Assembly: GCA_963782055.1 (NCBI GenBank)
Contig: CAWAIF010000003.1
Coordinates: 5,472,001 to 5,536,000, forward strand
From: an uncultured delta proteobacterium
Lineage (GTDB): Bacteria > Myxococcota_A > Polyangia > Polyangiales > Polyangiaceae
Reading direction: 5' to 3'
DNA length: 64,000 nucleotides
Shown: in pieces, positions 1 to 64,000 of the stretch
How positions within the stretch are numbered: the stretch's first letter is position 1
Layout: the number at the start of each line of letters is the position of its first letter
Made by a program: the position numbers and the translations under genes
The notes under the pieces: model-generated
The model's input: the letters and a program-made list of their open reading frames with translations, nothing else
Told to the model about the DNA's origin: nothing
Databases searched by the model: none

Positions 1-469
1 GCAACACCAGCGGGATGCTCGAGCCGACCGGCACGTCCTTCAGGGTGAAGCTGCCGTCCGCCTTCGTGGTCGTGGAGACGACGGGGTTGCCGGAGGCGGG
101 CGCCTGGCACGCGGTGCACGTCACGCCCTGCGCGAAGGGCTGCAGCGGGGCGTTGGGGACGTAGACGTAGACGTTGTAGAGCGGGTTGACGCCCGCGGGA
201 TCGTAGACCTTGCCGCTGATGCTCGTCGTCGCGCCGCCGCCGCAGGTGACCTGCTGGCACTCCAGGTTGACGCACGGGTGCGCGCCGTCGGTGTCGGCGT
301 CGCCGAGGTCGATGACCGGATCGCCGTCGTTCTGCCCGACCGCGCCGTCGTCGGTGCCGGCGCCGGCGTCGCCGAAGCGGTTGTCTGTGGGGCCTCCGCA
401 GGCGGAGAACACCATGGCCGCGGCGAAGGCGGTGACGCTCAAGACAGTGATCGGAGTAAGCAACCGCAT
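1..469 (-). CDS. Secreted lipoprotein with carboxypeptidase-regulatory-like domain (runs off the window edge)
   Basis: Manual minus-strand translation MRLLTPITVLSVTAFAAAMVFSAC-GG...TTSISGKVYDPAGVNPLYNVYVYVP; lipobox; AGGAG RBS upstream; absent from ORF track because it has no stop in the window. Confidence 0.75.
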   Translation of the reverse strand, partial: MRLLTPITVLSVTAFAAAMVFSACGGPTDNRFGDAGAGTDDGAVGQNDGDPVIDLGDADTDGAHPCVNLECQQVTCGGGATTSISGKVYDPAGVNPLYNVYVYVPNAPLQPFAQGVTCTACQAPASGNPVVSTTTKADGSFTLKDVPVGSSIPLVL

Positions 470-632
470 GAAGAGGCTCCTTGAAAGGACGGGCGCACGC
501 TGGTCGGTCGCTCCACCGAACGCGGGGGGGAGCGGTCCGCCAGCCGGGTTGATCTTGGAGGATCGGCGTGCGGTTGCAAGAGAATTGAGGTCGTTGACGC
601 GCTGAGCCAGCCCTGTTTCCGGGACGGGCAGG

Positions 633-705
633 CGCCCCCGAGACGATTCGAACGTCCGACCAACGGTTTAGGAAACCGCTGCTCTATCCTCTGAGCTACG
701 GGGGC
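633..705 (-). tRNA. tRNA-Arg(CCT), canonical; CCA not encoded
   Basis: GCCCCCG/CGGGGGC acceptor, GCTC/GAGC D-stem with GGA, anticodon loop TT-CCT-AA, T-loop TTCGAAT, G73. Confidence 0.97.
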
Positions 706-865
706 CGAAAAGGGCGCGGAGCATGCCACAGGGGCGCCTGGCGGCCAACCTGGACGGACGCCCGGCGCTTGCGCGACTGACCGGCGCCGGCCGCGGGGTG
801 CCGCGCCGGCCTGCGTGATATCACCAGTGCGCACCCGGCTGGCGGGCTGCGGAATCGAAGGCTGC

Positions 866-2080
866 GTGAAGGGCTTGCTCCGTCGTCCCCTCTTCTGGAT
901 CGCGCTGGCGCTCCTCGGCGTGGCCGCAGCGGTGCTCGTCGTCCGCTCCCGCGGGCCGCGCGTGGAGGTGGTCGCCATCATGTGTCGGGACATCGAGCAG
1001 CACGTGGTGGCGAGCGGGCGGGTGATGCCACCGGCGCGCATCAGCGTGGCGTCCAACGTGGCCGGGCTCGTCGTGGCGGTCGGCGCGGTGGAGGGGGAGC
1101 ACGTCAAGGAAGGCGCGCTGCTGGTGCAGATCGACGACGCCGAGGAGCGCGCGCAGGTGGCGCAGGCGAAGGCCGCCGTGGCGCAGGCGAGCGCGAGGGT
1201 GGACCAGCTGCGGCGGGTCGGGGCCATCGTGGCCAACCAGAGCCTCAGCCAGGCGCAGACGAACCTGGACAAGGCGACGCTGGACTACGAGCGCGCAAAG
1301 GGCCTCGTGAAGGCCGGCGCCATCCCGCAGACCGAGCTCGAGCAGGCGCGCCAGGGGCTCGACGTCGCGCGCGCCCAGAAGAACTCGGCGGAGGCGCAGC
1401 AGCTCGCGGCCACGCCGATGGGCGCGGACTCGCGCGTGGCGCTGAGCGCGCTGATGCAGGCGCGGGCGCAGCAGCGCGGGGCGGAGGTGCGGCTGGCGGA
1501 GACCCGCCTCACCGCCGCGCACGACGGGGTGGTGCTGACGCGCGCGGTGGAGGTGGGCGACAACGTCCAGCCGGGGCGCGCGCTGATGACCATGGCGGCG
1601 GACGGCGACGTGGAGCTCGTCTTCCAGCCGGACGAGCGCAACCTGGCGACCATCGCGCTGGGGGAGAAGGGTCGCGCGTCGGCCGACGCCTTCCCGCGCG
1701 ACGCGTTCGACGCCCAGGTGAGCTACATCGCGCCGTCGATCGACCCGCAGCGGGGCACGGTGGAGGTGCGCCTGCGCGTCCCCTCCCCGCCCGCGTACCT
1801 GAAGCCGGACATGACGGTGTCCATCGACCTGACGGTGGCGTCGAGGAAGCAGGCGCTGGTGATCCCGTCGACCGCGGTGCACGGGATGGCCACGCCCGCC
1901 CCGTGGGCGCTGGCGGTGGAGGGCGGCCGCGCGGTGCGCAAGGACCTGAAGCTGGGGCTCACCGGCGACGGCGACGTGGAGGTCGTGGGCGGCCTCGCGG
2001 AGGGCGCCCAGGTGATCGTGCCCGACGGACAGAGCGTGCGGCCGGGCGAGCGCGTGCGCGCCGTCCCGGGAGGGGGGTGA
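866..2080 (+). CDS. Periplasmic adaptor (MacA/HlyD-like membrane fusion protein) of an ABC exporter
   Basis: N-terminal TM, lipoyl-like 'VKEGALLVQID', coiled coil, 'LKPDMTV'; GTG start estimated within ORF 815..2080. Confidence 0.9.
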   Translation: MKGLLRRPLFWIALALLGVAAAVLVVRSRGPRVEVVAIMCRDIEQHVVASGRVMPPARISVASNVAGLVVAVGAVEGEHVKEGALLVQIDDAEERAQVAQAKAAVAQASARVDQLRRVGAIVANQSLSQAQTNLDKATLDYERAKGLVKAGAIPQTELEQARQGLDVARAQKNSAEAQQLAATPMGADSRVALSALMQARAQQRGAEVRLAETRLTAAHDGVVLTRAVEVGDNVQPGRALMTMAADGDVELVFQPDERNLATIALGEKGRASADAFPRDAFDAQVSYIAPSIDPQRGTVEVRLRVPSPPAYLKPDMTVSIDLTVASRKQALVIPSTAVHGMATPAPWALAVEGGRAVRKDLKLGLTGDGDVEVVGGLAEGAQVIVPDGQSVRPGERVRAVPGGG

Positions 2081-2083
2081 GCC

Positions 2084-3290
2084 GTGCCCTTCGAGTGGTT
2101 CGTCGCGCTGCGCTACATGCGCGAGGCGAAGGCGCAGACCGTGCTCATCCTCTCGGCGGTCGCGGTGGGGGTGAGCGTGATCGTCTTCCTCTCTGCGCTC
2201 ATCAACGGCCTGCAAACGAGCCTCGTCGCGAAGACGCTCGGGTCGCAGCCGCACGTCACCCTGCGCCCGCCCGAGGAGGTGCCGCGCCCGCTCGATGACG
2301 GCAAGGTCGCCGTCGCGCGCACGGTGGAGAAGGCGTCGCAGCGCCTCAAGTCGATCGACGAGTGGCCCAAGGTCGTGGCCAAGGTGGAGGCCATCCCCGG
2401 CGTGGTGGCGGTCTCGCCGGCGGTGACCGGCGCGGGCTTCGCCGAGCGAGGCAACGCCAGGCGCGCCGTCGTGGTGCGCGGCGTGGACCCCGAGCGCTTC
2501 CTGCAGGTCATCGACGTGAAGGCGAAGACGACCTCCGGACGCTTCGACGTCTCCGGCGCCAACGTGGTCATCGGCTCGCAGCTGGCGGACGACCTGGGCG
2601 TCGCCGTCGGCGACAAGATCCGCCTCACGACCACCGAGGGCCATGAGGAGGTGGTGCCCATCGCCGGGATCTTCGAGCTGGGCAACAAGGGCGTCGACCA
2701 GACGTGGGTGCTCACCTCCCTGCGGCAGGCGCAGTCGCTCTACGCCCTCCCCGGTGGCGCGACCACGCTGGAGGTCAAGGTGGCCCAGGTGTTCGACGCG
2801 GAGAGGATCGCCGGGGAGATCCACGACCGCACGGGCCTGCAGTCCGACAGCTGGATGAAGGTCAATGCTCAGCTTCTGGTCGGGCTGCGATCGCAGAACA
2901 GCTCCAAGTACATGATCGAGTTCTTCGTGGTCCTCGCGGTGGCGCTCGGCATCGCGAGCGTGCTCATCGTCTCGGTGGTGCAGAAGTCGAAGGAGATCGG
3001 CATCCTGCGCGCGTGCGGCACGCCGGCGCGGCGCGTGCTCTCGGTGTTCCTCATCCAGGGCGGCCTGCTCGGCCTCTGCGGCTCGTTCGTGGGCTGCGGC
3101 CTGGGCGCCCTCTTCGCGCTCTTCTTCGAGCGGCTGGCGAGCAACCCCGACGGCACGCCGCAGTTCCCGGTGGACCTCGCGCCGAGCCTCTTCGCCGGGG
3201 CCACTGCCCTCGCCGTGGGGGTCGGGCTGGTGGCCGCGGTCCTGCCCGCGCGGCGCGCGGCGCGCCTCGACCCGGCGACGGCGATCCGCA

Positions 3291-3298
<8 letters not shown>
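2084..3298 (+). CDS. ABC transporter permease, MacB/LolC-E/FtsX family
   Basis: 'FEWFVALRY', large periplasmic loop, '[10 protein letters not shown]', C-terminal '[15 protein letters not shown]'. Confidence 0.92.
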
Positions 3299-3989
<691 letters not shown>

Positions 3990-4005
3990 CCGCCCCGCGG
4001 CACCG

Positions 4006-5562
4006 GTGATACCCTCCCCGTCCGCCTTGAGCGCCCTGCCCAACTTCGCCGCCGCCATCCAGCAGGACCTGCGCAACGGCGAGGTCGCCGGCGTCGCCAT
4101 CGCGATCGTGCTGGTCGGCGTGCTCTGGCTGCTGCTGCCCCAGCGCGGCAAGCGGCTCGCGCGGCAGCCGGTGGTGATGCTCGTCCTGCACCTGGTGGCG
4201 CACACGCTCATGCGCGTGGTGGTCACCTCGGAGGGCACGCTGCGCGTCGGCGTGAGCATCTCTGCGGTGGTGTTCCTGCTCGCGTCGATCGGCCGCAGCG
4301 CGGTGCTGCTCGTCCTCGACGTGGGGCTGGGGCGCAGGCTCACCAAGCCGCTGCCCAAGATCATCCGCGATCTGGTGCAGGGCGTCGTCTACGTCTTCGT
4401 CGCGCTCGCCTCGCTGCGCGCCGCGGGCATCGAGCCGGGGTCCATCCTGACGACGTCCGCCGTGCTCACCGCGGTCATCGGCCTGTCTCTCCAGGACACG
4501 ATGGGCAACCTCTTCGCCGGACTCGCGCTGCAGATGCAGACGCCCTTCGTCGTCGGCGACTGGATCCAGTACGACGACGTGGCGTCCCACCTGGGCAAGG
4601 TCATCGAGGTCAACTGGCGCGCCACCAAGGTGGTCACGCTGGACGACGTGGAGATCGTCGTCCCCAACGGCGTGCTGGCGAAGGCGCCGATCATCAACTA
4701 CTCGCGGCCGGGCGGGCCGGTGGCGCGATCGGTGGTGGTGAGCGTGCTGCTGTCCATCCCGCCGAAGAAGGTGCAGCGGGTGCTGCTGGACGCCATGCGC
4801 GACATCGACGGCGTGCTTTCGGACCCTCCGCCCACGGTCTTCACCAGCAACTTCAACGACTGCGGCACCGAGCTGAAGGTGCGCTTCTGGACCGACCAGT
4901 TCCACCGGCGCTTCGCCATCGACGGCGAGGTGCTGGATCGCATCTGGTACGCGCTGGAACGAGCCGGCACGCCCATGGCCTGGCCCACGCGCGAGCACTA
5001 CGTCCACCAGGTGACGGAGGAGACGGAGGCGCGCGCGGCGAAGGAGCGCGCGTCGAGCCACCTGGAGGCCATGCGCAGCGTCGACTTCCTCGCCGCGCTG
5101 CCGGAGGAGGAGGTCACCCGGCTCGCCGGCTACGCGCGCTCGCACCTGTACGCCCGCGGCGAGGGCATCGTGCGGCGGGGCGACAAGACCAACGAGCTCT
5201 TCGTCGTGCGCGACGGCGAGGTGAAGGTGATGGTGCCCGCGGGCAGGGGCGGGGCCCTGACCGAGGTGGCGCGCCTGGGGCCCGGGAAGTTCTTCGGCGA
5301 GATGGCGCTGATGACCGGCGAGCCGCGCAACGCCGACGTGGTCGCGGCGACGGACACCGAGCTGATCGCCATCGGCTTCGAGGCCTTCCACGCGACGCTG
5401 AAGGCGCACCCCGAGCTCGCCGACAGGGTGAGCCGCGTGCTCGCCGAGCGACAGGCCAAGCTGTCCGAGCACGTCGCGCGCAACTCGGAGGAGACGAAGA
5501 AGCAGATCGAGGAGACGCAGTCGCAGCTCCTCGGCAAGATCCGCCACTTCTTCTCGCTGTGA
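4006..5562 (+). CDS. MscS-family mechanosensitive channel with C-terminal cNMP-binding domain
   Basis: '[16 protein letters not shown]', 'VGDWI', 'WRATKV', then '[19 protein letters not shown]'. Confidence 0.9.
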
Positions 5563-6255
5563 TCAGGCGAAGGCGCGCGCCAGCCCGAACGCCGCCACCG
5601 CCGCGAGTCCGCCGATGAGCAGCGTCTGCAGCGCGCCGCGCCACGAGGGGACGTCGGTGAAGCGCGCCTTGACGGCCCCGAAGACGAGCAGCGCCACGGC
5701 GGTGAGGGCGGTGGAGAAGAGCAGGCCTCGCCGCGCCTCCGGGACGAGGAAGTAGGGGAGCAGCGGCAGCGCGGCGCCCGCGGCGTAGGACCCGCCGATG
5801 GTGAGCGCGCTCCACACCGCCCGCTTCGGGTCCGGCGCCTCCAGCCCGAGCTCGAAGCGCATCATGAAGGCGACCCACTTCTCCGGGGAGCGCGTGAGCG
5901 CCTCGACGACGGGCCGGCTCTCCTCGCTGCTCAGGCCCAGGTCGGCGAGGACGGCGCGCACCTCCTCCTCCTCCAGGTGCGGGACCATCTGCACCTCGCG
6001 CTGCTCGCGCGCGTGCTCGGCGGCGTAGTGCTCGGCGTCGCCGCGCGCGGCGAGGAACCCACCGAGGCCCATGGCGATGGCGCCCGCCGCGACCTCGGCG
6101 AGCCCCGCGGTGACCACGATGTGCGAGGACGCGACCGCGCCGGAGAGGCCGGCGGCGAGCGCGAAGGGCACGGTGAGGCCGTCGGACATGCCGATGACGA
6201 CGTCGCGGACGGTGTCGCCGCCGGAGAAGTGCCGCTCGACGTGCGTCTTGGACAT
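5563..6255 (-). CDS. VIT1/CCC1 family iron/manganese transporter
   Basis: 'RDVVIGMSDGLTVPFALAAGL', 'MMRFELGL'; start set at MSKTH. Confidence 0.93.
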   Translation of the reverse strand: MSKTHVERHFSGGDTVRDVVIGMSDGLTVPFALAAGLSGAVASSHIVVTAGLAEVAAGAIAMGLGGFLAARGDAEHYAAEHAREQREVQMVPHLEEEEVRAVLADLGLSSEESRPVVEALTRSPEKWVAFMMRFELGLEAPDPKRAVWSALTIGGSYAAGAALPLLPYFLVPEARRGLLFSTALTAVALLVFGAVKARFTDVPSWRGALQTLLIGGLAAVAAFGLARAFA

Positions 6256-6289
6256 GCGGGCGATGCTAGCCGCCCGCGGTGCCGCGCGC

Positions 6290-6991
6290 CTACGGCAGGT
6301 AGCAGACGGTGGCGACGAGCTGCGTGGCGTCCAGGCTCCCGCCGGCGCCGCCCCAGCCGACGACGAAATCCACGGTGTCCCCCACGTCCACCGGCTCCGT
6401 GAGGCCGAAGGCCGCGTCGCCGCCGGAGGCGTCGCCCAGGTTGATCTCACCGTCGAAGAGCGAGCCGGCGCCGTGGAGGACGTGCACGTCCACGGTCGTC
6501 GGCGGCTTGATGGAGAGGCCGACGAAGCGCCCGCCGAGCGCGATGGTCCGCTTGACGGGTGAGGTCCACCGTACGACGGCGGACTCCCCTTCGAGCCCCG
6601 GCATCAGGACGACCGCGCCCGCCGGCACGTCGGCCGTCTGGAACCAGGTCACGGTCTGCGAGGTCGGGTTGAAGCCCACCGCCGGCTGCGCCCCGCCCGT
6701 CAGGGAGGTCACCCACAGGTCGGCCGGACCGAAGGCCTGCTCGTTCGGGAGCGGGCTGAAGATCCCGGGCTCGAACTCGTAGCCGTAGCTCCACGGGCCC
6801 GTCGGGTTGTCGGTGAGGGAGAAGTCGACGGCGACGTCGTCGCAGTGCGGCGTCGGGCCGGCCTCGGGCACGCCGGCGTCGAAGAGGAAGGAGGCGTCGG
6901 GCACGGCGGGCTGCGGCCGCGGAGGCAGGTCGATGCGGGTGCACGCCGCGACCGCGGGCGACACCAGGACGAGGAAGACGAGCCGGCGCAC
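6290..6991 (-). CDS. Hypothetical lipoprotein
   Basis: Lipobox 'AVAAC', DAG linker, GC3-biased codons; GTG start inferred. Confidence 0.7.
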   Translation of the reverse strand: MRRLVFLVLVSPAVAACTRIDLPPRPQPAVPDASFLFDAGVPEAGPTPHCDDVAVDFSLTDNPTGPWSYGYEFEPGIFSPLPNEQAFGPADLWVTSLTGGAQPAVGFNPTSQTVTWFQTADVPAGAVVLMPGLEGESAVVRWTSPVKRTIALGGRFVGLSIKPPTTVDVHVLHGAGSLFDGEINLGDASGGDAAFGLTEPVDVGDTVDFVVGWGGAGGSLDATQLVATVCYLP

Positions 6992-7016
6992 GATGGGCTC
7001 ATCATAGCGCTCTTTG

Positions 7017-7100
7017 CGGAAGGAAGAGGACTCGCACCCCACGCGGAGACCGCGCGCGCTGTTTTCGAGACAGGCCCGACGCTTGGTCGGTTTTCCTTCC
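7017..7100 (-). tRNA. Non-canonical 8/4-fold tRNA-Ser(CGA)
   Basis: GGAAGGAA/TTCCTTCC 8-bp acceptor; CCGAC/GTCGG D-stem with 5-nt loop; anticodon loop CT-CGA-AA (one C.C mismatch atop the stem); long variable arm CGCGG-TCT-CCGCG; 4-bp T-stem GGGG/CCTC with loop TGCGAGT; G73. Confidence 0.8.
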
Positions 7101-7102
7101 AG

Positions 7103-7128
7103 TCTCGCGCCGGATGCCCGGCGCGAGA
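7103..7128. other. Perfect 11-bp hairpin between the HNH stop and tRNA-Ser
   Basis: TCTCGCGCCGG-ATGC-CCGGCGCGAGA; no U-tract. Confidence 0.6.
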
Positions 7129-7139
7129 TCCCGCCTTGT

Positions 7140-7643
7140 TCACGCGCAGAACACCTGCCACGGGGCGGGGACGGTGGCGGGGTCGACCTGCAGCGCCGTC
7201 GTCGCCGGCAGCCACGAGGGCTTCACCGGCTTGGAGAGCAGGCGCATGTGCGCCTCCTCCGGCGTGCGGCCGCCCTTCCTGTCGTTGCAGGCGCGGCACG
7301 CGGTCACGATGTTCGTCCAGTCCGTCGGGCCTCCGCGGGCGCGGGGCACGACGTGGTCGTAGGTGAGCTCGCGCATCGCCCGGCGGGCGCCGCAGTACTG
7401 GCAGCGGAAGGCGTCGCGGGTGAAGACGTTCAGCCGCGAGAAGCGGACCGTCCGCCGCACCGGCACGTGGCCGCGCGTCAGCCGCACCACCGCGGGCGCC
7501 CGCACCGCGAGCGCCTGCGAGCGGATGATCTCGTCGTACTCGGCGACGACCTCGACCTTGCCGAGGAAGCTGAGCACGATCGCGCGCTGCCAGGGGATGA
7601 CCCTGTGCGGCGCCATCGCCGGCGTGAGCATGAGTGTCCGCAT
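7140..7643 (-). CDS. HNH endonuclease (McrA-like stand-alone family)
   Basis: 'WQRAI', 'FSRLNVFTRDAFRCQYCG', 'LTYDHVVPRARGG', 'NIVTACRACNDRKG'. Confidence 0.95.
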   Translation of the reverse strand: MRTLMLTPAMAPHRVIPWQRAIVLSFLGKVEVVAEYDEIIRSQALAVRAPAVVRLTRGHVPVRRTVRFSRLNVFTRDAFRCQYCGARRAMRELTYDHVVPRARGGPTDWTNIVTACRACNDRKGGRTPEEAHMRLLSKPVKPSWLPATTALQVDPATVPAPWQVFCA

Positions 7644-7734
7644 GACCGTTACCTTCGTCTCTTCCTCTTCACGAGGCTGCTGACGCGCGGCGCGGCTCGA
7701 GCCGGACGATGCCACCCGTCCGGGGTGGCGTCGG

Positions 7735-7806
7735 CGCCTCCGCCAAGAGTCGAACTTGGCCACCGAGCTTCGGAGGCTCGAGCCTGGATTCCGCCAGGAC
7801 GGAGGC
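7735..7806 (-). tRNA. Atypical tRNA-Arg(CCG)
   Basis: GCCTCCG/CGGAGGC acceptor; 1-nt linker; 5-bp D-stem CCTGG/CCAGG with loop CGGAAT; 6-bp anticodon stem, loop CT-CCG-AA; 3-nt variable loop; CCAAG-TTCGACT-CTTGG; G73. Confidence 0.8.
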
Positions 7807-7808
7807 CT

Positions 7809-7873
7809 GCGTCCACGGGTCCACGCGCCCTTCGGGTCGTGGGCCGGCCTTCGGCCGGACCTCGTGTGGACGC
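7809..7873 (-). ncRNA. Putative multibranch structured RNA or leader directly 5' of the atypical tRNA-Arg
   Basis: Outer stem GCGTCCAC/GTGGACGC enclosing hairpins CCGGCC-GAA-GGCCGG and CCACG..CCC-GAA-GGG..CGTGG. Confidence 0.45.
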
Positions 7874-7877
7874 CATC

Positions 7878-7896
7878 GGCGACGCCGTCCTGACGC
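7878..7896 (-). promoter_or_regulatory. Candidate operator/promoter motif GCGTCAGGACGGCGTCGCC
   Basis: 17/19 identical to 15900..15918, which also precedes an irregular tRNA. Confidence 0.6.
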
Positions 7897-7947
7897 CGGT
7901 GTTGCCTGCGAGAGACGCGAGGCGTGGGCTGCCGGTAGAGTGATCCC

Positions 7948-9117
7948 ATGCGGTTGGTGCGAAGGGGCCTCGTCGCGACCGGCGTTCTGGTCGCCGCTGG
8001 CGCGGCGGCGTGCTCGGTGCTCACGCCGCTGGACGACCTCACGCAGGGCTACGACGCTGGCGCCGACTCGCCCGCGGCGCCGCGCTGCGAGGGCGGCCTC
8101 GCCGCGTGCAACGGCGCGTGCGTCGACCTGTCCTCTGACGGCCGCAACTGCGGGCGCTGCGGCCACGACTGCGTCGGTGGAGGGTGCTCGGCGTCGGCGT
8201 GCCTGCCCCTGACAATCGCCACCGGCCAGCACTCGCCCTTCGGCATCGCGGTGGACGCGACGCGCGTGTACTGGGCGAACAACGACTACAAGGCCTCCTT
8301 CGCGAGCTGTCCCATCACGGGGTGCGCGGACGGCGGAGTCACCACGCTCCTCGACAACCAGGATCTCCCGGCCGACGTCTTCGTATCTGGCGGCAAGCTC
8401 TACATGACCGACTACGGTGTCAGCGGCGACGCGGGCGGACCGGGGCTGGTGCTCTCCTGCGATCCCACCAACTGCGCGGCCACGCTGGCCACGATCACCT
8501 CCACGACGCCCGACAACCCCGTGGCCGTCGTGGCGGACAAGAGCTCGGTGTTCTGGACCAACGCCAAGGACGGGACCATCGGCACGTGCAGCGCGATCGG
8601 GTGCGTCTCGCCCGGCACCTTCGCGAAGGACAAGGGCGGTGGGCCGTGGTACGGCCTCGCGATCGCGGGCAACGGCGTGTACTGGACGAGCGACGTGCCC
8701 GACGCCGGCGCGGTGAACCGCTGCGACGTCGGCGGGTGCGCCGCGCCGACGCTCGTCTCGAGCAGCCCCGGCCGCCCGTTCGACCTCGCCGTCTTCGGGG
8801 ACTCGGTCTACTGGACCACCGGCGCCGGCGGCCAGGTCCTTCGCTGTCCGCTCGCCGGCTGCAGCACGCCCCAGATCTTCGCCGACAACCAGGCGGCGCC
8901 GGCGGGCATCGCCGCCGACGCCTCCGGCGTCTACTGGTTGAACCAGGCTTCCGGCACCGTGCTGCGCTGCGACCTGCAGGGCTGCGGCGCGAACGGGCCG
9001 GCGGTGCTCGCGGGCGGTCAGGGCGCGCCATGGGAGATCGTGCTCGACGCCACCAGCCTCTACTGGGGAGACTCCGCGAGCGCGGACGGGCGCGTCATGC
9101 GCCTCGCGAAGCCGTGA
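7948..9117 (+). CDS. Secreted lipoprotein with Cys-rich linker and YW-repeat beta-propeller
   Basis: Lipobox 'AAAC', 'NCGRCGHDC', repeated 'VYW/VFW/LYW' blades. Confidence 0.8.
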   Translation: MRLVRRGLVATGVLVAAGAAACSVLTPLDDLTQGYDAGADSPAAPRCEGGLAACNGACVDLSSDGRNCGRCGHDCVGGGCSASACLPLTIATGQHSPFGIAVDATRVYWANNDYKASFASCPITGCADGGVTTLLDNQDLPADVFVSGGKLYMTDYGVSGDAGGPGLVLSCDPTNCAATLATITSTTPDNPVAVVADKSSVFWTNAKDGTIGTCSAIGCVSPGTFAKDKGGGPWYGLAIAGNGVYWTSDVPDAGAVNRCDVGGCAAPTLVSSSPGRPFDLAVFGDSVYWTTGAGGQVLRCPLAGCSTPQIFADNQAAPAGIAADASGVYWLNQASGTVLRCDLQGCGANGPAVLAGGQGAPWEIVLDATSLYWGDSASADGRVMRLAKP

Positions 9118-9163
9118 CCGGCCACGATTGACCCGCCCGCCCGCGGGGTCCGATAGTCAGAGG

Positions 9164-10450
9164 ATGCGCCGACTGCTGCTCTTCCTCGTCCCGATCACCC
9201 TCGTCGCGGGCTGCAAGAAGCACCCGCCGCCTGTGGCCACGCACGACCCGGCAGCCCCGGCGTCAGCGCGCTCGTCGTCGGCCGCGTCCGCGTCGGCGGC
9301 GAAGCCGAAGCCGGCGGCGCCGCGCCCCGTTCCCTCGCAGACGTGCACGCTCGACCCGCCACGAGGCGTTGTGGTCACGGCTTCCGGTCACGGCGGCTAC
9401 GACCACGACATCGCCGCGTCGAAGGCCGGGGTGGTCGTCGGGTGGCTCGAGTCGGTGCCCTCGAAGGACATCCCCGACTACTCCGCGCGCGTCGAGATGG
9501 TGCGCGCGTTCGACGCGTCGCTCGTCCCGGCGGGTCCGCCCGACGAGATCGCGCACGACGATCCGAGCGGCGGCTTCATCACCGCGGTCGCGCCCTGGGC
9601 GAACGACGGCACGCTCGGGACGGGGACGTGTCAGTTTGCCGCGGAGGCGAGCGACCTCGAGTGCAGCGTGGACCGGCTGAAGGGCAAGACGCTGGGCGCC
9701 TTCGAGGTCAAGCCCTTCGACACGCCGCCGGGGGATCACGTCGCGGTCGCGGCGGTGGGCGCGAAGGCCGTGCTCCTCCACAGCTACTGCAGCATCGTGG
9801 AGTCCTTCGCGACCAGCGAGGACGCGTCGCACGAGCTCAGGGGCGGCAGCGAGGACGATCACTACTGCGAGGGCAACGCCGGGGTCGACGTCCTCGCGGT
9901 CACGGCCACCACGGGGGGCCACGCCTTCGGCGCCTGGCGGCGCAAGGGGGTCATCGAGGGTCGGGAGATCGCCCCGGACGGCAAGCCGTCGGGGAAGGTC
10001 GTCAGGCTCAGCGCGCCGGGCCGGATGGTGGGGGCGCCAACGGTCCGCTGGGACGGCACGCAGGCGATCGCCGCGTACGCGTCGCGGGCGAAGGCGAGCG
10101 ACCCGTGGAAGATCACCTTCGCGAAGTGGAAGCCCGGCGCGACGGTGGTGCGCGCGGCGGTCGACACCGGCGCCGAGCCGGCGATGGCCCCCGCGCTCGC
10201 CGCCACCTCCGACCCGGCGTGCGTGCTGATGTCGTGGACGGAGGGCCGCGGCCACGGCACGCGCGGCCATGCCGCCCACGTCTGCGCCGACGCCCTGGTC
10301 CAGGCGAGCAAGGTCGACGTCTCCGGCGCGGGCATGGAGGCGGGTGACACCGAGCTGGCGGCCGCGCCCAACGGGGCGTACGTGGTCTGGCAGGAGGTGC
10401 CGGCGAAGGGCCCCGCGGACCTGCGCGTCGCGCGGCTGCGCTGCAGGTAG
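9164..10450 (+). CDS. Hypothetical lipoprotein
   Basis: MRRLLLFLVPITLVAGC lipobox; GC3 codon bias. Confidence 0.75.
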   Translation: MRRLLLFLVPITLVAGCKKHPPPVATHDPAAPASARSSSAASASAAKPKPAAPRPVPSQTCTLDPPRGVVVTASGHGGYDHDIAASKAGVVVGWLESVPSKDIPDYSARVEMVRAFDASLVPAGPPDEIAHDDPSGGFITAVAPWANDGTLGTGTCQFAAEASDLECSVDRLKGKTLGAFEVKPFDTPPGDHVAVAAVGAKAVLLHSYCSIVESFATSEDASHELRGGSEDDHYCEGNAGVDVLAVTATTGGHAFGAWRRKGVIEGREIAPDGKPSGKVVRLSAPGRMVGAPTVRWDGTQAIAAYASRAKASDPWKITFAKWKPGATVVRAAVDTGAEPAMAPALAATSDPACVLMSWTEGRGHGTRGHAAHVCADALVQASKVDVSGAGMEAGDTELAAAPNGAYVVWQEVPAKGPADLRVARLRCR

Positions 10451-10552
10451 TACACCGGCCACCTCGACCGGGACCTGTCAATGATTCCGACACCTTCGCG
10501 ACGCGCCGGGGCCTAGCCGCATCGAAGGCCGTGTGATACCTTCGTTCGCAAA

Positions 10553-10568
10553 GTGAATCTTCGTTCAC
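10553..10568. promoter_or_regulatory. Palindromic operator candidate upstream of the EmrA/TolC operon
   Basis: GTGAA-TCTTCG-TTCAC in an AT-richer intergenic stretch. Confidence 0.4.
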
Positions 10569-10646
10569 CTGCGATCTTCGCGGCGCCGCGCACCGTCCGA
10601 GCGCCCGCCTGACGGCACGAGCGAGGGGTCCCAAGGAGACCACTGC

Positions 10647-11883
10647 ATGACGACCGCGAACTCAGAGACGCTCCCGGCCCACACCGCGGAGAAGGGGGAG
10701 GCCCCCGCCGCTCCAGCGAAGAAGCGGAGCACGCGGCCGTACATCATCCTCGGCACCATCATCGCGGTGGGCCTCGTCGGCTACGGCATCTTCTCCGCGG
10801 CCACGCGAGGCCATCAGTCGACCGACGACGCGCAGGTGGACGCCAACGTGGTGCCCGTCTCCGCCCGCGTGGGCGGCCAGGTCTTCAAGGTACTCGTCGG
10901 CGACAACGAGCCGGTCAAGAAGGACCAGCCCATCGTCCAGATCGACAAGTCGGACTACCAGAATCCGGCTCAAGCAGGCCCAGGCCGAGCAGGCCGCGGC
11001 CGAGGCCCAGGCGGCGGCCGCCGACGCGCAGGTGCTCATCGTCGCGGCCACCTCCAAAGGCGGGCTGTCGGCGGCGAAGGCGCTGGTCAGCGGCTCGGCC
11101 ACTTCGGTCAGCTCGGCGGCCGCACAGATCGCGTCGGCCCGGGCGTCGCTCGCCCGCGCGCAGGCGGAGGACTCCCGCGCCCAGACGGATCTCGCCCGCG
11201 CCCAGTCGCTCCGCAAGGACGACGCCATCCCGCAGGCGCAGCTCGACACCGCGCGCGCCAACGCCGCGGCGTCCAGCGCCGCCGTCGCGCAGGCGCAGGC
11301 GCAGCTCTCCGCAGCGGAGGAGTCGAAGAGCGCCGCCCAGACGCGCGTGACCGAGGCGAAGGGTCGCCTGGAGCAGAGCACGCCGGTGGACGCCCAGCTC
11401 GCCGCCGCCAAGGCCAACGCCGACCTCGCCCACGCCCGCGCGGACGCCGCCAAGCAGGCGGTGGAGCTCGCCAAGCAGCAGCTCTCGTACACCACGATCG
11501 TCGCCCCGGCCGATGGCGTCCTCTCCAAGCTCGCGGTGCGCGAGGGCCAGCTCGTGCAGCCCGGCAGCCAGATCGTGAGCGTGGTGCCCTCCGCCACCTA
11601 CGTCGTCGCCAACTTCAAGGAGACGCAGGTCGGGCAGATGCAGAAGGGCCAGCACGCAGAGATCGAGGTGGACGCCTACCCCGGCCGCAAGTTCGAGGGC
11701 GTGGTGGAGTCCACGTCCCCCGGCACCGGCGCCCGCTTCTCGCTCATGCCGCCGGACAACGCGTCAGGCAACTTCGTCAAGGTCGTGCAGCGCGTCCCGG
11801 TGAAGATCGCCTGGTCGAACCTGCCGCCGGACGTGCACATGGCGGCGGGTCTGTCGGCGGACGTGACCGTCCTCACTCGCTAA
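10647..11883 (+). CDS. emrA: EmrA/HlyD-family membrane fusion protein with one frameshift near 10962
   Basis: 'STDDAQV' in ORF 10647; 'VVANFKETQV' and 'NASGNFVKVVQRVPVKI' in ORF 11032; removing one A of CAGAATC restores YQIRLKQAQ. Confidence 0.85.
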
Positions 11884-11890
11884 CCCCAAG

Positions 11891-13444
11891 GTGCTCATGA
11901 AAGGTCCCCATCGGCTCGGCGGTCGTGCGCTCGGCGCCGCCGCGATGCTGCTCTCGCTCGCCGCGGCCCCGGCCGCGCTCGCACAGGCTCCGGCGACCGG
12001 TGCGCCCCGTCCCGACACGGGCGCCGGGACGCCCTCGCCGGCCGGCACCGGTAGCGCGACGCCGCCGCCGGCCGACACCGGTAGCGCGACGCCGCCGCCG
12101 GCCGACACCGGTAGCGCGACGCCGCCGCCGGCCGACACCGGTAGCGCGACGCCGCCGCCGGCCGACACCGGTAGCGCGACGCCGCCGCCGGCCGCGCCTC
12201 CACCCGCGGCCGGTCCGGTCCTCGCCTTGAGCGACTGCGTCTCGTACGCGCTCGCGCACAACCCCGACGTGCTCACCAGCGACAAGCAGGTGGACGAGGC
12301 GCGCGCGTCCCGCGCGGAGACCGCGGGCCACTTCGGGCCGAAGGTCCAGCTCGACGGCAACCTGCAGATCTGGGACGGCCCCTTCCAGATCAACTTCGGC
12401 GGCGGGTCGATCCAGGTGCGCGACCAGTTCACCTGGACCGCATCCGCTTCGCTGATCCAGCCGCTGACGCCGCTCTTCGTGATCTACGACGAGTACAAGC
12501 TGCGCGACTACGGCGTGGACGTGGCGCAGATCCAGAAGAACGCCACGCGCCGCGACGTGGCGTTTCGCGTGGCCGAGGCGTACCTGCGGCTGCTGGAGGC
12601 CACCCGCCTCTCCAGCGTGGCGACCACCTCGGTGGACGAGCTCATGGGACAGCAGCGCCAGGCGGAGTCCCTGCACCAGAACGGCGTCATCGGCAAGAAC
12701 GACCTCCTGCGCGCGGTGCTCGCCGTCGCCAACGCGCGTCAGCTCGTGATCCAGTCGCGCGGCATGGTCACCCTCGCGCAGGGGCGGCTGGAGATGCTGA
12801 TGGGGCGGCGTCACGACGCGCCGTTCGAACCGGTGCCCTACACCAACGCGCCACCTCCGCTCGAGCCGTCGACGGTCGCCGACGCCGAGACGCAGGCCGC
12901 GACGAAGCGGATGGAGCTGGTCTCGCTGGACCGGCGGATCGACCAGGCGGGCATGGCCCTCTCCGTCGCCAAGCTGAAGCTCCTGCCGCAGGTGAACGCC
13001 ATGGGCACCTACCAGCACTTCGACGGCTCCGCGTTCCAGCAGCACGACGCCGCGTTCGTCGGGCTCACGGGCACGTGGGACATCTGGGACTGGGGCACCA
13101 CCTGGAACGGCATCAAGGAGGCGCGCGCGCGGAAGGACCAGGCGCAGCTCGCGCGGACCAAGCTGGAGGACGAGGTCCGCCTGGAGGCGCGCCAGGCGTT
13201 CGTCAACGCGAACACGGCGAGGGACGCGCTGGCGGTGGCCAAGACCGCCGTGACCCAGGCGGAGGAGAACTACCGCATCGTGACCAAGCGGTTCCAGGCC
13301 GCCGCCGGCACCTCCTTCGACGTCGTCGACGCCGAGACGCTCCTGACCCGTGCCCGCGCCCAGGTGGAGACGGCGACGTACGACTACCTCATCGCCCGCT
13401 CTGCCCTGCAGCGGGCGACCGGGGCGACGACGCCGCGCCTCTGA
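11891..13444 (+). CDS. TolC-family outer membrane efflux protein
   Basis: Signal peptide, 'ALAHNPDV', 'WDIWDWG', 'DVVDAETLL'. Confidence 0.9.
   Translation: MLMKGPHRLGGRALGAAAMLLSLAAAPAALAQAPATGAPRPDTGAGTPSPAGTGSATPPPADTGSATPPPADTGSATPPPADTGSATPPPADTGSATPPPAAPPPAAGPVLALSDCVSYALAHNPDVLTSDKQVDEARASRAETAGHFGPKVQLDGNLQIWDGPFQINFGGGSIQVRDQFTWTASASLIQPLTPLFVIYDEYKLRDYGVDVAQIQKNATRRDVAFRVAEAYLRLLEATRLSSVATTSVDELMGQQRQAESLHQNGVIGKNDLLRAVLAVANARQLVIQSRGMVTLAQGRLEMLMGRRHDAPFEPVPYTNAPPPLEPSTVADAETQAATKRMELVSLDRRIDQAGMALSVAKLKLLPQVNAMGTYQHFDGSAFQQHDAAFVGLTGTWDIWDWGTTWNGIKEARARKDQAQLARTKLEDEVRLEARQAFVNANTARDALAVAKTAVTQAEENYRIVTKRFQAAAGTSFDVVDAETLLTRARAQVETATYDYLIARSALQRATGATTPRL
12041..12190 (+). repeat. 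30-bp tandem repeat x5 (ADTGSATPPP) in the TolC N-terminus
   Basis: gccgacaccggtagcgcgacgccgccgccg; four exact copies and one with a single mismatch. Confidence 0.97.
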
Positions 13445-13458
13445 GCCGCGTTCCCCCC

Positions 13459-13540
13459 CCTGTCCGCCCCTGTCCGCCGTCCCCTGTCCCGCCTGTCCGC
13501 CCTGTCCCGCCTGTCCCGCCTGTCCCCCCTCCCTGTCCCC
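13459..13540. repeat. Low-complexity CCTGTCC short repeats
   Basis: About eight CCTGTCC units within 80 bp. Confidence 0.8.
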
Positions 13541-13550
13541 GGACACCCAA

Positions 13551-13582
13551 CGTCGAAGTGCGAGGGTACTTGCAGTGCGACG
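13551..13582. repeat. 32-bp palindromic element, copy 1
   Basis: CGTCGAAGTGCGAG-GGTA-CTTGCAGTGCGACG; 25/32 identical to 56033..56064. Confidence 0.7.
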
Positions 13583-13612
13583 TTTCCCCTGAAATCTGCA
13601 GGGAGGGGGGGG

Positions 13613-13628
13613 TGGCATGGGGGGTGCT
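13613..13628 (+). promoter_or_regulatory. sigma54 -24/-12 promoter candidate
   Basis: TGGCATGGGGGGTGCT, GG-N10-GC; GC ends 13 nt before the ATG at 13641. Confidence 0.6.
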
Positions 13629-13640
13629 CTGGGGGTGTGG

Positions 13641-14207
13641 ATGGACCCTGTGTTCTTCACGATCAAGCGGGCCTATTACGCGACGCTGAAGCTGACGCGG
13701 CGGGCGCTGGCGGCGCTCGGGCTGACGTCCGCGCGCTACGATCTGCTCGACGCGCTGTACCGACTGGGCACGCGCACCAGTCCCTTCCAGAGCGACCTGC
13801 GGCGGGCGCTCGGGGTCGCGCGGTCCACCATCAGCGTGATGATGCGAGCGCTCGAGCGGATCGGGCTGGTGAGACGGCGGCGTAGCGGGCGGGACATGCT
13901 CGTCGAGCTCACGCCGGAGGGGCGGCGGTGCGTACGGAGGGCGTTCTTCGGGCTGGTGCTGGTGGGGCACGTCAGCGCGGCACTGGACGGGGCGCTCGCG
14001 CCCGGGGGGCGTCGGTGGCCGGCCGCCCGCGCGTGCGCGCGGGCGCGCCGACACCTCGAGGTGCTCTGCCTGCGCATTCGCGACGGATTCGGCGACGACG
14101 CCGAGCTGGACCGCCTCGGCAGCGCCTGGTGGTGCCGCGAGCAGGACCGGCTGCTCCGGCTGCGCCTGCGCCGCGAGCGGCGCCAGGGGAGCCTGGACGG
14201 CCCGTGA
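13641..14207 (+). CDS. MarR-family winged-helix regulator
   Basis: 'GLTSARYDLL..L', 'QSDLRRALGVARSTISVMMRALERIGLVRR', 'VELTPEG'. Confidence 0.85.
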   Translation: MDPVFFTIKRAYYATLKLTRRALAALGLTSARYDLLDALYRLGTRTSPFQSDLRRALGVARSTISVMMRALERIGLVRRRRSGRDMLVELTPEGRRCVRRAFFGLVLVGHVSAALDGALAPGGRRWPAARACARARRHLEVLCLRIRDGFGDDAELDRLGSAWWCREQDRLLRLRLRRERRQGSLDGP

Positions 14208-14327
14208 CGTAACCACCTGCGTGACGCCGCGCCGCTCCACTTCGGCGCGTCGACGACGGTCGCGAGCCGGGGCTGGTCTGCCGAGCCCGAGGACCTTACC
14301 GTCGAGACTTCGACCGGAGGTGTCCCG

Positions 14328-15761
14328 ATGCTCAAGCCGCGCTACCCCTACTACCTCGCCAACCACGCGCTGGAGCCCAACGCCGACCTGGTCGTGCACG
14401 ACAAGTACACCGGCGAGGTGGCCACGCGCGTCGCGCTCGCCGACGCTCCGGTGATCGAGGCGTCGATCGCCGCCGCCGCGCGCGCGGCGAAGGCGATGCG
14501 CGAGCTGCGTCCCTACGACCGGCAGAGGGTCCTCGAGCACTGCGTGGCGCGCTTCCGCGAGCGCGCCGACGAGCTGGCGCTCGCCCTGTGCATCGAGGCG
14601 GGCAAGCCCATCCGCGACGCGCGCGGCGAGGTGGCTCGCCTGGTGGATACCTTCAAGGTCGCCGCCGAGGAAGCGGTGCGCATCGACGGCCAGGTGCTCA
14701 ACCTGGAGATCTCCCCGCGGGCGAAGGGCTTCCGCGGCTTCACGAAGCGCGTGCCGCTCGGGCCGTGCTCCTTCATCACGCCCTTCAACTTCCCCCTCAA
14801 CCTGGTGGCGCACAAGGTCGCGCCGGCGATCGCCGCGGGCTGCCCGTTCGTGCTCAAGCCTTCCGAGCGCACACCCGTCGGCGCGCTCATCGTCGGCGAG
14901 GTCCTCGCCGAGACCGACCTGCCGGAGGGCGCCTTCTCGGTGCTGCCCGCGCTCGTGCACGACGTGGGGCCCTTCGTGGAAGACGACCGGCTTAAGCTGC
15001 TCTCCTTCACCGGCTCGGGCAAGGTGGGCTGGGACCTGAAGGCGCGCGCCGGCCGCAAGAAGGTGGTGCTGGAGCTCGGCGGCAACGCTGCGTGCGTCGT
15101 CGACGCCGACCAGAAGGACCGGCTGGACTTCGTCGTCGAGCGCATCGTCTTCGGCGGCTACTACCAGTCGGGGCAAAGCTGCATCTCGGTGCAGCGCGTC
15201 CTCGTGCACGAGAGCCTTTACGACGCCGTGCGCGAGCGCCTGGTGGCCAAGGTGTCCGGCCTGGTCGCCGGTAACCCGCGCGACGAGACCACCTTCCTCG
15301 GCCCGATGATCGACGAGGCGGCGGCGGCGCGACTGGAGGGCTGGATCGAGAGCGCGCGGGCGCGCGGCGCGAAGGTGCTCTGCGGGGGCGGGCGCACGCG
15401 CGCCACGATCCAGGCCGCGGTGCTGGAGAACGTCCCGCGCGACGAGCCGCTTTGGGCGCAAGAGGCCTTCGGCCCGGTCACGGTCCTCGAGCGCTTCTCC
15501 GACTACGAGGACGCGCTGGTCACGGTGAACGACAGCCGGTACGGCCTGCAGGCGGGCGTGTTCACCGACAGCCTCTCGCACGCGACGCGCGCCTGGGACG
15601 AGCTCGAGGTGGGCGGCGTCGTGGTGGGCGACGTGCCGAGCTTCCGCGTCGACAACATGCCCTACGGCGGCGTGAAGGGCTCCGGCCTCGGGCGCGAGGG
15701 CATCCGCTGGGCGATCGAGGACATGACCGAGCCCCGGCTGCTGGTCATCCGCGATCGGTGA
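14328..15761 (+). CDS. Aldehyde dehydrogenase family protein
   Basis: 'ITPFNFPLNL', 'SFTGSGKVG', 'LELGGN', 'GQSCIS', 'EAFGPV', 'PYGGVKGSGLGREG'. Confidence 0.96.
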   Translation: MLKPRYPYYLANHALEPNADLVVHDKYTGEVATRVALADAPVIEASIAAAARAAKAMRELRPYDRQRVLEHCVARFRERADELALALCIEAGKPIRDARGEVARLVDTFKVAAEEAVRIDGQVLNLEISPRAKGFRGFTKRVPLGPCSFITPFNFPLNLVAHKVAPAIAAGCPFVLKPSERTPVGALIVGEVLAETDLPEGAFSVLPALVHDVGPFVEDDRLKLLSFTGSGKVGWDLKARAGRKKVVLELGGNAACVVDADQKDRLDFVVERIVFGGYYQSGQSCISVQRVLVHESLYDAVRERLVAKVSGLVAGNPRDETTFLGPMIDEAAAARLEGWIESARARGAKVLCGGGRTRATIQAAVLENVPRDEPLWAQEAFGPVTVLERFSDYEDALVTVNDSRYGLQAGVFTDSLSHATRAWDELEVGGVVVGDVPSFRVDNMPYGGVKGSGLGREGIRWAIEDMTEPRLLVIRDR

Positions 15762-15899
15762 GCGCCTCGCGCGGTGGACGGTCAGCGCCACGCGGCAGGA
15801 TCGCGCGGCGGGACCTCTCCGGCGGCGTGTCGAGGGACGCAAGAAGGAGCGCCGCGAGGCGAAGGACCATGAGGTGCGGACGCGACGCCGTCGCGGAGC

Positions 15900-15918
15900 G
15901 CGTCAGGACGCCGTGGCC
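15900..15918 (+). promoter_or_regulatory. Candidate operator/promoter motif GCGTCAGGACGCCGTGGCC
   Basis: 17/19 identical to the motif at 7878..7896 (minus); ends 19 nt before tRNA-Cys. Confidence 0.6.
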
Positions 15919-15937
15919 CCGCTCGTCTCCAGCCGAC

Positions 15938-16009
15938 GAGCCGGTTCTCTGACGAGGAGCGCGGTCTGCAACACCGTGCGCGAGGGTCTGATTCCCTCCC
16001 GGCTCTCCA
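15938..16009 (+). tRNA. Atypical tRNA-Cys(GCA) with encoded CCA
   Basis: GAGCCGG/CCGGCTC acceptor, U73, CCA; anticodon arm GCGGT-CTGCAAC-ACCGT; T-arm GAGGG-TCTGATT-CCCTC; short D-arm lacking GG. Confidence 0.82.
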
Positions 16010-16011
16010 CC

Positions 16012-16044
16012 GGCGAGCGCCGCTGCGGCGCCGCCGCGCTCGCC
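16012..16044. other. GC-rich hairpin directly after tRNA-Cys, between convergent units
   Basis: GGCGAGCGC...GCGCTCGCC 9-bp stem. Confidence 0.5.
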
Positions 16045-17082
16045 TCACCTCCAGAACGCGGCCACCACCGCGGCGCGCGACTCGACCTTCGCCTTGCCGA
16101 GGATGGCGCTGACGTGCAGTTCCACCGTCCCCACCGCGCAGCCGAGCTTCTCGGCGATGACCTTGTTGGCGTCCCCCAGCACCAGACACCCGAGCACCTG
16201 CGTCTGCCGCGGCGTCAGCCGCCACGCCCGCGCCATCCGCCGCAGCAGCGCGTCGTCCACGCCCTGCGCGCCGCTGTGGAACACCACCAGGCGGTGGGTG
16301 GGTACACCCCGGGCCGCCACGCGGAGCACCGTGGCGCGCGGGTCCTTCCCGGCGGCGACGGCGGCGATGCGGTCGCGCACCCGGCGGCCGTCGGCGACGA
16401 GCAGCTCGCGCCCGGCGCGGCTGGCGAGCACCGGCCGAGAGCGGCCGTCCACCAGGAACGCCGCCGCCCCGAGCAGGTCCAGCGCCGCCGCGAGCCCCAC
16501 CTCGTGGAGGCGGGCGTGCGCGAGCGACTCCTCCAGGCGCAGCCGCTCGACCAGGACCGGCACCACCGCGCGCAGCACGTCCCGCTCGCGCACGCCGAAG
16601 CGCTCCGGGCGGAAGGCGCCGAGCCACGCGAGCAGGCGCGGGCCGTCGCAGAGCAGCACGCGGATCTGGTCCATCCCCCCCACGCCGATGCGCGGGAAGA
16701 TCTCCTCGTAGAGGCGCGCCGTGGTCGGCGTGATGCCCCCCGCCTGGATCTCCGGCAGCCGGAGCACCCGGTTGCGCTGGGCGCGCTCCGGGCGGAGCGG
16801 GTCGTAGGAGCCGCTGGCGCTCGGCGACCGGCGCAGGAATGCCCAGTACGGGCGCAGCCCCTTGCGGAAGGGCGAGGGAAACGTCGTCAGGTACCGGTAC
16901 TCCCAGCCGGTGGCGTCGGCGGCGGGGGCGAGCCGGTGCGCCACGGCGTAGGTACTCCTCAGCAAAGTGCCGAGTTGGGGAACTACCCAGTCGAGGACGC
17001 GGTTCCCCGCCGGCTCGGCGCGGACGCGCGCGCGGAGCTCGCGGAGCGCACGGCGCTCATCGGCAGTCGAAGCGCTGGACAC
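16045..17082 (-). CDS. LuxR-type HTH transcriptional regulator
   Basis: C-terminal 'LTPRQTQVL..LVLGDANKVIAEKLGCAVGTVELHVSAILGK'. Confidence 0.9.
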   Translation of the reverse strand: MSSASTADERRALRELRARVRAEPAGNRVLDWVVPQLGTLLRSTYAVAHRLAPAADATGWEYRYLTTFPSPFRKGLRPYWAFLRRSPSASGSYDPLRPERAQRNRVLRLPEIQAGGITPTTARLYEEIFPRIGVGGMDQIRVLLCDGPRLLAWLGAFRPERFGVRERDVLRAVVPVLVERLRLEESLAHARLHEVGLAAALDLLGAAAFLVDGRSRPVLASRAGRELLVADGRRVRDRIAAVAAGKDPRATVLRVAARGVPTHRLVVFHSGAQGVDDALLRRMARAWRLTPRQTQVLGCLVLGDANKVIAEKLGCAVGTVELHVSAILGKAKVESRAAVVAAFWR

Positions 17083-17153
17083 ACCCCAGCAGTATCAGCA
17101 CGACGCGCGCGCGGGAAGACTGCACGCGACGCGCGTCGCCGGTCGATCATGCC

Positions 17154-18824
17154 TCAGCCGTGACGGCTGGCCCCGCACCCTCTTGCCGCGCGACGCCGGA
17201 TCAGGGCCGCGCCGACGGCGGCGGTGGCGAGAAGGAGCGCGCCTCCGCCCCGCCCGGGCATGCCCGCGGTGACGCAGCCGCAGCCGCCCGAGCCCTCCCC
17301 TCCTCCGCCCGCGCCGCCGTCGTCGGTCAGGCCCGCCTCGTCGCCCGGCGTGAGCCCGCCGTCGGCGCCCACGCCCCCGTCACCACCGCCGCCCGGCTCC
17401 ACCCCTGGCGGCGGGAGGGCGGCGGGGTCCTGCAGGATGACCGCGCTCCGCGCGGGGACGCTGAGCGAGCCCGCGGGCACGTCCTTGGTGTAGGTCAGCG
17501 CGTACGCCGGCATGGTGCCGGCGGCGTCGACCGCCCCGCCGCCGGTCCACTCCGCCTGCTTCATCGCCCTGGGCACCGTGGCGGTGAGCGCGGCGCCGGA
17601 CGAGTTGACCAGCACCATCCCCGCGACGTAGTCGCGCTCGTACAGGCCGCCCTGCGCGCCGCCCTTGCCGGCGACGAGGAGCTGCTCCACGTCCGCCGGC
17701 GGCTCGGCGACGTACCCGCCGAGGTCGATCTCGTACTCCGGATACCAGGTGATGTCGGAGTTGCCGAACATGATGTAGCTCGTGCCGTTGCGCACCAGGA
17801 GGTAGGTGCCGATGAGCAGCTCACGCTCCGCCATGGTCAGGTCGGTGCCGGCCTTGGTGACGTCGGCGATCCACGTCTTGGCGTTGCCGGTGACGTAGCG
17901 GCTTATCCGCCGGACTGACGTGTACCAGTCGCCCGCGTTGGCCGTCACCGCCTGCCAGTTCTCGGTGAACGCGCCGTCGGTGCCGTCCAGGAAGGCCGGC
18001 TCCTCGTCGATGAGGGAGTCCGGGTTGGGGATGACGAGGTAGCGCCCGTGCGTCTTCGTCGGGGCGAAGGCCTTGCGCAGGTCGTCGAAGTACTGCGTGG
18101 CGCGCGGGTTCCACCACGCGGCGAGCGCCCCGTGCGAGGAGCCGCCGGCGAGCGGCGACCACCAGCCGCTCGGCTGATAGCCGTACCAGGGGTGGAAGGC
18201 GACATCGAAGAAGAAGCCGGTGGACTCGGTGGTGGCGAAGGTCTTCGCCCACGTGGTCATGGTGTCCGCCATGTACTGCTTCCACTCCGCCGACGTGATG
18301 TCCATCAGCCAGTACGGGTCCGGGTAGAAGATGCGGTCGCTCGTGAAGCCGGTGCTCGTGCCGTGCTGGTAGGCGTTCTCGCGCGTGAGGGAGTGCGCGG
18401 TGACGTATGGCGAGAAGACGTCGGTGTCCTCCTGGCCGTACGTGTCCGGCCCCACGATGTTGCCCACCGGGTTCTGCTGGTCCGCGCCGTTGAGCCCGTA
18501 GGCCAGGTGATAGACGAGCACCAGGAAGTCCGGGTTCATCTGCCGGTACTCGTCGATCTGCTTCTTGAAGACCTTCTGCGTCCCCACGTAGTGCGTGACG
18601 ATGAACTGCTTCTGCGCCTGCGAGATGGACTGCACGGCGTCGGCGAGCTGGTCCTTCCACACCAGCACGTAGCGCCTCGTGGAGGGCAGCGGGTGGGTGA
18701 GGCCGCTCGGCTGCAGCACGGCCGGCGTGAGGGGGTAGGTCACGCCCTTGGGGTGGGAGTCGGCGAGCGCCGGTGGCGCCACCCCCAGCACCAGCGAGAA
18801 GACGGCGAGATGGCTCAACCTCAT
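17154..18824 (-). CDS. Secreted putative glycoside hydrolase (GHL15-like) with MYXO-CTERM-type tail
   Basis: Signal peptide, 'GFFFD', 'DGAFTENW', 'YPEYEIDLG', 'LYERDY..GMVLVN'; C-terminal GCGC + TM + RRR. Confidence 0.7.
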   Translation of the reverse strand: MRLSHLAVFSLVLGVAPPALADSHPKGVTYPLTPAVLQPSGLTHPLPSTRRYVLVWKDQLADAVQSISQAQKQFIVTHYVGTQKVFKKQIDEYRQMNPDFLVLVYHLAYGLNGADQQNPVGNIVGPDTYGQEDTDVFSPYVTAHSLTRENAYQHGTSTGFTSDRIFYPDPYWLMDITSAEWKQYMADTMTTWAKTFATTESTGFFFDVAFHPWYGYQPSGWWSPLAGGSSHGALAAWWNPRATQYFDDLRKAFAPTKTHGRYLVIPNPDSLIDEEPAFLDGTDGAFTENWQAVTANAGDWYTSVRRISRYVTGNAKTWIADVTKAGTDLTMAERELLIGTYLLVRNGTSYIMFGNSDITWYPEYEIDLGGYVAEPPADVEQLLVAGKGGAQGGLYERDYVAGMVLVNSSGAALTATVPRAMKQAEWTGGGAVDAAGTMPAYALTYTKDVPAGSLSVPARSAVILQDPAALPPPGVEPGGGGDGGVGADGGLTPGDEAGLTDDGGAGGGGEGSGGCGCVTAGMPGRGGGALLLATAAVGAALIRRRAARGCGASRHG

Positions 18825-18927
18825 GCGTCCAAGCGGACCACCATCCGGGGCCCGAGGAAAGGCTCTCCCGCGGGCGCCCGGCGCACGGGGTCTTGGCGCT
18901 CCCCTGGCCCCGTGCTACGTCCGTGGC

Positions 18928-19959
18928 GTGAAAAACGCCTATATTTCAGGGGTCGGCGGGTACGTCCCGCCGCGCGTGGTCACCAACGACGACCTGCGCG
19001 AGAAGTACGGCATCGACACGACGCACGAGTGGATCCTGCAGCGCACCGGGATCGAGGAGCGCCGCTACGCCGACGAGGGCGTGGGCAGCTCCGACCTGGC
19101 GGTCCCCGCGTGCAAGGAGGCGATCGCCAACGCCGGCATCGCGCCGGGCGACCTGGACATGATCCTGCTCGCCACCCTCTCGCCGGACATGCACTTCCCC
19201 GGGACGAGCGTCTTCTTGCAGCGCAAGCTCGGCCTGCCGGAGGGCGACGACCCCAAGTTCGTCCCGTGCATGGACATCCGCAACCAGTGCTCCGGCTTCA
19301 TCTACGGGCTGGCGACGGCCTCCTCCCTGGTGAAGGCGGGCGGCATGAAGCACGTCCTGCTCGTCGGCACCGAGACGCACTCCGCCGCCCTGGACTTTTC
19401 CACGCGCGGCCGCCAGGTCACCTCCCTGTTCGGCGACGGCGCGGGCGCGGTGATCGTCAGCGGCACCGACGAGGAGCAGGGCCTGCGCAACTTCTTCCTC
19501 GGGGCCGACGGCCGCGGCGCGGAGGCGCTCTGCCTCCGCCTCTGGGACATCGCCAAGCGCCCGTACGTCCCGGTCGACGCCGAGGGCTTCGGCCACGTCA
19601 CGCCGGAGATGCTCTGGCCGCAGATGGAGGGCAAGACGGTCTTCAAGAACGCGGTCGAGCGCATGTGCATGGGGCTCATGCAGGCGCTCTGGGACCAGCA
19701 GCTCTCGACGAACGACGTCGACCTCTTCTTCTTCCACCAGGCGAACATGCGCATCAACCAGTACGTCGCGCAGCAGCTCGCCATCCCGGAGGAGAAGCTC
19801 GTCCACAACATCCAGAAGTACGGCAACACCACCGCCGCCACGATCCCGCTCCTGCTGTGGGAGGCCACGAAGAACGGCCGCCTGAAGCGCGGCATGAAGA
19901 TCGCGATGGTGGCCTTCGGCGCGGGCTTCACGTGGGGCTCCGCCATCATGGACTGGTGA
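18928..19959 (+). CDS. fabH: 3-oxoacyl-ACP synthase III
   Basis: 'WILQRTGIEERR', 'NQCSGFIYGL', 'LFGDGAGA', 'HQANMRI', 'YGNTTAA', 'FGAGFTWG'. Confidence 0.95.
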   Translation: MKNAYISGVGGYVPPRVVTNDDLREKYGIDTTHEWILQRTGIEERRYADEGVGSSDLAVPACKEAIANAGIAPGDLDMILLATLSPDMHFPGTSVFLQRKLGLPEGDDPKFVPCMDIRNQCSGFIYGLATASSLVKAGGMKHVLLVGTETHSAALDFSTRGRQVTSLFGDGAGAVIVSGTDEEQGLRNFFLGADGRGAEALCLRLWDIAKRPYVPVDAEGFGHVTPEMLWPQMEGKTVFKNAVERMCMGLMQALWDQQLSTNDVDLFFFHQANMRINQYVAQQLAIPEEKLVHNIQKYGNTTAATIPLLLWEATKNGRLKRGMKIAMVAFGAGFTWGSAIMDW

Positions 19960-20029
19960 CCGGCCGCCTCTGATATGCTCCCCGATCCCTGCCGCGGGCT
20001 CCGCCCGGCGGCCCCCCAGGAGGTGGATC

Positions 20030-21164
20030 TTGGAGCGCACGCGTAACGATCTCGGCTCGCCTCTCGGCAAGTTCTGTCTGGCGGTGGAGGAGCACCGCCG
20101 CACGCCCGAGGGGCGCGTGCGTACCGCCGAGCACTTCCTCGCCTTCTTCTTCCCGCCCGACGGCAAGGCGCCCCAGGACCGCATCTTCTTGCACATCCCG
20201 CAGGCGGTGCGCGGCCCGATCATCTCCGGCTGGGGGATCCGCGGCGCGAAGGCCGCCCTGCGCGACGACGACGAGAAGGTCTCCTCGGTGGTGTTCGACT
20301 CGCTCGTGGCCGGGGACCTGGTGGCCAACGCCTTCGAGGACGGGCTGCCGCCGGCGGTCGTGATCGGCTGGGCGCCGCTGGCCGACTGGTGGACCTTCTG
20401 GCGACAGAGCGCCCTCACCAAGCCGACGCTCCTCAAGGCGCTCGTCACCGCCTACGACCTCGGCCTCTTCGACGCCCGCTGGCTGCTGTCCACGCTGGAG
20501 AGCCGCGGCGGGGAGCTCAAGGGCACCGACGTGCTGAGCACCGGCCTGACGAAGGACGAGCTCGCGGAGTGGATCCGCAAGGTGCACGAGTCGGGCAACG
20601 GCTCGCCCAAGGGGCTCCTCGAGGCGCTCGGCTGGGACAAGCTGGTCCACAAGGCGCCCAACGAGGCGCTGCTCGGCGTGCTCGACGCCTTCGCGCGGAA
20701 GGTCGCCCTCGTCACCGAGCCGGAGCCGTCGAAGGAGGAGCCGGCGACCGCGGCGGGCGAGGGCCCGGCGGCGAGCTCCATCGCCAACGCGCTGACGCAG
20801 GCCGCCGACGGCAACACGAAGGACGTGGAGGAGGCGGTCACCAGCCACGGCGCGGAGGAGGACGCCGACGCCGCCTTCAAGACCGACCCGCCGCCCGCGG
20901 AGGAGGGGACCCCCGAGCCGACGACCGCGGAGGCGCGGGCCGCCGCCGAGATCCCGGTCGAGACGGATTCTGGCGCAGACCGGCCCCTACCCCGCCGCCT
21001 CGTCGGGCCGCGCGGAGACGGCGCCCAAGAGCGCCGCCGCGGCCACGCCGCCGGCCAAGGAGTCCGCCCGCAAGGTCGGCAAGGCGAAGGTCCAGGACGA
21101 CGACGACGACGAGGATGGCGACACCACCCTCTACCGCCACGGAAAGCCGGTCGCGCGACGCTGA
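20030..21164 (+). CDS. Hypothetical protein with acidic disordered tail; probable frameshift near 20968
   Basis: Removing one T of GATTCTG gives a GC3-rich continuation DLAQTGPY...DDDDDEDGDTTLYRHGKPVARR* ending at 21164 and removes overlap with the next gene. Confidence 0.65.
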
Positions 21165-21231
21165 CGTCCCGGAGGGCCGGGCGAAAAGCCCGATGGGCAC
21201 GGACACGGCGCCTGAGCTACCCTCCCGGCCC

Positions 21232-22245
21232 ATGCGTCAGGTCTGGATCACCAAGGCAGGCCCTCCCGAAGTGCTTCAGGTCCGCGAGGCCCCCGACCCG
21301 GAGGCGGGCGCGGGCAAGGTGCGCGTGCGCGTCAAGGCGTGCGGCATCAACTTCGCCGACCTGATGGCGCGCGTCGGCCTCTACCCCGACGCCCCCAAGA
21401 TCCCGTGCGTCGTGGGCTACGAGGTCTCCGGCGTCGTCGACCAGGTGGGCGAGGGCGTGGAGGGCCTCGCCGAGGGGGATCGCGTGATGGCGATGCCCTA
21501 CTTCGGCGGCTACACCGACACGCTCGTCGTCCCTCCGGAGCAGGTGTTCAAGGTGCCCGACGGCCTCGGCTTCGAGGAGGCCGCGGCGATGCCGGTCGTC
21601 TACGGCACCGCCTACAACATGATGCTCTTCTGCGGCACGACGCGGCGCGGGTCGACGATCCTCGTGCACTCGGCGGCGGGCGGCGTGGGGCTCGCCGTCA
21701 TCGACATCGCCAGGACACGCGACTGCGTCGTCATCGGCACCGCGTCGCGCGGCAAGCACGACTTCCTGCGCGAGCGCGGGTGCCAGCACCCCATCGACTC
21801 CCGCGGTGACACCGTCGCGGCGGTGCGCGCCATCGTCGGCGACGAGGGCGTGGACCTCGTCCTGGATCCCGTCGGCGGCAAGTCGTGGCAGGAGGGCTTC
21901 GACCTGCTCGCCCCGTGCGGGCGCATGGTCTGCTTCGGCTTCTCCGCGGCTGCCACCGGGGAGAAGCGCAACCTGCTGAAGGCGGCGCTGCAGCTGGTGC
22001 GGGTGCCGCGCTTCAGCCCGACGAAGCTGATGGACCAGAACAAGACGGTGGGCGGCACCAACATGGCCCACCTGTTCTCGCGGATGGACCTCTTGCGGCC
22101 CATGTTCGAGGACATGATGATGATGTACGAGCACGGCGAGCTGCACCCCCACGTCGATCGCACCTTCCGCTTCGAGGAGGCCGCCGCCGCGCACCACCAC
22201 ATCCACGACCGCAAGGCGATGGGCAAGGTGCTGCTCGTGCCGTGA
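21232..22245 (+). CDS. VAT-1-like medium-chain dehydrogenase/quinone oxidoreductase
   Basis: 'GINFADLMARVGLY', 'GYEVSGVV', 'HSAAGGVG', 'GKVLL'. Confidence 0.92.
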   Translation: MRQVWITKAGPPEVLQVREAPDPEAGAGKVRVRVKACGINFADLMARVGLYPDAPKIPCVVGYEVSGVVDQVGEGVEGLAEGDRVMAMPYFGGYTDTLVVPPEQVFKVPDGLGFEEAAAMPVVYGTAYNMMLFCGTTRRGSTILVHSAAGGVGLAVIDIARTRDCVVIGTASRGKHDFLRERGCQHPIDSRGDTVAAVRAIVGDEGVDLVLDPVGGKSWQEGFDLLAPCGRMVCFGFSAAATGEKRNLLKAALQLVRVPRFSPTKLMDQNKTVGGTNMAHLFSRMDLLRPMFEDMMMMYEHGELHPHVDRTFRFEEAAAAHHHIHDRKAMGKVLLVP

Positions 22246-22292
22246 CGACAACACCCGCGCCGCGCCGCGGGTTCGGGAATGCCGAGGGAACC

Positions 22293-23201
22293 ATGCACAA
22301 GGGCATCGTGATCACCACGGCGGCGCTCGGCGCCGTCCTCGCGGCGTGCGTGCCGCAGTCCAAGTACGATCTGGCCATCAAGGACGCGCAGCAGGCGCAC
22401 GCCGAGATGCACAAGAAGGACACCGACGCGGCGAAGCAGGCCGCGGCGAACAAGGCCACCATCGACGGCCTCAAGGGGCAGATCGACGGCCTGGGCAAGC
22501 AGCTGTTGCGCGTGGAGGAGGAGCTGGCGGCGGCGCAGAAGAAGAGCGCGGACCTGCAGGCGAAGCTGGACGACGCGACCGCCCAGGACGCCGCCCTGCG
22601 CAAGGAGCTGGACAAGCTCGGGCACAACGCCGACAAGCTCCTCGCCGAGAAGGGCACCCTGGCGAGCGCGCTCGCCGACGCCAAGGCCCGCCTGGAGGAG
22701 CTGCGCAAGGCGCAGTCCGACGCCGAGGCGCGCGCCGCCCTCTTCAAGCAGGTCGCCCTCAAGCTGCAGAAGATGGTCGACTCCGGGCAGCTCAAGGTGG
22801 TGCTGCGCCACGGCCGCATGGTCATCCAGCTCGAGAGCGACGTGCTCTTCGACTCCGGGCAGGTGCGCATCAAGCCGCGCGGCCGGGCCGCGCTGAGGGA
22901 GGTGGCGAAGGTCCTCGCCTCGGTCAACCGCGACTTCCAGGTCGCGGGCGACACCGACAACGTGCCCATCTCCACCGCGCGCTTCCCCTCCAACTGGGAG
23001 CTGTCCACCGCGCGCGCCGTCGAGGTCGCGCGGTTTCTGGTCGCGCAGGGCATGAAGCCGCAGAAGCTCTCCGCCGCCGGCTACGCCGAGTTCGATCCGG
23101 TGGCGTCCAACGCCACCGCGGAGGGCCGCGCGAAGAACCGGCGGATCGAGATCACCCTGCAGCCCAACCTGGCGGACGTGCAGCTCCCCGCGGTGAAGTA
23201 G
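22293..23201 (+). CDS. OmpA/MotB-family peptidoglycan-binding lipoprotein with coiled coil
   Basis: Lipobox 'LAAC', coiled coil, 'VLFDSG', 'NWELSTARA', 'KNRRIEI'. Confidence 0.92.
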   Translation: MHKGIVITTAALGAVLAACVPQSKYDLAIKDAQQAHAEMHKKDTDAAKQAAANKATIDGLKGQIDGLGKQLLRVEEELAAAQKKSADLQAKLDDATAQDAALRKELDKLGHNADKLLAEKGTLASALADAKARLEELRKAQSDAEARAALFKQVALKLQKMVDSGQLKVVLRHGRMVIQLESDVLFDSGQVRIKPRGRAALREVAKVLASVNRDFQVAGDTDNVPISTARFPSNWELSTARAVEVARFLVAQGMKPQKLSAAGYAEFDPVASNATAEGRAKNRRIEITLQPNLADVQLPAVK

Positions 23202-23298
23202 GCGCTGGAACCACAGGCGGGCAGCAGGCCGACCACCGGAGCCGCACACGCGGTCCTGGCACTCCACCGTGCATAAACAGGGCCCGCGGCGAGCTCGA

Positions 23299-24579
23299 TC
23301 AGAAGCGTCGTCGCGAGAAGAGGTACACGATCACCCCCACCGTCATCGCCCCGGCGGCCACGATCCACTCCTTCGCCTCCGCGCCGCTCAGGAGCACCAG
23401 CGCCACGAGCACCGTCGGGAAGGCCGACCAGGACTGGGAGGGACGCAGGCCGCGCTGCCGCTTGAAGGCGAAGTAGGCGAGGGAGAGGGCGACGATGAGG
23501 TACTGGATGACGACCGAGATGCTGGAGAGCACCAGCAGCTCGCCCAGGCTGCCCATCGAGACCAGCGCCGTCGCCGCCGCCCACGTCACCGCGAGCGCGA
23601 GCAGCGGCACGCCCCCCTTGCTCTGCCGCGCGAAGCGCGATTGCGGCGCGAGGGCGGAGAGGAAGCGCGGCGTCGTCGCCACCATGCCGAAGGCGATGCC
23701 CAGCGCGGAGAGGCTGATGCCGATGGAGACCACCACGTGCCCGAGCTTCCCGGCGTACGCCGAGCCCATCGCCACGAGCGGCGCGTGCTGGTCCGCCAGG
23801 TCGTGCACGCCGGTCACCGCCCCGTGCTGCAGCACGAGGTAGAGCAGCGTGGAGAAGGTGAGCGAGCCGAGCACCGCCACCGGGATGGTGCGCTCCCCCC
23901 CCTTCGCCTGCCCGGCGACGACCGGCACGATCTCGAAGCCCTGGAAGACGAAGGTGGCCGTCAGCGCCGCGCGCGCCCAGTGCACCGAGCCGGTGGGCTC
24001 GAGCGGCTGGTGGCCGTCCGCGGAGACGAGCACCGTCGCGGCGACGGCGAGCGCCACCAGCGGCAGCAGCTTGAGCACCGTCAGCGTGGACCAGATCCAC
24101 GCGGAGATCTCCACGCCCGTCGCCGCCACCAACGTCAGGATGGTGAGCAGGGCCACCGCCGCCACGTGCACGCCGACGGCGCCGACGCGGGCCGGCAGCA
24201 CGGCGCCCATGAAGCCCGTCATGACGGTGCTCATGCTGAAGAGCGCCGCGGTGTACGCGAGCCACCCCACCAGGAAGCCCGCCGTCTGCCCGAAGGCCTC
24301 GCGGGCGTAGACGACCGGACCGCCGTCCTCGTCGAAGCGCGCGCCCACGGTGGAGACCGCCAGCGCCACAGGGAACAGACCCAGCCCGGTCGCCGCGAGC
24401 ACCGCGATGCTCGTCCACCCCGGCGCCAGCCCCGCCAGCTTCTGCGGGGTGAAGAAGATCCCGATGCCGACGATGCCGTTGATGCCCAGCGTGAGCAGGG
24501 ACCACACGCCGAGCGGCCTCGCGTGCGCGGCCGGCTCTGCCCCCCGCGTGACGACCGCGTTGTCTCCAGGGCCCGGCAT
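23299..24579 (-). CDS. APC-family amino acid permease
   Basis: 'GINGIVGIGIF', 'DGGPVVYAREAFG', 'FQGFE'; about 12 TM segments. Confidence 0.9.
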   Translation of the reverse strand: MPGPGDNAVVTRGAEPAAHARPLGVWSLLTLGINGIVGIGIFFTPQKLAGLAPGWTSIAVLAATGLGLFPVALAVSTVGARFDEDGGPVVYAREAFGQTAGFLVGWLAYTAALFSMSTVMTGFMGAVLPARVGAVGVHVAAVALLTILTLVAATGVEISAWIWSTLTVLKLLPLVALAVAATVLVSADGHQPLEPTGSVHWARAALTATFVFQGFEIVPVVAGQAKGGERTIPVAVLGSLTFSTLLYLVLQHGAVTGVHDLADQHAPLVAMGSAYAGKLGHVVVSIGISLSALGIAFGMVATTPRFLSALAPQSRFARQSKGGVPLLALAVTWAAATALVSMGSLGELLVLSSISVVIQYLIVALSLAYFAFKRQRGLRPSQSWSAFPTVLVALVLLSGAEAKEWIVAAGAMTVGVIVYLFSRRRF

Positions 24580-24713
24580 GGACCGGAGCGACGTTACTTC
24601 GGGCGAAGGGGTCCCTCAAGGGCGAAGGGGCCGGGCGCCCCGAACGCGCACGCCCCGCCCGTCAACCTTCGCACGCGCGCTCTGCCGGCCCGGCAAACCG
24701 CATGAAACGGCGG

Positions 24714-24729
24714 TGGAGTGATTCTTGCT
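24714..24729 (+). promoter_or_regulatory. sigma54 promoter candidate
   Basis: TGGAGTGATTCTTGCT, GG-N10-GC. Confidence 0.5.
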
Positions 24730-24805
24730 GAACGGCCGCCACCTCTGCGGCAACATGATTCCAGCTCGGCCTCGCGGCCCGGGCCAGAACTCCGGGAAGG
24801 GCTTC

Positions 24806-26089
24806 ATGCGCACGACCATCGGCTTCGGGACCTTGCTTCTCTCCGCCACCCTCTTCGCCTGCGGCGGCAGCACCGCCGACAACCCCACGAGCGACGGCGG
24901 CGACACCCAGGACGCCGGCGACACGCAGGACGCGGGCGACACCCAGGACGCCGGTCCCCCCGACACCGGTACGGTCGACGCCGGCTTCCCGGCGCCGCAC
25001 CCCCTGCCCCCGCAGGTCCAGAGCTACGGCGGCGCCGTCCTCAGCGCTCCCAAGGTCGTCCCCATCTTCTTCCAGAACGACGCGATGCAGGCGCAGCTGG
25101 AGACCTTCCTCGGCAAGCTCCCCGGCTCCTCCTACTGGAAGGACACCACCGGCGAGTACGGCGTGGGCGACATCTCGGTCGGCAAGTCCATCGTCGTGAC
25201 CGACGTCGCGCCCTCGCAGGTCACGCCGGCGTCGATCGAGTCCTGGATCTCCAGCCACCTGGATGGCAGCGATCCCAACTGGCCGTCCATCGACAAGAAC
25301 ACCATCTACACGGTCTTCTACCCCGCCAGCACCATCATCTCCGACAGCCAGCTCGGCACGAGCTGCAGCACCTTCGGCGGGTACCACGACGAGGGCAAGG
25401 GCCCCAACGCCTCGCACTTCATCTACGCGGTGCTCCCGCGCTGCAGCAAGTTCGGCAGCCTCTCCGGCGTCGACGCGGTGACCGCGGCCCTCTCGCACGA
25501 GCTCGTCGAGGCCTCCACCGACCCGACCGTCCAGACCGACCCCGCCTACGCGCTCACCGACATGGACCACTTCGTCTGGAGCGTCGTGCCGCTCGGCGAG
25601 GTCGGCGACATGTGCGCGTACGAGCCGCAGAGCTACCAGCGGCTGCTGGGCAACTTCGTCGTGCAGCGCACCTGGTCCAACAAGTCGGCCAAGGCGGGCC
25701 ACGACCCGTGCGTCCCCGTCCTCGCCGACCCGTACTTCAACGCGGCACCGGTGCTGAGCGACACCGTGAGCATCGACTACTACGGGCAGACGATCGACAC
25801 CAAGGGCATCCAGATCCCCGTCGGTCAGTCCAAGACGATCGACGTGCAGCTCTTCTCCGACGCCCCCACGACCTCCTGGACCGTGCAGGCGGTGGACACG
25901 GCGTACTTCAACAACCAGCCCGCCGAGCTGAAGTTCTCCATGGACAAGCAGAGCGGCCAGAACGGCGACACCCTCCACATGACGATCACCCGCCTGAAGA
26001 ACGGCAGCATCGGCGGGACCGAGTTCGTCCTGTACTCGCAGAAGGGCGTCCAGAGCGCCAACCTGTGGTTCGGCTTCGTGCAGAACTGA
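24806..26089 (+). CDS. Secreted lipoprotein of unknown function
   Basis: Lipobox 'LFAC', (GDTQDA)x3, 'GGYH', 'SHELVEASTDP', 'EVGDMC'. Confidence 0.8.
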   Translation: MRTTIGFGTLLLSATLFACGGSTADNPTSDGGDTQDAGDTQDAGDTQDAGPPDTGTVDAGFPAPHPLPPQVQSYGGAVLSAPKVVPIFFQNDAMQAQLETFLGKLPGSSYWKDTTGEYGVGDISVGKSIVVTDVAPSQVTPASIESWISSHLDGSDPNWPSIDKNTIYTVFYPASTIISDSQLGTSCSTFGGYHDEGKGPNASHFIYAVLPRCSKFGSLSGVDAVTAALSHELVEASTDPTVQTDPAYALTDMDHFVWSVVPLGEVGDMCAYEPQSYQRLLGNFVVQRTWSNKSAKAGHDPCVPVLADPYFNAAPVLSDTVSIDYYGQTIDTKGIQIPVGQSKTIDVQLFSDAPTTSWTVQAVDTAYFNNQPAELKFSMDKQSGQNGDTLHMTITRLKNGSIGGTEFVLYSQKGVQSANLWFGFVQN

Positions 26090-26099
26090 GCGGCGCCGG

Positions 26100-26621
26100 T
26101 CACTCGCACGCGCCGGTGTAGGCCACCGACGTCCCGCCCGCGTGGGCGTAGCACGAGTTGGAGTACGTCTTCTTGTCGCAGCCGCACACCGGCATGATGA
26201 CCTGCGGACAGATCTGCGGCCGCGCCTTGCAGATGCCCTTGCCGCCGCAGTTGCCGTTGCCCTCCTCGCAGTAGTCGTTCTTCTGGGGGCAGTTGGCGTT
26301 GCTGGTGCAGCCGACGCCGCCGGAGTCGATCAAGCCGGAGTCGATCACACCGGAGTCGGCCTCACCGGAGTCGCTCGCCCCCGAATCGGTGACGCCCGAG
26401 TCGGCAGCGGCGTCGGGCGACGCGTCGCCCGTCGAGCCGTCGCCGGAGGACGCTTCTGGCGAGGCATCCCCACCCCCGTCGCCGCCGGCCGCGTCCGCCG
26501 GGGCATCGACCGTGGCGTCCGCGCCGCCGTCGTCACCGGTACCGGCGTCGTCGCCGCCGCAAGCCGCGATGGCCGCGGCGAGCACCACCGAGCCCGCGAG
26601 GATCAAGGAAAGGGAGCGCAT
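26100..26621 (-). CDS. Lipoprotein with C-terminal Kazal-type domain
   Basis: 'CPQVIMPVCGCDKKTYSNSCYA'; lipobox 'IAAC'. Confidence 0.85.
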   Translation of the reverse strand: MRSLSLILAGSVVLAAAIAACGGDDAGTGDDGGADATVDAPADAAGGDGGGDASPEASSGDGSTGDASPDAAADSGVTDSGASDSGEADSGVIDSGLIDSGGVGCTSNANCPQKNDYCEEGNGNCGGKGICKARPQICPQVIMPVCGCDKKTYSNSCYAHAGGTSVAYTGACE

Positions 26622-26714
26622 GCCCCGCATGGTACCGCCATCTCGGTCCACGCGCCCTTCATGACCTCTCCTGGGCCTTCGGGCTGTCTTGTCGGGCCAC
26701 CCCTTCCAGCACTC

Positions 26715-27128
26715 TCAGGAGAAGTGAACGCTGCACGTCGTACCGTCGCAGTGGACGAGCCTCGCGCGCTTCGCCGCCGTGTAGCGTCGTCGCGCCACGA
26801 ACCGATACGCCCGCTCGAGGACGCGGCGGAGCAGCGGCAGGTAGTACACGTACGCCAGCGGGCGCAGCAGCGGGCGCGTCATCATCACGCGCGCGACCGC
26901 CTCCGCGCCGGAGTAGACCCGGCCGTCCGGGGCGACGAGCCGCATCGCGTCCATGCACTGCGCCTGCGTGAGGCCGGGGAAGTCGTCGAGCGCGTGCGGC
27001 TGCTGGAAGTCACGCACCTCGATCCTCGCGCCCCGCGTCGCCCACCGCAGCAGGCGGTCGGCCTGCTTGCGGCAGAAGGGGCAGTGGCCGTCATAGAGCA
27101 CGACGCTCGTGTTCGAGGGGGCGCTCAC
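26715..27128 (-). CDS. DCC/DUF393 thiol-disulfide oxidoreductase-like protein
   Basis: 'VVLYDGHCPFC', 'YRFVARRRY'; GTGA overlap with the upstream stop. Confidence 0.88.
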   Translation of the reverse strand: MSAPSNTSVVLYDGHCPFCRKQADRLLRWATRGARIEVRDFQQPHALDDFPGLTQAQCMDAMRLVAPDGRVYSGAEAVARVMMTRPLLRPLAYVYYLPLLRRVLERAYRFVARRRYTAAKRARLVHCDGTTCSVHFS

Positions 27129-27943
27129 GGCGAGCTCACCAGGTTGTCGGTGAAGCGGTTCCACTGGTGCTGCTGCATGCCATCGACCTCCACGCGGGTG
27201 CCGGGGACCTGCCGCCGGATGCCCCATGCGCCCTCGCACACGGCGCGGTTGCGGACGGCGCGCTCCAGGCCGCCGGCGCCGGGCCCGACGTTGGCCGACT
27301 CGTCCCGGCCCTCCACGCGCGCCGTGACCGTCTTTCCGTCGCGCTCGAGGAGGAACGCGTTGGTGGTCTCGCGCGAGAAGAAGTGCGCGGTCACGTCTGG
27401 CGTGAGCGGGTGCTTGGTCGGGTCGTAGCTGGGGCGGACCCTGACGCCCGCGCGATCGGAGGTGAGGGCCACGTCCTCGATACGCACCCAGTCCGGCTTC
27501 GACTGCCCGGGGAGCACGATGCGGACGAAGTCGCCCACGCCCGCCGGACGGCCGGCGGCGGGGGCGCCGGTCCTGTCGTAGAGCTCGAACGTCGCGTTCT
27601 CCTTGCCGGAGAGCGCGGTCCACTGGTTGACGTCGAGGAGCTTCTTCGCCTGCGCGGCGAAGGCGGTGCGCGCCTCCGGCTCGCTGGCGTACTCCCGCGA
27701 GCTCGAGGCGCTCGACGACATCTTCCCGCGCCCGACGGTCTGCACCTCGTGGCTCACCACGCGCTCGGCGCGGGCCTTCATGTTCCTGGCGACCGTGGCC
27801 AGGTCCGCCGCGGCATGCGCGGTGCCGAGCGCGTCGGGGTCGATCTCGCGCGGCCCCGGTGTGGGGCCGGGCCCCCCCGGCGCGTCGGTGGATGGCTGCA
27901 ACTCACGGCGACTGGCGCCCGTGGCGCCCGAGATGTTGGACAT
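27125..27943 (-). CDS. Hypothetical protein
   Basis: GGAGG RBS; globular C-terminal region 'LLDVNQW...DWVRIE...HFF'. Confidence 0.7.
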   Translation of the reverse strand: MSNISGATGASRRELQPSTDAPGGPGPTPGPREIDPDALGTAHAAADLATVARNMKARAERVVSHEVQTVGRGKMSSSASSSREYASEPEARTAFAAQAKKLLDVNQWTALSGKENATFELYDRTGAPAAGRPAGVGDFVRIVLPGQSKPDWVRIEDVALTSDRAGVRVRPSYDPTKHPLTPDVTAHFFSRETTNAFLLERDGKTVTARVEGRDESANVGPGAGGLERAVRNRAVCEGAWGIRRQVPGTRVEVDGMQQHQWNRFTDNLVSSP

Positions 27944-27996
27944 GGTCTCCTCCGGATCTCCGGCCTCTCGGCCCGGGGAAGGAGGGAGTTGCGCGC

Positions 27997-29067
27997 TCAG
28001 ACGGCGCCGCGCTCGATCGCCGCCGCCGCGGTGCGGGACAGGATCTGCACGCCGGCGATCATGGCGGCGAAGCGCTCGTCGTGGGTCAGGCCCTTCTTGT
28101 ATCTTGCATAGATCTGCTGCGCGACGACCGCCGTCTTGAAGAGCGCGAAGGCGTAGTAGAAGAGCATGCGCGAGACGTCGCGCCCGGTCTTCTCGGCGTA
28201 GCGCGCGACGATCTCCCGGCGACCCAGGCCGCCGGGCGCGGCCGTCGGGCCGAAGGCGAAGGCCTTGACCATCTCGTCGTCGCCCGCCTCCACCCAGTAG
28301 GAGAGCGCGGTGCCCAGGTCCATGAGCGGATCCCCGATGGTGGACATCTCCCAGTCGAGCACGCCCACGATGCGCGTCAGGTCCGCCTCGTCCAGCACCA
28401 GGTTGTCGTACTTCCAGTCGTTGTGGAGGATCGTCGGCGCCGCGGAGGCGGGCAGGTTCTTCTTCAGCCACTCCGCGACCGAGAGCACGTCGGGCACGTC
28501 GTCGGTCTGCGCGGCGACGTAGCGCTCGCTCCAGCCGGTCACCTGCCGCTCCACGTAACCCTCCGGCTTGCCCAGGTCGAGCAGGCCGTGCTCCTCCAGG
28601 TCGATGGCGTGCAGCTCGGCGAGGCCGTCCACCAGCGACTCGGAGAGACGCCGCGCCGTCGCCTCGTGCAGCGTCACGCCCTTCGGCGAGGGGCCGCGCA
28701 GGATGACGCCGCGCACGCGCTCCATCACGTAGAAGGGCGCGCCGAGCACGTCGTCTTCGTCGCACCGGGCGACCACGCGTGGCGCCTTGTCGTAGAAGGG
28801 CGCGAGGCGGGTGAGCATGCGCACCTCGCGGCTCATGTCGTGCGCGGTCTTCACCTTGTTCCCGAAGGGGGGCCGCCGGAGCACCAGCTCCCGCCCCTTG
28901 GCGCGCACCAGGTACGTCAGGTTGGAGTGCCCGCCGGGGAACTGCTCGATCGCGAGGTCGCCCGCGGCGAGCGGCGCCAGCGCAGGTACTTGACGGGTCA
29001 AGTATTGCGCGAGGGCGGCGGCGTCGAGCTCCTCGCCGGCGCGGACGGGGCGCGTGGCGTCGATCAT
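27997..29067 (-). CDS. APH-family phosphotransferase (ACAD10/11 N-terminal-like)
   Basis: 'GGHSNLTY', 'LVLRRPP', 'AHDMSRE', 'HNDWKYDN', '[15 protein letters not shown]'. Confidence 0.93.
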
Positions 29068-29083
29068 GGCCCCCAGCGTACCC

Positions 29084-29995
29084 TCACCCCGCGGGCGGCG
29101 AGTAGCGCTCCGCGACGGCCTTGCCCATCGCGTGGTAGCCCTTGTCCACGTAGACCACCGACGCGGTGATGCCGCTCCCGAGGGGGCTGCAGAGGAACGC
29201 CGCGGTGGCGCCCACGTCCTCGGCGGCGATGGGCTCGGGGAGCGGGGAGTTCTCCTTCGCGTACTCGACCATCGCGTCGATGATGCCGATCGCGCTGGCC
29301 GCGCGCGAGGCCCACGGCCCGGCGGAGATGGTGTTGACGCGCAGCCCCCACTTGCGGCCCGCCTCGAAGGCGAGCACGCGCGTGTCGCTCTCCAGCGCGG
29401 CCTTCGCGGTGGACATGCCGCCGCCGTAGCCGGGGATGACGCGCTCGCTCGCCATGTAGGTGAGGGAGACGAAGGACCCGCCCGGCCGCATGAGCGGGCC
29501 GAAGCGCGAGACCATCGAGACCATGGAGTAGGCGCTCACGCCGATGGCGGTGAGGTAGCCCTCGCGCGAGGTCTCCAGCAGCGGCTTCTTCACCTCCGGG
29601 CCGTTGGCGAGGGAGTGCACGACGATGTCCACCGGGTTCTCGCCGAAGTCCGCCACCACCTGCTTCGCCAGCCCCTCGACGGTGAAGTCCCCGCGTGTGG
29701 CGTAGCGCTTGCTCGTGCGCACCTCCTCCGGCACCTGCGCGAGGGTGTCGTACGCCGCGTCGAAGGGGTAGATCTTCTCGAACTGGAGGAGCTTGCCGTC
29801 CTTCATCTTGCGCGAGGCGTCCAGCTTCCCGCGCGCGAGGAGGGTCGTCAGGATGTTGTACGCCGGCGGCCAGGTCCCCAGACAGACCGTCGCCCCCGCC
29901 TCGGCGAGAGACTTGGCGATCGCGAACCCGAAGCCCCCATCGTCCGCGACGCCCGCGACGAGCGCGCGCTTGCCCGTGAGATCGATGCTCAGCAT
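29084..29995 (-). CDS. fabI: Enoyl-ACP reductase, plastid/chlamydial-type FabI
   Basis: '[10 protein letters not shown]', 'HSLANGPEV', '[15 protein letters not shown]', '[14 protein letters not shown]'. Confidence 0.92.
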
Positions 29996-30047
29996 GGTGG
30001 GCCGGGGTTTTCGCCCAGGTCATGCCCCGACGCAAGGGCCACGCGGC

Positions 30048-31253
30048 CTAGCCCACCTCCAGCCCGTAGCCCCGGAGGATCCGCTTCGCCACGGAGGCCT
30101 TGTGCACCTCGTCGGCGCCATCGTAGATGCGCGAGGCGCGCTCGAAGCGCCAGAAGCTGGCCAGCGGGGTGTCGTCGGTCATGCCCAGCGCGCCGTGTGT
30201 CTGGATCGCGCGGTCTATCGTCTTCATCAGCACGTCCGACGCGAAGAACTTCACCATCGAGATCTCCTCCCGCGCCGCGTACGCGCCCTCCTTCTCCATC
30301 TTCCAGGCGGCGTGCAGGATCATCAGGCGCGCGGCGTGGATCTCCGCCCGGCACTCGGCGATCCACTGCTGCACCATCTGCCGCGTCCCGAGCGGCTTGC
30401 CCGGCGCGATCATCCGCTTCGCCGCGCGCGCGCACATCAGCTCGAAGCTGCGCTCGCAGATGCCCATCCAGCGCATGCAGTGGTGAATGCGCCCCGGGCC
30501 CAGGCGCTCCTGCGCGATGAGGAAGCCCGCCCCCTCCTCCCCCAGGCGGTTGGTGACCGGCACGCGCACGCCCTCGAAGCTCAGCTCCGCGTGGCTCGGC
30601 CAGTCCTCGCCGGCGTGCCCCATCACCGAGACGTTGCGCACCGTCCTCAGGCCGGGCGCGTCCATCGGCACCAGGATCTGGCTCGCGCGCAGGTGCGGCG
30701 CGGCGCCGGGGTTGGTGACCGCCATCACGATGGTGAAGGCCGCGCCGTCGGCGCCGGTGGTGAACCACTTGCGGCCGTCGATGACGTAGTCGTCGCCGTC
30801 GCGCCGGGCGGTCGTCTCCAGCCACGTGGGGTTGGAGCCCGCCGCCTCCGGCTCGGTCATGGCGAAGCAGCTGCGCACGTCGCCCTCCACGAGCGGACGC
30901 AGCCAGCGCGCCTTCTGCTCGTCGGAGCCGAACTGCATCAGGATCTCCATGTTCCCTGCGTCGGGCGCCTGGCAGTTGAAGGCGTAGTGGCCGAGCGGCG
31001 TGCGCCCCAGCTCCTCGCTGACGCGGGCGTGTTCCATGAGGGACAGGCCCATGCCGCCCCACTCCTTCGGGAGCTGCGGCGCCCAGAGGCCCATGCGCTT
31101 GACCTCGGCGCGCGCCTCCCGGAGCTCCGGCAGGATGGCGCGGAAGGACCCGCGCTCGCCGTACAGCCGCTCGATGGGATACAGCCGCTCCTCGACGAAG
31201 GCGCGGACGGTCTTCAGGGTGGGGGCGAGGGTTTCGGGGAGAGAGAAGTCCAT
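30048..31253 (-). CDS. Acyl-CoA dehydrogenase (ACAD11-like)
   Basis: 'NCQAPDAGNMEIL', 'FAMTEP', 'RLGPGRIHHCMR', 'RIYDGADEVH'. Confidence 0.95.
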   Translation of the reverse strand: MDFSLPETLAPTLKTVRAFVEERLYPIERLYGERGSFRAILPELREARAEVKRMGLWAPQLPKEWGGMGLSLMEHARVSEELGRTPLGHYAFNCQAPDAGNMEILMQFGSDEQKARWLRPLVEGDVRSCFAMTEPEAAGSNPTWLETTARRDGDDYVIDGRKWFTTGADGAAFTIVMAVTNPGAAPHLRASQILVPMDAPGLRTVRNVSVMGHAGEDWPSHAELSFEGVRVPVTNRLGEEGAGFLIAQERLGPGRIHHCMRWMGICERSFELMCARAAKRMIAPGKPLGTRQMVQQWIAECRAEIHAARLMILHAAWKMEKEGAYAAREEISMVKFFASDVLMKTIDRAIQTHGALGMTDDTPLASFWRFERASRIYDGADEVHKASVAKRILRGYGLEVG

Positions 31254-31256
31254 GGG

Positions 31257-32693
31257 TCACCCGTTGAAATCGTGCGCCGCGATGACGACCAGGTCCTCGC
31301 CCTTCGCGAGGCGGACGTCGCCGGGGTTGATGCGTGTCTTGCCGTCCTTGCCGATGACGGCGACGAGCGTGACGTTGTGCGTCTTCTTCATCTCGAGGAA
31401 CAGGTCGAAGTACGACATCCCGACCCACTCCTTCTTCACCGCCAGGCGCGAGAACTTGTGGCCGTACTCGTAGGTGAGGAGTTCGTTGAAGACGCTGGAG
31501 ACGCCACGGTTGAGCGCGGCCTGAGCGAGCAAGAAGGCGCTGTGCTCGCCGCCCACCACGAAGTCGTCCACGCTCCCCAGCGCCAGGTGCGGCGCGTACT
31601 CGCGCCGGTTGAGCTCCGCGCAGGTGTAGACCCTGGGGTTGAGCTTCTCCACCGTGAGCGCGCCCAGGATGGTGCGGGCGTCGGCGTCGCGCTCGCTGCG
31701 TCCGCGGCTGGTGTCGGAGAGCAGGATGCACGTGGTGGCGCGGCGCACGCCGGCGCGCTCGAGCGCCGAGACCTTGGTGAAGTCGTCGTCGACGAAGATG
31801 ACGCGGGAGCGCAGCGCGGGGTCGATGCGCGGCGTGCCGCCGTCGAACCGCGCGAGCACGACGATGGGCGTCGGGTCCCCCTTCCGCGCGCTCTCGCACT
31901 CGCGCACGATGATCTCCGCCTTGCGGTTCCACCCGCACAGGATGATGTGCCCCTCCAGCTCCTCCAGGTCCACGCCGCCTCCTTCCGCCCCGCGCAGCCG
32001 CTGCGACACCACGGCCGAGACCGTGCCGGTGAAGACGGCGAAGGTGCTCAGGCCCACGAAGATCAGTAGCAAGCTCACCACGCGACCGCCGAGCGTCAGC
32101 GGGGGATCCGGCGTCGGCTGGGTGGCGAAGATGGAGTACAGGCTGAACCAGAACGCCTGACCGAAGGTGTGGAGCTCCGGGTTGTCCTGCCCCTCGAAGG
32201 CGAGCAGCGCCGCGGTGGCGGTGACCGCGGTCAGGCCGATCGCCGCGGCCAGACCGAACGCGCGGCTGGCGGTGTTGCGCCGCGGGATCCCCGGGATGGC
32301 CGGGAGCCGGCGCATGCTGGCGACCATCGTGGGCACGCGCAGGAGCCGGAGCAGGCGCGTCGCCGGGTAGGCGGCCGCCAGCCCGGGGGCGACCGAGGCG
32401 ACCGCCACCAGGTCCGACCAGTGCTCGCGCAGGAAGCGCCCGGTGGTTGAGGAAGCGCGCCAGCGCAGGGCGAGCTCCACGGCGAACACGGCGGCGAAGC
32501 CCACCGAGAGCCGGCGGAGCAGCCCGCCCGCGGTGGAGGCCTCGCCCACGGCGATCTCGGTCACCGTGAGGCCCACCCACGCGACAATCAGGCCCACGGT
32601 CGCGAGGTGAAAGGCCGGCCGGGACACGAGCCTGCGCGCGCGGGAGGGGCGCGCCCCGTCGCCTTCGATGCGCGGCTGCTTCGCGGGCGCCAC
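31257..32693 (-). CDS. Ion channel protein with TrkA/RCK domains
   Basis: TM segments, S4-like 'RLLRLLR', pore-helix region 'AFWFSLYSIF', 'HIILCGWN', 'DADARTIL'. Confidence 0.85.
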   Translation of the reverse strand: MAPAKQPRIEGDGARPSRARRLVSRPAFHLATVGLIVAWVGLTVTEIAVGEASTAGGLLRRLSVGFAAVFAVELALRWRASSTTGRFLREHWSDLVAVASVAPGLAAAYPATRLLRLLRVPTMVASMRRLPAIPGIPRRNTASRAFGLAAAIGLTAVTATAALLAFEGQDNPELHTFGQAFWFSLYSIFATQPTPDPPLTLGGRVVSLLLIFVGLSTFAVFTGTVSAVVSQRLRGAEGGGVDLEELEGHIILCGWNRKAEIIVRECESARKGDPTPIVVLARFDGGTPRIDPALRSRVIFVDDDFTKVSALERAGVRRATTCILLSDTSRGRSERDADARTILGALTVEKLNPRVYTCAELNRREYAPHLALGSVDDFVVGGEHSAFLLAQAALNRGVSSVFNELLTYEYGHKFSRLAVKKEWVGMSYFDLFLEMKKTHNVTLVAVIGKDGKTRINPGDVRLAKGEDLVVIAAHDFNG

Positions 32694-32781
32694 GGTCTGG
32701 CTATCGCATCGACCCGGGAGAAAGGAAAGACCCGAAGGCCGGGAACATGCCGTGGGGGGCAGAGCGTAGGAGGAGGACGAG

Positions 32782-34123
32782 AATGGAAGAGCGGCTCGCT
32801 TCGAAGCCCGGTGCCTGGCAACGCATGCGCCCCGCGCTGGGGGTCTCGTTTGCCGTGATTGGACTGAGCGCGGCGGCGTTCGGCCTGGCGGCGGGGGTCC
32901 GGACGTTCGCGGGGGCGGCCCTGCCCATCTCCACCCTCGGGTCCCTCCTCTCGCTCGCGGCCGTGGCGCTCGTGGCGCGCCGCGGCCGGAAGGGGCTCGC
33001 CCTCGCCGCCGGCAGCGTCACGCTCCTGGCGTGGGTCCCGGTGCTCGTCCTCGGCGCGCTCCGGGCGCTGTCCGCGCCCATCGCCACCACCGAGGTGATG
33101 TGCGGCATGGCGCAGCTCGGCCTCCTCGTGCTGGTGCCGCTCGGGGTGATGGTCGCCTGGACGATCCTCGCCCCCGTCGCGACGGTGACCGCGCTGGTGG
33201 GGCGGCGGGGGCGACTCCTCGTGGAGGCGGTCGCGGTCGCCGTCACCGCCGCCGGGATGGCGGTCGCGTTCCTCGGCGTGGCCGCGTCGCGGTGGCCAGC
33301 ACCGGACGCCTACCTCTCCACCTTGCGGACGGTGCCTCTCGCGCAGGGCAGCCAGGCCGTCGGCCCGTGGGCGGTCGACTACGGCGGGCGCGCCGCGCGC
33401 GAGCCCATCCGCGATCCGGACTACACCTGCGACCTGACGGTGCAGCGCCGGTCGCGCAGCCGCACCGTCTCGGTGCTCGCGGGACGCGCGCCGTGCCCGC
33501 GCCTGTATGCGCACGTGGAGGCCCCCGCGGCGAGCGGCGAGGGCGGCGCGCGCGACCTCCTGGTGATCGACGGCAACCCGACGCCGCCGCCGGAGGACCG
33601 CGCGTCCTTCGTCACGGTGGGCGACGACGTGCTGGGCCAGCAGGACCTCGCCCCGTCCGACGTGCCGCACGCCCTCGGGCCGCCGCGCGGGTGGGTCGCG
33701 GGCGGCGTGGCCGGCGCGCTGGTCGCCCTCGCCGCGCTCCTCGCCGCGTGGCGCGTCCGCCGCCGCGCTCGATCGCTGCAGAATGCACGCGATGCGGTGC
33801 ACGCCGGCGACGGCTGGGTGACGCTCCGGGCGCCCGCGGCGGGCGGCGTGGACGGCCCCGGCACCGACGGTGCGCCCCGTCACGTGCCGGCGCTGGTGGG
33901 CATGCCCGCAGGCCCGGTGATGGTGGTCGCGCGCCGCGGGGGCGGCGCCACCGCCTACCGCGATGACGGGCGGGTGGACGTGGTGCTCGCGGGCGCCGGC
34001 ACGAAAGCGGAGGCCCTCGCCGGCGTGGCGTCCATGCGCCTCGGGCTGGCCGCCTTCGCCATCGCCGCCGTGCTCCTCACACAGGCCGTGCTGTGGGCCG
34101 CCCGGCTGCGCGGCCTGATGTGA
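32782..34123 (+). CDS. Hypothetical membrane protein
   Basis: GGAGG RBS; several hydrophobic segments. Confidence 0.65.
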
Positions 34124-34265
34124 ACGGGCGTCGGCGCGAGGTGTGACGATCCGGCCGCAGAACGGCCCGGCGGGGTGTGGCGGCGCGCCGGTCGCGGCCC
34201 GAAATCCGCCGCACATCCGGCGGCTTGTGAAGAACGGCGCGGCCTGTCCGTCCATCCAATCGGCG

Positions 34266-34281
34266 CGGCCTGTCGCTTGCA
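34266..34281 (+). promoter_or_regulatory. sigma54 promoter candidate
   Basis: CGGCCTGTCGCTTGCA, GG-N10-GC; upstream inverted repeat TGTGGCGG..CCGCCGCACA could be an enhancer site. Confidence 0.5.
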
Positions 34282-34342
34282 ACGCCGCTCTTTCCCGCCG
34301 CCGACTGGGCGCAGGCACCCTTTTGTGACATAAGAGGAACCG

Positions 34343-34924
34343 ATGTCGTCTCTTTCCCTACCGCGCCTCTTCACCCCGGCGAAGGTACTGGGCGTCCTGG
34401 TCGCCCTGGCAGCGACCATCCCCACGGCGACCGCGTCGGCGAGCACGCCGACGTTCGGCGCGTACGACGTGCCGACGGTCTTCTTCATCAACAAGAGCGA
34501 CGATCACAACCGCGTCGACTACGCCATCCACCTGACCGATCACTGCGCTCCCAAGGACGACGACGCCGTCTTCCCGTACTGGCGCGAGTTCGAGCACGCG
34601 CCCCCGGTCCGCATCCACACGCTGGGACTGTTCGAGTACGCCGCCTACGGCTTCGCCGACCAGCACATGCTCCACCGCACCCTCACCGGCGGCGAGCAGT
34701 TCATGAAGCTCAAGCAGTTCGACCGCGGCATCTTCATCGTCACCAAGAAGGAAGCGGATGGGAAGTGCAGCGCGAAGGCGTACGCCACCATCGGCGGCGT
34801 CGAGGGCGCGCAGCTGGACAGCATCTACGTGAAGCTCGCCGGCGCGCTCAGCGTGGACTACGTCGAGGTCCACGGGAAGAACCCGCAGACCGGCGCGGCG
34901 ATCGAAGAGCGCCTGAAGCGCTGA
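34343..34924 (+). CDS. Secreted DUF4833-like protein
   Basis: 'FFINKSDDHNRVDY', 'PYW', 'LFEYAAYG', 'VDYVEVHG'. Confidence 0.75.
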   Translation: MSSLSLPRLFTPAKVLGVLVALAATIPTATASASTPTFGAYDVPTVFFINKSDDHNRVDYAIHLTDHCAPKDDDAVFPYWREFEHAPPVRIHTLGLFEYAAYGFADQHMLHRTLTGGEQFMKLKQFDRGIFIVTKKEADGKCSAKAYATIGGVEGAQLDSIYVKLAGALSVDYVEVHGKNPQTGAAIEERLKR

Positions 34925-34943
34925 GCAAGCAAGCGCCGGCCAC

Positions 34944-35483
34944 TCACCCGGCGGCGGCGTCGCGGATGGAGGAGTCCGGCGCGACGTCATCGCCCTCACC
35001 GTCGGAGGCCTCACCCCCGACGACCTTCATCCACATCGCGCTCTGCTCGCCGGTGTAGACGAGAGTCTCGCCCTGGAAGAAGCGGAACTCGTAGCGGGCG
35101 AACACCGACTTCTCGCTCCGGCGGATCTGGGTGACCTTGCCCTCCAGCACGAGCGGCTGATCCGTGCGCGCCAGGGCGCGGAACTTGGCGTCGTAGATGC
35201 GGCCGCCGTAGCCAATCCAGCCGTCGGCGTGCTTGAGGCCGAGCACGTAGTACGCGTGGACGAAGCCGACCATGCCCGTCATGTGGACCATCAGCCCGCC
35301 GGAGACGTGGCGGGGGTGACGGACCGGATGCGCCCGCTGCTCACGCGTCAGCGGCAGGTCGTCGTGCGTCGCCATGCGCACGCGCACGACGTGATTTTCG
35401 GCGTCGATCTCCAGGATCTCGTCGATGAGCAGGCCCCCTGGTCCGTAAGGGCAATCGGCGACGAACTCGGGGTCCAGCGGCAT
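34944..35483 (-). CDS. Hotdog-fold (FabA/FabZ-like) protein
   Basis: 'CPYGPGGLLIDEILE', 'H..H.P.HVSG', 'AKFR'. Confidence 0.7.
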   Translation of the reverse strand: MPLDPEFVADCPYGPGGLLIDEILEIDAENHVVRVRMATHDDLPLTREQRAHPVRHPRHVSGGLMVHMTGMVGFVHAYYVLGLKHADGWIGYGGRIYDAKFRALARTDQPLVLEGKVTQIRRSEKSVFARYEFRFFQGETLVYTGEQSAMWMKVVGGEASDGEGDDVAPDSSIRDAAAG

Positions 35484-35567
35484 GGCGGGGGTGTGTACCA
35501 CACCTCCTCCCGGCGCGCGCATCGGGGGATGCCCCGGACCGTCAGCACGCTTGCGGTTCGACGAGTC

Positions 35568-36740
35568 TCACTCCCCGGTCGGCGCCTCGCGGTCCAGCTC
35601 GCCCAGGAGCAGCGCCATGAAGTGCACAAGGTTGGCCTGATCGCGCAGGCTGGGCTTGCCGTGCAGCTCCACGTGCTGGATGGCCGGCGAGACCAGCGCG
35701 TCCTGCACCGTCCCGGGTGGAGCATCCACCGCGAGCCAGCGCGTCTCCGACGCCGGGATGACGGTGTCGCCCGCGCCGTGGAGCAGGTACACGTGCGCGC
35801 GCAGGCCGCCGATGTTGCCGTGCGGCGAGACGCGCTTCATGCGGTCGGCCGCCTTGGTGATGGCCGCGAGGAGCTTCGGCCCGAGCACGTCCTCGCGGTG
35901 GTCGAAGACCAGCTCCATGGTGGCCTTGCCCGCCGGGGAGAGCCTCTGCGCCACCTTCCGCGCGTCGTCGAACTTCTCGTGCAGCCAGTCGCGGACCGCC
36001 TCCCGCGCCACCGCCACGTCTCTGTCGGGGAAGAAGAGCTGGATGTAGCTGTAGACCAGCACCACCGCGCCGTAGTCGTGGGCCTTGATGTGGAACTGGG
36101 TGCCGTCCGGCTCGGCGATGGTGGAGCTCACGAAGAAGCGCGACACCCTCGCGAGATCGTCGTGCGCGCCGACGGCGACCACGAAGTCGATCGCCGGGGC
36201 GAACTGCGGGTTGGAGGCGGCGAGCAGGGCGAGGCCCCCGGAGAAGCTCAGGCCCAGCACGCCCACGGCGGTGCGGTGCACGCGATCGCGCAGCTTCATC
36301 GCGGCGCGGCCGATGGTCACCGCGCTGCGCATGTCGACGCGGTAATCGGCCAGGTCGTCGAGCTGCGGGGTGAGGACCACCACGCCCGCCGAGGCGATGG
36401 TCCTCGCGAAGCGCTTCAGGCGCGGCTCCTCGATGCCCAGGTTGTGGATGCCATGGGAGATGACCAGCCCGGGGGGGTCGCTCACGCCTACCGGCAGGTA
36501 GTAGCGGGCGGGCATGGGGCCCTCCGGCGTGTCGACTGTCGTCTCCTCGGTCACGACGTCGTGGGCGCCGAAGGCGGCGAAGCCGGAGGGCCTGGTGTCC
36601 CCGGCCTCGAAGCGCAGCAGCAGGGCCGCGGCGCGGGCGTGCTGGCAGCCCGGCTGGACCGCGAAGAGGGAGAGCACCACGAGGAGGAGGAGCGCGCGCA
36701 GGCCCCTCTTGCGCTTGGGCTTGCGGCCTGGCGTGGGCAT
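35568..36740 (-). CDS. Alpha/beta hydrolase
   Basis: 'HGIH', nucleophile elbow 'GLSFSGG', 'LHGAGDTVIP'. Confidence 0.85.
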   Translation of the reverse strand: MPTPGRKPKRKRGLRALLLLVVLSLFAVQPGCQHARAAALLLRFEAGDTRPSGFAAFGAHDVVTEETTVDTPEGPMPARYYLPVGVSDPPGLVISHGIHNLGIEEPRLKRFARTIASAGVVVLTPQLDDLADYRVDMRSAVTIGRAAMKLRDRVHRTAVGVLGLSFSGGLALLAASNPQFAPAIDFVVAVGAHDDLARVSRFFVSSTIAEPDGTQFHIKAHDYGAVVLVYSYIQLFFPDRDVAVAREAVRDWLHEKFDDARKVAQRLSPAGKATMELVFDHREDVLGPKLLAAITKAADRMKRVSPHGNIGGLRAHVYLLHGAGDTVIPASETRWLAVDAPPGTVQDALVSPAIQHVELHGKPSLRDQANLVHFMALLLGELDREAPTGE

Positions 36741-36883
36741 CGGCAAGAGGATAGCACCGGCGCCGGAGCCGGCGGCTCATGCAAGGGGTGCGGCACCACG
36801 AAGGGGGTGCAGGCGGCCGCCGCACGTCACCACGGCGGACCCGCGGCGCGCTTTCGGCACGAAAGATGAAATGCCCCTGGGGC

Positions 36884-37279
36884 ATGAGCCCCACCATCCG
36901 GAAGTACATGACGAGCTCACCTCACTCGATCGGGCGCGACCAGACGCTGGCCACGGCGCATGAGATGATGCGCACCCACGACATCCGGCACCTGCCCGTG
37001 CTGGAGGGCGGCAAGCTCGTGGGCGTCGTGACCCAGCGCGACCTGCACCTCGTCGAGACGCTGCGCGACGTGGACCCCGACCAGGTGACGGTCGAGGACG
37101 CCATGAGCACGCAGGTCTACGCCGTGGAGCAGGACACACCGCTCGAGGAGGTGGTCTCCAACATGGCCGAGCACCGCTATGGCTCGGTCGTCGTGATGCA
37201 CGGACAGAAGGTCGTCGGCATCTTCACGACCACCGATGCCTGCAGGGCGCTCGCCGTGCTGCTCCACGAGCGGCGCTGA
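36884..37279 (+). CDS. CBS-domain pair protein
   Basis: 'IRHLPVL..GKLVGVVTQRDL', 'VVGIFTTTD'. Confidence 0.93.
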   Translation: MSPTIRKYMTSSPHSIGRDQTLATAHEMMRTHDIRHLPVLEGGKLVGVVTQRDLHLVETLRDVDPDQVTVEDAMSTQVYAVEQDTPLEEVVSNMAEHRYGSVVVMHGQKVVGIFTTTDACRALAVLLHERR

Positions 37280-37288
37280 GGGCGTCGC

Positions 37289-37822
37289 TCAGTATCCGCC
37301 CGACGGCGCCATCGCGACCACCGCGACGATGGCGATGGCGACGACGATGGCCCCGAGGACCACGCCGATGATCGTCGTCACGGCCTGGATGAGGAACGCC
37401 GAGCCGAGCTTCTGCATGGCCTGCATCATGTGCTCGATGTCGTTGCCCTGGGTGTTGACCACGGCGGACAGCGACTTGGCGACGCCGAGGAGGGTCACAC
37501 CGACGACGATGCCGACGATGCCGATCACCAGGTAGGCGATGAGCCCCGGGTTGAGGAAGAAGAGCATCCCCGAGAGCGTGTACAGGGCGCCGATGATGAC
37601 CGAGATGATCCCCCACAGGCGCGTGCGCCCCGCCGTCTTGGCGATGATGCCGTTCTCCAGGTCGTTGAACTCGTACTGCCCGTAGCCGTAGCCGCCACCG
37701 AAGCCGGCCTGCGGGTACCCGGGCTGCGGCCCGTAACCCTGCTGCTGCTGCTGGCCGTACCCACCCGGCTGCTGCTGTCCGTAGCCTCCTCCGCCCGGCG
37801 GCGGCTGCCATCCACCCTGCAT
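37289..37822 (-). CDS. Membrane protein with G/Q/P/Y-rich N-terminus
   Basis: AAGGGAG RBS; 'YEFNDLEN' followed by three TM helices. Confidence 0.75.
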   Translation of the reverse strand: MQGGWQPPPGGGGYGQQQPGGYGQQQQQGYGPQPGYPQAGFGGGYGYGQYEFNDLENGIIAKTAGRTRLWGIISVIIGALYTLSGMLFFLNPGLIAYLVIGIVGIVVGVTLLGVAKSLSAVVNTQGNDIEHMMQAMQKLGSAFLIQAVTTIIGVVLGAIVVAIAIVAVVAMAPSGGY

Positions 37823-37931
37823 CGCTGTCTCCCTTCCCGCGGCTTGATCGCCGGCACCCGGGGCCTCCCCGAGCAGCGCCCATACTAGCCTCGGCGGGGG
37901 GCGCACGGCGGCTTGATTGAGCCCGCATCCC

Positions 37932-38921
37932 CTACTTACATACCGAGAGGTCGGGCAGGGTGCACTTCGCGGCCTGGCACGTCGCCGGGTACAGGCATGT
38001 CGCGCCAGTCTGTCCGCCGCACGGCTGGCCATCGGCGGCGATGGTGCTGCACGTGCCCGCGCTGGCGAGCGTCGAGCACTGCGCGCCGCCGGAGCACTCG
38101 GTGAGGGCGCCGGTCTTGGCGTCGTAGCCGCAAGCCTGCCCGGGCGGAGCGAGGGCAATCTTGGCGCACTTGGAGGTCACCGTGTTGCAGAAGAGGCCCA
38201 GGGAGAAGCTGCAAACCGAGCCGCCCTGCGCCGAGCACGGGGCGCCCTCCGCCGCGGGCTGCGCGCAGTTGCCCTGATCGCAGACGAGGTCCAGCCGGCA
38301 GGGCGCGGCGAGGTTGTCGCACGAGGCGTTCAGCGCGCCGGGCTGGACGCACGTCCCGTTCGGGGAGCAGCGGAGGCCGTACTCGCAGGGGGCGCCGGTG
38401 CAGTCCTGGCCGAGGGCGACGCGCGCCACGCAGGTGCCGCAGCCGCTGGAGGCGCCGGGCTCGCAGCCGGTGCTCTGGCACTGGGCGTCGACGCCGCAGG
38501 CGTTGCCGTCCGCCACGGCCCCGGGTGACGCGCGGCATGCGTCGGGCGGCACGCCGCCGAGATCGTCGGCGCAGCTCTCCGCCGCGGTGGCCGCGGCGCA
38601 CGCGTCGAGGCTCGCCGCGGTCGCGCTGGCGCCGGGGAGCCCCTGGCCGAGCTGACAGGCGAGGGTGCGGCGCGCGACGCACGTGGCCATGTCGCCGTGG
38701 AGGTCCGAGAGGATGAAGGGGGAGCACTTCTGGATCTCGCCACAGATGGCCTTGGCCATGTCGGCGCAGGGCTGCGCGGCGGCGCCATCCGGCGGGGCGG
38801 CGTCGGCCTGGCTGTCGGCCCCCGCGTCCTCGCCGGGCTGCGAGCCTCCGTCCCCCCCGCACCCGACGAGGGCGGCGGCCGCGAGGACCGCCACCCACGC
38901 CGGCGCGCGCAGCGGGCTCAG
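37932..38921 (-). CDS. Cys-rich lipoprotein
   Basis: Lipobox 'LVGC', many Cys; start uncertain (CTG overlapping the upstream stop, or a downstream GTG). Confidence 0.75.
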   Translation of the reverse strand: MSPLRAPAWVAVLAAAALVGCGGDGGSQPGEDAGADSQADAAPPDGAAAQPCADMAKAICGEIQKCSPFILSDLHGDMATCVARRTLACQLGQGLPGASATAASLDACAAATAAESCADDLGGVPPDACRASPGAVADGNACGVDAQCQSTGCEPGASSGCGTCVARVALGQDCTGAPCEYGLRCSPNGTCVQPGALNASCDNLAAPCRLDLVCDQGNCAQPAAEGAPCSAQGGSVCSFSLGLFCNTVTSKCAKIALAPPGQACGYDAKTGALTECSGGAQCSTLASAGTCSTIAADGQPCGGQTGATCLYPATCQAAKCTLPDLSVCK

Positions 38922-40240
38922 TTGGGCGGCGGGTACTCGCACCGCCCGTTGGTGCACGGCACGTTGTTGCAACAGTCGGAGGACTGGGAGCACGTCTGGC
39001 CGTAGAAGGCGCAGCCGCCGTCGGTGCCGCCATCCGTGGCGTTGGGCTCGCAGGTGCCCTTGCCGTTCTGCAGGTAGCAGTGGCCGCCCGCGCAGCAGTC
39101 GGAGTCGGTCGTGCAGGGGCCCTGGGTGGGCACGCACGGGCCGGGGTAGCAGGTGAAGCCGCCGTCGCCGTCGGACACGCACGGGTTGAGGTTGCAGCAG
39201 TCGGCGCTGGAGGCGCACGCGCCGCCGTCGGCGGGGATGCAGCCCGCGTCACCCGCGTAGCTGCACCGCGGCACGCCCAGGTTGTCCTGGTGGCAGGTGT
39301 CGTCCTTCTGGACGTTGCCGCTGCAGCAGTTGTCCGTCGCGTTGCACTGGTTGGTCTTCAGGCGGCAGATGTCCCCGTTGGGCTTGCAGCCGCTCGGGTT
39401 GCTGCACACGCCGATCGGGTCGTTGGGGTTCGCCTTGTTGCACTGGACCTTGGGGTTGCCCTGGCTGCAGCAGTCGGCCGCGGTCGCGCAGGTGTCGCCG
39501 ACGGGGCGGCACCCGCTCGCCGGCTGGCAGATGAGCACGCCGGTGTTGCCGTAGGGCGCGCAGGAGCGGCTGCAGCAGCTCCCGCCGCACATGGGCACGC
39601 CGCTGTCCTGGAGGATGACGCCGCCGTCGGCGCCGATGCCGCCGCACACCACGCCGTCCACCATGCTGCACTGCGCGCCGATGCTCTGGGGCTGGCCGCA
39701 CACGCCGAACTGGGCGTTCGGCTGCTTGTTGCACAGGCCGCCGCAGCAGTCGGAGCCCTTGGTGCAGACGTCGCCGTTCTGCCCGCAGTACGAGGGCTGC
39801 GAGCAGACGCCGTTGGTGCACCACGTCGAGCAGCACTCGCTCCCGCTCTTGCAGGCGTTGCCCAGCGTCTTGCAGGTGTTGTTGAGCGGCGTGCAGGTGC
39901 CGCCGTCGCCGCAGGTGCCGCCGCAGCAATCGGTGTTGCTGGCGCAAGCCTGGTTGTCGCTGACGCACGGGGCGGGCTGGCAGGAGCCGTTGGCGCAGTT
40001 GCCGCTGCAGCACTCGGCGTTGCCGGAGCACTTCCCTCCGAGGCCCTGGCCGCCGTCGCAGTTCCAGTTGCCGTCGTTGCCGCCGCCGTCCGGTAGCGTG
40101 CTGCCGTCATTGCCGGCGCCGTCCCCCATGGTGCCGTCGGCGCTGCCGTCGGCGATTCCGCCGCTGTCATCACCCCCACAGGCGAGGGGCAACATCGCGA
40201 ACGGTAGGAGAAACAGGCAGAGGACGAGCAGCCGCTTCAT
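38918..40240 (-). CDS. Cys-rich lipoprotein (repeated C..CC motifs)
   Basis: GGAGG RBS; 'PLAC'; repeats such as C-x4-DCC. Confidence 0.85.
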   Translation of the reverse strand: MKRLLVLCLFLLPFAMLPLACGGDDSGGIADGSADGTMGDGAGNDGSTLPDGGGNDGNWNCDGGQGLGGKCSGNAECCSGNCANGSCQPAPCVSDNQACASNTDCCGGTCGDGGTCTPLNNTCKTLGNACKSGSECCSTWCTNGVCSQPSYCGQNGDVCTKGSDCCGGLCNKQPNAQFGVCGQPQSIGAQCSMVDGVVCGGIGADGGVILQDSGVPMCGGSCCSRSCAPYGNTGVLICQPASGCRPVGDTCATAADCCSQGNPKVQCNKANPNDPIGVCSNPSGCKPNGDICRLKTNQCNATDNCCSGNVQKDDTCHQDNLGVPRCSYAGDAGCIPADGGACASSADCCNLNPCVSDGDGGFTCYPGPCVPTQGPCTTDSDCCAGGHCYLQNGKGTCEPNATDGGTDGGCAFYGQTCSQSSDCCNNVPCTNGRCEYPPPN

Positions 40241-40269
40241 AGAGTCCACCTCCAGGTTGTCGCTGCGGG

Positions 40270-40285
40270 CGCAAGAAGCGTTCCC
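40270..40285 (-). promoter_or_regulatory. sigma54 promoter candidate
   Basis: GGGAACGCTTCTTGCG, GG-N10-GC, about 30 nt before the ATG at 40240. Confidence 0.5.
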
Positions 40286-40387
40286 GCCCGCATCCTGCGG
40301 GTATTTCGCGGGCCCAGGTGGCCGGGCCCCGCGCAGCTGGGTTGCCCCGCGACCATGACCTGGCAACACGACTGACCACCGGCAGGA

Positions 40388-41599
40388 TCAGCCGGCGTAG
40401 CCCTCTTCCCCGTGCTGCGTGGTGTCGAGACCCTCGCGCTCGTCCCCCTGCGTGACGCGCAGGCCGACCGTCTTGTCGATCAGCTTGAGCACCACGAAGG
40501 TGACCACCACGGCGTAGGCGCCCACGGCCAGGCAGCCCAGCGCCTGCACGCCCAGCTGGTGGAGGCCGCCGTCGGCGCCGGCGTCGTTGAGCGCCTTCTG
40601 CGCGAAGACGCCGGTGAGCAGCGCGCCGGTGAGGCCGCCCACGCCGTGCACGCCGAAGGCGTCCAGCGTGTCGTCGTAGCCGAACTTGTATTTTGCAAGC
40701 ACCGCGAGGTAGCAGACGCCGCTCGCCGCGACGCCGATGACCAGCGCGGCCCACGGCGCGACGAACCCCGCCGCTGGCGTGATGGCGACGAGCCCGGCGA
40801 CGAGCCCCGACGCCACGCCGAGCGCCGTCGGCTTCTGCCGGTGTACCCACTCGATGACGAGCCAGCCGAGCGCGCCGCCGGCGGCGCCGAGGTGCGTGGT
40901 GACGAAGGCGAGCGCCGCGAGCAATCCGCTGCTGAGCGCGCTCCCCGCGTTGAAGCCGAACCACCCGAACCAGAGGATGCCCGCGCCGGTCAGCGTCATC
41001 GTCAGGTTGTGCGGCAGCGGCCGCTCCTGCGGGTACTTGAGGCGTCGCCCCAGCACCAGCGCGCAGACCAGGGCGGAGATGCCCGCCGTCAGGTGCACCA
41101 CCGTGCCGCCGGCGAAGTCCAGCGCGTGGCGCTGCGCGAGCCAGCCGTCCGGCGCCCACACCCAGTGCGCCACCGGGTCGTAGACCAGGGTGGACCAGAG
41201 CAGGATGAAGAGCACGTACGCCGAGAACTTCATGCGCTCGGCGAAGGCGCCGGAGATGAGCGCCGGCGTGATCACCGCGAACATCATCTGGAAGGCGACG
41301 AAGGCGAGCGCCGGCACGCTCCCCTGCTGCGCCTGGGCGAGGCCGCGCAGGCCCAGGAACTCCAGCCCGCCGACCAGGCCGCCGTGCGTCTTGCCGAAGG
41401 ACAGGGTGTAGCCGATGAGCATCCACTGCACGCTGATGACCGGGATCGCCGTCATCGAGTGCATGATGGTGGACAGCACGTTCTTGCGCCGGACCATGCC
41501 GCCGTAGAAGAGCGCCAGCGCGGGCGTCATGAGCAGCACGAGCGCGGCGGAGACGAGGAGCCAGGCGGTGTCGCCTGCGCTGATCGGGGGTTGGCTCAC
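40388..41599 (-). CDS. amtB: Ammonium transporter
   Basis: 'LALFYGGMVRRKN', 'FQMMFAVIT', 'DFAGGTVVH', 'WFGWFGFNAGS', 'DAFGVHG'. Confidence 0.96.
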   Translation of the reverse strand: MSQPPISAGDTAWLLVSAALVLLMTPALALFYGGMVRRKNVLSTIMHSMTAIPVISVQWMLIGYTLSFGKTHGGLVGGLEFLGLRGLAQAQQGSVPALAFVAFQMMFAVITPALISGAFAERMKFSAYVLFILLWSTLVYDPVAHWVWAPDGWLAQRHALDFAGGTVVHLTAGISALVCALVLGRRLKYPQERPLPHNLTMTLTGAGILWFGWFGFNAGSALSSGLLAALAFVTTHLGAAGGALGWLVIEWVHRQKPTALGVASGLVAGLVAITPAAGFVAPWAALVIGVAASGVCYLAVLAKYKFGYDDTLDAFGVHGVGGLTGALLTGVFAQKALNDAGADGGLHQLGVQALGCLAVGAYAVVVTFVVLKLIDKTVGLRVTQGDEREGLDTTQHGEEGYAG

Positions 41600-41657
41600 G
41601 GAACATGGGGGTACACCGCCCCGTGTTTCGTCCGCGTTTCGGCGTATGCTGCCGCGG

Positions 41658-42458
41658 ATGAGCCGCGTCTCGGCCGTCCGGGCGTTCTCCTTCGCGTCCA
41701 CGCTCTCCCCGAAGGAGCTCGCGCCGGTGCTGGAGGAGAGCGGCGGCACGGTGCGCGTGGCCAAGACGCAGGTCGTCGCCGAGTGCCCGGGCCCGAGCTG
41801 GATCATCGCCTACGACTTCGGCGCGATCACCTTCGTCGGCGTCACCGACGAGGTGCGCGAACGCGTGATGGCCTCCATCCAGGAGCGCATCCGACCGGAG
41901 GCGCACCCGCCCATGGAGGAGCAGATCCTCATCGAGGCGTCGGAGGAGGAGAAGCCGGGCGTGCGCTTCGACCGCGTGGTGGTCAAGGAGGTCGACCGCA
42001 AGCTGGTGGAGCTGGTGTCGCTGGTCACCGCCCAGTCGGCGGCGATGGAGTACTACGAGGAGGACGTCGACCTCATCCTGGCGGGGCTGAAGGACGTCTC
42101 GGAGGGCCTCGCCGAGACGGGCAAGCTGAGGGCCGGAGTGAGGGAGCTGCTGCGCTTCGTCGGCAGCGGCATGTCCACGCACAACCAGGTCGTCTACACC
42201 CTCGCCCTGCTCGACACCCCCGCCCTCGCCTGGGAGGACGAAACCCTCGACCGCATCTACCAGGGCCTGCGCGCGCAGCTGGAGATCGCCGACCGCTACC
42301 GCGCCCTCGATCACAAGCTGAACATGATCCAGAACAACTTCGAGCTGCTGGTGAACCTCACCCAGGAGCGCCGGAGCTGGTGGGTGGAGGTCGCCGTCGC
42401 GGTGCTCGTGGGGCTCGAGGTGCTCCTGTTCGTGTACGAGATCTTCTGGAAGCGGTGA
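41658..42458 (+). CDS. RMD1/DUF155 family protein
   Basis: 'YDFGAITF', 'AQSAAMEYYE', 'LLDTP..AW', 'EIADRY', C-terminal TM. Confidence 0.85.
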   Translation: MSRVSAVRAFSFASTLSPKELAPVLEESGGTVRVAKTQVVAECPGPSWIIAYDFGAITFVGVTDEVRERVMASIQERIRPEAHPPMEEQILIEASEEEKPGVRFDRVVVKEVDRKLVELVSLVTAQSAAMEYYEEDVDLILAGLKDVSEGLAETGKLRAGVRELLRFVGSGMSTHNQVVYTLALLDTPALAWEDETLDRIYQGLRAQLEIADRYRALDHKLNMIQNNFELLVNLTQERRSWWVEVAVAVLVGLEVLLFVYEIFWKR

Positions 42459-42478
42459 AGCGCCGTCAGCGGCGACAA

Positions 42479-43816
42479 TCAGGGCGCCGTGCAGCCAACG
42501 CGCGCCATTCGCAGGTCGTTCGCCTCGGTGACCCAGCCCACGACGAGGTTGGCGACGAGCGCCAGCGGCGCGCTGCCGAGCGCCGCGGCGGCGGAGCGCA
42601 CGTTCTCCGTCGGCACCAGCGCGGTCGCGCCGGAGAGTCGGCCGCGTAGTCTGCCCTCGCCGTCGAGCCACACCAGGTTGACGCCGGCGCCCGTGCTGAT
42701 GACGCGGGCGGCGGCGACGAGGTGCGCCTCCTGGCCGAACGACTGCCAGAGCACGGCGGCCTTGTCCACGGCGAGCTCTTGCAGCGTCAGCGGGACGAGG
42801 GCGGGGAAGCTGTCCGGGTCGAAGGTGGTGACGTTCGTGTCGTCCACCAGCGAGGCGCGCATCCCGAGGGGGATGTTGGTGTTCTGGACGTCGCCGCTGA
42901 GGTAGCCGAGGGCGTTCTTGCCTCCTGGCAGGGGAGCGGCGAACGGCGCGGCGATGTGCGCGCCGCCCTCGAGGGAGAGCGTGCGTTCGCCCGCGTCGCT
43001 GCCCGCGAGGTCGGTGGCGAGGGCGACGGTGTCGCCCACTCCCTGCTGCGGCGCGCTCAGAATCTCCGCGCGCTTTCCCGCGCGGTCGAGCATGATGGAT
43101 CCGCCCTCGAACGTCGGCGGGTTGGGCAGGCGGTAGATGATGGGCAGGGGGACGTTGGAGCCGGGATCGGTGAAGCTCACTGTTCCCGCGTGAACCGGGT
43201 AGTCGCCGTCGAGGTAGGAGACGGCGACGAAGAACGTCTGGCTCGCCAGGTCGATCGGGGCCGCGACCACGACGAAGTCGGCGAGCGTCGACGGGAGCGC
43301 GGGCGTGGTGTCGATGGTGATGAAGCCGGTATCGGTCTTGGCCGCGTCAGGCAGGAACGACGCCATCAACTTGCTGCCGCTGGTCGTGTCGACGAGCGAG
43401 GTCAAGAAGCCGCCTTCGAACCCGACGAACGACCCCCACTGCGCGTTCGCCGGTGCGACCGTCGTCGTCACCGCCATGAAGGAGGTGAGGCCCCCGTCGA
43501 CGTCGTAGAAGAAGGGCGCCCTGCTCGCGCTCCCCCGCACGGCGACGCGCAGACCCGAGGCGCTCGCGTGGACGGCCATCCGGTCGCCGAAATCGGGGTC
43601 GTTCACGATCAGGTGCGGTACGCCGTCCATGGCGCACTTCATCTCCACCGACGCCGAGCCGTCGGCCGCGTCGGCCGCGTCGAGACCCACGTCCGCGGCG
43701 ACGTCGTCGCCCGCGTCGCCTCCGGACCCGCGGAGATCGTCGAGCGGCGTGATGAGGGAGCAGGCGCCGAGGGTCGCCGCTGCGGCGGCGGCCAGCATGA
43801 TCCTTTTCGTGCTCAT
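42479..43816 (-). CDS. Hypothetical lipoprotein
   Basis: AAGGAG RBS; 'LGAC-SLITPLDDL'. Confidence 0.75.
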   Translation of the reverse strand: MSTKRIMLAAAAAATLGACSLITPLDDLRGSGGDAGDDVAADVGLDAADAADGSASVEMKCAMDGVPHLIVNDPDFGDRMAVHASASGLRVAVRGSASRAPFFYDVDGGLTSFMAVTTTVAPANAQWGSFVGFEGGFLTSLVDTTSGSKLMASFLPDAAKTDTGFITIDTTPALPSTLADFVVVAAPIDLASQTFFVAVSYLDGDYPVHAGTVSFTDPGSNVPLPIIYRLPNPPTFEGGSIMLDRAGKRAEILSAPQQGVGDTVALATDLAGSDAGERTLSLEGGAHIAAPFAAPLPGGKNALGYLSGDVQNTNIPLGMRASLVDDTNVTTFDPDSFPALVPLTLQELAVDKAAVLWQSFGQEAHLVAAARVISTGAGVNLVWLDGEGRLRGRLSGATALVPTENVRSAAAALGSAPLALVANLVVGWVTEANDLRMARVGCTAP

Positions 43817-43894
43817 CTCCTTGCCCGCCTCAGACGATGGTACGGCCCGTGCGCCCAGACGCAACGCAGAACGTCCGCCCGGTTGGCCCGACCG

Positions 43895-44126
43895 TCAGCT
43901 CGCCGCTCCCAGGGCTTCCAGCACCGCCATGCGCACGCTCACGCCGTAGGCGACCTGGTCGAGCACCACCGAGCGGGGACCGTCCGCCACCTCGCTCGTC
44001 AACTCCACGCCACGGTTGATGGGCCCGAGGTGCATCACGATGGCGTCGTGCTTCGCGGCGCGGACGTTTCTTCGCGTTGACGCCGAAGAAACGGCTGTAG
44101 TCGCGCAGGCTGGGCACGTAGCCACC
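43895..44126 (-). pseudogene. pyrB: Duplicated, frameshifted 3' fragment of pyrB
   Basis: 43908..44126 aligns to 45394..45611 with a 1-nt insertion, HPGP->HLGP and a different C-terminus (EALGAAS*). Confidence 0.92.
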
Positions 44127-44378
44127 TACGAGGAGGACGTCGACCTCATCCTGGCGGGGCTGAAGGACGTCTCGGAGGGGCTCGCCGAGACGGGCAAGCT
44201 GGGGGCCGGAGTGAGGGAGCTGCTGCGCTTCGTCGGCAGCGGCATGTCCACGCACAACCAGGTCGTCTGCACCCTCGCCCTGCTCGACACCCCCGCCCTC
44301 GCCTGGGAGGACGAGACCCTCGACCGCATCTACCAGGGCCTGCGCGCGCAGCTGGAGATCGCCGACCGCTACCGCGCC
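44126..44378 (+). pseudogene. Duplicated internal fragment of the RMD1-family gene
   Basis: 253 bp matching 42053..42305 with 4 substitutions. Confidence 0.93.
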
Positions 44379-44435
44379 ACAGTCGACATGCTAGAGCCGG
44401 TTACCGTTCGATGTTCGACCGTTTCATGAACGATT

Positions 44436-45320
44436 TCAGGCCATCGAGGCGATCAGCCGCTGGGCGTTCTTCAGCATCGCGCGGATCTTCGGGTCGACGC
44501 GGCCGGAGCGTGGGGACAGAGCGCGCAGCGTCAGGGTCCCGCCGATGACGCCTTCGAGGACCGGAACGAGCGACCGACCCTCGTCGCCCAGGCCGATGGG
44601 GTGCCACGGGCAGAAGACGATCCCCACGTGGGCCTCGGCGAGACCGACGAGCATCGGCAGGTTGGCGGTGCGCAGCCAGGGCGCGCTCCTGACCGAGCCG
44701 CCGTGCCGGAGCGGCAGGTCCTGGTCGTGGAGACCGGGGCCGCTCCATTGCAGCAGCGTGTGCCCGCCGAGGTCCTCGAGCGACTCGGGGCGGCCGTGCT
44801 TCGCGAGGTACGCCCGGGTGGCCCACAAGCCCGTCGGGCTACGCGCGACCACGTGCGAGAACCACTCGTGCTGGTCCGGCGGCGGGCCGAAGTGGAACAT
44901 CAGGTCGAAGGGCTCGCGGACGCGGGAGAGCGGATCGTCCGACTCGGTGACCGCGACGTCGAGGTCCGGGTGCAGCGCCCGCAGGCCCAGCAGCGCGCGG
45001 CTGCGCAGCGGGACGGGCAAGCCGACCGGCACGACGAGGTGGAGGACGCCGCGCGCCTCGTCGCGCGTGGCGCGCGCCTGCTCGCGCAGCGCCCGGGCGC
45101 CCTGCAGCAGCGGCCCCGCGCGCGCGACGACGGTCTCCCCGGCCGGCGTGAGCTCGATACCCGACGCGACCCGCCGCAGCAGCGGCACGCCGAGGTCCTT
45201 CGCCAGCCGCTCGACGTGCCGGCGCATGGCGCTGCGCGTGACCCGGTGCGCCGCCGCCGCTCGCTGGACGGAGCCGTGCTCGGCCACCCAGATCAACGCC
45301 TCGAGGTCGGAGAATTCCAT
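44436..45320 (-). CDS. LysR-family transcriptional regulator
   Basis: 'VAEHGSVQRAA', 'LGVPLLRR....LTPAG', 'ARGVLHL', substrate-binding domain. Confidence 0.9.
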   Translation of the reverse strand: MEFSDLEALIWVAEHGSVQRAAAAHRVTRSAMRRHVERLAKDLGVPLLRRVASGIELTPAGETVVARAGPLLQGARALREQARATRDEARGVLHLVVPVGLPVPLRSRALLGLRALHPDLDVAVTESDDPLSRVREPFDLMFHFGPPPDQHEWFSHVVARSPTGLWATRAYLAKHGRPESLEDLGGHTLLQWSGPGLHDQDLPLRHGGSVRSAPWLRTANLPMLVGLAEAHVGIVFCPWHPIGLGDEGRSLVPVLEGVIGGTLTLRALSPRSGRVDPKIRAMLKNAQRLIASMA

Positions 45321-45377
45321 GACGCCCATCGTGGCACCAAGCGGCCATCGATGGTCGAAAGTCGAACGAGCCGAGGT

Positions 45378-46282
45378 TCAGCCGTCCGTCGTGCCCAGCG
45401 CCTCCAGCACCGCCATGCGCACGCTCACGCCGTAGGCGACCTGGTCGAGCACCACCGAGCGGGGACCGTCCGCCACGTCGCTGGAGAGCTCCACGCCACG
45501 GTTGATGGGCCCGGGGTGCATCACGATGGCGTCGTGCTTCGCGGCGCGGACGTTCTTCGCGTTGACGCCGAAGAAGCGGCTGTAGTCGCGCAGGCTGGGC
45601 ACGTAGCCGCCGTTCATCCGCTCCTGCTGCAGGCGCAGCACCATCACCACGTCGGCGCCTTCCATCGCCGGCTCCACACGGTCGTAGACCAGCGCGCCCA
45701 TCGCCTCCACGCCGCGCGGGATGAGGCTGCGGGGGCCGGCGACGCGCACCGTCGCGCCCAGCTTCCCGAGGGCGAAGAGGTCGGAGCGGGCCACGCGGCT
45801 GTGCAGGATGTCGCCCACGATGGTGACGGTGAGCCCCTCGACGCGTTTCTTGTGCCGGCGGATGGTGCCGCAGTCGAGCAGGGCCTGCGTCGGGTGCTCG
45901 TGCGTGCCGTCTCCCGCGTTGACCACGCGCGCCTTCACCTGCCGCGCGATCATGCGTGGCGCGCCGCTCGAGGCGTGCCGCAGCACCAGCACCGCCGGGC
46001 CCATGGCGTCCAGGTTGCGCGCGGTGTCCAGCAGCGTCTCGCCCTTCTTGGAGGAGGAGAAGGACTCCGACACGTTGACCACGTCCGCGGAGAGGCGCTT
46101 GGCGGCGATCTCGAAGGAGGTCCGCGTGCGCGTGGACGGCTCCATGAAGAGGTTGACCACCGTCTTGCCCAGGAGCGTCGGTCGCTTCTCGTTGCCGGTG
46201 GCGAAGAGCGCGTCGGCGCGATCGAGCAGCGCGACGAGGACGTCCACCTCCAGCGGCTCGATGCCCAGCAGACCGCCCGGCA

Positions 46283-46283
<1 letters not shown>
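45378..46283 (-). CDS. pyrB: Aspartate carbamoyltransferase catalytic subunit
   Basis: '[11 protein letters not shown]', '[16 protein letters not shown]', 'HSRVARS', 'LRLQQER', 'MHPGPINRG'. Confidence 0.97.
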
Positions 46284-47578
<1,295 letters not shown>

Positions 47579-47719
47579 GCGCCGGAGGGTAGCAGAGCTA
47601 CCCTCGAGCCTGATCGGCGTGTCGCGCGGGTGTGGTCATTTCCGCACGCCTGCCGGGGGAGATGGGGCGCAGGCGTAGGTACGCGGGGCCCGCGAGCGCT
47701 GTGCCCACCTTGCGATGGG

Positions 47720-47735
47720 TGGCACCAGCGTTGCT
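47720..47735 (+). promoter_or_regulatory. sigma54 promoter (consensus match)
   Basis: TGGCAC-CAGCG-TTGCT; GC ends 12 nt before the ATG at 47747. Confidence 0.75.
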
Positions 47736-47746
47736 AGGCACGAGCC

Positions 47747-48628
47747 ATGCGCTTCTCTTGCTTGCCTCTCCTCGTCGGGGGGGCCCTCGCGTGCGCGGCG
47801 TGCACGCCGGACGTTCCCTACCGGTATACCGGCGTGACCCCGGCGCCCCGGCCCATCGCGTGGGCGGGGCGCGGGACCGGAGCCGGCGACATCCACGCGA
47901 CCGGCTCGCTCGCGACCGGCGCGATCGTCACCAACTACAGCCCGCAGATCCACGACACCGCGCTGTACGTCCCTCGCACCTCCGCCGAGGCGGCGGTCAC
48001 CTACGAGGCCGTTCGGGGCCTGGAGATCGGCGTCCGGGCGAACCTGGCGCTGCGGCGCTGGTCCGACGCGACGGCGATAGGCACCCCGCCCATGCCCGGC
48101 AACGCCGCCACGTGGGGCGTCGGCCCGGAGATCCGCGTCTGGTTTCCCCTCGACGACCGGAAGAGGTTCGGCATCGGGCTCGCGGGGAACCTGCAGATCC
48201 AGCAGGTGCCCTGGGTGCGCTTCGCCAGGCAGCCGTGCGTCCCGGCGCCGGACAAGTGCTTCAGCGACTCCACGCCCGACGGGCGGGTCACCTACGCGCT
48301 GGACGAGACGGGCACCGACACCGACTTCGTCTTCAACGCGGGCATCTACCCGAGCGTGAACCTGCACCCCTCGGGGCGCTACGGGCGCATCTTCCTCTAC
48401 GCCGGCGTCGCCGAGGGCTTCTCCAACGACGGCTTCGCGACGCAGTCGCGCAGCGGGAGCACCATCTCCACCGACATCGTGCCGATGGTGGGCCTCGGCT
48501 ACGGCTTCGACTACGAGGCGCTGCACGTCTCGCTGATGACCTTCGCGCCCCTGCGCACGAGCCCCGTCGGCTACCTGCCCGGCGCGGTGCTCACGCTCGG
48601 GATGAACCTGCCGACGCGGGGCCGATAG
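47747..48628 (+). CDS. Hypothetical lipoprotein, possibly outer-membrane beta-strand rich
   Basis: 'ACAAC' lipobox; alternating hydrophobic strands. Confidence 0.7.
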   Translation: MRFSCLPLLVGGALACAACTPDVPYRYTGVTPAPRPIAWAGRGTGAGDIHATGSLATGAIVTNYSPQIHDTALYVPRTSAEAAVTYEAVRGLEIGVRANLALRRWSDATAIGTPPMPGNAATWGVGPEIRVWFPLDDRKRFGIGLAGNLQIQQVPWVRFARQPCVPAPDKCFSDSTPDGRVTYALDETGTDTDFVFNAGIYPSVNLHPSGRYGRIFLYAGVAEGFSNDGFATQSRSGSTISTDIVPMVGLGYGFDYEALHVSLMTFAPLRTSPVGYLPGAVLTLGMNLPTRGR

Positions 48629-48694
48629 CCCCCGGGGCTCCCGGCAGGTTCGATCTCGTCGTCGCCCCCGATCGGGCGCATACTGCGGCCCTCG

Positions 48695-50443
48695 ATGAAC
48701 TTCCGTCTGACCACCGTCCGCGCGAAGCTGACCGCGCTCGTGGCGTTCTCCGCCATCGTGACGCTGGCCTCGCTGCCGGTGCTCTCGTGGATCATGGACC
48801 GCCAGATCGTCGATCAGGTCGACGAGCGCGTGCCGGCCGCCGTGCACGGCTTCGGCGTGGAGATGGACGACGACCTGCGCAACATGCGCACGGTCGTGCT
48901 GGAGCTGTCCTCCCAGCCGGAGGTGCAGACCGCGCTCCGGGACAAGAAGGCGAAGGACCTGGAGCGGCTCGGGGCCATCTTCCACAAGGCCTACCCGCGC
49001 ATCGACTTCGACTTCTTCGACGCGGAGGACGCCTCGCTCGCGCAGATCGAGGTGTACCACCCGCCGGCGAGCGCCAAGCTCATCCCGGAGCTGGCGAGCC
49101 TCGGACCCAACGCGGTGCTGCAGACGGTGACGGCGAAGGGCTGCGAGACCGGGGCCGACGCGTACCCCGCCTTCGTCGCGGCGGAGCGCATGCCCGGCAT
49201 CGGCATCGTCATGGCGTGCCTGCCGCTGGACAACGACTACCTCACCGAGGTCCAGGACCGGATGGGGGTGGAGCTCGCCTTCATCACGCCGGACGGGACC
49301 GCCCTGGGTCACACCAACGTCTTCCCGACGGCGGGGATGGCGCAGGCGGCGGCCACCCCCACGCTCGTCAGGATCGGCAAGCGCGACTGGGCGCTGGAGC
49401 GCTTCACCCCGCCGACGATGAAGGGCGCGGAGGGCAACTACGGCGCGATCGTCGCGCTGGACGTGACCGACATCCGCGACGTCGTCCGCAGGAACCTGAT
49501 GTTCGCCGTGGCGGTGCTCGCCGCCGCCACCCTCATCTCCATGCTGCTCGGCGCGCGCCTCGCCGGCGTCATGTCGCGCGCCCTCTCGCGCGTCAACGCC
49601 GCGCTCAAGAAGCTGGAGAACCAGGAGTACGTCCACGTGGACATGATCCACACCGGCGACGAGCTGGAGGACCTGGCCACCGGCTTCAACACGATGGTCG
49701 ACGGCCTGAAGGAGCGCGACAAGCTGCGCTCCACCTTCGGCAAGTACATGACGCAGACGGTGATGGAGCACCTGATGAGCGGGAAGGTGCAGCTCGGCGG
49801 CGAGACCCTGACCGTCACCGTGCTCTTCTCCGACATCCGCAGCTTCACCACCATCTCGGAGGAGATGAACGACCCGCAGGCGCTCGTCGGCCTGCTCAAC
49901 GAGTACTTCACCGAGATGGTCGGCATCGTCATCCAGGAGGACGGCGTGGTCGACAAGTACATCGGCGACGCCATCATGGCGGTCTTCGGGGCGCCGGTCG
50001 GCAAGCACGACGACGCCGAGCGCGCCGTCCGCGCCGCGGTGCGCATGCGCGTCGCCCTCGCCCACCTGAACGAGCGGCTGAAGAAGCGCGGCATCAAGCC
50101 GCTGCGCACCGGGATCGGCATCCACACCGGGCAGGTGGTGGCGGGGAACATCGGCAGCGAGGCGCGCATGGAGTACACCGTCATCGGCGACGCGGTGAAC
50201 GTCGCCTCCCGCCTGGAGAGCAACACGAAGGAGCTCGGCGTGGACGTGCTCATCAGCGGGAGCACCTACGAGGTGGTGAAGGACATGTGCGTCGCCGAGC
50301 CCATCCGGGAGATCCACGTGAAGGGGCGCGTGGAGCCGGTGATGACCTACGAGCTGAAGGGCCTGAAGGAGGAGCCGCCCCCGCCGAAGAGCACGCCGTC
50401 GCAGCGGGCCAAGCCGATCTCCGACCCCGAGCCCGCCACCTGA
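48695..50443 (+). CDS. Class III adenylate/guanylate cyclase with periplasmic sensor and HAMP
   Basis: Two TMs, 'GDELEDLATGFNTM', 'LFSDIRSFT', 'DKYIGDAIMAVFG', 'YTVIGDAVNVASRLE'. Confidence 0.95.
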   Translation: MNFRLTTVRAKLTALVAFSAIVTLASLPVLSWIMDRQIVDQVDERVPAAVHGFGVEMDDDLRNMRTVVLELSSQPEVQTALRDKKAKDLERLGAIFHKAYPRIDFDFFDAEDASLAQIEVYHPPASAKLIPELASLGPNAVLQTVTAKGCETGADAYPAFVAAERMPGIGIVMACLPLDNDYLTEVQDRMGVELAFITPDGTALGHTNVFPTAGMAQAAATPTLVRIGKRDWALERFTPPTMKGAEGNYGAIVALDVTDIRDVVRRNLMFAVAVLAAATLISMLLGARLAGVMSRALSRVNAALKKLENQEYVHVDMIHTGDELEDLATGFNTMVDGLKERDKLRSTFGKYMTQTVMEHLMSGKVQLGGETLTVTVLFSDIRSFTTISEEMNDPQALVGLLNEYFTEMVGIVIQEDGVVDKYIGDAIMAVFGAPVGKHDDAERAVRAAVRMRVALAHLNERLKKRGIKPLRTGIGIHTGQVVAGNIGSEARMEYTVIGDAVNVASRLESNTKELGVDVLISGSTYEVVKDMCVAEPIREIHVKGRVEPVMTYELKGLKEEPPPPKSTPSQRAKPISDPEPAT

Positions 50444-50474
50444 GCCGGGGGTTCGCCCGGGCGAGGGTCGAGGC

Positions 50475-52235
50475 TCACACCGTGTGGATGTGGAACCCGC
50501 AGTGGGTGGCGGGGGTGCGACCCTGCAGCTCGCAGAGGACCTCCTCCGGGAGCGGGAACCAGCGCAGCGCCTCCACGTCCTTCGGCAGCGGCGGGTCGGC
50601 GGTGGGGTCCCAGCCCAAGAACTCGCCCTCCGCCTGCTCCACGATGCGCGCCGCCTCCTCGAGGTAGCCCGGCAGCGCCCACTCCGGCTCGGTCTCGTGG
50701 CGGGAGCGGTACTCCAGCTTGCCGGAGCGGTAGGAGAGATCGGCGAGGCGCTTGGTCGGCTCCGGACGCGCCTTGCGTGGGCGCCACTGCGCCGTCGCGA
50801 GGTCGAAGCGGTAGTGCGGCAGCAGCTTGTAGCCGTGACGCGCGACGAAGTGCACCGCGTCGAGCACGAACTGGAACACCGTCTCGGAGATGAAGTAGTT
50901 GAAGTTGACGCGCACCCACCCGGGCTTGACGCCCTCCGACCCGGCGAGGATCGCGCAGGCGAACTGCCGCGACGTGGTGAGGTCGATCCCCAGCAGGCGG
51001 TGGCCGTAGGGGCCGGCGCACGAGCAGCCGCCGCGCGCCTGGATGCCGAAGAGATCGTTCAGCAGGGAGACGACGAAGTTGTGGTGGAGCGCGCCCTCGC
51101 CGTGGAGCACCACGAAGGAGACGATGGAGAGGCGCCACGCGTGCTTGTTGCCCAGGATGCGGATGTTGGGGTTCTGGCCCCACGACTCGACGGCGCGGTG
51201 GATGTACGACTCCTCCTTCTGCCGGATGAGATCGACGCCGACGGCGTCCTTGAGCTGGAACACCAGACCCGCGCGGATGGACTCCAGGATGGCGGGGGTG
51301 CCACCCTCCTCGCGGTGCACCGGGTCGCTCAGGTACCGGTGCTCGCCGGCGCTGACGTAGGCGACGGTGCCCCCGCCGGGGAGCGAGGGCACGCGGTTCT
51401 TGAGCAGGTGCCGCTTGACGACGAGCACGCCGGGCGTGCCCGGCCCGCCGATGAACTTGTGCGGCGAGAGGAAGACGGCGTCCTTGTAGGCGAGGTGGGC
51501 GTCCTCGCCCTCGCCCACCGGGTTCATCTCCATCTTCACGTACGGGCCGGCCGCGGCGAAGTCCCAGAAGGCGAGGGCGCCGTGCTTGTGGAGCAGCGTG
51601 GAGATGGCGAGCGTGTTGGAGCCGATGCCGGTGACGTTGGACGCCGCGGAGAAGCTGCCGATCTTGAGGGGGCGGTCCGCGTAGGCGACGAGCTCGCGCT
51701 CCAGGTCGGCGAGATCGATGTGGCCGTCGGCGTCCTCGTCGATGACCACCACGTCGGCGATGGACTCGCGCCACGGCAGCTCGTTGGAGTGGTGCTCGTA
51801 CGGACCGATGAAGATGACCGGTCGCTCGGCGTCGGGGATGTGCCCGGAGAGACCGTAGCGGGAGTCCAGATCCGCCGGCACGCGCAGGTTGAGGATGTCG
51901 ACCAGCTTGTTGATGGCGCTGGTGGCGCCGGAGCCGCAGAAGATGACGAAGTCGTCCGGGCCGCCGCCGACGGCGTCGTGGACGACCTTGCGCGCGTCCT
52001 CGCGGAAGCGCGTCGTCTGCATGCCCGTCTGCGAGGTCTCGGTGTGGGTGTTGGCGTAGAAGGGCATGACCTCCTGACGCATGTAGTCCTCGATGAAGGC
52101 GAGCGAGCGACCGGACGCGGTGTAGTCGGCGTAGGTGACGCGGCGGGGGCCGTACGCCCCGGACAGGACCTGGTCGTCGCCGATGATGGCGTTGCGGATG
52201 GTCTCGATGAGGCGCTCGCGGGGACCGGTGGGCAT
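50475..52235 (-). CDS. Class V PLP-dependent aminotransferase (cysteine desulfurase-like)
   Basis: 'YADYTASGR', 'EHHSN', 'SPHKFIGGPG', 'RGGCSCAGPY'. Confidence 0.92.
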   Translation of the reverse strand: MPTGPRERLIETIRNAIIGDDQVLSGAYGPRRVTYADYTASGRSLAFIEDYMRQEVMPFYANTHTETSQTGMQTTRFREDARKVVHDAVGGGPDDFVIFCGSGATSAINKLVDILNLRVPADLDSRYGLSGHIPDAERPVIFIGPYEHHSNELPWRESIADVVVIDEDADGHIDLADLERELVAYADRPLKIGSFSAASNVTGIGSNTLAISTLLHKHGALAFWDFAAAGPYVKMEMNPVGEGEDAHLAYKDAVFLSPHKFIGGPGTPGVLVVKRHLLKNRVPSLPGGGTVAYVSAGEHRYLSDPVHREEGGTPAILESIRAGLVFQLKDAVGVDLIRQKEESYIHRAVESWGQNPNIRILGNKHAWRLSIVSFVVLHGEGALHHNFVVSLLNDLFGIQARGGCSCAGPYGHRLLGIDLTTSRQFACAILAGSEGVKPGWVRVNFNYFISETVFQFVLDAVHFVARHGYKLLPHYRFDLATAQWRPRKARPEPTKRLADLSYRSGKLEYRSRHETEPEWALPGYLEEAARIVEQAEGEFLGWDPTADPPLPKDVEALRWFPLPEEVLCELQGRTPATHCGFHIHTV

Positions 52236-52299
52236 GGCGCTGCAAAGCATACTCCTGTACGTGTTGGGTTGCCTCCCCGGTCAAGAGCCGGTGAGGTAG

Positions 52300-52452
52300 T
52301 CGCGGCCGGTCCGGGAGGAGCGCCCAGCGTCCTCCGTGCCTAGAGCACCTCGAGGGGACACTGCGCCCTCCCGGACCGCGTCGGGATGCAACGTCCGACC
52401 GGAAGTCGCGCCACGAGCGCCAGTAACAGGAGCGATGAGTGCATCTCGGCTG
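52300..52452 (+). ncRNA. Putative IS110 bridge RNA (ends approximate)
   Basis: Two stem-closed internal loops whose segments match the flanks and the element ends. Confidence 0.75.
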
Positions 52453-52475
52453 GCCGTTTCGAAAGGAGGTCCGTC

Positions 52476-53732
52476 GTGGATGAAGGCAAATTGTTCGTGG
52501 GCATCGATTGGGGCACGGGCACCCACCAGGTGTGCGTGCTCGACAGCGACCGCAAGGTCATCGACCAGCGGCAGGTGGAGCACGACGGCGAAGCCATCGC
52601 CGCGATGGCCGACCGGCTGCTGACGCTGGCGCACGGTGACGCGACCAGGCTGGCCGTGGGCATCGAGACGCCGTGGAGCGCGGTCGCCGAGGCGCTGCTC
52701 GAGCGCGGCATTCATGTATTTTACATCAACCCCAAGCAGCTCGATCGCTTCCGCGATCGGCACACCGCCTCCGGCGCCAAGGACGACCGGCGCGACGCCT
52801 TCGTCATCGCGGACTCGTTGCGGACCGACGCCCACGCCTTCCACCAGATCAAGGTCGGCGACCCGCGCCTGGTGGAGCTGCGGGAGCTGTCGCGCATGAA
52901 CGACGAGCTACGGAAGGACGTACACGCGCTCGCCGGCCGTCTCCACGCGCAGATGGTCCGCGTCTTCCCGCAGGTCCTCGAGCTCGGCTCCGTCTACACC
53001 GACCTTTGGCTGCTGGCCTTGCTGAGCCGTGCGCCGACGCCGGAGCAGCTCAAGGAGCTGAGCCTCGCGAAGGTCCGCGTGGTGCTCACCACCCACCAGG
53101 TCCGCAAGTGGACGCCCGAGCAGGTGTGCGCGACGTTGCGCAAGAAGCCGCTGACGGTGGCGCCCGGCGTCATGACCGCGGCGGCCGCACACGTCCGCGC
53201 GTTGCTGCCGCGACTGCTGCTGCTTCACCAGCAGATGCGCGAGACGCGCGCCGCGATGCGCGGGCTGCTCGACGACCTCGCCAAGCCCTCCGAGGAGCCA
53301 GACAAAAATGAGCATCGTGACGTGACCATCCTTCGATCCTTGCCGGGCGTCGGAATGATTGTCGCCGCCACGATGCTCACCGAGGCGCCTGAAGCGCTCG
53401 CCGCTCGAGACTATCACCGGTTGCGCCTGCTCTGTGGGACTGCGCCGGTGACCCGACAGAGCGGAAAGTCGTGGTCCGCCTCGATGCGCCGCGCCTGCAG
53501 CCGCCGGCTGCGGGCGGCCGTCTTCCACATGACCAACACCCTCATCGCCCACGACCCCCGCGCCAAGGCGCTGTACGCGGCGCACCGCGGTCGCGGGCAC
53601 ACCCGAGGGCACGCGCTCCGAGCCGTCGCAGACCGCGCGCTGGCCATGCTGGTGGCGATGCTCCGCGACGGCAGGGTGTACGACCCGAGCCGCCGCGGCG
53701 TACCCGCCGCGCCTGTTGCCGCATCTTCCTGA
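52476..53732 (+). CDS. IS110-family recombinase/transposase
   Basis: DEDD residues 'GIDWG', 'GIET', 'KDDRRDA'; 'SLPGVG'; catalytic-Ser region 'RQSG'; AGGAGG RBS. Confidence 0.96.
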   Translation: MDEGKLFVGIDWGTGTHQVCVLDSDRKVIDQRQVEHDGEAIAAMADRLLTLAHGDATRLAVGIETPWSAVAEALLERGIHVFYINPKQLDRFRDRHTASGAKDDRRDAFVIADSLRTDAHAFHQIKVGDPRLVELRELSRMNDELRKDVHALAGRLHAQMVRVFPQVLELGSVYTDLWLLALLSRAPTPEQLKELSLAKVRVVLTTHQVRKWTPEQVCATLRKKPLTVAPGVMTAAAAHVRALLPRLLLLHQQMRETRAAMRGLLDDLAKPSEEPDKNEHRDVTILRSLPGVGMIVAATMLTEAPEALAARDYHRLRLLCGTAPVTRQSGKSWSASMRRACSRRLRAAVFHMTNTLIAHDPRAKALYAAHRGRGHTRGHALRAVADRALAMLVAMLRDGRVYDPSRRGVPAAPVAASS

Positions 53733-53801
53733 CGAAATCGGGCTTGCCAACACACCGGAAGTCCCCTCGCCGGCTCGCCGCTCACCGGGCATACTCGCGC
53801 C

Positions 53802-54497
53802 ATGCGCCGCGCCGTCCTCCCGCTCCTGTTCGCCGTGGCCGTGGCCGCGTGCCATGGCTCCAGCACCGACTCCACGCCGGCCCCCCCCGCGAGCGCGAGC
53901 GCGCCTGCGCCGGGCGAGACAGCCCCGCCGCCGTCCGCCACGGCCGCGCTCGCGCCGCCCCCCCTGGCGTCGGCCTCCGCCGCCGACACCTCGGCTGTGG
54001 GCGCCGCGGCCGGCGCGACCGGCGCTGTGGGCGCCGCGGCCGGCGCGACCGCCCACGCGGGCGCGCCCACGACGACCGCCGCGGCCCCCTCGGCGCCGCT
54101 CGTGCCGGGGACCGGGTCGCACTTCGAGGGCAAGCACTTCACCCTCGACGTGCCCGCGCCGGCCGGGTGCGCGAAGGGCCAGCCGTGCTCCTTCGTGGCG
54201 AAGCTCACCGCCACCGGCGCGTTCCACGTCAACAAGGAGTACCCCTACAAGCTGACGATGACCGCCGTGCCCGGGGTGGAGTTCCTCGGCAACGACGTCG
54301 CCGCCCGCACGGTCTTCTCCAAGCACGGCGGCGACTTCACCGTCTCCGGCGAGAAGTCCGGGACGATGGTGGTGCGCTACCAGCCGAAGGTGTCCGGCCC
54401 CGTCAACTTCACCGGCACGCTCAAGCTGAGTGTGTGCAACGCCAGCACGTGCCTGATGGACCAGGCGCCCGTGAAGGCGTCGGTCCCCGTCCGTTGA
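53802..54497 (+). CDS. Hypothetical lipoprotein
   Basis: 'VAAC' lipobox, Ala/Pro linker with a 30-bp duplication, 'FHVNKEYP', 'LSVCNASTC'. Confidence 0.8.
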   Translation: MRRAVLPLLFAVAVAACHGSSTDSTPAPPASASAPAPGETAPPPSATAALAPPPLASASAADTSAVGAAAGATGAVGAAAGATAHAGAPTTTAAAPSAPLVPGTGSHFEGKHFTLDVPAPAGCAKGQPCSFVAKLTATGAFHVNKEYPYKLTMTAVPGVEFLGNDVAARTVFSKHGGDFTVSGEKSGTMVVRYQPKVSGPVNFTGTLKLSVCNASTCLMDQAPVKASVPVR

Positions 54498-55069
54498 GCC
54501 TCCGCCGCACCGCGAACGTCGCCCTCGTCGCCGACCGCGAGCACTACGACGAGCTCGTGATGGGCGTGGTGGTCAAGGCCCGCACGCAGGTGTGGATCGC
54601 GACGGCCAACCTGAAGGAGATGATGCTGGAGGCGCCCATCGGCACCACGGCGCGCGCGCGCGGACGCTACATGTCGGTGCTGGAGGTGTTCCGCGATCTC
54701 GTCGCCCGCGGCGTGGACGTGCGCATCCTGCACGCGTCGCCGCCCTCGGGCCCCTTCCGGCGGTCGCTCGCGCGCTTCACGCCGGGGGCGCGCCGCCGGG
54801 GCTTCCAGATGCGCATGTGCCCGCGCGTGCACCTCAAGGTGATCGCGGTGGACGGCGCGTCGCTCTACCTCGGCAGCGCCAACTTCACGGGCGCAGGCCT
54901 GGGCGCGAAGGGCGACGGCCGGCGCAACTTCGAGATGGGGGTGCTCACCGACGACGACGTGCTGCTCGACACCGCGCAGGCGCGCTTCGACCGCATCTGG
55001 TCGGGGAAGGAGTGCGCCGGGTGCAAGCTGCGCCGCCTGTGCCCCAAGCCGATCGACACGCTGAAGTGA
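54494..55069 (+). CDS. Small phospholipase D/Nuc-like HKD protein
   Basis: 'HLKVIAVD...GSANFT...NFEMG'; C-terminal CxxC-x5-C; TTGA overlap start. Confidence 0.85.
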   Translation: MSLRRTANVALVADREHYDELVMGVVVKARTQVWIATANLKEMMLEAPIGTTARARGRYMSVLEVFRDLVARGVDVRILHASPPSGPFRRSLARFTPGARRRGFQMRMCPRVHLKVIAVDGASLYLGSANFTGAGLGAKGDGRRNFEMGVLTDDDVLLDTAQARFDRIWSGKECAGCKLRRLCPKPIDTLK

Positions 55070-55091
55070 CGCGGCGGCGCGAAGGCGTCAG

Positions 55092-55886
55092 TCAGTTCGC
55101 CGCCCAGGAGCGCATCGCCGACTCGAGCGCCCAGCGCGCGACCACCGCCGTGCGCCCCTGCCGGCGCTTGACGAAGGTGGTGTACTTGCGCTTGGCGAAG
55201 AGCCACGTCATGGGGAAGAAGGTTCGGGTGTACGTCTCGCCGGGGAAGGCGCTCTCAAAATCGGTGCGCGCCCAGTCGGCGCTGAAGCTGGTGTAGGCGT
55301 CGGGCGTGGCGAGGTTGGGGTTGTAGCGGTCGACGGTGGTGTAGTCGGGCGACCACTTCATCGTCGCCATCCACTCGAAGTGGTCCATCTCCGCCCAGGT
55401 GCCCTGGTGCTCCACGCCGAAGGCGTGGGCGGGGACGCCCAGATCCTCCACGTAGTGGAGCAGGATGCCGAGCAGGAAGAAGGCGCGGGCGTGCAGGCCC
55501 CAGCGGTAGTCCTCGTCCGCCCAGGCCCACAGGCGCTCGGGGTGCTTGCAGGCGGCGTTGGTACCCTCCACCTCCGCGCGGATCGCCTCCAGGTCGGCGT
55601 CGCCGGTGGGGAGCTCGTGCACCTCGCTGTTGGCGCCGCGCAGGATCTCGTCCCTGTACGCGAGCACCTCCGGGTAGCTCGTGCCGACGTGCTGGATGGC
55701 GTACTCGGTCAGGTAGGAGTGCGTGGCGTGGGTGGGGTTGTGGTGCTGACTGTCCCACGCCTGCTGATCCGCCTCGGTGAACTCCGGGTCGATGTCTTCC
55801 CCGCTGGGGTCTGCGCCGGCAGCCATGGCGCAGGCGCTCAGTCCGAAGACGAAGAGGAGGAACCAGACCAGGCGGCTGAGCTTCAT
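55092..55886 (-). CDS. Zinc-dependent phospholipase C/P1-nuclease-like lipoprotein
   Basis: 'W..(H)..THATH', 'LHYVEDLGVPAH', 'DHFE'. Confidence 0.7.
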   Translation of the reverse strand: MKLSRLVWFLLFVFGLSACAMAAGADPSGEDIDPEFTEADQQAWDSQHHNPTHATHSYLTEYAIQHVGTSYPEVLAYRDEILRGANSEVHELPTGDADLEAIRAEVEGTNAACKHPERLWAWADEDYRWGLHARAFFLLGILLHYVEDLGVPAHAFGVEHQGTWAEMDHFEWMATMKWSPDYTTVDRYNPNLATPDAYTSFSADWARTDFESAFPGETYTRTFFPMTWLFAKRKYTTFVKRRQGRTAVVARWALESAMRSWAAN

Positions 55887-56032
55887 GGCCGGGAAACCTA
55901 CATCGTCGTACAGGGTATGCAAGTGGAATCTTGTCGCCTACATGTGGCAGATACGCGAGCGCCTATCACGTTGAAATCATTAGATCTCACCCCGCGCCCG
56001 GCCCCCCCCTCCCCTCACCTGCCCGTCCCGAT

Positions 56033-56064
56033 CGTCGGAGTGCAAGGATGCTTCCACTCCGACG
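56033..56064. repeat. 32-bp palindromic element, copy 2
   Basis: CGTCGGAGTGCAAG-GATG-CTTCCACTCCGACG, with a C-rich tract on the left and a G-rich tract on the right. Confidence 0.7.
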
Positions 56065-56131
56065 GGTGGGTGCGGTTCGGGGCTGGGGGGCGGGCGGGGC
56101 GGTTGCGGGCGGGGCGGTTGGCCTCGGGGTG

Positions 56132-57703
56132 CTAGCCCGGGATCAGGCGGCGGAGCTCCGCCTCATCGCCCCGTTGCATCGCGGCCTCCGTCCTCAGGCT
56201 GACGTCGTCGCGCATGACGGTGGCGACGGCGAGCGTCCGGTCGCCCTGCCGGTAGGCGACCGCGCAGTCGCGGGCGGAGGGATCCCCCGCGATGTCCACC
56301 CGGTCCCAGGCCGCCGCGTGCCCCACGTACGCCACGGGCACGTCGTAGTGCTGGCTCCAGAAGAAGGGGACGGTGTCGAAGCGCACGTCCTGGCCGAGGA
56401 TGCTGCGCGCCGCCGTCTGGCCCTGCCGCTCGGCCACCACCCAGTGCTCGATCCGCAGTCGCCCACCGCGCGGGTCGGGGTAGCTGGCGATGTCGCCCGC
56501 GGCCCACACCCCCGCGACGCTGGCGCGCAGCTGCGCGTCGACGACCACGCCGCGCTCCACCTTGATGCCCGCCTCCTCGGCCAGCGTCAGGTCGGGGCGC
56601 ACGCCGACGCCCATCACCACCAGGTCGGCCGCGATCGCCTCGCCGCCGGCGAGCGTCACCTGGGTCTGGTCGATCGCGATGGGCTTGTCCTCCAGGTGGA
56701 AGACCACGCCGTGCTCCTCGTGCAGGGCGCGGATCATGTCGCCGAGCTCCTTGCCGAGCACCCGCTCCAGCGGGCGCGACTCCGGCGCGACCACGTGGAC
56801 CTCCAGGCCTCGCGCGCGCAGCGACGCGGCGACCTCCAGGCCGATGAAGCTGGCGCCCGCGACGACCGCGCGCTTCGCGCCCGCCACCTTCGCCAGGATG
56901 GCGTGGGTGTCGGCCAGCGAGCGCAGGACGAAGACGTGCGGCAGGTCCGCGCCCGGGATGGGCAGGCGCACCGGCTCCGCGCCCGTCGCCAGCAGCAGCG
57001 CGTCGTAGGAGAGCGAGCCGCCGTCGGACAGGAAGACCATGCGCGAGGACGGGTCGAGGCGAGTGACGCGCACGCCGAGCAACAGGTCGATGCGGTGCGC
57101 GGCGTAGAAGTCCCGCGGCCGCAGGGGGATCCACTCCTCCGGCGCGGTGCCCGCGAGGTAGTCCTTGGAGAGGTTGGGGCGATCCACCGGGCCATCGGCG
57201 TCCTCGCCGATGAGGCGGACCGAACCGTCGAAGCCCTCGCGGCGGAGCATCTCGGCGGCGGCGGCGCCTGCCGCGCCGGCGCCCACGATGACGACGCGCG
57301 ACGGGAGGCCGGAGCCGGGCGTCCCCACCGGCGCGTTGCCGCCCGGCCGGTCGGAGAAGGCGTCCTTCTTGCGCAGCACGACCAGCCGGTCCGCGCGCTG
57401 CTCCACCTCCCAGCACGGCACCGCGTTCAGCCCGGGGGCGGCGAGGGCGGCGCCCGTCTCCAGGCTGAAGCAGGCGTGGTGCCACGGGCAGCGTACGGTG
57501 TCGCCGACGACGAGCCCCTCGCCCAGAGGACCGCCGTAATGCGTGCAGGTTGCACCTATCGCGAAGACCCGCTCCCCGCGGCGAGCGACCAGCACCGACT
57601 CGCCGCCGGCGTGCCCCACGAGCGAGCCGCCGTCGGGCACGTCCGCCGCCAGGATTCCCTGCTCAAGATCCGGCCCGGTGAGCTGGCCCTCTCCGCTTCC
57701 CAT
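56132..57703 (-). CDS. Rieske [2Fe-2S] plus FAD-dependent oxidoreductase (AIF-like)
   Basis: 'CTHYGGPL', 'CPWHHACF', 'GAGAAG', 'DRPNLSKDYL', 'AAGDIA', 'PFFWS'. Confidence 0.95.
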   Translation of the reverse strand: MGSGEGQLTGPDLEQGILAADVPDGGSLVGHAGGESVLVARRGERVFAIGATCTHYGGPLGEGLVVGDTVRCPWHHACFSLETGAALAAPGLNAVPCWEVEQRADRLVVLRKKDAFSDRPGGNAPVGTPGSGLPSRVVIVGAGAAGAAAAEMLRREGFDGSVRLIGEDADGPVDRPNLSKDYLAGTAPEEWIPLRPRDFYAAHRIDLLLGVRVTRLDPSSRMVFLSDGGSLSYDALLLATGAEPVRLPIPGADLPHVFVLRSLADTHAILAKVAGAKRAVVAGASFIGLEVAASLRARGLEVHVVAPESRPLERVLGKELGDMIRALHEEHGVVFHLEDKPIAIDQTQVTLAGGEAIAADLVVMGVGVRPDLTLAEEAGIKVERGVVVDAQLRASVAGVWAAGDIASYPDPRGGRLRIEHWVVAERQGQTAARSILGQDVRFDTVPFFWSQHYDVPVAYVGHAAAWDRVDIAGDPSARDCAVAYRQGDRTLAVATVMRDDVSLRTEAAMQRGDEAELRRLIPG

Positions 57704-57871
57704 GGTCCCGAGCATACGTGGGGCACCGACCATGTCACGCGCGCCGTCACACTCACCCATCGCCCTCGCGGCGGGCGGTCGCTGAAGACCAGCCTCGTCC
57801 AGCGTCGGGGAGGTCGCGCGCGCGGGGAGGCGAAGTGACTGCGCGCCCCTGCTGAGGGACAATGGCCCGGC

Positions 57872-58924
57872 GTGGATCCGGACCCCATCGCCGAGCTGCG
57901 AGAGCGGCAGGCCAAGCTCGAGAAGGAGAACGCGAGGCAGCGAGCGATCACGCGCGGGGTCCTCGCGGCGGTGGCGGCGGCCGCGGTGGGGATCGTCCTG
58001 TACCGGTACACCCACCCGGCGGCGCCGCCCCGCGGCGCGGCGGCGGCAGGCTCCGGCGTCACGCCCGCGCCCACGCGCTCGTCCCTCGCACCAGCCGCGA
58101 CCGGGGCGCCCGCGCCCGCGTGGACGAGGGTGGCGCTGCCGCGCGCTGCGTCCCTCGACGCCGTCAGCTCGGGGGCGGATGCCACCTTCGCCGTCGGCGA
58201 GGCCGGGACCATCCTGCGCGCGCCGGCCGGCGGCCCGTGGGCGGTGCAGGCCTCCGGAACGAGCGCGGATCTGCACGGCGTCGCGCAGCAGGCGGGGCGC
58301 GCCGTGGCGGTGGGCGATCACGGCACCGTCCTCGAGCTCTCCGGTTCTGCGTGGAAGCCGGCGGCGCGGATCGCCGACGTGGCCCTGCGCGCGGTGGCCT
58401 ACTCCTCCTACGGCGTCATCGCGGTGGGCGACGGCGGCACCATCCTCATCGATCTGGACGGCAGCTGGCGGCGCGACGACAGCGGCACCACCGCCGACCT
58501 CTTCGGCGTCTGCGCCGGCCTGCGCGAGGCCTACGTCGTCGGCGCGGGAGGCACCGTCCTGCGCCGCGAGGGCTTCGTGTGGAAGCGTGTCCCGGTCCCG
58601 ACGCAGGCCGACCTGCTCGGCGTGGCGTGCGACGACGCCAGGGCGACCGCCGTCGGGCGCGGCGGCGTGGTGGTGCGGCGCGACGCGCCCTCGTCCCCCT
58701 TCAAGGTGGTGGCGAGCGGCGCCGGGCGGGACCTCGAGGCGGTCTCCTCCCCGTCCTACACGCCGAGCTATCTCGCGGTCGGCGCGGGCGGTCTGGTGGT
58801 GCGCGCGGTCGCCGACTACCGGCCCGTCGCCGGCGCGGTGCAGGGCGACCTTCACGCCGTCGTCGAGGGGCCGACGGGCACCTTCGCCGCGGGCGATCAG
58901 GGCCTCTTCCGTCCTGCGCGCTGA
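57872..58924 (+). CDS. Membrane-anchored YCF48/BNR-like beta-propeller protein
   Basis: Repeats 'AVG..GTIL..W', 'TADL.GV'. Confidence 0.8.
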   Translation: MDPDPIAELRERQAKLEKENARQRAITRGVLAAVAAAAVGIVLYRYTHPAAPPRGAAAAGSGVTPAPTRSSLAPAATGAPAPAWTRVALPRAASLDAVSSGADATFAVGEAGTILRAPAGGPWAVQASGTSADLHGVAQQAGRAVAVGDHGTVLELSGSAWKPAARIADVALRAVAYSSYGVIAVGDGGTILIDLDGSWRRDDSGTTADLFGVCAGLREAYVVGAGGTVLRREGFVWKRVPVPTQADLLGVACDDARATAVGRGGVVVRRDAPSSPFKVVASGAGRDLEAVSSPSYTPSYLAVGAGGLVVRAVADYRPVAGAVQGDLHAVVEGPTGTFAAGDQGLFRPAR

Positions 58925-59051
58925 AGAACCGTCCAGGAGTCGCGATCGCGCGACGAAGTCTCGCGTCACTGGCGAGGAGGGGGCGGCGCGCGCCGCCCCC
59001 GCGACAACCTTTTGAGACGCGCCGCGAGACCTGGGGTGCTAGCATGCCCGC

Positions 59052-59894
59052 ATGTTTCCGCCTCGCCGTGCATTCCTTCTCTTGGTGTCCCTGCTCGCGG
59101 CCCTCGCCTGCGGGTGCGGAGCGCGCGCCGGTCTGGACGACCCCGACGCCATCATCCCGCCGGACATGGACAGCGGCCTTCCGGACAACATCGCGCCGCC
59201 GCCCAACAGCTGCGGCAACGGCACGTGCGACGGCCAGGACACCTGCACCAACTGCCCGGGCGACTGCGGCTTCTGCCAGACGTGCGGCGACGGCACCTGC
59301 CAGGCAGACGAGAACTGCAACGCCTGCCCGCAGGACTGCGGCGCGTGCCCCAAGTGCGGTGACGGCTTCTGCTCCGGCGCGGAGAACTGCTCCACGTGCG
59401 CGCCCGACTGCGGCAAGTGCGCGAGCTGCGGCGACGGCACCTGCAACGGCACGACGGAGGACTGCTTCACCTGCCCCGACGACTGCGGCAAGTGCCAGGG
59501 CTGCGGGGACGGCACCTGCTCCAACGGGGAAAACTGCAGCTCGTGCCCGCACGACTGCGGCGTGTGCGCGGTGTGCGGCAACAACAAGTGCGAGAAGTAC
59601 GAGACGTGCGCCAACTGCCCGGACGACTGCGGCCAGTGCACGACCAACTCCTGCTTCCAGGCCTTCACCTGCTCGATCAAGTGCATCGACACCAAGACCA
59701 AGCCGCCCAACGTCAGCCTGTCCTGCCTGGCCAACTGCGTGGCCCTGGGCTGCCCGAACACGCAGTTCTTCCTGGACCAGGCGGTGAACTGCGCCATCGG
59801 GGCCGCCTTCGGGCAGTGCGGCGGGGACTTCAACTGCATCAGCAAGGCGTGCGGAACCGAGATCGCCGCGTGCCTCGGCTCGACCTGCCCCTGA
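59052..59894 (+). CDS. Cys-rich repeat lipoprotein
   Basis: Six repeats of CG(D/N)GxC...ExCxxCPxDCGxC. Confidence 0.85.
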   Translation: MFPPRRAFLLLVSLLAALACGCGARAGLDDPDAIIPPDMDSGLPDNIAPPPNSCGNGTCDGQDTCTNCPGDCGFCQTCGDGTCQADENCNACPQDCGACPKCGDGFCSGAENCSTCAPDCGKCASCGDGTCNGTTEDCFTCPDDCGKCQGCGDGTCSNGENCSSCPHDCGVCAVCGNNKCEKYETCANCPDDCGQCTTNSCFQAFTCSIKCIDTKTKPPNVSLSCLANCVALGCPNTQFFLDQAVNCAIGAAFGQCGGDFNCISKACGTEIAACLGSTCP

Positions 59895-59908
59895 GGCGTC
59901 GACCCCGC

Positions 59909-60403
59909 TCAGCGGACGCAGCGGACGTAATACTTCCCGGTGTCTCCCAGCGCGGCGACGCTCCCCGAGCTGAAGTCGACGACGAGCACCTGGCTGGTGC
60001 TACCGACGTAGCTGACGGACACGAAGGACCCCGGCGGCGTCCCGACGAAGGCGTTGGGATCGATGAAGCGGTCGGACTCCTTCTGCGCGAGCGGGTCGTA
60101 CTCCGCGTGCGGGTTCTCGTCGACGAGCGTCAGCAGCTCCTTGTACGTGGGCACCCGCCACGGGCTGGTGGGGTTCCCGACGTTGAGCTGGTCGCAGTAC
60201 GCGACGGCGCCGCTGACGTCCACGAGCTTGCTCGCGTCCACACGGCGCTGCCACGTGAGCCCGGTCTTGGTGTCGTGGATGGTCTGATCGTTGATGTTGA
60301 AGGTCTGGTAGTGGCCAGGCGGCGCGCTCGCGATGGCCGGCGAGACGGCGAGCGCGGAGAGCGCGGCGGCGGCGACGACGGGGAGAGCTCGGCGCGCGCT
60401 CAT
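59909..60403 (-). CDS. DUF1566/Lcl-domain secreted protein
   Basis: 'DTKTGLTWQR', 'WRVPTYKELLTL', 'VRCVR'. Confidence 0.9.
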   Translation of the reverse strand: MSARRALPVVAAAALSALAVSPAIASAPPGHYQTFNINDQTIHDTKTGLTWQRRVDASKLVDVSGAVAYCDQLNVGNPTSPWRVPTYKELLTLVDENPHAEYDPLAQKESDRFIDPNAFVGTPPGSFVSVSYVGSTSQVLVVDFSSGSVAALGDTGKYYVRCVR

Positions 60404-61098
60404 TGGGCCCTCACGCACTCGACGTAGGCGCTCGTGCTCTTCTGCTCGTCCTGCTGCTGGTCCAGGCCCGCGTTGGCGAAGTTGACCATCCAGAAGGAGG
60501 GCGGGATGGCCTTGACGGGACGCACGACCGAAGCCGTCCAGTAAACACCGGCCGTCAGGGCGATCGGCGTCTGCACGTACGCCGCGCCCGCGTCGTTCAC
60601 GCCCCGGTTGTCGAGCAGGGTGATCAGCTCGATGCGGGTGGGCACCCGCCACTTGGTGCCGGCGTCGGCGCCGAGATCGTCGCAGAAGCCCTTCGCCGCC
60701 GCGAAGCTCTTGACGGGCGACTGCGAGCCCACCTGCCGCCAGAAGAGCTTGGTCACGTTGTCGAAGACCAGCCCTGCGTCGATCAACCCCGCGTTCTCGA
60801 AGTGGAGCGGGTACGCGGTCGCGTCCCACGCCGCGCCGGCGTCGAAGGGCGGGTTGGGCATCGGCCAGGCAGCCCAGCTCGTCGCCTCGGCCACGCCGTC
60901 GGGCAGCACGAAGGAGCCAGAGTCGTCGGCGTCGACGGTGGCGATCACGTCGACGCCGCCCTCGTCGCAGCCGGTGCCGGTGCAGTCGGGGGAGGCGTCC
61001 ACCTTCTCGTAGCGGTCGAGCCCCAGCACCTGCTGGCACGCCGGGAAGGCGGCGAGCAGGAGCGCAGCCCCGGCGGCGACGACCCACCTAGAACGCAC
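60400..61098 (-). CDS. DUF1566/Lcl-domain lipoprotein
   Basis: 'DNVTKLFW', 'WRVPTRIELITL', 'YWT', 'VECVR'. Confidence 0.88.
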   Translation of the reverse strand: MRSRWVVAAGAALLLAAFPACQQVLGLDRYEKVDASPDCTGTGCDEGGVDVIATVDADDSGSFVLPDGVAEATSWAAWPMPNPPFDAGAAWDATAYPLHFENAGLIDAGLVFDNVTKLFWRQVGSQSPVKSFAAAKGFCDDLGADAGTKWRVPTRIELITLLDNRGVNDAGAAYVQTPIALTAGVYWTASVVRPVKAIPPSFWMVNFANAGLDQQQDEQKSTSAYVECVRAQ

Positions 61099-62098
61099 CG
61101 TGCACCCCCAGCCACCCGGCGCCGACCTCCGGGGCGACGAAGGCCCCGCGCGGCTGCTCCACCACGGTCGTGGACTTCTTCGTCGTCACGATACCGATGA
61201 TCACCATCACCACGCCCGCGCCCGCCCCGATGAACCCGACCGTGGAGACGGCTGCCAGCGCGCGCGCGGCGTCGAGCTGATCCCACTGGTCCGGCGTGCA
61301 CTGATCCTGCGGGCAGTTCAGGCCGTTGCTCTTGGACACGGCGGCGAGACCGGCGCTCGCGCCGACGACCAGGCCGACCCCACCCACGACGAGGCCGGCA
61401 ATCGTCAGGCCGGAGACGCCGCCCCCCTTGTGGACCACCACCGGCGGCCCGCCCGCCGGCGGGGGCTTCGCCTTCTCCGGCGCGGCCGGCGGCGCGAGGG
61501 TGATCTGCCGGTTCTGCGACTCCGACAGGTCCACTGTCGTCGTCACCGTCTCGCCACCCTCCACGCGCGCGGTGATGAGATGCTTGCCCGGGTTGGCCTT
61601 GCGCGGCTCGTCCAGCGCTGCCCGCGGGACGTCCACGCCGTCGATGGTGACGACGGGGACGGCGCCGGGCTGGAGGCCGATCAGGTCGATCTTCAGCGCC
61701 GCGAGGCGCGGCCCGAGCTTCTGCGCCAGCTTCGCCGCGGCGACGCGCGCGTCGGCCGAGCGCTGCGTCTCGTCGCTCGCCACCGGGATGCGCGCGATGC
61801 CCAGACACACCTCGCGGGCCTCCACCAGCATGCCGAGCTGCACCTCCACCTCTGCCAGCTCCATGCCGGTGATGGGGGTCTGCCCGAGCGCGTGGGCCTT
61901 CTGCAGCTTCTCCAGCGCGCCCTTCAGATCGCCCTTCGCGCGGAGCTCCTTGCCCTCCTTGTAGAGGGCGCGCGCGGTCGCGAAGTCCTGGGCGGTCGGC
62001 TCGGCGGCCGAGGCGGGCGGCGCGGCGAGCGCGGGCCCGAGAGCACCGAGCGCACACGCCACGACGAGGGCGCGTGCGCTACCGGATGTCATCGTCAC
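61088..62098 (-). CDS. TPR/PEGA-type surface protein
   Basis: 'ARALYKEG', 'VTIDG', 'NPGKHLITA', C-terminal hydrophobic helices and 'GAF'. Confidence 0.8.
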   Translation of the reverse strand: MTMTSGSARALVVACALGALGPALAAPPASAAEPTAQDFATARALYKEGKELRAKGDLKGALEKLQKAHALGQTPITGMELAEVEVQLGMLVEAREVCLGIARIPVASDETQRSADARVAAAKLAQKLGPRLAALKIDLIGLQPGAVPVVTIDGVDVPRAALDEPRKANPGKHLITARVEGGETVTTTVDLSESQNRQITLAPPAAPEKAKPPPAGGPPVVVHKGGGVSGLTIAGLVVGGVGLVVGASAGLAAVSKSNGLNCPQDQCTPDQWDQLDAARALAAVSTVGFIGAGAGVVMVIIGIVTTKKSTTVVEQPRGAFVAPEVGAGWLGVHGAF

Positions 62099-63488
62099 TC
62101 CCGGTGCTGACCGGCGGCGCCGTGGCGGTGGGCTTCGTCGACGGGTGTGGCGCGGCGGACGCGCTCGCCGTGGTCGCGACGTGGGTGTGCACCACCACGT
62201 GGTGATGTGTCGGCGCGGGCGCTTCGGTGGCTGTGGCCGACGGCGCCGGTGTCAGCGAGACCAGCGGGGCGATCGGCGTGATGACCGTCGTCTCGGGCGC
62301 GGCCGGTGTGCCGGACGCGGTGTCGCCGGACGAGGCGGCGGGCTGGCCCGGGTCCGCCAGGGCGCGGTCGGGCGTGCCCTTGCGCGCGAAGGCGGCGATC
62401 GCCAGGCCGCCGCCGATGCCCAGCGCGATGAGGCCGGCGACGACGAGGGCGCGGCTCCGGCCAGGAGGAGGCTTGGTGGTGGCGACGCCGCCGTACGTGA
62501 GCACCCGCGCGTCGTGGGCGCTGACCGGCGGCACCGACGGCATGGGGTCCACCGCCGTCCTGGCGAGCGCCATCGCGTCCAGCGACGGCGGCGCGCTGGA
62601 GGGGGCGGAGATCGCCATCGCCGGGACCTGACCGGTGGCGGCGACCGTCAGCGCGTCGGCCATCTCCTTCGCGTTCTGGAAGCGGTCCTTCGCGTCGCGC
62701 GCGCACGCCCGCCCGAACCACTCGTCCACCGCGGCGGGGATGTTGGCGTTGAGGGTGCTCGGCTTGGGCAGCGGCTCGTTGTGGATCTTGAGGGCGAGGC
62801 CGCCGACGGTCTCGGCGTCGAAGGGCTTGATGCCGGTCATCGCCTCGAAGGCGACCACGCCGACGGACCAGAGGTCGGTGCGGTGATCGATGTCCTTGGA
62901 GCCGAGGAGCTGCTCGGGGCTCATGTAGTACGGCGAGCCGACGAGCGAGCCGGTCTTGGTGTCGCCGTCCAGCCGCTGCACGTCGGCGCCCTTGGCGATG
63001 CCGAAGTCCAGGAGCTTGACGAACAGGTCCCCGTCGCCCGCGTCGCACAGGAAGATGTTCTGCGGCTTGATGTCGCGGTGGACAATCCCGCTCTCGTGCG
63101 CGCGGACCAGCGCGCGGGAGAGCTGGGTGACGACGGCCGAGACCTCCCGCACGGGCATGCGGCCGTGAGCCTCCAGACGGCCGGCGAGATCCTGGCCCTC
63201 CAGCAGCTCCATCACGATGAAGGGGATGCCGTCCTCCATCACGCCGTGGTCGAGCATCTGCACGACGTGCGGGCTCTTCACCTGCGACGCCGCCGCCGCC
63301 TCACGCTCGAAGCGGGCAATCGCCTCGCTGTTGTCGGCGAGCTCGTCGGCGATGAACTTGACGACGACCTGCGTGTGTAGGGCAAGGTGCTCCGCGAGCC
63401 AGACACTGCCCATCCCACCGGCGCCGAGGGGCCGGACCAGCCGGAGCTTCGGCGTGACCATGAGGCCGGCAGTGAGTTGGTTGGGCAC
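62079..63488 (-). CDS. Membrane-anchored Ser/Thr protein kinase
   Basis: 'LGAGGMGSVW', 'HRDIKPQN', 'DFG', 'YMSPE', 'DLWSVG'; TM; Pro/Ala/Thr tail. Confidence 0.96.
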   Translation of the reverse strand: MPNQLTAGLMVTPKLRLVRPLGAGGMGSVWLAEHLALHTQVVVKFIADELADNSEAIARFEREAAAASQVKSPHVVQMLDHGVMEDGIPFIVMELLEGQDLAGRLEAHGRMPVREVSAVVTQLSRALVRAHESGIVHRDIKPQNIFLCDAGDGDLFVKLLDFGIAKGADVQRLDGDTKTGSLVGSPYYMSPEQLLGSKDIDHRTDLWSVGVVAFEAMTGIKPFDAETVGGLALKIHNEPLPKPSTLNANIPAAVDEWFGRACARDAKDRFQNAKEMADALTVAATGQVPAMAISAPSSAPPSLDAMALARTAVDPMPSVPPVSAHDARVLTYGGVATTKPPPGRSRALVVAGLIALGIGGGLAIAAFARKGTPDRALADPGQPAASSGDTASGTPAAPETTVITPIAPLVSLTPAPSATATEAPAPTHHHVVVHTHVATTASASAAPHPSTKPTATAPPVSTGSDDDIR

Positions 63489-63621
63489 TCCGCGTCGCTC
63501 CTGCACCCCGTGTGCCCGCCGAGACGCCGAGCGGCGGCCGCCGGCGAGCGGACCGGGCTCGCACAAGAATGCGTGAGTCGAGAAGCGGTGGCAAGGGCGC
63601 GCTGCGGGCCTCGACCCGGAC

Positions 63622-63637
63622 CGGCCCGCAGCTTGCT
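63622..63637 (+). promoter_or_regulatory. sigma54 promoter candidate
   Basis: CGGCCCGCAGCTTGCT, GG-N10-GC. Confidence 0.5.
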
Positions 63638-63670
63638 TTGAGAGTATACTCCTCGATCTGGGAGTGCTTC

Positions 63671-64000
63671 ATGTTCAAGATCCTGCGCGCTTACCTCCTC
63701 GCCTCGTTGCCACTCTGTGCCATCGCCTGCAGCGCCGCCGGGTCTCCGCAGGATGGGAGCGGGCCCACCACCAACACCCCCAGTGAGGACGCTGGCGCCC
63801 CCGATGCGCCGATCGGGAGCTTCAACGGCAACGAGAGCTACTGGCCGAAGGTGGTGCTCGTGAACGCCATGGTGAACGGGTCCTCGCTGCTCGGCGACCC
63901 GGCGATCCGCGTGTGCATCCCCGGCTACAACCACGCGCTGCCGGACGACGCGCCCATGCCGGAGTCGAGCTACGCGGGGGTGGAGCGCGGGCGCGGGGCG
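63671..64000 (+). CDS. Hypothetical lipoprotein (runs off the window edge)
   Basis: GGGAG RBS; MFKILRAYLLASLPLCAIAC; open to the end. Confidence 0.7.
   Translation, partial: MFKILRAYLLASLPLCAIACSAAGSPQDGSGPTTNTPSEDAGAPDAPIGSFNGNESYWPKVVLVNAMVNGSSLLGDPAIRVCIPGYNHALPDDAPMPESSYAGVERGRGA

Follow-up and report, generated by a model that had tools for sequence, protein, structure and literature searches.

A probable remnant of a tRNA array in a myxobacterial chromosome: an IshB-like HNH nuclease gene between two non-canonical tRNA genes

L-arrays are dense runs of ~10-43 co-oriented tRNA genes accompanied by a family of HNH nucleases. The closest described relatives of the locus analysed here are the trn operon of PCC 7120 (PMC8421152) and the mycobacterial tRNA array units (PMC5966550). 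According to PMC8421152, translation inhibitors induce the Anabaena array together with the neighbouring HNH gene, and 23 of the 26 array tRNAs are aminoacylated in vivo. Unusual tRNAs have also been described individually: Mukai et al. 2017 (PMC5389517) report that (8/4) allo-tRNAs are functional in translation in E. coli and that such tRNAs are also found in tRNA gene clusters. On the nuclease side, PMC11610941 and PMC10734217 describe, from work of 2021, the IshB architecture, a protein of about 180 aa with a PLMP domain and an HNH domain of the IscB/Cas9 type and no RuvC.

The locus lies on the minus strand of a 64,000-nt window, the whole stretch of DNA that was analysed. It shares with the PCC 7120 and mycobacterial arrays a homologous HNH family, a nuclease gene co-oriented with and embedded among tRNA genes, and tRNAs distinct from the housekeeping set. 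Unlike those arrays, it has two tRNA genes flanking the HNH gene (versus 6-28 or more), a fully host-like composition and a chromosomal position with no plasmid or phage context. All features that a preliminary description had claimed for 7017-7896 were present, with coordinates exact or 1-2 nt off:

7896-7878, minus strand: 19-nt motif GCGTCAGGACGGCGTCGCC, upstream of the tRNA and HNH genes
7863-7819, minus strand: one copy of a REP-like double-hairpin repeat with a 46-bp period, the core of the 'multibranch RNA' at 7873-7809
7806-7733, minus strand: compact tRNA-Arg(CCG), upstream of the HNH gene
7733-7707, minus strand: GC-rich hairpin right after tRNA-Arg, no U-tract (-17.6 kcal/mol, z -2.8)
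7643-7140, minus strand: HNH (IshB-like) nuclease gene, 167 aa, between the two tRNA genes
7128-7103, minus strand: perfect 11-bp hairpin with a 4-nt loop and no U-tract, in the gap between the HNH stop codon and tRNA-Ser (-24.2 kcal/mol, z -5.1)
7100-7017, minus strand: (8/4) tRNA-Ser(CGA), downstream of the HNH gene

The segment holding the HNH gene and both tRNA genes has a genome-like GC content of 72%. A scan for sigma-70-like promoters at the locus returned 0 sites, and no terminator-like site was called on the minus strand, including after the hairpin that follows tRNA-Arg; the sole two such sites are on the plus strand, inside the D arm of tRNA-Ser. Rfam searches around the locus at E ≤ 10 gave chance-level miRNA and sRNA matches and no known RNA. 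Sequencing runs matching 6900-8000 comprised no RNA run and one soil-metagenome DNA run, which held 0.18 of the sampled words. Of the three neighbouring genes, one belongs to the VIT family by Pfam, one has weak sub-threshold matches to Vgb_lyase and Stig1, and one, without a Pfam match, encodes a putative lipoprotein, judging by its N-terminus. The three flanking proteins had no tblastn match at same-genus HNH loci at E ≤ 1e-3; the flanking genes are thus not shared with these loci, which gives no indication of positional orthology.

The 'multibranch RNA' had been listed among the elements of the locus. It is present and folds (-35.7 kcal/mol, z -2.8), but its core is a dispersed repeat that the genome contains 48 more times, mostly in tandem arrays, so that it is not specific to the locus. 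The 19-nt motif recurs once in the window, with 17 of 19 bases, at 15899-15917, where a further irregular tRNA gene (tRNA-Cys, 15938) follows after 19 nt; this third tRNA gene lies 8 kb from the HNH locus and on the opposite strand. Genome-wide there are 11 matches at ≤2 mismatches, self included; a scan of 188 loci in relatives found no copy near arrays.

The 5′ half of the compact tRNA-Arg comprises a 7-bp acceptor stem, a single U8 linker and a 5-bp D stem with a 6-nt D loop that keeps GGA. One nucleotide after the D stem follow a 6-bp anticodon stem with the loop CUCCGAA, a 3-nt variable loop, a 5-bp T stem with the T loop UUCGACU, and a discriminator G at 7735; CCA is not encoded. ARAGORN detects this tRNA at 7806-7733, an interval to which the Rfam RF00005 and tRNA-Sec models gave no match at E ≤ 10. 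A covariance model (R3) of eight array tRNA-Arg sequences from other genomes, with the window left out, scored it at 83.4 bits (E 1e-17) with 23 of 23 modelled pairs standard; the second-best match of R3 in the window was a canonical Arg(CCT) at 41.2 bits. Across the family, the structure is 96.7% paired and covariation is seen at 19 of the 23 pairs. With tRNA-Pyl and mammalian mitochondrial tRNA-Ser(UCN), as reviewed in PMC7609411, this tRNA has in common a 1-nt linker between acceptor and D stem, a small D-loop, a 6-bp anticodon stem and a 3-nt variable loop, and it keeps G18 G19 and the T-loop sequence as the mitochondrial tRNA does. Unlike both, it is bacterial and array-borne and has an Arg anticodon (CCG here; ACG, UCG or GCG in relatives), and a dedicated synthetase is not implied.

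The downstream tRNA-Ser has an 8-bp acceptor stem, an AA linker, a 5-bp D stem with the 5-nt D loop CAAGC, and a 4-bp anticodon stem with the loop CUCGAAA (anticodon CGA at 7067-7065). A 17-nt variable region containing a hairpin, a 4-bp T stem with the T loop UGCGAGU and a discriminator G at 7017 complete it, again with no encoded CCA. All 8 acceptor pairs and all 4 T-stem pairs are standard, giving the 12-bp acceptor branch of the (8/4) class, and the same stem layout appears in the R1 alignment and in a 12-sequence consensus fold, where 13 of 22 pairs covary. Its long variable arm, G73 and Ser anticodon point to serine identity. ARAGORN and Rfam (RF00005 and tRNA-Sec, E ≤ 10) miss it. With a covariance model (R1) of 11 array (8/4) tRNA-Ser of other genomes, the window again left out, it scored 69.6 bits (E 2e-11; 16 of 16 modelled pairs standard); the second-best match had 19.8 bits, and this model gives the housekeeping Ser(CGA) 47.6 bits. 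By BLASTN it is 76-81% identical to the tRNA-Ser downstream of HNH in three genomes (G019, G037 and G034).

As described in PMC5389517, (8/4) allo-tRNAs with Ser anticodons share with it the 8-bp acceptor, the 4-bp T stem, a D arm with long stem and short loop, the long variable arm, G73 and the Ser anticodon. Unlike those described there, the window tRNA sits next to a nuclease gene in a myxobacterial chromosome, with the cluster gone, and has no GG in its D-loop and a G55 in its T-loop. Most array (8/4) tRNA-Ser retain the GG. The UGCGAnU T-loop occurs 43 times in the retrieved loci, mostly in arrays, and on these sequence counts G55 is a variant that arrays commonly carry and no lesion.

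Both RNAs belong to non-canonical tRNA families specific to arrays, and both are structurally intact. Their R1 and R3 scores, set against those of housekeeping tRNAs, mark them as paralogues distinct from the housekeeping set and shared through transfer across taxa. These results bear out the preliminary description, which had regarded both as genuine non-canonical tRNAs and had expected standard models to miss or down-score them: neither reached the Rfam RF00005 gathering score that defines a canonical tRNA, and ARAGORN recovered only the tRNA-Arg.

The HNH gene product matches Pfam HNH_5 (2.2e-16) and HNH (4.4e-15), and its Cys4 and D-H...N...N residues are invariant among 19 homologues; the HNH and Zn-Cys motifs that had been noted in it are present. 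Profile matches in the PDB were to 4h9d and IscB/Cas9d (TbaIscB, 3.9e-13), and NCBIfam matches to Cas9d (1.4e-13) and IscB (6.9e-12) were at domain level, both below the family cut-offs. A model of the whole protein predicts two domains only within the 167 aa: a PLMP-fold N-domain (residues 1-57) and an IscB/Cas9-type HNH domain (~66-143) with a Cys4 zinc site. When the modelled N-domain (pLDDT 92.7) was searched against 48,161 chains, the top five were all IscB/IsrB N-termini (residues 1-48; Z 7.2-5.4, the next at Z 3.0), with 46-48 residues aligned at an rmsd of 1.1-3.0 Å. A profile of the N-domain gave no IscB/IsrB match among PDB sequences at E ≤ 10, and the PLMP assignment is accordingly one of predicted fold.

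Compared by description with IshB (PMC11610941, PMC10734217), the protein shares the size class, a PLMP N-domain by fold, an IscB/Cas9-type HNH and the absence of RuvC. Its context may differ: neither an IS200/IS605 element nor an omega-RNA was seen at the locus, where the three neighbouring genes were scanned by Pfam and known RNAs by Rfam. A known defence system was considered for the gene and dropped: PADLOC returned weak HNH-domain matches only, the best, to PtuB, at 8e-08. Between tRNA-Arg and the HNH start we saw no leader mini-ORF or attenuator, and the only in-frame upstream extension of the ORF passes through tRNA-Arg. The leader ORF with a 23S-like 26-mer seen in G019 occurs at 1 of 189 loci and is absent from the window.

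That this HNH family adjoins large tRNA arrays, as had been stated at the outset, was seen in Polyangiales genomes, a Mycobacterium plasmid and Anabaena pCC7120delta. ARAGORN counted 10 tRNAs in 3.5 kb around the homologue in G019, 13 each in G011, G034 and G028, and 7 and 6 in the smaller arrays of G037 and G026; among metagenome-assembled genomes, a Kofleriaceae array has 10 and a Gemmatimonadaceae array 19. The same-genus genome G001 carries 25 co-oriented tRNAs in an array that ends with the HNH gene, and this intact array has 59% GC versus 65-67% in its flanks. On the M. intracellulare plasmid, 28 tRNAs surround an HNH gene whose product is 41% identical to the window protein. On pCC7120delta, 24 tRNAs follow the gene for a 178-aa homologue (39% identity over residues 16-142, spanning both domains; E 1e-26). 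At least three tRNAs lie within 1.5 kb in 41 of the 80 best metagenome homologues. The HNH gene is followed by an (8/4) tRNA-Ser in 7 of 9 arrays and in 14 of 16 metagenome loci with an R1 match; this tRNA, directly downstream of the nuclease, is a conserved array neighbour. In the HNH tree, a single clade (support 96/88) contains all ten array HNHs and also the window gene, which is sister, with weak support (92/38), to a clade of same-genus solo genes.

The preliminary description had seen here a minimal nuclease-plus-tRNA module. Of 21 non-array HNH loci, one, that of the window, combines a compact tRNA-Arg of high score with an (8/4) tRNA-Ser. A recurrent module is thus not supported, and a stage in the shrinkage of an array is the better reading of the locus. 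Nor were the flanking cloverleafs general among HNH relatives: array loci have them, and six solo loci of the same genus lack these tRNAs and keep at most one Met-like tRNA, so that close relatives can do without either. In the metagenome homologue nearest to the window gene (68% identity), two tRNAs are left upstream, one of them a compact tRNA-Arg(ACG) of 87.1 bits, and the downstream side has none, an arrangement suggesting that intermediate stages of shrinkage exist.

All parts of the locus belong to known kinds. We consider it, with a probability of roughly 0.6, to be the contracted remnant of an L-array that spread horizontally and has long resided in this host. Such residence is indicated by the GC3 of the HNH gene (98%) together with the genome-like GC of the segment. 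As the flanking genes are not shared with the same-genus HNH loci, the direction of change, array first and then loss, is drawn from the topology of the tree, which would favour it. What survives would be the array's own IshB-type (PLMP and HNH) nuclease gene, flanked on either side by one tRNA gene of array type. The three genes would be transcribed like an array polycistron, from which RNase P and RNase Z would excise the tRNAs. After enzymatic addition of CCA, the tRNAs would be charged by host ArgRS and SerRS; the identity elements GGA/A20, C35 and G36 in the one, and G73 and the long variable arm in the other, are consistent with such charging. Once charged, they may raise decoding capacity for CGG and UCG, which are common codons here (17.7 and 16.6 per 1000) with, apart from these copies, one matching C34 tRNA gene each. 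For the nuclease, the most likely activity is that of a DNA nickase or homing-type enzyme, and it would formerly have aided the spread or persistence of the array.

An alternative that we consider unlikely is that only the nuclease gene is under selection and the two tRNA-like genes are decaying, non-functional leftovers. It would account for the loss of these tRNAs in close relatives, the Rfam failures and the departures of tRNA-Ser in D- and T-loop, and it has a precedent in Anabaena, where PMC8421152 reports 3 of 26 array genes to be pseudogenes. Canonical tRNA-Arg(CCG) and tRNA-Ser(CGA) genes, moreover, are located elsewhere in the genome, so the window copies are not needed for decoding. 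Against it, every modelled pair is standard in both tRNAs although their nearest relatives are just 73-83% identical, and the helix changes relative to these are compensatory. The GC3 of the HNH gene marks an old locus, in which neutral decay should have broken some helices, and the G55 T-loop, being common among arrays, is no lesion.

For the function of the tRNAs the preliminary description had offered several possibilities: a reserve against stress or phages, or a part as RNA partner, antitoxin or substrate of the nuclease. Less probable than the relic reading, and in our view doubtful, is the first of these, that the tRNAs serve as back-ups in defence or stress. Their odd bodies and anticodon loops might escape tRNA-cleaving toxins and phage or bacterial anticodon nucleases, or they might be induced when translation is blocked; either would parallel proposals made for L-arrays and phage tRNAs. 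The anticodon loops do differ from those of the housekeeping copies (A37 versus G37 in tRNA-Arg, C32 versus U32 in tRNA-Ser), the Anabaena array and its HNH gene respond to translation inhibitors (PMC8421152), and PMC12803027 regards the tRNA array units of mycobacteria as a putative anti-defence system. Two tRNAs, however, serve merely two codons.

It is very improbable that the PLMP and HNH protein binds the adjacent tRNA or tRNA-like transcript as scaffold, guide, regulator or antitoxin: the predicted PLMP fold recalls omega-RNA binding by the PLMP of IscB/IsrB (in IsrB, according to PMC9581776, it contacts terminal omega-RNA hairpins and the Shine-Dalgarno region upstream of the ORF), and a co-oriented tRNA ends within 200 nt upstream of the HNH ORF in 43 of the 80 best metagenome loci, but of 80 family members sampled from GTDB species genomes, 70 lack any tRNA within 2 kb yet keep the PLMP domain, and the type of upstream tRNA varies (Leu, Ile, Met, Arg, Pro, Cys). 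We attach marginally less weight still to the idea that the array-linked nuclease is RNA-dependent, with the tRNA or tRNA-like transcript just upstream as its partner, and that the tRNAs survived since the nuclease needs them; if true, the nuclease would be a relative of the IscB/IsrB omega systems that is scaffolded by a tRNA or senses one.

Through the predicted fold, the homing HNH nucleases of tRNA arrays, those of Anabaena and mycobacteria among them, are connected with the PLMP and HNH (IshB-type) architecture, a link for which our literature search found no earlier paper. Read as a contracted array, the locus would be an L-array nearly dissolved into its host chromosome, with two intact non-canonical tRNA genes still beside the nuclease. 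It adds bacterial examples of the (8/4) fold and of a tRNA-Pyl-like fold, both missed by standard annotation, and suggests that a host can domesticate single tRNAs of an array.

Non-canonical tRNAs flanking an HNH nuclease gene, as described preliminarily for 7896-7017 of the window, were found there together with a motif, a fold and two hairpins. The source genome (G000) comprises 7.58 Mb in three contigs with 71.7% GC, and the window corresponds to C3:5472001-5536000.

Features in the window
Upstream end of 7896-7017, minus strand: 19-nt motif
Between this motif and tRNA-Arg, minus strand: GC-rich folded stretch
7806-7733, minus strand: tRNA-Arg(CCG)-like gene
3′ of tRNA-Arg, minus strand: hairpin (-17.6 kcal/mol, z -2.8)
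7643-7140, minus strand: HNH ORF, 167 aa (Pfam HNH_5, HNH)
Between HNH ORF and tRNA-Ser, minus strand: perfect 11-bp hairpin (-24.2 kcal/mol, z -5.1)
7100-7017, minus strand: 84-nt cloverleaf, anticodon CGA
15938-16008, plus strand: third irregular array-type tRNA, Cys(GCA)

ARAGORN called the Arg gene and missed the Ser gene. Rfam missed both, in a 2-kb scan at E ≤ 10 as well as at the gathering score. The pair was also absent from the whole-genome RF00005 matches (52 at E ≤ 10, 48 above the cut-off), which include the housekeeping tRNA-Arg(CCG) (C2:407736-407809, 71.6 bits) and tRNA-Ser(CGA) (C2:470993-471079, 55.7 bits). ARAGORN made 68 tRNA calls in the genome as compared to the 48 Rfam matches, and is by itself unreliable here. 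Since the standard tools disagreed or failed, covariance models were built from homologues in other genomes, with the window copies excluded.

The Ser model (R1) was made from 11 (8/4) tRNA-Ser sequences of tRNA arrays, long runs of spare tRNA genes. In their alignment with the window copy (n = 12), the acceptor, D and T stems of the consensus fold measure 8, 6 and 4 bp, respectively, and both sides change in 13 of the 22 pairs. The window tRNA-Ser matched R1 with 69.6 bits (E 2e-11); the runner-up in the 64 kb scored 19.8 bits. Eight array tRNA-Arg share the layout 7 / U8 / 5-bp D / 1 / 6-bp anticodon stem / 3-nt variable / 5-bp T, with 96.7% of cells paired (slid controls, 39–46%) and 19 of 23 pairs covarying. 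Against R3, the model of compact array tRNA-Arg, the window gene scored 83.4 bits (E 1e-17; 23/23 pairs standard) and the window's canonical tRNA-Arg(CCT) 41.2 bits. We conclude that both RNAs are indeed non-canonical tRNAs which standard finders miss or down-score. The Ser layout is that of the published (8/4) tRNA-Ser (PMC5389517), and the Arg layout is the one given in a review for tRNA-Pyl and mitochondrial tRNA-Ser(UCN) (PMC7609411). Damage as the origin of the Ser T-loop UGCGAGU was rejected, because UGCGAnU with paired flanks occurs 43 times in the fetched loci, mostly within arrays (UUCGAnU, 426 times).

Two Pfam families, HNH_5 (2.2e-16) and HNH (4.4e-15), match the ORF. It retains all columns that do not vary among 19 homologues, four Cys and the D-H...N...N set among them, which confirms the HNH and Zn-Cys motifs first read from it. 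Modelled as a whole (pLDDT 80), the protein matches HNH domains of the IscB/Cas9 type as well as 4h9d, a nicking HNH from Geobacter. When the N-terminal 62 residues were modelled separately (pLDDT 92.7), the top five of 48,161 chains were IscB and IsrB N-terminal PLMP domains (Z 7.2, 7.1, 6.1, 5.8 and 5.4), followed by a sixth match at 3.0 and IF3-N at 2.8; no PLMP match was obtained at the sequence level. The PLMP domain is described as an IF3-N-like four-stranded sheet plus helix contacting omega-RNA hairpins (Hirano et al., PMC9581776), and IshB has been described as PLMP + HNH in ~180 aa (PMC11610941, PMC10734217). Our literature search found no paper tying IshB or PLMP to tRNA arrays.

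The statement that HNH genes of this type occur beside large bacterial tRNA arrays holds in Polyangiales relatives and on two plasmids. With the 1-kb module as BLASTN query, 29 of 40 relatives (30 of 41 genomes including G000) had a match to the HNH gene, and G019, G037 and G034 also had one to the Ser element downstream of it (76–81% identity); records with the nearest homologues are labelled Polyangiales, Polyangiaceae or other Myxococcota. By ARAGORN, the gene lies within dense arrays in G019 (10 tRNAs), G011, G034 and G028 (13 each), G037 (7) and G026 (6), and in the same-genus G001 the last of 25 co-oriented tRNAs ends 25 nt before it. The (8/4) tRNA-Ser follows the HNH gene in 7 of 9 arrays and in 14 of 16 metagenome loci with an R1 match. 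On a plasmid of M. intracellulare, 28 tRNAs surround the HNH (41% identity), and on Anabaena pCC7120delta a 178-aa HNH, aligning over residues 16-142 (39% identity, E 1e-26), lies upstream of 24 ARAGORN-called tRNAs. Chloramphenicol is reported to co-induce the Anabaena gene with its array, and a homing role has been proposed (PMC8421152); for mycobacterial arrays, HNH is described as the most widespread CDS (PMC5966550).

The association varies with the closeness of the homologues. In a GTDB sample of 80 loci, drawn from one genome per species, arrays were present at 3, 1–2 tRNAs at 7 and none within 2 kb at 70. For metagenome homologues (the 80 closest), the counts were 41 with at least three tRNAs within 1.5 kb, 14 with 1–2 and 25 with none; in 43 of them, the distance from the end of a co-oriented upstream tRNA to the ORF is ≤200 nt.

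Several further observations concern individual loci. The G001 array (L101, G001:C12:10900-14030) is intact with its own HNH (54% identical); its GC content, 59% against 65–67% in the flanks, makes it look recently acquired, and G001 additionally has a solo (array-less) HNH orthologue on a separate contig. Array tRNA-Leu of 73–77 nt without the long variable arm (class-I-like) occur in loci L008, L011, L014, L023 and L024, and two arrays contain sub-threshold matches to Rfam YrlA (Y RNA-like; gathering score, 69) at L008 583-709 (57.5 bits) and L014 1122-1211 (28.6 bits). In L008 (G019:C162), a 9-codon ORF, MIASMKLGL, with a strong ribosome-binding site lies between HNH and (8/4) tRNA-Ser (2134-2227). 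A 26-nt stretch 3′ of it is identical to one at G000 C3:6630306, ~2.2 kb from a tRNA-Ala/tRNA-Ile pair (C3:6632513-6632721); from this position, the G000 stretch is putatively 23S rRNA. The combination is present in 1 of 189 loci. On Acaryochloris marina pREB6 (L108, 73440-75830), the HNH homologue adjoins a methionyl-tRNA ligase gene, with no ARAGORN-called tRNA within 4 kb.

The core of the multibranch RNA (7863-7819) belongs to a family of GC-rich double-hairpin repeats with a 46-bp period, of which G000 has 49 copies, mostly in tandem runs of 4–13.

Repeat runs, G000 contig C3 (single copies occur in addition)
1343656-1344247
3482843-3483247
3324371-3324690
2943807-2943984
1351712-1351886

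One single copy lies directly upstream of housekeeping tRNA-Ser(GCT) (C3:3063-3151). In the tRNA-Cys at 15938-16008, the D arm is a hairpin, the anticodon stem has 7 bp, the T-loop is UCUGAUU, U73 is present and CCA is encoded. Rfam gave no match for this gene; against R3 it reached 32.7 bits, every pair being standard, and it shares its layout with an array tRNA-Cys from G034. At 17/19 bases, the 19-nt motif recurs 19 nt upstream of this tRNA-Cys (15899-15917).

In a maximum-likelihood tree of 53 HNH homologues, all 10 array-embedded HNHs fall into one clade with the window's gene (support 96/88). A second clade (26 rows) is without arrays and contains the G000 C2 copy with its same-genus and same-family orthologues; this other PLMP + HNH gene (L105, C2:137458-137931; 44% identical) is conserved in same-genus genomes. 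The window gene is weakly sister (92/38) to six same-genus solo genes (62–66% identical), two of which retain, 13 nt upstream, a compact tRNA of Met(CAT)-like type. The metagenome homologue closest to the window gene (68%) has two tRNAs upstream, one of them a compact tRNA-Arg(ACG) (87.1 bits), and none downstream. With such intermediates, the loci grade continuously from full arrays into nuclease genes standing alone, and the window locus is one late stage of this series. The pairing of (8/4) tRNA-Ser with a high-scoring compact tRNA-Arg is seen in 1 of 21 non-array loci, the window itself. The preliminary interpretation is supported for the non-canonical tRNAs and the array-linked HNH, and is not supported for a recurrent minimal module; the multibranch RNA is a dispersed repeat.

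We conclude that the locus is probably a remnant of a long tRNA array (L-array); its (8/4) tRNA-Ser, its compact tRNA of tRNA-Pyl-like form and its IshB-type nuclease are all parts of already known kinds with putative functions. The host-like composition (GC3 of the HNH gene, 98%) argues for long residence, and helices still perfect after it argue that both RNAs may be under selection. CGG and TCG are common codons (17.7 and 16.6 per 1000 in 1,888 long high-GC3 ORFs), and a dosage benefit from the two tRNAs is therefore plausible.

Follow-up and report, generated by a model that had tools for sequence, protein, structure and literature searches.

The stretch of DNA analysed here (the window, 64,000 nucleotides of a 7.58-Mb genome from an uncultured member of the Polyangiaceae) carries a compact three-part unit, with all parts encoded on the minus strand: a tRNA-Arg(CCG) gene, a gene for an HNH endonuclease with a short leader ORF in front of it, and, as the last member, a tRNA-Ser(CGA) gene of uncommon architecture (Table 1). 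The HNH protein is 51-66% identical to HNH proteins from tRNA arrays of relatives, and the tRNA-Arg(CCG) shares 81-84% identity with the array tRNA-Arg(CCG) genes found there. The hairpin predicted between the HNH and tRNA-Ser genes is a possible processing or mRNA-end structure, and no match to it was found in the other related loci compared. Of 39 distinct regions upstream of the HNH gene, 8 (that of the window among them) contain a short ORF rich in lysine and arginine codons, as do, judged by eye, three of four further arrays. Such ORFs, in the window and at L036, L100, L102, L108, L109, L069, L017 and L273-L275, use AGG, AGA and CGA codons and stop a few bases short of the HNH start codon, several with a Shine-Dalgarno-like site of their own; they may couple HNH translation to the supply of tRNA-Arg or tRNA-Lys, or be a mere purine-rich ribosome-binding region. 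The REP-like repeat at the other end of the unit occurs in about 70 copies throughout the genome (37 clusters, tandem runs of up to 13). A candidate structured non-coding RNA in this region (7808-7875, z = -2.5) was rejected as a part of the unit because it overlaps the repeat and has no match in the related loci compared. The window contains two further tRNA genes, an ordinary tRNA-Arg(CCT) (631-705, minus strand, Rfam 64.7 bits) and an odd second tRNA-Cys(GCA) (15938-16009, plus strand) with a short D arm and a TCTGATT-type T loop, which resembles array-type tRNA-Cys and is possibly another array remnant; a canonical tRNA-Cys is encoded elsewhere.

Table 1. Coordinates of the three-part unit and of the structural elements of its serine tRNA gene within the window.
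Feature	Position	Strand	Remarks
REP-like palindromic repeat	7818-7863		about 46 bp; directly upstream of tRNA-Arg
tRNA-Arg(CCG), array-type	7733..7806	-	ARAGORN call; made redundant by a housekeeping copy on C2
Lys/Arg-rich upstream ORF	7649..7672	-	7 codons, GTG start; ends 5 nt before the HNH start codon
HNH endonuclease gene	7140..7643	-	167 aa, open frame; Pfam HNH_5, E = 2e-16; tRNA-array-linked type
GC-rich hairpin between HNH stop codon and tRNA-Ser 5' end	7101..7131	-	predicted fold
(8/4) tRNA-Ser(CGA)	7017..7100	-	84 nt to discriminator G; CCA not encoded
Acceptor stem	5' strand 7100-7093, 3' strand 7018..7025	-	8 bp, all Watson-Crick; pair 8 is A-U
D arm	loop 7081..7085	-	5-bp stem, 5-nt loop without GG
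D-loop sites equivalent to 18 and 19	7083 (A), 7082 (G)	-	G19 equivalent kept; inferred A18.G55 contact
Anticodon arm	7058..7074	-	4-bp stem topped by C27.C43 (7074, 7058)
T stem	7040-7037 with 7029-7026	-	4 bp, one G.U
T loop TGCGAGT	7030..7036	-	G replaces U55 (7035); C56 (7034) kept

The tRNA-Ser gene runs from G1 (7100) to its discriminator G (7017) and has a 2-nt linker between the acceptor and D stems, the anticodon CGA at 7067-7065 in a regular 7-nt loop with U33 and A37, and a variable region of 17 nt that includes a 5-bp stem. A sequence-only reading of the locus had listed the long acceptor stem, the short T stem, the unusual loops and the C.C mismatch without stating the strand, and all of these features are indeed there, on the minus strand. 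A plus-strand reading was discarded: although both strands show the inverted repeat, anticodon, T loop and discriminator parse on the minus strand only. The serine identity elements that had been claimed were likewise found (long variable arm, G1-C, G2-C, A3-U, G73). The nearest homologue is about 80% identical, and no stem is broken in the window gene. ARAGORN calls it a tRNA-Ser(CGA) under relaxed settings; with default ARAGORN and with Rfam there was no call of a tRNA-Ser at 7017-7100. A 151-nt record of the public DNA run X1 spans 6962-7111 with one letter different, X1 being the only one of three DNA runs compared that showed part of the window; it may represent the source sample.

A strict descriptor of the 8/4 fold, applied to both strands of the genome, has a single match, which is this gene. 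It is also the sole match in the window of a covariance model (R2; 79 bits, E = 1e-16) that was built from 117 matches on viral contigs with the window gene excluded, the training set having been gathered with a model that contained the window gene. A model R1, in which the window gene was aligned with ten serine tRNAs adjoining HNH homologues, scores it at 83.8 bits, a circular value that we do not count as evidence. The sequence-only reading had made its case depend in part on the eighth acceptor pair in homologues, and this pair proved to be kept by covariation: across the 60 distinct rows of an alignment of 65 R1 matches from 32 loci, fitted to the model, it is G-C in 50, A-U in nine, unpaired in none and a gap in one. 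Of all cells in this alignment 98.5% are paired, a value equalled in none of 500 shuffles.

Since the alignment was fitted to the model, model-free checks were added. Relaxed ARAGORN searches of 34 HNH-centred loci returned 28 serine calls, 17 of them credible array tRNAs, all 17 with the 8/4 fold; the remaining 11 are weak and fail to parse (non-tRNA). The four housekeeping tRNA-Ser of the host are all 7/5. When three sets of homologues were pooled, position 8 was paired in 158 of 159 distinct sequences, a 7/5 register being impossible in 137 of the 159 and either register open to the other 22 (54 of 58 distinct order-level rows, 34 of 35 further genomic rows and 82 of 95 viral rows were kept; those dropped had other anticodons or a bad parse, and two long rows were skipped). 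For the window gene a 7/5 fold was rejected, as it would need a T.T pair at the junction. ViennaRNA gives the unmodified transcript a minimum free energy of -38.6 kcal/mol (z = -2.1) vs. -32.2 kcal/mol for the cloverleaf; the minimum free energy structure retains the acceptor, D and variable stems and refolds the anticodon and T arms, whose stems have pair probabilities of 0.16-0.18. The genome-unique descriptor match, the R2 score and the covariation of pair 8 nevertheless support the reading as an 8/4 tRNA-Ser, and on this comparative evidence the fold is to be regarded as real.

The (8/4) tRNA-Ser class was defined by Mukai et al. (2017) in phages, proteobacteria and rumen Clostridia. The window gene has its structural characters (12-bp branch, serine anticodon, long variable arm with G73, long D stem with a small loop) and, judged by these, belongs to the class. 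A comparison with the published set, which the sequence-only reading had proposed, bears this out: five CGA rows in the supplement of that study, designated (8/4, delta20) and located in tRNA clusters, share with the window gene the 8-bp acceptor stem, the 4-bp T stem (GGGG/CCTC), the 2-nt linker, the 5-bp D stem with a 5-nt loop, the unpaired 27.43, the long variable arm and G73. They differ in having a GG D loop and a TTC T loop in place of A18.G55, and they derive from metagenome contigs, some assigned to phages, whereas the window gene is chromosomal. A narrow whole-word search of the supplement, covering five myxobacterial names or stems, was negative, and the accessible sections of a review (PMC7609411) add nothing new on the CGA 8/4 subclass. 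The tRNA-Ser(CGA) of the host (C2:470993-471081) has the same anticodon, G1-C, G2-C and A3-U pairs, long variable arm and G73, but differs by a 7/5 branch, U8, a 4-bp D stem with a GG loop, a TTC T loop and a paired 27-43. An 8-bp acceptor stem, a long D stem with a small loop and a long variable arm are also found in bacterial tRNA-Sec (8/5) and selC* tRNA-Cys; tRNA-Sec, however, has a 13-bp branch, in contrast to the 12-bp branch and sense anticodon CGA of the window gene. A tRNA-Sec identity was ruled out accordingly (8/4 and CGA vs. 8/5 and UCA): the window gene has no match to the Rfam tRNA-Sec model, and one homologue reaches 42 bits, under the cut-off of 47. A missense or nonsense suppressor allo-tRNA was also ruled out, since serine identity and serine anticodon agree and there is no G3.U70.

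Searching 151 genomes of the order with R1 gave matches in 47 at E <= 0.001 and in 34 at E < 1e-7 (own genome included, hand count). A pattern scan of genome contigs yielded at least 119 stretches, with model matches in 14 of the 80 listed; among those listed, the matches come mostly from Myxococcota (Labilithrix, Polyangium, Byssovorax, Sandaracinus, Polyangiaceae) and one from Ruegeria. These named relatives and a GC content of 72% agree with a host among the myxobacteria of the Polyangiales. The 117 viral matches fall in 56 of 70 pattern-selected loci (hand count). To call such tRNAs rare, as had been done, is therefore overstated, given strong matches in 34 of the 151 order genomes and in 56 of the 70 viral loci; in the chromosomal arrays of this order, the 8/4 type is the standard form of tRNA-Ser. 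Several homologues or neighbours are odd in their own right. Three tRNAs with the anticodon GTA lying beside 8/4 tRNA-Ser fit the model (L045:1397-1481, L046:1398-1482, L053:1781-1865), and those of L045 and L046, with eight acceptor pairs, a 4-bp T stem and A73, are possible 8/4 tRNA-Tyr. The anticodon CTA was parsed in a Polyangium array (L069:1613-1699) and on a viral contig (L236:1311-1398), possibly representing natural amber readers or else a parsing shift. The discriminator is U and not G in 14 of 62 pooled 8/4 tRNA-Ser(CGA) rows, and the T-loop region of two 8/4 tRNA-Ser(CGA) genes (L053:1327-1481, L043:1212-1365) contains an insertion of some 65-70 nt, perhaps of mobile origin or a sign that the gene is interrupted.

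Of the 32 loci with the best 8/4 matches, 17 (own locus included) have an HNH match no more than about 1.5 kb away, and arrays with an HNH gene of this family in relatives contain about 9-37 tRNA calls in seven of ten regions and 15-40 in all four regions from the same family. The order Arg-CCG, HNH, 8/4 Ser recurs in these four same-family arrays (L272-L275) as well as in L258, L260 and L261; it is not universal, as Arg-CCG is downstream of HNH in L102, L108 and L109. In phylogenetic analysis the window HNH and the solitary HNH genes of all six genus relatives are sister lineages (support 100/98), and this genus group is nested, with weaker support (88/98), among array HNHs that share the leader ORF. 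Supernumerary HNH-linked tRNA genes, redundant with housekeeping ones and subject to frequent deletions, have been described as L-arrays (Santamaria-Gomez et al., 2021; PMC8421152). The window locus resembles these in its redundancy and its linked HNH endonuclease and differs from them in that the HNH gene is located inside the tRNA run; the available passages of that paper describe no 8/4 folds or elbow changes. A long co-oriented run of tRNA genes is missing at the window locus, which with just two such genes left is a remnant rather than an array. The tree placement of the HNH and the gene order in relatives' arrays indicate an inherited, eroded array, so that the locus is best read, from its sequence relationships, as a collapsed long tRNA array, a context that the sequence-only reading had not brought up. 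In the ancestral array, about 15-40 spare tRNAs would have surrounded an HNH gene, often in company with Ro60 or Y-RNA genes; of these, tRNA-Arg(CCG), the HNH gene with its leader ORF and tRNA-Ser(CGA) would be left, still in the ancestral order. Ro60/TROVE genes (2 of 15 ORFs scanned) and YrlA-like Y-RNA are carried by arrays of relatives, L258 having a TROVE-like ORF besides the scanned ones; no match to a TROVE/Ro60 gene was found in the 97%-complete host genome, and an RtcB gene is present elsewhere in it. Between the HNH gene and the 8/4 tRNA-Ser of L016 there is a stretch (~2200-2240, equivalent to ~3740-3780 of L258) with no Rfam match, which we take to resemble helix 69-71 of 23S rRNA. 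At the orthologous locus, all six genus relatives lack the serine tRNA, which argues that it is dispensable; beside their HNH genes two kept a tRNA-Met alone and four have no tRNA in the available flanks (one of the four being a cut contig). A further array, of 27 genes and with a distant HNH, exists separately in one relative.

The position of one tRNA on each side of the HNH gene and the K/R-rich leader ORF before it raise the idea of a non-translational role, in which the tRNAs would mark the structural boundaries of the HNH transcript, where processing would set free or stabilise the mRNA, or would be recombination landmarks of a small HNH cassette. It is in keeping with a cassette that three flanking proteins tested had no match beside 12 related HNH loci, indicating that the unit moved or that its surroundings were rearranged. 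However, the HNH gene persists in genus relatives beside a single tRNA or none, no second example of the exact three-part unit was found among the loci examined, and the anticodon loop and the identity elements show the conservation seen in working tRNAs, so that we consider such a role highly improbable.

The mismatch C27.C43, singled out in the sequence-only reading as an oddity of this gene, is a family trait and not a sign of decay: 27.43 is paired in just 11 of 54, 6 of 34 and 23 of 82 homologues of the three sets and is likewise unpaired in the CGA rows of Mukai et al. (2017). tRNAs with a 4-bp anticodon stem and C34 have been suggested to read A-ending codons by extended superwobble (PMC13092985), and the combination of C27.C43 and C34 in the window gene would fit this. 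It gives no specific support for superwobble, because members with the anticodons GGA and GCT are unpaired at 27.43 too (paired in 2 of 17 CGA, 3 of 14 GGA and 7 of 24 GCT sequences).

The two remaining oddities, the D loop without GG and the altered T loop, exist as had been described, but rather than being separate they read as a single compensatory tertiary change. In the 32 sequences whose D loop has 5 nt, the third base of the loop is A in all nine that have G55 and G in all 23 that have U55, while the fourth is always G and position 56 always C; in the pooled sets, 79 of 80 sequences obey the same rule. With position numbers assigned by analogy, this suggests that the contact between G18 and pseudouridine 55 (PMC5485724) has been replaced, G18.U55 becoming A18.G55 with G19-C56 kept. 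The window gene is alone in lacking GG among 58 distinct order-level sequences; a D loop without GG recurs in 1 of 34 further genomic and 4 of 82 viral homologues, all with G55. The same association is seen beyond serine: of 511 non-Ser tRNAs in 70 array loci, 29 have G55, and of these 21 lack GG and 28 have AG, whereas GG is absent in only 6 of 480 with U55. G55 was found in none of 54 host tRNA calls with a regular T loop. P values and counts on G55 overstate independence, because kin share traits. We found no description of an A18.G55 elbow in the openly searchable literature; a 2003 study of T-loop suppressor libraries may bear on it.

It is tempting to speculate whether the 8/4 branch and A18.G55 together evade enzymes that read the canonical elbow or the acceptor/T junction, such as tRNA-cleaving toxins of host or phage or the enzymes modifying U55 and U54, and thus sustain serine decoding when the housekeeping copy is cut. 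The recurrence of A18.G55 across isoacceptors of the arrays and its absence from the host calls would agree with this, as would the Ro60/TROVE and Y-RNA genes of the arrays and the partition of serine tRNAs into 8/4 in arrays and 7/5 in the host. Yet most array tRNAs keep G18.U55 (474 of 511), the shared ancestry of the G55 sequences weakens the counts, and the analysis turned up neither a nuclease nor a target. Toxins usually attack the anticodon loop, which is ordinary here, and we regard a protective function of this kind as quite unlikely.

The host encodes canonical tRNA-Ser for CGA, TGA, GGA and GCT, leaving no decoding need for the window gene. A3-U70, a seryl identity determinant, is present in all four of these. 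There are two genes for nucleotidyltransferases of the CCA/poly(A) type, and 40 of 50 housekeeping-like host tRNA calls do not end in CCA. Elsewhere in the genome we noted a short-arm tRNA-Leu(TAA) and a tRNA with an enlarged anticodon loop (C3:2204743 and C3:6242435) and, at C2:407911, a partial duplicate of tRNA-Arg adjoining the housekeeping tRNA-Arg(CCG).

The gene probably encodes, in our view, a chargeable spare serine tRNA of the (8/4) class that survives in an eroded array and is processed, serylated and used in decoding UCG. Transcription, if any, would probably occur by read-through from upstream of tRNA-Arg across the HNH gene, after which the transcript would be trimmed and provided with CCA by host enzymes. 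The 8 + 4 = 12-bp acceptor/T branch makes a normal overall length and L shape probable, and the elbow would be closed by A18.G55 plus G19-C56. Serylation would proceed via the long variable arm, the G1-C and G2-C pairs and G73, and the product might act as a spare decoder of UCG, most plausibly during stress. That the tRNA is chargeable, as already proposed in the sequence-only reading, is a reasonable inference by analogy: SerRS recognises its tRNA chiefly by the variable arm and the shape, together with G1-C72, G2-C71 and G73 (PMC9976931), EF-Tu reads the 12-bp length of the acceptor branch and different 8/4 allo-tRNAs led to the incorporation of Ser or Ala in E. coli (PMC5389517), and 23 of 26 array tRNAs of Anabaena were charged when induced (PMC8421152). 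The in vivo tests of Mukai et al. (2017) used 8/4 allo-tRNAs with non-serine anticodons and not the CGA subclass.

Alternatively, a true 8/4 tRNA-Ser gene might have been deprived of its promoter or regulation by the collapse of the array and persist as a silent relic, unexpressed and so far undecayed. Its redundancy with the housekeeping CGA isoacceptor and its loss in the six genus relatives would be expected of such a relic, L-arrays are described as mostly silent (PMC8421152), a genome-wide repeat abuts the tRNA-Arg gene, and no sigma-70-like promoter was found in 6900-8100, a weak test at 72% GC. On the other hand, at about 80% identity to the nearest homologue the stems are intact and the elbow change is compensated, and the HNH frame, leader ORF and tRNA-Arg are intact too. 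This implies long past selection and is no proof of present selection. We hold a silent relic to be a rather unlikely explanation. Going further than the chargeable spare tRNA that we favour, one may picture a triply rewired working serine tRNA (8/4, A18.G55 and an unpinned 4-bp anticodon stem), selectively kept after the collapse as a back-up independent of nucleases or of modification, possibly reading UCA as well as UCG, within a minimal stress unit whose HNH is gated by an Arg/Lys leader peptide. We consider this doubtful; if true, the gene would offer a compact substrate on which to test a second natural closure of the tRNA elbow.

As the 8/4 fold is already published, the gene itself represents a gain in annotation, and since default ARAGORN and Rfam miss it, serine tRNAs are undercounted in myxobacterial and phage arrays. 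The window copy contributes an A18.G55 elbow carried on an 8/4 scaffold, where the swap from G18.U55 with its near-perfect covariation should be of use to specialists, together with a clear case of array erosion. An array at this late stage, with two genes left, makes it testable whether array tRNAs are selected or not yet lost.

Follow-up and report, generated by a model that had tools for sequence, protein, structure and literature searches.

The window (the whole stretch of 64,000 nucleotides analyzed here) contains a compact tRNA-Cys(GCA) gene at 15938–16009, and our analysis confirmed that this gene is real and intact rather than an isolated case of decay. The family to which it belongs has nearly all of its members in long tRNA arrays that include an HNH gene. 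The gene shares the secondary structure of that family together with the covariation between its D- and T-loops, follows an upstream motif, and coexists with a canonical tRNA-Cys gene elsewhere in the genome. The reading that we favor, and consider rather probable, is that it is a supernumerary array tRNA-Cys of the tRNA-Pyl format, which was probably stranded by shrinkage and splitting of its array and is likely transcribed from a host promoter, charged by CysRS, and held as a reserve decoder of UGC and UGU codons.

Anatomy of the compact tRNA-Cys gene

The gene and its neighbors were delineated as follows.

15938–16009, + strand: compact tRNA-Cys(GCA) gene, CCA encoded; scores 95.7 bits against the family model, of which it is itself a member
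15938–15944/15999–16005, + strand: acceptor stem, 7 of 7 paired, followed by a 1-nt connector
15946–15949/15954–15957, + strand: D stem with the 4-nt loop TGAC, followed by a 2-nt connector
15960–15965/15973–15978, + strand: anticodon stem of 6 bp, with the anticodon GCA at 15968–15970
15979–15981, + strand: variable loop of 3 nt
15982–15986/15994–15998, + strand: T stem, 5 of 5 paired, with the T-loop TCTGATT
16006, + strand: discriminator U73, followed by CCA at 16007–16009
14328–15761, + strand: aldehyde dehydrogenase gene upstream; no functional link to the tRNA-Cys was found
16045–17082, − strand: convergent gene of a LuxR/GerE-type regulator

The first-pass annotation had described fully paired acceptor and T stems, the anticodon GCA, U73 and an encoded CCA between an aldehyde dehydrogenase and a LuxR gene, together with an unusual T-loop and a D-loop lacking GG, and all of these were found at this position. 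It had omitted the 6-bp anticodon stem, the 1-nt connector and the 3-nt variable loop. The gene had also been called hidden. This holds for the Rfam model RF00005, which gave no call across the window or on a 251-nt segment, and which also misses a compact homolog in another genome (G214), but not for ARAGORN, which calls a tRNA-Cys with default settings. Long open reading frames overlapping the gene were all rejected by the GC-frame filter, and Rfam families other than tRNA gave chance-level matches at the locus (DUF3800-VI at 21 bits, below 35). Folding of the sequence was modest evidence, as 1–2 of 200 shuffled sequences were as stable, and one further position in the genome satisfies all 22 pairs of the family fold if G-U pairs are allowed. 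The reality of the gene therefore rests on homology.

A family of compact tRNA-Cys genes

The family comprises 64 distinct homologs (98 loci), mostly from Polyangiaceae plus two viral contigs. At E ≤ 5e-4, matches were obtained in 33 of 383 genomes of the family, including the host's own, and in none of six congeners. Thirty loci were examined, namely the query, 26 full-length homologs, one distant member (L050) and two spurious loci, with seven weaker match places left out of this set. A search with a degenerate pattern further yielded 24 GTDB stretches (nine of them new; one from Planctomycetota and two labelled Proteobacteria), 48 metagenome stretches (two incomplete), and the two viral contigs, which are 393 kb and 117 kb long. 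No full-length family match was present among PLSDB plasmids or INPHARED phages, and nothing exceeded 52 bits in a phylum sample of 149 other genomes, where the six top matches that we inspected were canonical tRNAs or compact tRNA-Trp. The nearest homolog (L176/L187) lies inside an intact array, is identical at 70 of 72 positions and has the same T-loop; its two differences form one compensated pair, and merely 12–14 of 40 positions match in the 40-nt flanks.

The profile of these genes is that of supernumerary, horizontally spread genes, as reported for L-arrays: a canonical tRNA-Cys is present, none of the six congeners has the compact gene, and the family occurs on viral contigs and in one Planctomycetota record. 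Several other small tRNAs were seen during these searches. A distant compact tRNA-Cys lies amid phage-like genes with 38% GC and scattered tRNAs (L183/L184), a compact Trp(CCA) with a 3-nt D-loop and a long anticodon stem occurs both as a stand-alone gene (L126) and at L011:2474-2544, and a compact Met(CAT) with a shrunken D arm occurs at L021, L085 and L086.

Fold and covariation of the family

The consensus fold has 22 pairs, on which RNAalifold and direct counting agree, in a BLAST-derived alignment (A1) of 27 rows, 26 of them distinct, from which L050, L011 and both spurious loci were omitted. Its layout runs from a 7-bp acceptor stem through a 1-nt connector, a 4-bp D stem with a 4-nt loop and a 2-nt connector to a 6-bp anticodon stem, a 3-nt variable loop and a 5-bp T stem. 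In the homolog alignment, 99% of the stem cells are paired, compared with 49–60% in slid controls, and two-sided changes occur in 11 of 22 pairs, a level that none of 500 shuffles equaled. Anticodon and stem features were counted on A1, because the degenerate pattern prescribes the anticodon together with portions of two stems. Invariant in A1 are GCA, U33, A37, U54, A58, G1-C72, A2-U71 and U73, and U73 was found in 58 of 59 members of the wider homolog set.

Canonical class I features that are absent include the 2-nt connector, G18G19, the 5-bp anticodon stem, the 4–5 nt variable loop and the T-loop TTC. The compact gene keeps the 7/5 acceptor branch, an anticodon loop of 7 nt that has U33 and A37, the 7-nt T-loop, U54-A58 and a 19-56 pair. 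Its core is non-canonical and has no Levitt pair.

A compensatory switch in the D- and T-loops

The covariation predicts three contacts at the elbow of the window copy.

15950–15992, + strand: region of the predicted elbow contacts
15952 (A) with 15989 (U), + strand: predicted 19-56 contact
15951 (G) with 15988 (C), + strand: predicted 18-55 contact
15950 (U) with 15992 (U), + strand: predicted 16-59 contact

Across 60 distinct ungapped rows (query included), positions 19 and 56, the third nucleotides of the D- and T-loops, are G-C in 38, A-U in 20, and G-U and A-C in one each, such that 58 of 60 are Watson-Crick pairs; both positions were left free in the degenerate pattern. In A1 alone, the counts are 14 G-C, 11 A-U and one other. 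The A-U state requires five changes on a 69-column tree (4–6 on bootstrap trees), of which well-supported branches force only one. The first D-loop nucleotide and T-loop position 59, which the pattern limits to pyrimidines, are U-U in 36 rows, C-C in 21 and G-C in three, so that U-U or C-C is found in 57 of 60. At 18-55, we counted 40 G-U, 15 G-C and five A-G. The tetraloop contains GG in 34 of 59 homologs, the T-loop contains TTCGA in 12, and the loop TCTGATT recurs in two other homologs.

The absent GG and the odd T-loop are thus, as the covariation indicates, one compensatory switch and a feature of the family rather than separate defects. A pseudogene with independent damage to its D- and T-loops was ruled out by the same covariation. 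The matched loop changes would preserve the L-shape of the tRNA, to which the 6-bp anticodon stem would contribute by compensating for the reduced length of the connector, D-loop and variable loop, and the elbow would be held by A19-U56, G18-C55 and U16-U59.

A probable remnant of a broken array

Homologs of the compact gene are usually surrounded by other tRNAs, with at least three other array tRNAs within 1.2 kb in 62 of 70 distinct contexts; the usual neighbors are Gly before (52 contexts) and Arg(TCT) or Ile after. In the sole context without any array tRNA, the sequence ends 124 nt upstream. The array regions hold 3–56 tRNA calls each, and 24 of 28 array loci contain an HNH gene with 49–65% identity to that at 7140–7643 of the window. 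These long, same-strand runs of tRNA genes fit the definition of L-arrays given in PMC8421152. The calls in two arrays (L113, L118) include tRNAs with the stop anticodons CUA and UUA, possible suppressors or miscalls. No other tRNA lies within 1.2 kb of the window copy, which is accordingly an orphan outside any long array. Another fragment of what was probably one array occurs elsewhere in the window.

7733–7806, − strand: array-type tRNA-Arg(CCG)
7140–7643, − strand: gene for an HNH endonuclease like those found inside arrays (Pfam HNH_5, 2e-16)
7016–7100, − strand: array-type tRNA-Ser(CGA), missed by ARAGORN with default settings

The tRNA-Cys had been proposed as the third member of an irregular tRNA set, 8 kb from the HNH locus, and a genome-wide relaxed search had been suggested for finding more such genes. 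Our whole-genome search (BLAST with 438 array tRNA calls plus 44 isotype HMMs) bore this out: it returned exactly three full-length array-type tRNAs, with Ser(CGA), Arg(CCG) and Cys being the only full-length matches that are not housekeeping genes. This three-tRNA set is, in our reading, the remnant of an L-array. A single locus from the Cys-anchored metagenome search (L192) shows a minimal arrangement, leader-Cys(GCA)-Arg(CCG)-Ser(CGA)-rtcB, with the tRNA trio of the window.

The tRNA-Cys is divergent from Arg(CCG)-HNH-Ser(CGA), at a distance of 8.1 kb, and Arg(CCG) directly follows Cys in four homolog contexts; because of these two observations, one inversion may have separated the two units. 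No breakpoint signature was found, only GC-rich chance repeats. The flanks of the window Cys show no trace of neighboring array tRNAs, and a decayed Gly(TCC) upstream, which was considered as a candidate, gave no HMM match. Synteny with the aldehyde dehydrogenase was rejected: congeners gave matches of 44–48% only, and no family tRNA lies within 1.5 kb of the 14 closest orthologs of that gene in the family.

In the congeners, the end states of the array are Met plus HNH in two and HNH alone in four, and one of them also has a separate long array. Among 30 loci found by anchoring on rtcB, array-type tRNA matches, some of them weak, lie near 13, and arrays often end at rtcB; the compact Cys was within 1.5 kb of none. 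The compact Cys is therefore dispensable and is not preferentially kept, since it is absent from all six congeners and from these 30 loci, and the HNH remnants of the congeners carry Met or nothing. The idea that shrunken arrays preferentially retain Cys was unsupported once the search was not anchored on Cys.

Upstream motif and candidate transcription signals

Three candidate signals for expression were found near the two units.

15902–15927, + strand: bipartite motif GTCA[A/G]-N16/17-CGTC, ending 10 nt before the tRNA-Cys; likely promoter of host stable-RNA genes
7869–7894, − strand: second copy of the motif, 62 nt before tRNA-Arg(CCG)
16010–16046, no strand assigned: GC-rich hairpin from the tRNA 3′ end to the LuxR-type gene, −24.6 kcal/mol, with 4 of 200 shuffles as good

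The hairpin is a possible terminator, which lacks a U tract and was missed by the terminator scan. Comparison of the two array units first revealed the motif, which makes its presence there a post hoc observation. In an independent test on the host genome, 14 of the 43 housekeeping stable-RNA units had it in the 150 nt upstream; these were the hand-picked first genes of units after false-looking ARAGORN calls were dropped. The background is 24 among 5169 called ORFs and 0.26% of windows taken at random. Spacers of 16 and 17 nt carry the 14 matches, and other spacers 0–1. The result was replicated in a congener (G005), with 12 of 28 units drawn from the top 30 among 41 tRNA loci (L262–L291). 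The motif precedes none of 22 units in G214, which belongs to another genus, and none of 34 units in other genomes. It often precedes a sigma-70-like promoter, and its distance to the gene is 11 nt for the housekeeping Val(GAC), compared with 10 nt for the window Cys. A sigma-70 promoter scan found none at the window gene. A further host example lies at 757–781 (− strand) of the window, before tRNA-Arg(CCT).

The motif is genus-specific, and its place before roughly one third of housekeeping tRNA and tmRNA units hints at an alternative sigma factor dedicated to stable RNAs. The ECF41 promoter signature, as given in the available part of PMC3426412, consists of −35 TGTCACA, 16 nt and −10 CGTC; the −10 element and the GTCA-to-CGTC distance agree with the motif, whereas the −35 flanks differ. 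Two other interpretations were rejected. Most intact arrays and 27 of 28 rtcB genes have no copy of the motif ahead of them, making it a host stable-RNA feature and not a signal of an array or rtcB regulon. A 19-nt exact operator shared by the two units had 29 genome matches at three mismatches and was uninformative, and the likeness of the spacers in the two motif copies reached only a p of about 0.01.

Intact arrays open differently, with a short ORF (22 of 24) and a GC-rich hairpin that has a run of T (21 of 24), which were found in 1% of random kilobases. This leader and hairpin are absent at the window Cys, and we read the change as an apparent move of the gene from array control to host control. 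In the arrays at L097–L118, L021, L022 and L192, the leader ORF stops 27–52 nt before the conserved hairpin with its T run, an attenuator-like arrangement. The leaders are also Cys-rich (4.2% versus about 1.1% in host genes), strikingly so in L097 and L192. Upstream of the host rtcB (L096:3290-3345), two direct repeats of ~16 nt lying within an AT-richer stretch form a possible operator.

Host genome, proposed decoding role and alternative explanations

The host genome (7.58 Mb, 72% GC) contains a canonical tRNA-Cys(GCA) at C3:5807615-5807687 and a single CysRS gene; the compact gene is therefore a spare. The statement of the first-pass annotation that U73 and GCA are CysRS determinants agrees with the available part of PMC9976931, which names them as major determinants, and the compact gene has both. 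The same part describes a G15:G48 element specific to the E. coli tRNA-Cys; this element is impossible in the compact fold, and by inspection the host's canonical tRNA-Cys has G15 and C48. In the Anabaena array, which translation stress induces, 23 of 26 tRNAs are charged on induction (PMC8421152), and TrcR represses the trn operon (PMC10272220), as far as the available parts of these reports describe. According to the accessible portion of PMC6337575, synthetic tRNAs that combine the Pyl format with standard elbow pairs are active in E. coli translation, and Pyl-format tRNAs with U73 were inferred there to receive glycine.

Some further features of the genome were also recorded. At C3:6242435-6242514 (− strand; L154), a tRNA-like gene whose D arm is of the Arg type and whose anticodon loop is expanded lies in a lower-GC (64%) region. 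A duplicate 3′ half of tRNA-Lys(TTT), at C3:3428071-3428116 (L155) and 10 kb from the gene, is likely the attachment site of an integrated element, and a sequence that nearly duplicates the 5′ part of tRNA-Arg(CCG), but has a CCT anticodon and an unrelated 3′ end, lies at C2:407911-407996 (− strand) just upstream of the intact gene. The window contains a 30-nt coding repeat with at least five copies at the start of an outer-membrane efflux gene (12003–12212) and a 9-nt tandem repeat after that gene (13483–13530).

According to the explanation that we favor, the array would have shrunk and split, leaving Cys alone, and transcription would start from the motif acting as a promoter with ECF-like spacing. 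A leader of a few nucleotides would be trimmed by RNase P, and the single CysRS would charge the tRNA through U73 and GCA. By analogy with the Anabaena trn operon, it would provide backup decoding of UGC and UGU under translational stress.

The gene might instead be a silent relic, a once-functional array tRNA that was recently stranded and is unexpressed, whose flawless structure is a legacy of earlier selection within the array. Its redundancy with the canonical tRNA-Cys, its absence from six of six congeners, the loss of the array leader, and the lack of any read or contig over 15755–15988 in three small-share soil sequencing runs are consistent with this. As no close relative dates the split, a recent relic that has not yet eroded is possible. 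Nevertheless, the flanks have lost every trace of array tRNAs, yet no pair in the gene is broken, and a genus-specific stable-RNA motif stands upstream at nearly the distance seen for Val(GAC). We consider this explanation unlikely. Less probable again is that the altered fold and anticodon arm evade toxins or phage-defense nucleases that cut the housekeeping tRNA-Cys, and that the compact tRNA matters only then. The occurrence of the family on the two large viral contigs, the arrays that end at rtcB, and an anticodon arm unlike that of the housekeeping gene would fit such a replacement, but no nuclease or toxin gene is linked to the locus, and this role is compatible with the favored explanation and not exclusive of it.

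We consider it very improbable that the RNA, charged or not, serves outside the ribosome as a cysteine donor, decoy or regulator, with its core barring ribosome entry. Irregular polycistronic tRNAs without demonstrated translation provide a precedent in the available part of PMC5389517, and the core without a Levitt pair would agree with it. However, the 7/5 branch and the elbow pairs are retained, as is the 7-nt anticodon loop including U33 and A37, homologs stand among ordinary decoding tRNAs, and no partner enzyme or second CysRS was found in the genome or the 28 array loci.

Meaning of the compact family

Taken as a single locus, the compact tRNA-Cys is a redundant tRNA. L-arrays are known as an element; the structural variant of tRNA inside them appears to be new. 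A literature search that covered few subscription papers found no published account of a naturally occurring Pyl-format tRNA-Cys in bacteria, nor of the shapes of the tRNAs in these myxobacterial arrays. In the available part of PMC8421152, Dataset S1B lists tRNA clusters of Minicystis rosea and S1C, by column count, one GCA gene. We found a compact Cys copy in the record named there plus a canonical Cys gene in that genome, so two Cys genes stand against one GCA entry and tRNA catalogues appear to undercount array genes.

The Pyl-type core has so far been known from tRNA-Pyl, one mitochondrial tRNA and laboratory hybrids, and here it is widespread in natural bacterial tRNAs for a standard amino acid. 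The family supplies phylogenetic proof of core contacts, including a natural swap from G19-C56 to A19-U56 and a Sec-type 16-59 pair, and offers a new scaffold for orthogonal tRNA design. The orphan Cys would be a snapshot of a mobile spare-tRNA array that is breaking up and coming under host promoters. A broader proposal, whose chances we put a little short of even, is that myxobacterial arrays and large phages carry a fourth natural tRNA architecture for a standard amino acid, with a tRNA-Pyl body, a tRNA-Sec-like tetraloop elbow and a 19-56 pair toggling between G-C and A-U. Such tRNAs would be charged by ordinary CysRS and would decode on the bacterial ribosome, would have been overlooked by standard covariance models, and would here be domesticated into a genus-specific stable-RNA regulon of an alternative sigma factor.

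Comparison with known systems

The following comparisons refer to the available parts of the cited reports. The array remnant resembles L-arrays and the trn operon of Anabaena sp. PCC 7120 in its supernumerary isodecoders and patchy distribution (PMC8421152, PMC10272220), and L-arrays are also linked to HNH and rtcB and occur on viral contigs (PMC8421152). The window differs in having only three tRNAs left, in two divergent units with a host-type motif ahead, and intact relatives of its array differ from the Anabaena trn operon by the leader ORF and hairpin.

Regarding tRNA shape, selC* tRNA-Cys shares U73 and GCA with the compact gene (PMC5389517), and selC* tRNA-Cys, allo-tRNAs and tRNA-Sec share a D tetraloop and a longer anticodon stem (PMC5389517, PMC7609411). 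The C16:C59 or U16:U59 contact of tRNA-Sec is matched by positions 16 and 59 of the compact family. However, that group has an 8/4 or 9/3 branch and a long variable arm (PMC5389517), whereas the compact tRNA-Cys has a 7/5 branch, a 3-nt variable loop and a 4-bp D stem, and no second CysRS was found. The synthetic ZtRNA (PMC6337575) likewise combines a Pyl scaffold with standard D/T-loop pairs, of which G19-C56 is seen in 38 of 60 homologs; the compact tRNA-Cys is natural and has a 4-nt D-loop. With A19-U56 and C55 (GA in the D-loop and UCUGA), the window copy lacks the GG/UUCRA signature that defines ZtRNA.

The closest likeness in layout is to tRNA-Pyl and the type I mitochondrial tRNA-Ser(UCN) (PMC7609411), which share the 1-nt connector that links the acceptor stem to the D stem, the small D-loop, the 6-bp anticodon stem, the 3-nt variable loop and the 7/5 branch. 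The 18-55 and 19-56 contacts are kept in the compact tRNA-Cys and in mitochondrial tRNA-Ser(UCN), unlike in tRNA-Pyl (PMC7609411), and tRNA-Pyl has CUA and G73 where the compact gene has GCA and U73. Its anticodon and U73, its 7/5 branch and its 3-nt variable loop rule out an identity as tRNA-Pyl, selC* tRNA-Cys or an allo-tRNA. In contrast to both tRNA-Pyl and mitochondrial tRNA-Ser(UCN), the compact tRNA-Cys is a bacterial gene of chromosomes or phages for a standard amino acid.

Follow-up and report, generated by a model that had tools for sequence, protein, structure and literature searches.

A single-copy IS110-group element with a predicted two-loop bridge RNA and a likely CC core in an uncultured delta proteobacterium

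Results

The element, its recombinase and its ends

The window analysed here, a 64,000-nucleotide stretch of contig CAWAIF010000003.1 from an uncultured delta proteobacterium (genome G000), carries an intact, single-copy IS110-group element that combines a DEDD/serine recombinase with a predicted two-loop bridge RNA and, very probably, a CC core. The whole element spans 52254..53764 on the plus strand (1,511 bp including both CC cores) and is, biologically, an ordinary insertion sequence. G000 holds no other IS110 copy, and neither a second copy, a remnant nor a circle junction of the element was found in this genome. Contigs of the X1 sequencing run covered two internal pieces of the element without differences and spanned neither junction.

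The open reading frame at 52476..53732 (+), which begins with GTG behind a Shine-Dalgarno-like AGGAGGT (52464..52470, +), encodes an intact IS110 recombinase of 418 amino acids. Both Pfam domains, PF01548 and PF02371, are present and the protein scores 166.9 bits against NF033542 (cut-off 140), in line with the IS110 assignment made in a preliminary description of this DNA. Residues D11, E64, D104, D107 and S329 are intact and align to D11/E60/D102/D105/S241 of IS621. The best structural matches of the AlphaFold2 model (mean pLDDT 84.7) were IS621 and ISCro4 (E 1.5e-10, TM 0.57–0.60, 17–18% identity), and the recombinase is accordingly predicted to fold like IS621. A PDB search with the single recombinase sequence yielded no match, nor did a search for related loci with the protein alone. 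Two named matches among the 120 homologues listed bear a Polyangiaceae or Polyangiales label, which makes a myxobacterium the likely host.

The element starts with the left core CC (52254..52255, +), followed by the right donor TGTACG (52256..52261, +), and terminates with the left donor (53754..53762, +) and the right core CC (53763..53764, +). Long terminal inverted repeats are absent, with CC at both ends and only a 7-bp subterminal inverted repeat (52261..52267, +, pairing with 53747..53753, +) that had been recognized before. This repeat falls in the register of a 3-bp repeat present in 17/20 elements, and one relative, L027, retains 5 bp of it with compensatory changes. According to the searchable text of PMC11208160, the left end exceeds the right end and harbours the bridge RNA in the IS110 group, whereas IS1111-group elements have their RNA in a long right end and carry 7–17-bp subterminal repeats. 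Here, the left end measures 220 nt versus 30 nt for the right end and contains the predicted bridge RNA upstream of the gene, as expected for the IS110 group; the 7-bp repeat is the one feature that would just fit the IS1111 group, at the lower limit of its range.

The linear form of the element contained no recognizable sigma-70 promoter or terminator. In the predicted circle, the -35-like box TTGCCA of the right end (53744..53749, +), also seen earlier, would come to lie 17 nt from the predicted -10 box TACGTG (52258-63) that TGTACG provides. This -10 box is weak, without the final T. The same 17-nt distance between a TTG and a TAC box was obtained for the predicted circles of 18/20 elements.

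The predicted bridge RNA and its guides

The region 52300-52460 is predicted to fold more stably than its shuffled counterparts (z = -4.39; 0/200 shuffles as stable), and both loop stems named in the preliminary description form in this fold. A 5' stem-loop (52267..52301, +), which is a ViennaRNA prediction only, precedes the target-binding loop domain (52308..52377, +; outer stem 52308-18/52367-77, inner hairpin 52336-48) and the donor-binding loop domain (52380..52450, +; outer stem 52380-90/52440-50, inner hairpin 52408-20). In a consensus fold of 33 sequences, 22 of the 31 pairs showed double-sided changes. Rfam gave no match above threshold. The layout inferred previously, with the target loop first and the donor loop second, is borne out by four guides that match the ends and flanks of the element.

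In the target loop, the left target guide (positions 0–9; 52326..52335, +) is identical to 52246-55 at 8 of 10 positions, differing at position 3 (a predicted G:T wobble) and position 5 (a mismatch). CCAGCGT, which had been read at 52324-30 as a partial match to the left flank, is indeed there, but the extension of the guide to 52335 was missed. The right target guide (52351..52357, +) consists of 5 nt plus the core-pairing GG and is complementary to 53763-69 at 7/7 positions; it is followed by the handshake guide AC (52358..52359, +), which complements donor GT at 53761-62, occurs as AC in 43/44 clusters of relatives and has the same geometry as positions 81-82 of IS621. Taken together, guide and handshake make up CGAGGGGAC (52351-59), the reverse complement of 53761-69, as had been described.

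In the donor loop, the left donor guide (52398..52407, +) reproduces 53754-63, i.e., nine donor bases plus the first core base. The reported identity of ACCGGAAGT (52398-406) with 53754-62 is thus right as far as it goes, while the match truly measures 10 nt rather than 9. The right donor guide (52423..52430, +) complements the core and TGTAC with one extra A, predicted to bulge, and the adjoining handshake guide AG (52431..52432, +) complements target CT at 52252-53; ACAGGAG, quoted at 52426-32, is found there. When the RNA region was shuffled 20,000 times under a Markov model, exact junction matches as long as these (10, 9 and 7 nt) coincided in 1e-4 of the shuffles, although each alone is unremarkable (1.8%, 6.6% and 16.7%, respectively). 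For IS621, PMC11208158 describes a left target guide of 9 nt, a left donor guide of 8 nt that extends to the first core base, and a handshake dinucleotide behind each right guide; once strands have been exchanged, these dinucleotides pair with positions 6-7 of the opposite substrate. With CC as the core, our element fits this plan, since its left donor guide stops at the first C and its right target and right donor guides are followed by the AC and AG handshakes, respectively.

Relatives of the element

An order-wide DNA search identified relatives in 11/401 genomes, G000 included. A donor-loop pattern scan, which fixed bases of the RNA loop and not of the DNA junctions, returned 119 loci from 25/64 parts of the genome collection, 55 of them without recombinase homology. 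We kept 78 loci with pattern plus recombinase match, added 3 pattern variants, and left out six re-fetched loci (L026, L040, L041, L042, L068, L146), the near-identical extra copies L134, L147 and L160, and L036, L059, L069 and L156 as unparsable, resulting in a final set of 68 loci in 44 clusters. Junctions were anchored at TGTAC (left) and at the donor-guide match ending in AGT (right); L028 and L048, being incomplete copies, were excluded from the left-guide representatives. The relatives share 37–63% protein identity with the recombinase studied here; they are kin and C-rich, so that shuffle tests overstate significance. A search for closer relatives with the extra A in the donor loop returned only the known G320 copy, while the matches in G467, G632 and 11 viral sequences were without IS110 homology.

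Several relatives merit description in their own right. In a genome of the same genus, L022:1745-1915 (G003:C330) comprises the left end, the target loop and half of the donor loop at 83.5% identity, with no recombinase thereafter; its left target guide is unlike that of our element and matches its own flank at 10/10 positions, representing natural retargeting. G414:C1 contains six full copies along with >25 short stretches that match the initial 100-210 bases of the left end and are possibly non-autonomous derivatives. C homopolymers are the targets of the elements in 13/44 clusters (e.g., L030, L058, L073, L080), given a right target guide made up of G alone and a left guide whose end is a run of C. 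L320 (NC_000914.2:164600-167217), annotated in two pieces on the Sinorhizobium fredii plasmid pNGR234a, is a clade member with CC at both junctions. In the right part of L028 and L031 the recombinase stops early and is followed by unrelated DNA, apparently other mobile elements.

Evidence for a CC core

CC precedes TGTAC in 57/62 loci and follows AGT in 40/41; both junctions carry CC in 34 of the 37 loci for which both ends are available. Outward of CC the sequence varies on both sides, the base before the left CC being C, T, A or G, and copies within four multi-copy clusters share just 2 bases on one side. The loci without CC (L039, L065, L078, L105 and L137 on the left, L035 on the right) for the most part look like wrong anchors or decayed copies. 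We also considered a CT core, but AGTC-CT is absent from the right junction of our element and of most relatives.

Three independent lines of evidence point in the same direction: empty repeats, end-to-end joins and the 17-nt promoter spacing of the predicted circles. Empty repeats of the composition left flank + CC + right flank account for 7/8 cases in G412 (1 shorter by one base), 2/3 in G413 (1 longer) and, in a tally covering G414, 45/55 (3 shorter by one base, 7 other); in G153, this pattern had 0 matches. The relatives with empty repeats share the left-guide register of our element, and the G414 element has a base other than C at position 7, likewise the case here.

Among metagenomes, right-end/left-end joins gave 119 matches. 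None of the 47 with an extra base had IS110 homology, as opposed to 3/72 without an extra base, all reading AGT-CC-TGTAC. In one of them, L210, the join runs into a full bridge RNA and the start of a recombinase; as a recombinase match is missing upstream, we take it as a donor-type join rather than a proven circle. L186 and L259 represent one and the same sequence, with no bridge RNA after the join. At ~401-416 of this sequence, a recombinase 3' end plus right end is joined via CC to TGTAC, from which a perfect hairpin starts that ends in the reverse complement of this motif; this is perhaps an insertion into a donor-like site.

Guide covariation and handshakes

The association of loop 1 with the flanks, on which the preliminary description had staked its reading, held among the relatives: the left target guide matched its flank at 5.3 of 7 positions (best of two registers; 38 representatives) versus 3.3 after shuffling, and the right target guide at 4.67 of 5 versus 2.25 (24 representatives). 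In L321 and L322, a change at the donor end is matched by a compensatory change in the right donor guide. Guides, targets and donors thus covary across orthologues, and a broad clade has this arrangement in common.

The handshake bases behaved likewise. The first base of the donor-loop handshake pairs with target position 7 in 36/38 representatives, including all 5 non-G cases, which was reached in 0/100,000 permutations, kin not being independent. For all 21 representatives with both ends, more pairs are predicted after than before exchange (gain 2-4); for our element, the number rises from 2 to 4, in line with handshake guides that pair with the other substrate after exchange.

The left guide was less uniform in register. 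Among the 38 representatives, the best offset was +1 (the IS621 spacing) in 13, 0 (as in our element) in 10, -1 in 4 and +2 in 3, with 8 weak or tied. Hairpin parsing and errors in C runs may account for part of this spread, but left guides that match cleanly at 7 of 7 positions exist both at offset 0 (L027, L089, L103) and at +1 (L116, L138, L142).

The insertion site and its neighbourhood

The reconstructed target is composed of left positions 0-7 (52246..52253, +), whose positions 6-7 (CT) partner the donor-loop handshake, the core, and right positions 10-14 (53765..53769, +), both flanks being host DNA. It agrees with the guide-specified target at 13/15 positions, consistent with the imperfect target proposed before; the differences fall on left-target positions 3 and 5, and the core is free of mismatches. 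With a CC core, G000 offers one 15-of-15 site, three 14-of-15 sites and 47 13-of-15 sites. The small number of strong sites indicates that the target is not a large repeat family in this genome. The 15-of-15 and the three 14-of-15 sites are unoccupied; the former (G000:C3:1335334-1335348, minus strand) lies in coding sequence by appearance.

The element is flanked by a gene for a class-V aminotransferase (cysteine-desulfurase-like) and a divergent gene of no known family. A TATGCT -10-like box at 52246-52251 of the window (minus strand) overlaps the left target, 10 nt before the aminotransferase ATG at 52235, and the divergent gene, whose ATG is at 53802, has a CATACT box 6 nt upstream of it at 53790-53795 (plus strand). 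The aminotransferase promoter may have been split from its upstream part by the insertion. None of 40 relatives offered a clean empty site; in G003, ~1.8 kb and other genes separate the two neighbouring genes. A frame test on 15 reconstructed sites identified none with a clear gene running across. In the genomes and contigs examined, we found no empty site, circle, RNA or second copy belonging to the element itself.

Discussion

Proposed mechanism and alternative readings

By analogy with IS621, excision would leave the right and left ends joined through a single CC, and the circle junction thus created would set TTGCCA 17 nt from the -10-like box, thereby switching on the bridge RNA. The target loop would engage a site of 15 bp, with the circle junction held by the donor loop; top strands would be cut 3' of CC and swapped, whereupon the AC and AG handshakes would pair with positions 6-7 of the other molecule. 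As the number of Watson-Crick pairs would increase from two to four, insertion would be favoured over excision. In our element target and donor share a T at position 7, so directionality would rest on position 6, unlike in IS621.

A variant of this scheme retains the same anatomy but assumes top-strand copy-out/paste-in with the left target guide only aiding binding, or else a copy that is now dormant. We assign it an appreciable, though minority, probability. Preprints report top-strand-only excision and integration as well as half-match reactions (10.64898/2026.08.31.748434; 10.1101/2025.10.25.684509), and it is the left-guide register that slides among relatives whereas the top-strand guides do not. 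Such sliding, we infer, would suit the top-strand-led models put forward in these two preprints. Furthermore, both mismatches of our element fall on the left target, better sites in G000 are unoccupied and the element is present as a single copy. On the other hand, the left guide tracks its flank well above shuffles, the structural study of IS621 reports two-strand exchange (PMC11208158), and the intact reading frame, catalytic residues, ends and -35 box speak against dormancy. Either version of this variant would be compatible with the CC core.

Another possibility is that the core lies one base to the left, with TC at both junctions within TCC (yielding the same products) or with TC on the left, CC on the right and an empty site one base shorter. 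Since position 7 is a T in target and donor alike, the two junctions here have TCC rather than CC alone in common (TCCT in L027), and the cut cannot be placed from this one sequence; the CC register of our element is likely, carried over as it is from relatives. IS621 has one unpaired base between left target guide and hairpin (PMC11208160), a spacing that would put TC into the core slots of our element, and the extra A in the donor loop could be taken in the same sense. Nevertheless, we consider a TC core improbable: relatives of the same register (L054 group, L089, L049) have empty repeats of CC length in 45/55, 7/8 and 2/3 cases versus 3, 1 and 0 shorter ones, and the base before the left CC varies in a way not expected of a shared core base.

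The CC core is to be preferred even more clearly over the GT core of the preliminary description, which invoked AT in place of GT at the site and an element start near 52249 (left boundary 52249-50) and which we regard as barely tenable: the right target guide plus AC does form an exact 9-nt complement starting with GT, the left donor guide contains GT, and IS621 tolerates GT and AT cores in tests (PMC11208158), but the proposed left-core position reads GT in 2/37 relatives as opposed to CC/CC in 34/37, three bases assigned to the element vary between copies (the element beginning at 52254), the empty repeats of relatives fit a CC core instead of the empty site predicted from GT, the corresponding circle junction would have a -35/-10 spacer of 20 nt versus 17 nt for CC, and the AC and AG pairings agree with those expected of handshake guides as published (PMC11208158, PMC13626964). 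The GT pairing is that of the target-loop handshake with donor positions 6-7, and the extra 'GT' and 'AG' matches are handshake guides; the supposed AT mismatch vanishes, both junctions carrying CC. In practical terms, guides designed on the GT model would be off by two bases at the right end and by five at the left end.

Comparison with known systems

Beyond the single element, there is a somewhat less than even chance that it represents a bridge-recombinase clade, widespread and uncharacterised, which depends on a CC core and recognizes it through a remodelled pocket (W/R/H versus G63 of IS621), with the cut register set by top-strand guides and handshakes alone and the left target guide sliding by a base. 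We infer that W67, in place of the T9-reading G63, accounts for the CC preference. The core dinucleotide restricts where bridge recombinases act, IS621 requiring T as the second base and being weaker at GT, and two guides no longer cross-reacted once given orthogonal cores (10.64898/2026.04.29.721476). An orthogonal enzyme would be available from a natural CC-core clade that has longer native guides and full handshakes; if the above holds true, CC-core enzymes would be orthogonal to CT-core IS621/ISCro4 and open CC sites to editing, and the clade would lend natural support to top-strand-led integration.

We found no description of a CC-core bridge system in the IS110 literature searched. Supplementary Table 1 of Durrant et al. 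(PMC11208160) lists an unnamed 'DRFRDR..GAKDD' IS110 clade (13 rows, no ISfinder name) with the same RuvC-domain motifs; among its members is the split copy on Sinorhizobium plasmid pNGR234a, both of whose junctions carry CC. The searchable text of that paper contains no core, guide or target for these proteins, and the searchable part of its supplements does not contain the clade's donor junction. A preprint in which guides were called for 32,190 bridge RNAs (10.64898/2026.10.21.760802) may well hold this clade in its set.

IS621 of E. coli (Durrant et al. 2024, PMC11208160; Hiraizumi et al. 2024, PMC11208158) is the closest well-described counterpart. It shares with our element PF01548 + PF02371, the DEDD and serine residues, a long left and a short right end, the order of 5' stem-loop, target loop and donor loop, a left donor guide whose last base corresponds to the first of the core, and a pair of handshake dinucleotides with a net gain of two base pairs after exchange (from 1 to 3 in IS621; PMC13626964); its structures 8WT9/8WT6 were also the best fold match (E about 2e-10). 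The promoter that IS621 forms across the junction would have a counterpart in the predicted circle of our element. Differences concern the core, CC instead of CT, with a second-base T that is 'almost invariant' in IS621 relatives (PMC11208158); protein size (418 versus 326 aa, 17–18% identity); the position corresponding to G63, occupied by W in our element and by W/R/H in 30/30 homologues; the right target guide, which naturally extends 2 bases beyond the core in IS621 versus 5 here; and the subterminal repeat (2–3 versus 7 bp). The IS621/ISCro4 subgroup is characterized by a CT (N-T) core, a ~315–330-aa protein and G63 reading T9 (PMC11187229), and our element falls outside it by virtue of its CC core, its 418 aa and its W at the position aligned to G63. 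ISCro4/IS622 (10.1101/2025.05.14.653916; PDB 9T56) resembles it in fold, bridge-RNA logic, 14-bp sites and handshake guides, and differs in its CT core (GT also used) and in sequence, with 17–18% identity. ISPpu9 (PMC12288879), compared here by its description only, likewise belongs to the IS110 family and has an invariant dinucleotide other than CT at its two ends, at which circles are formed, but this dinucleotide is AG and the element carries extra small-RNA modules. With non-CT cores already known from ISPpu9, our element is likely a modest CC-core variant of the established bridge-RNA mechanism.
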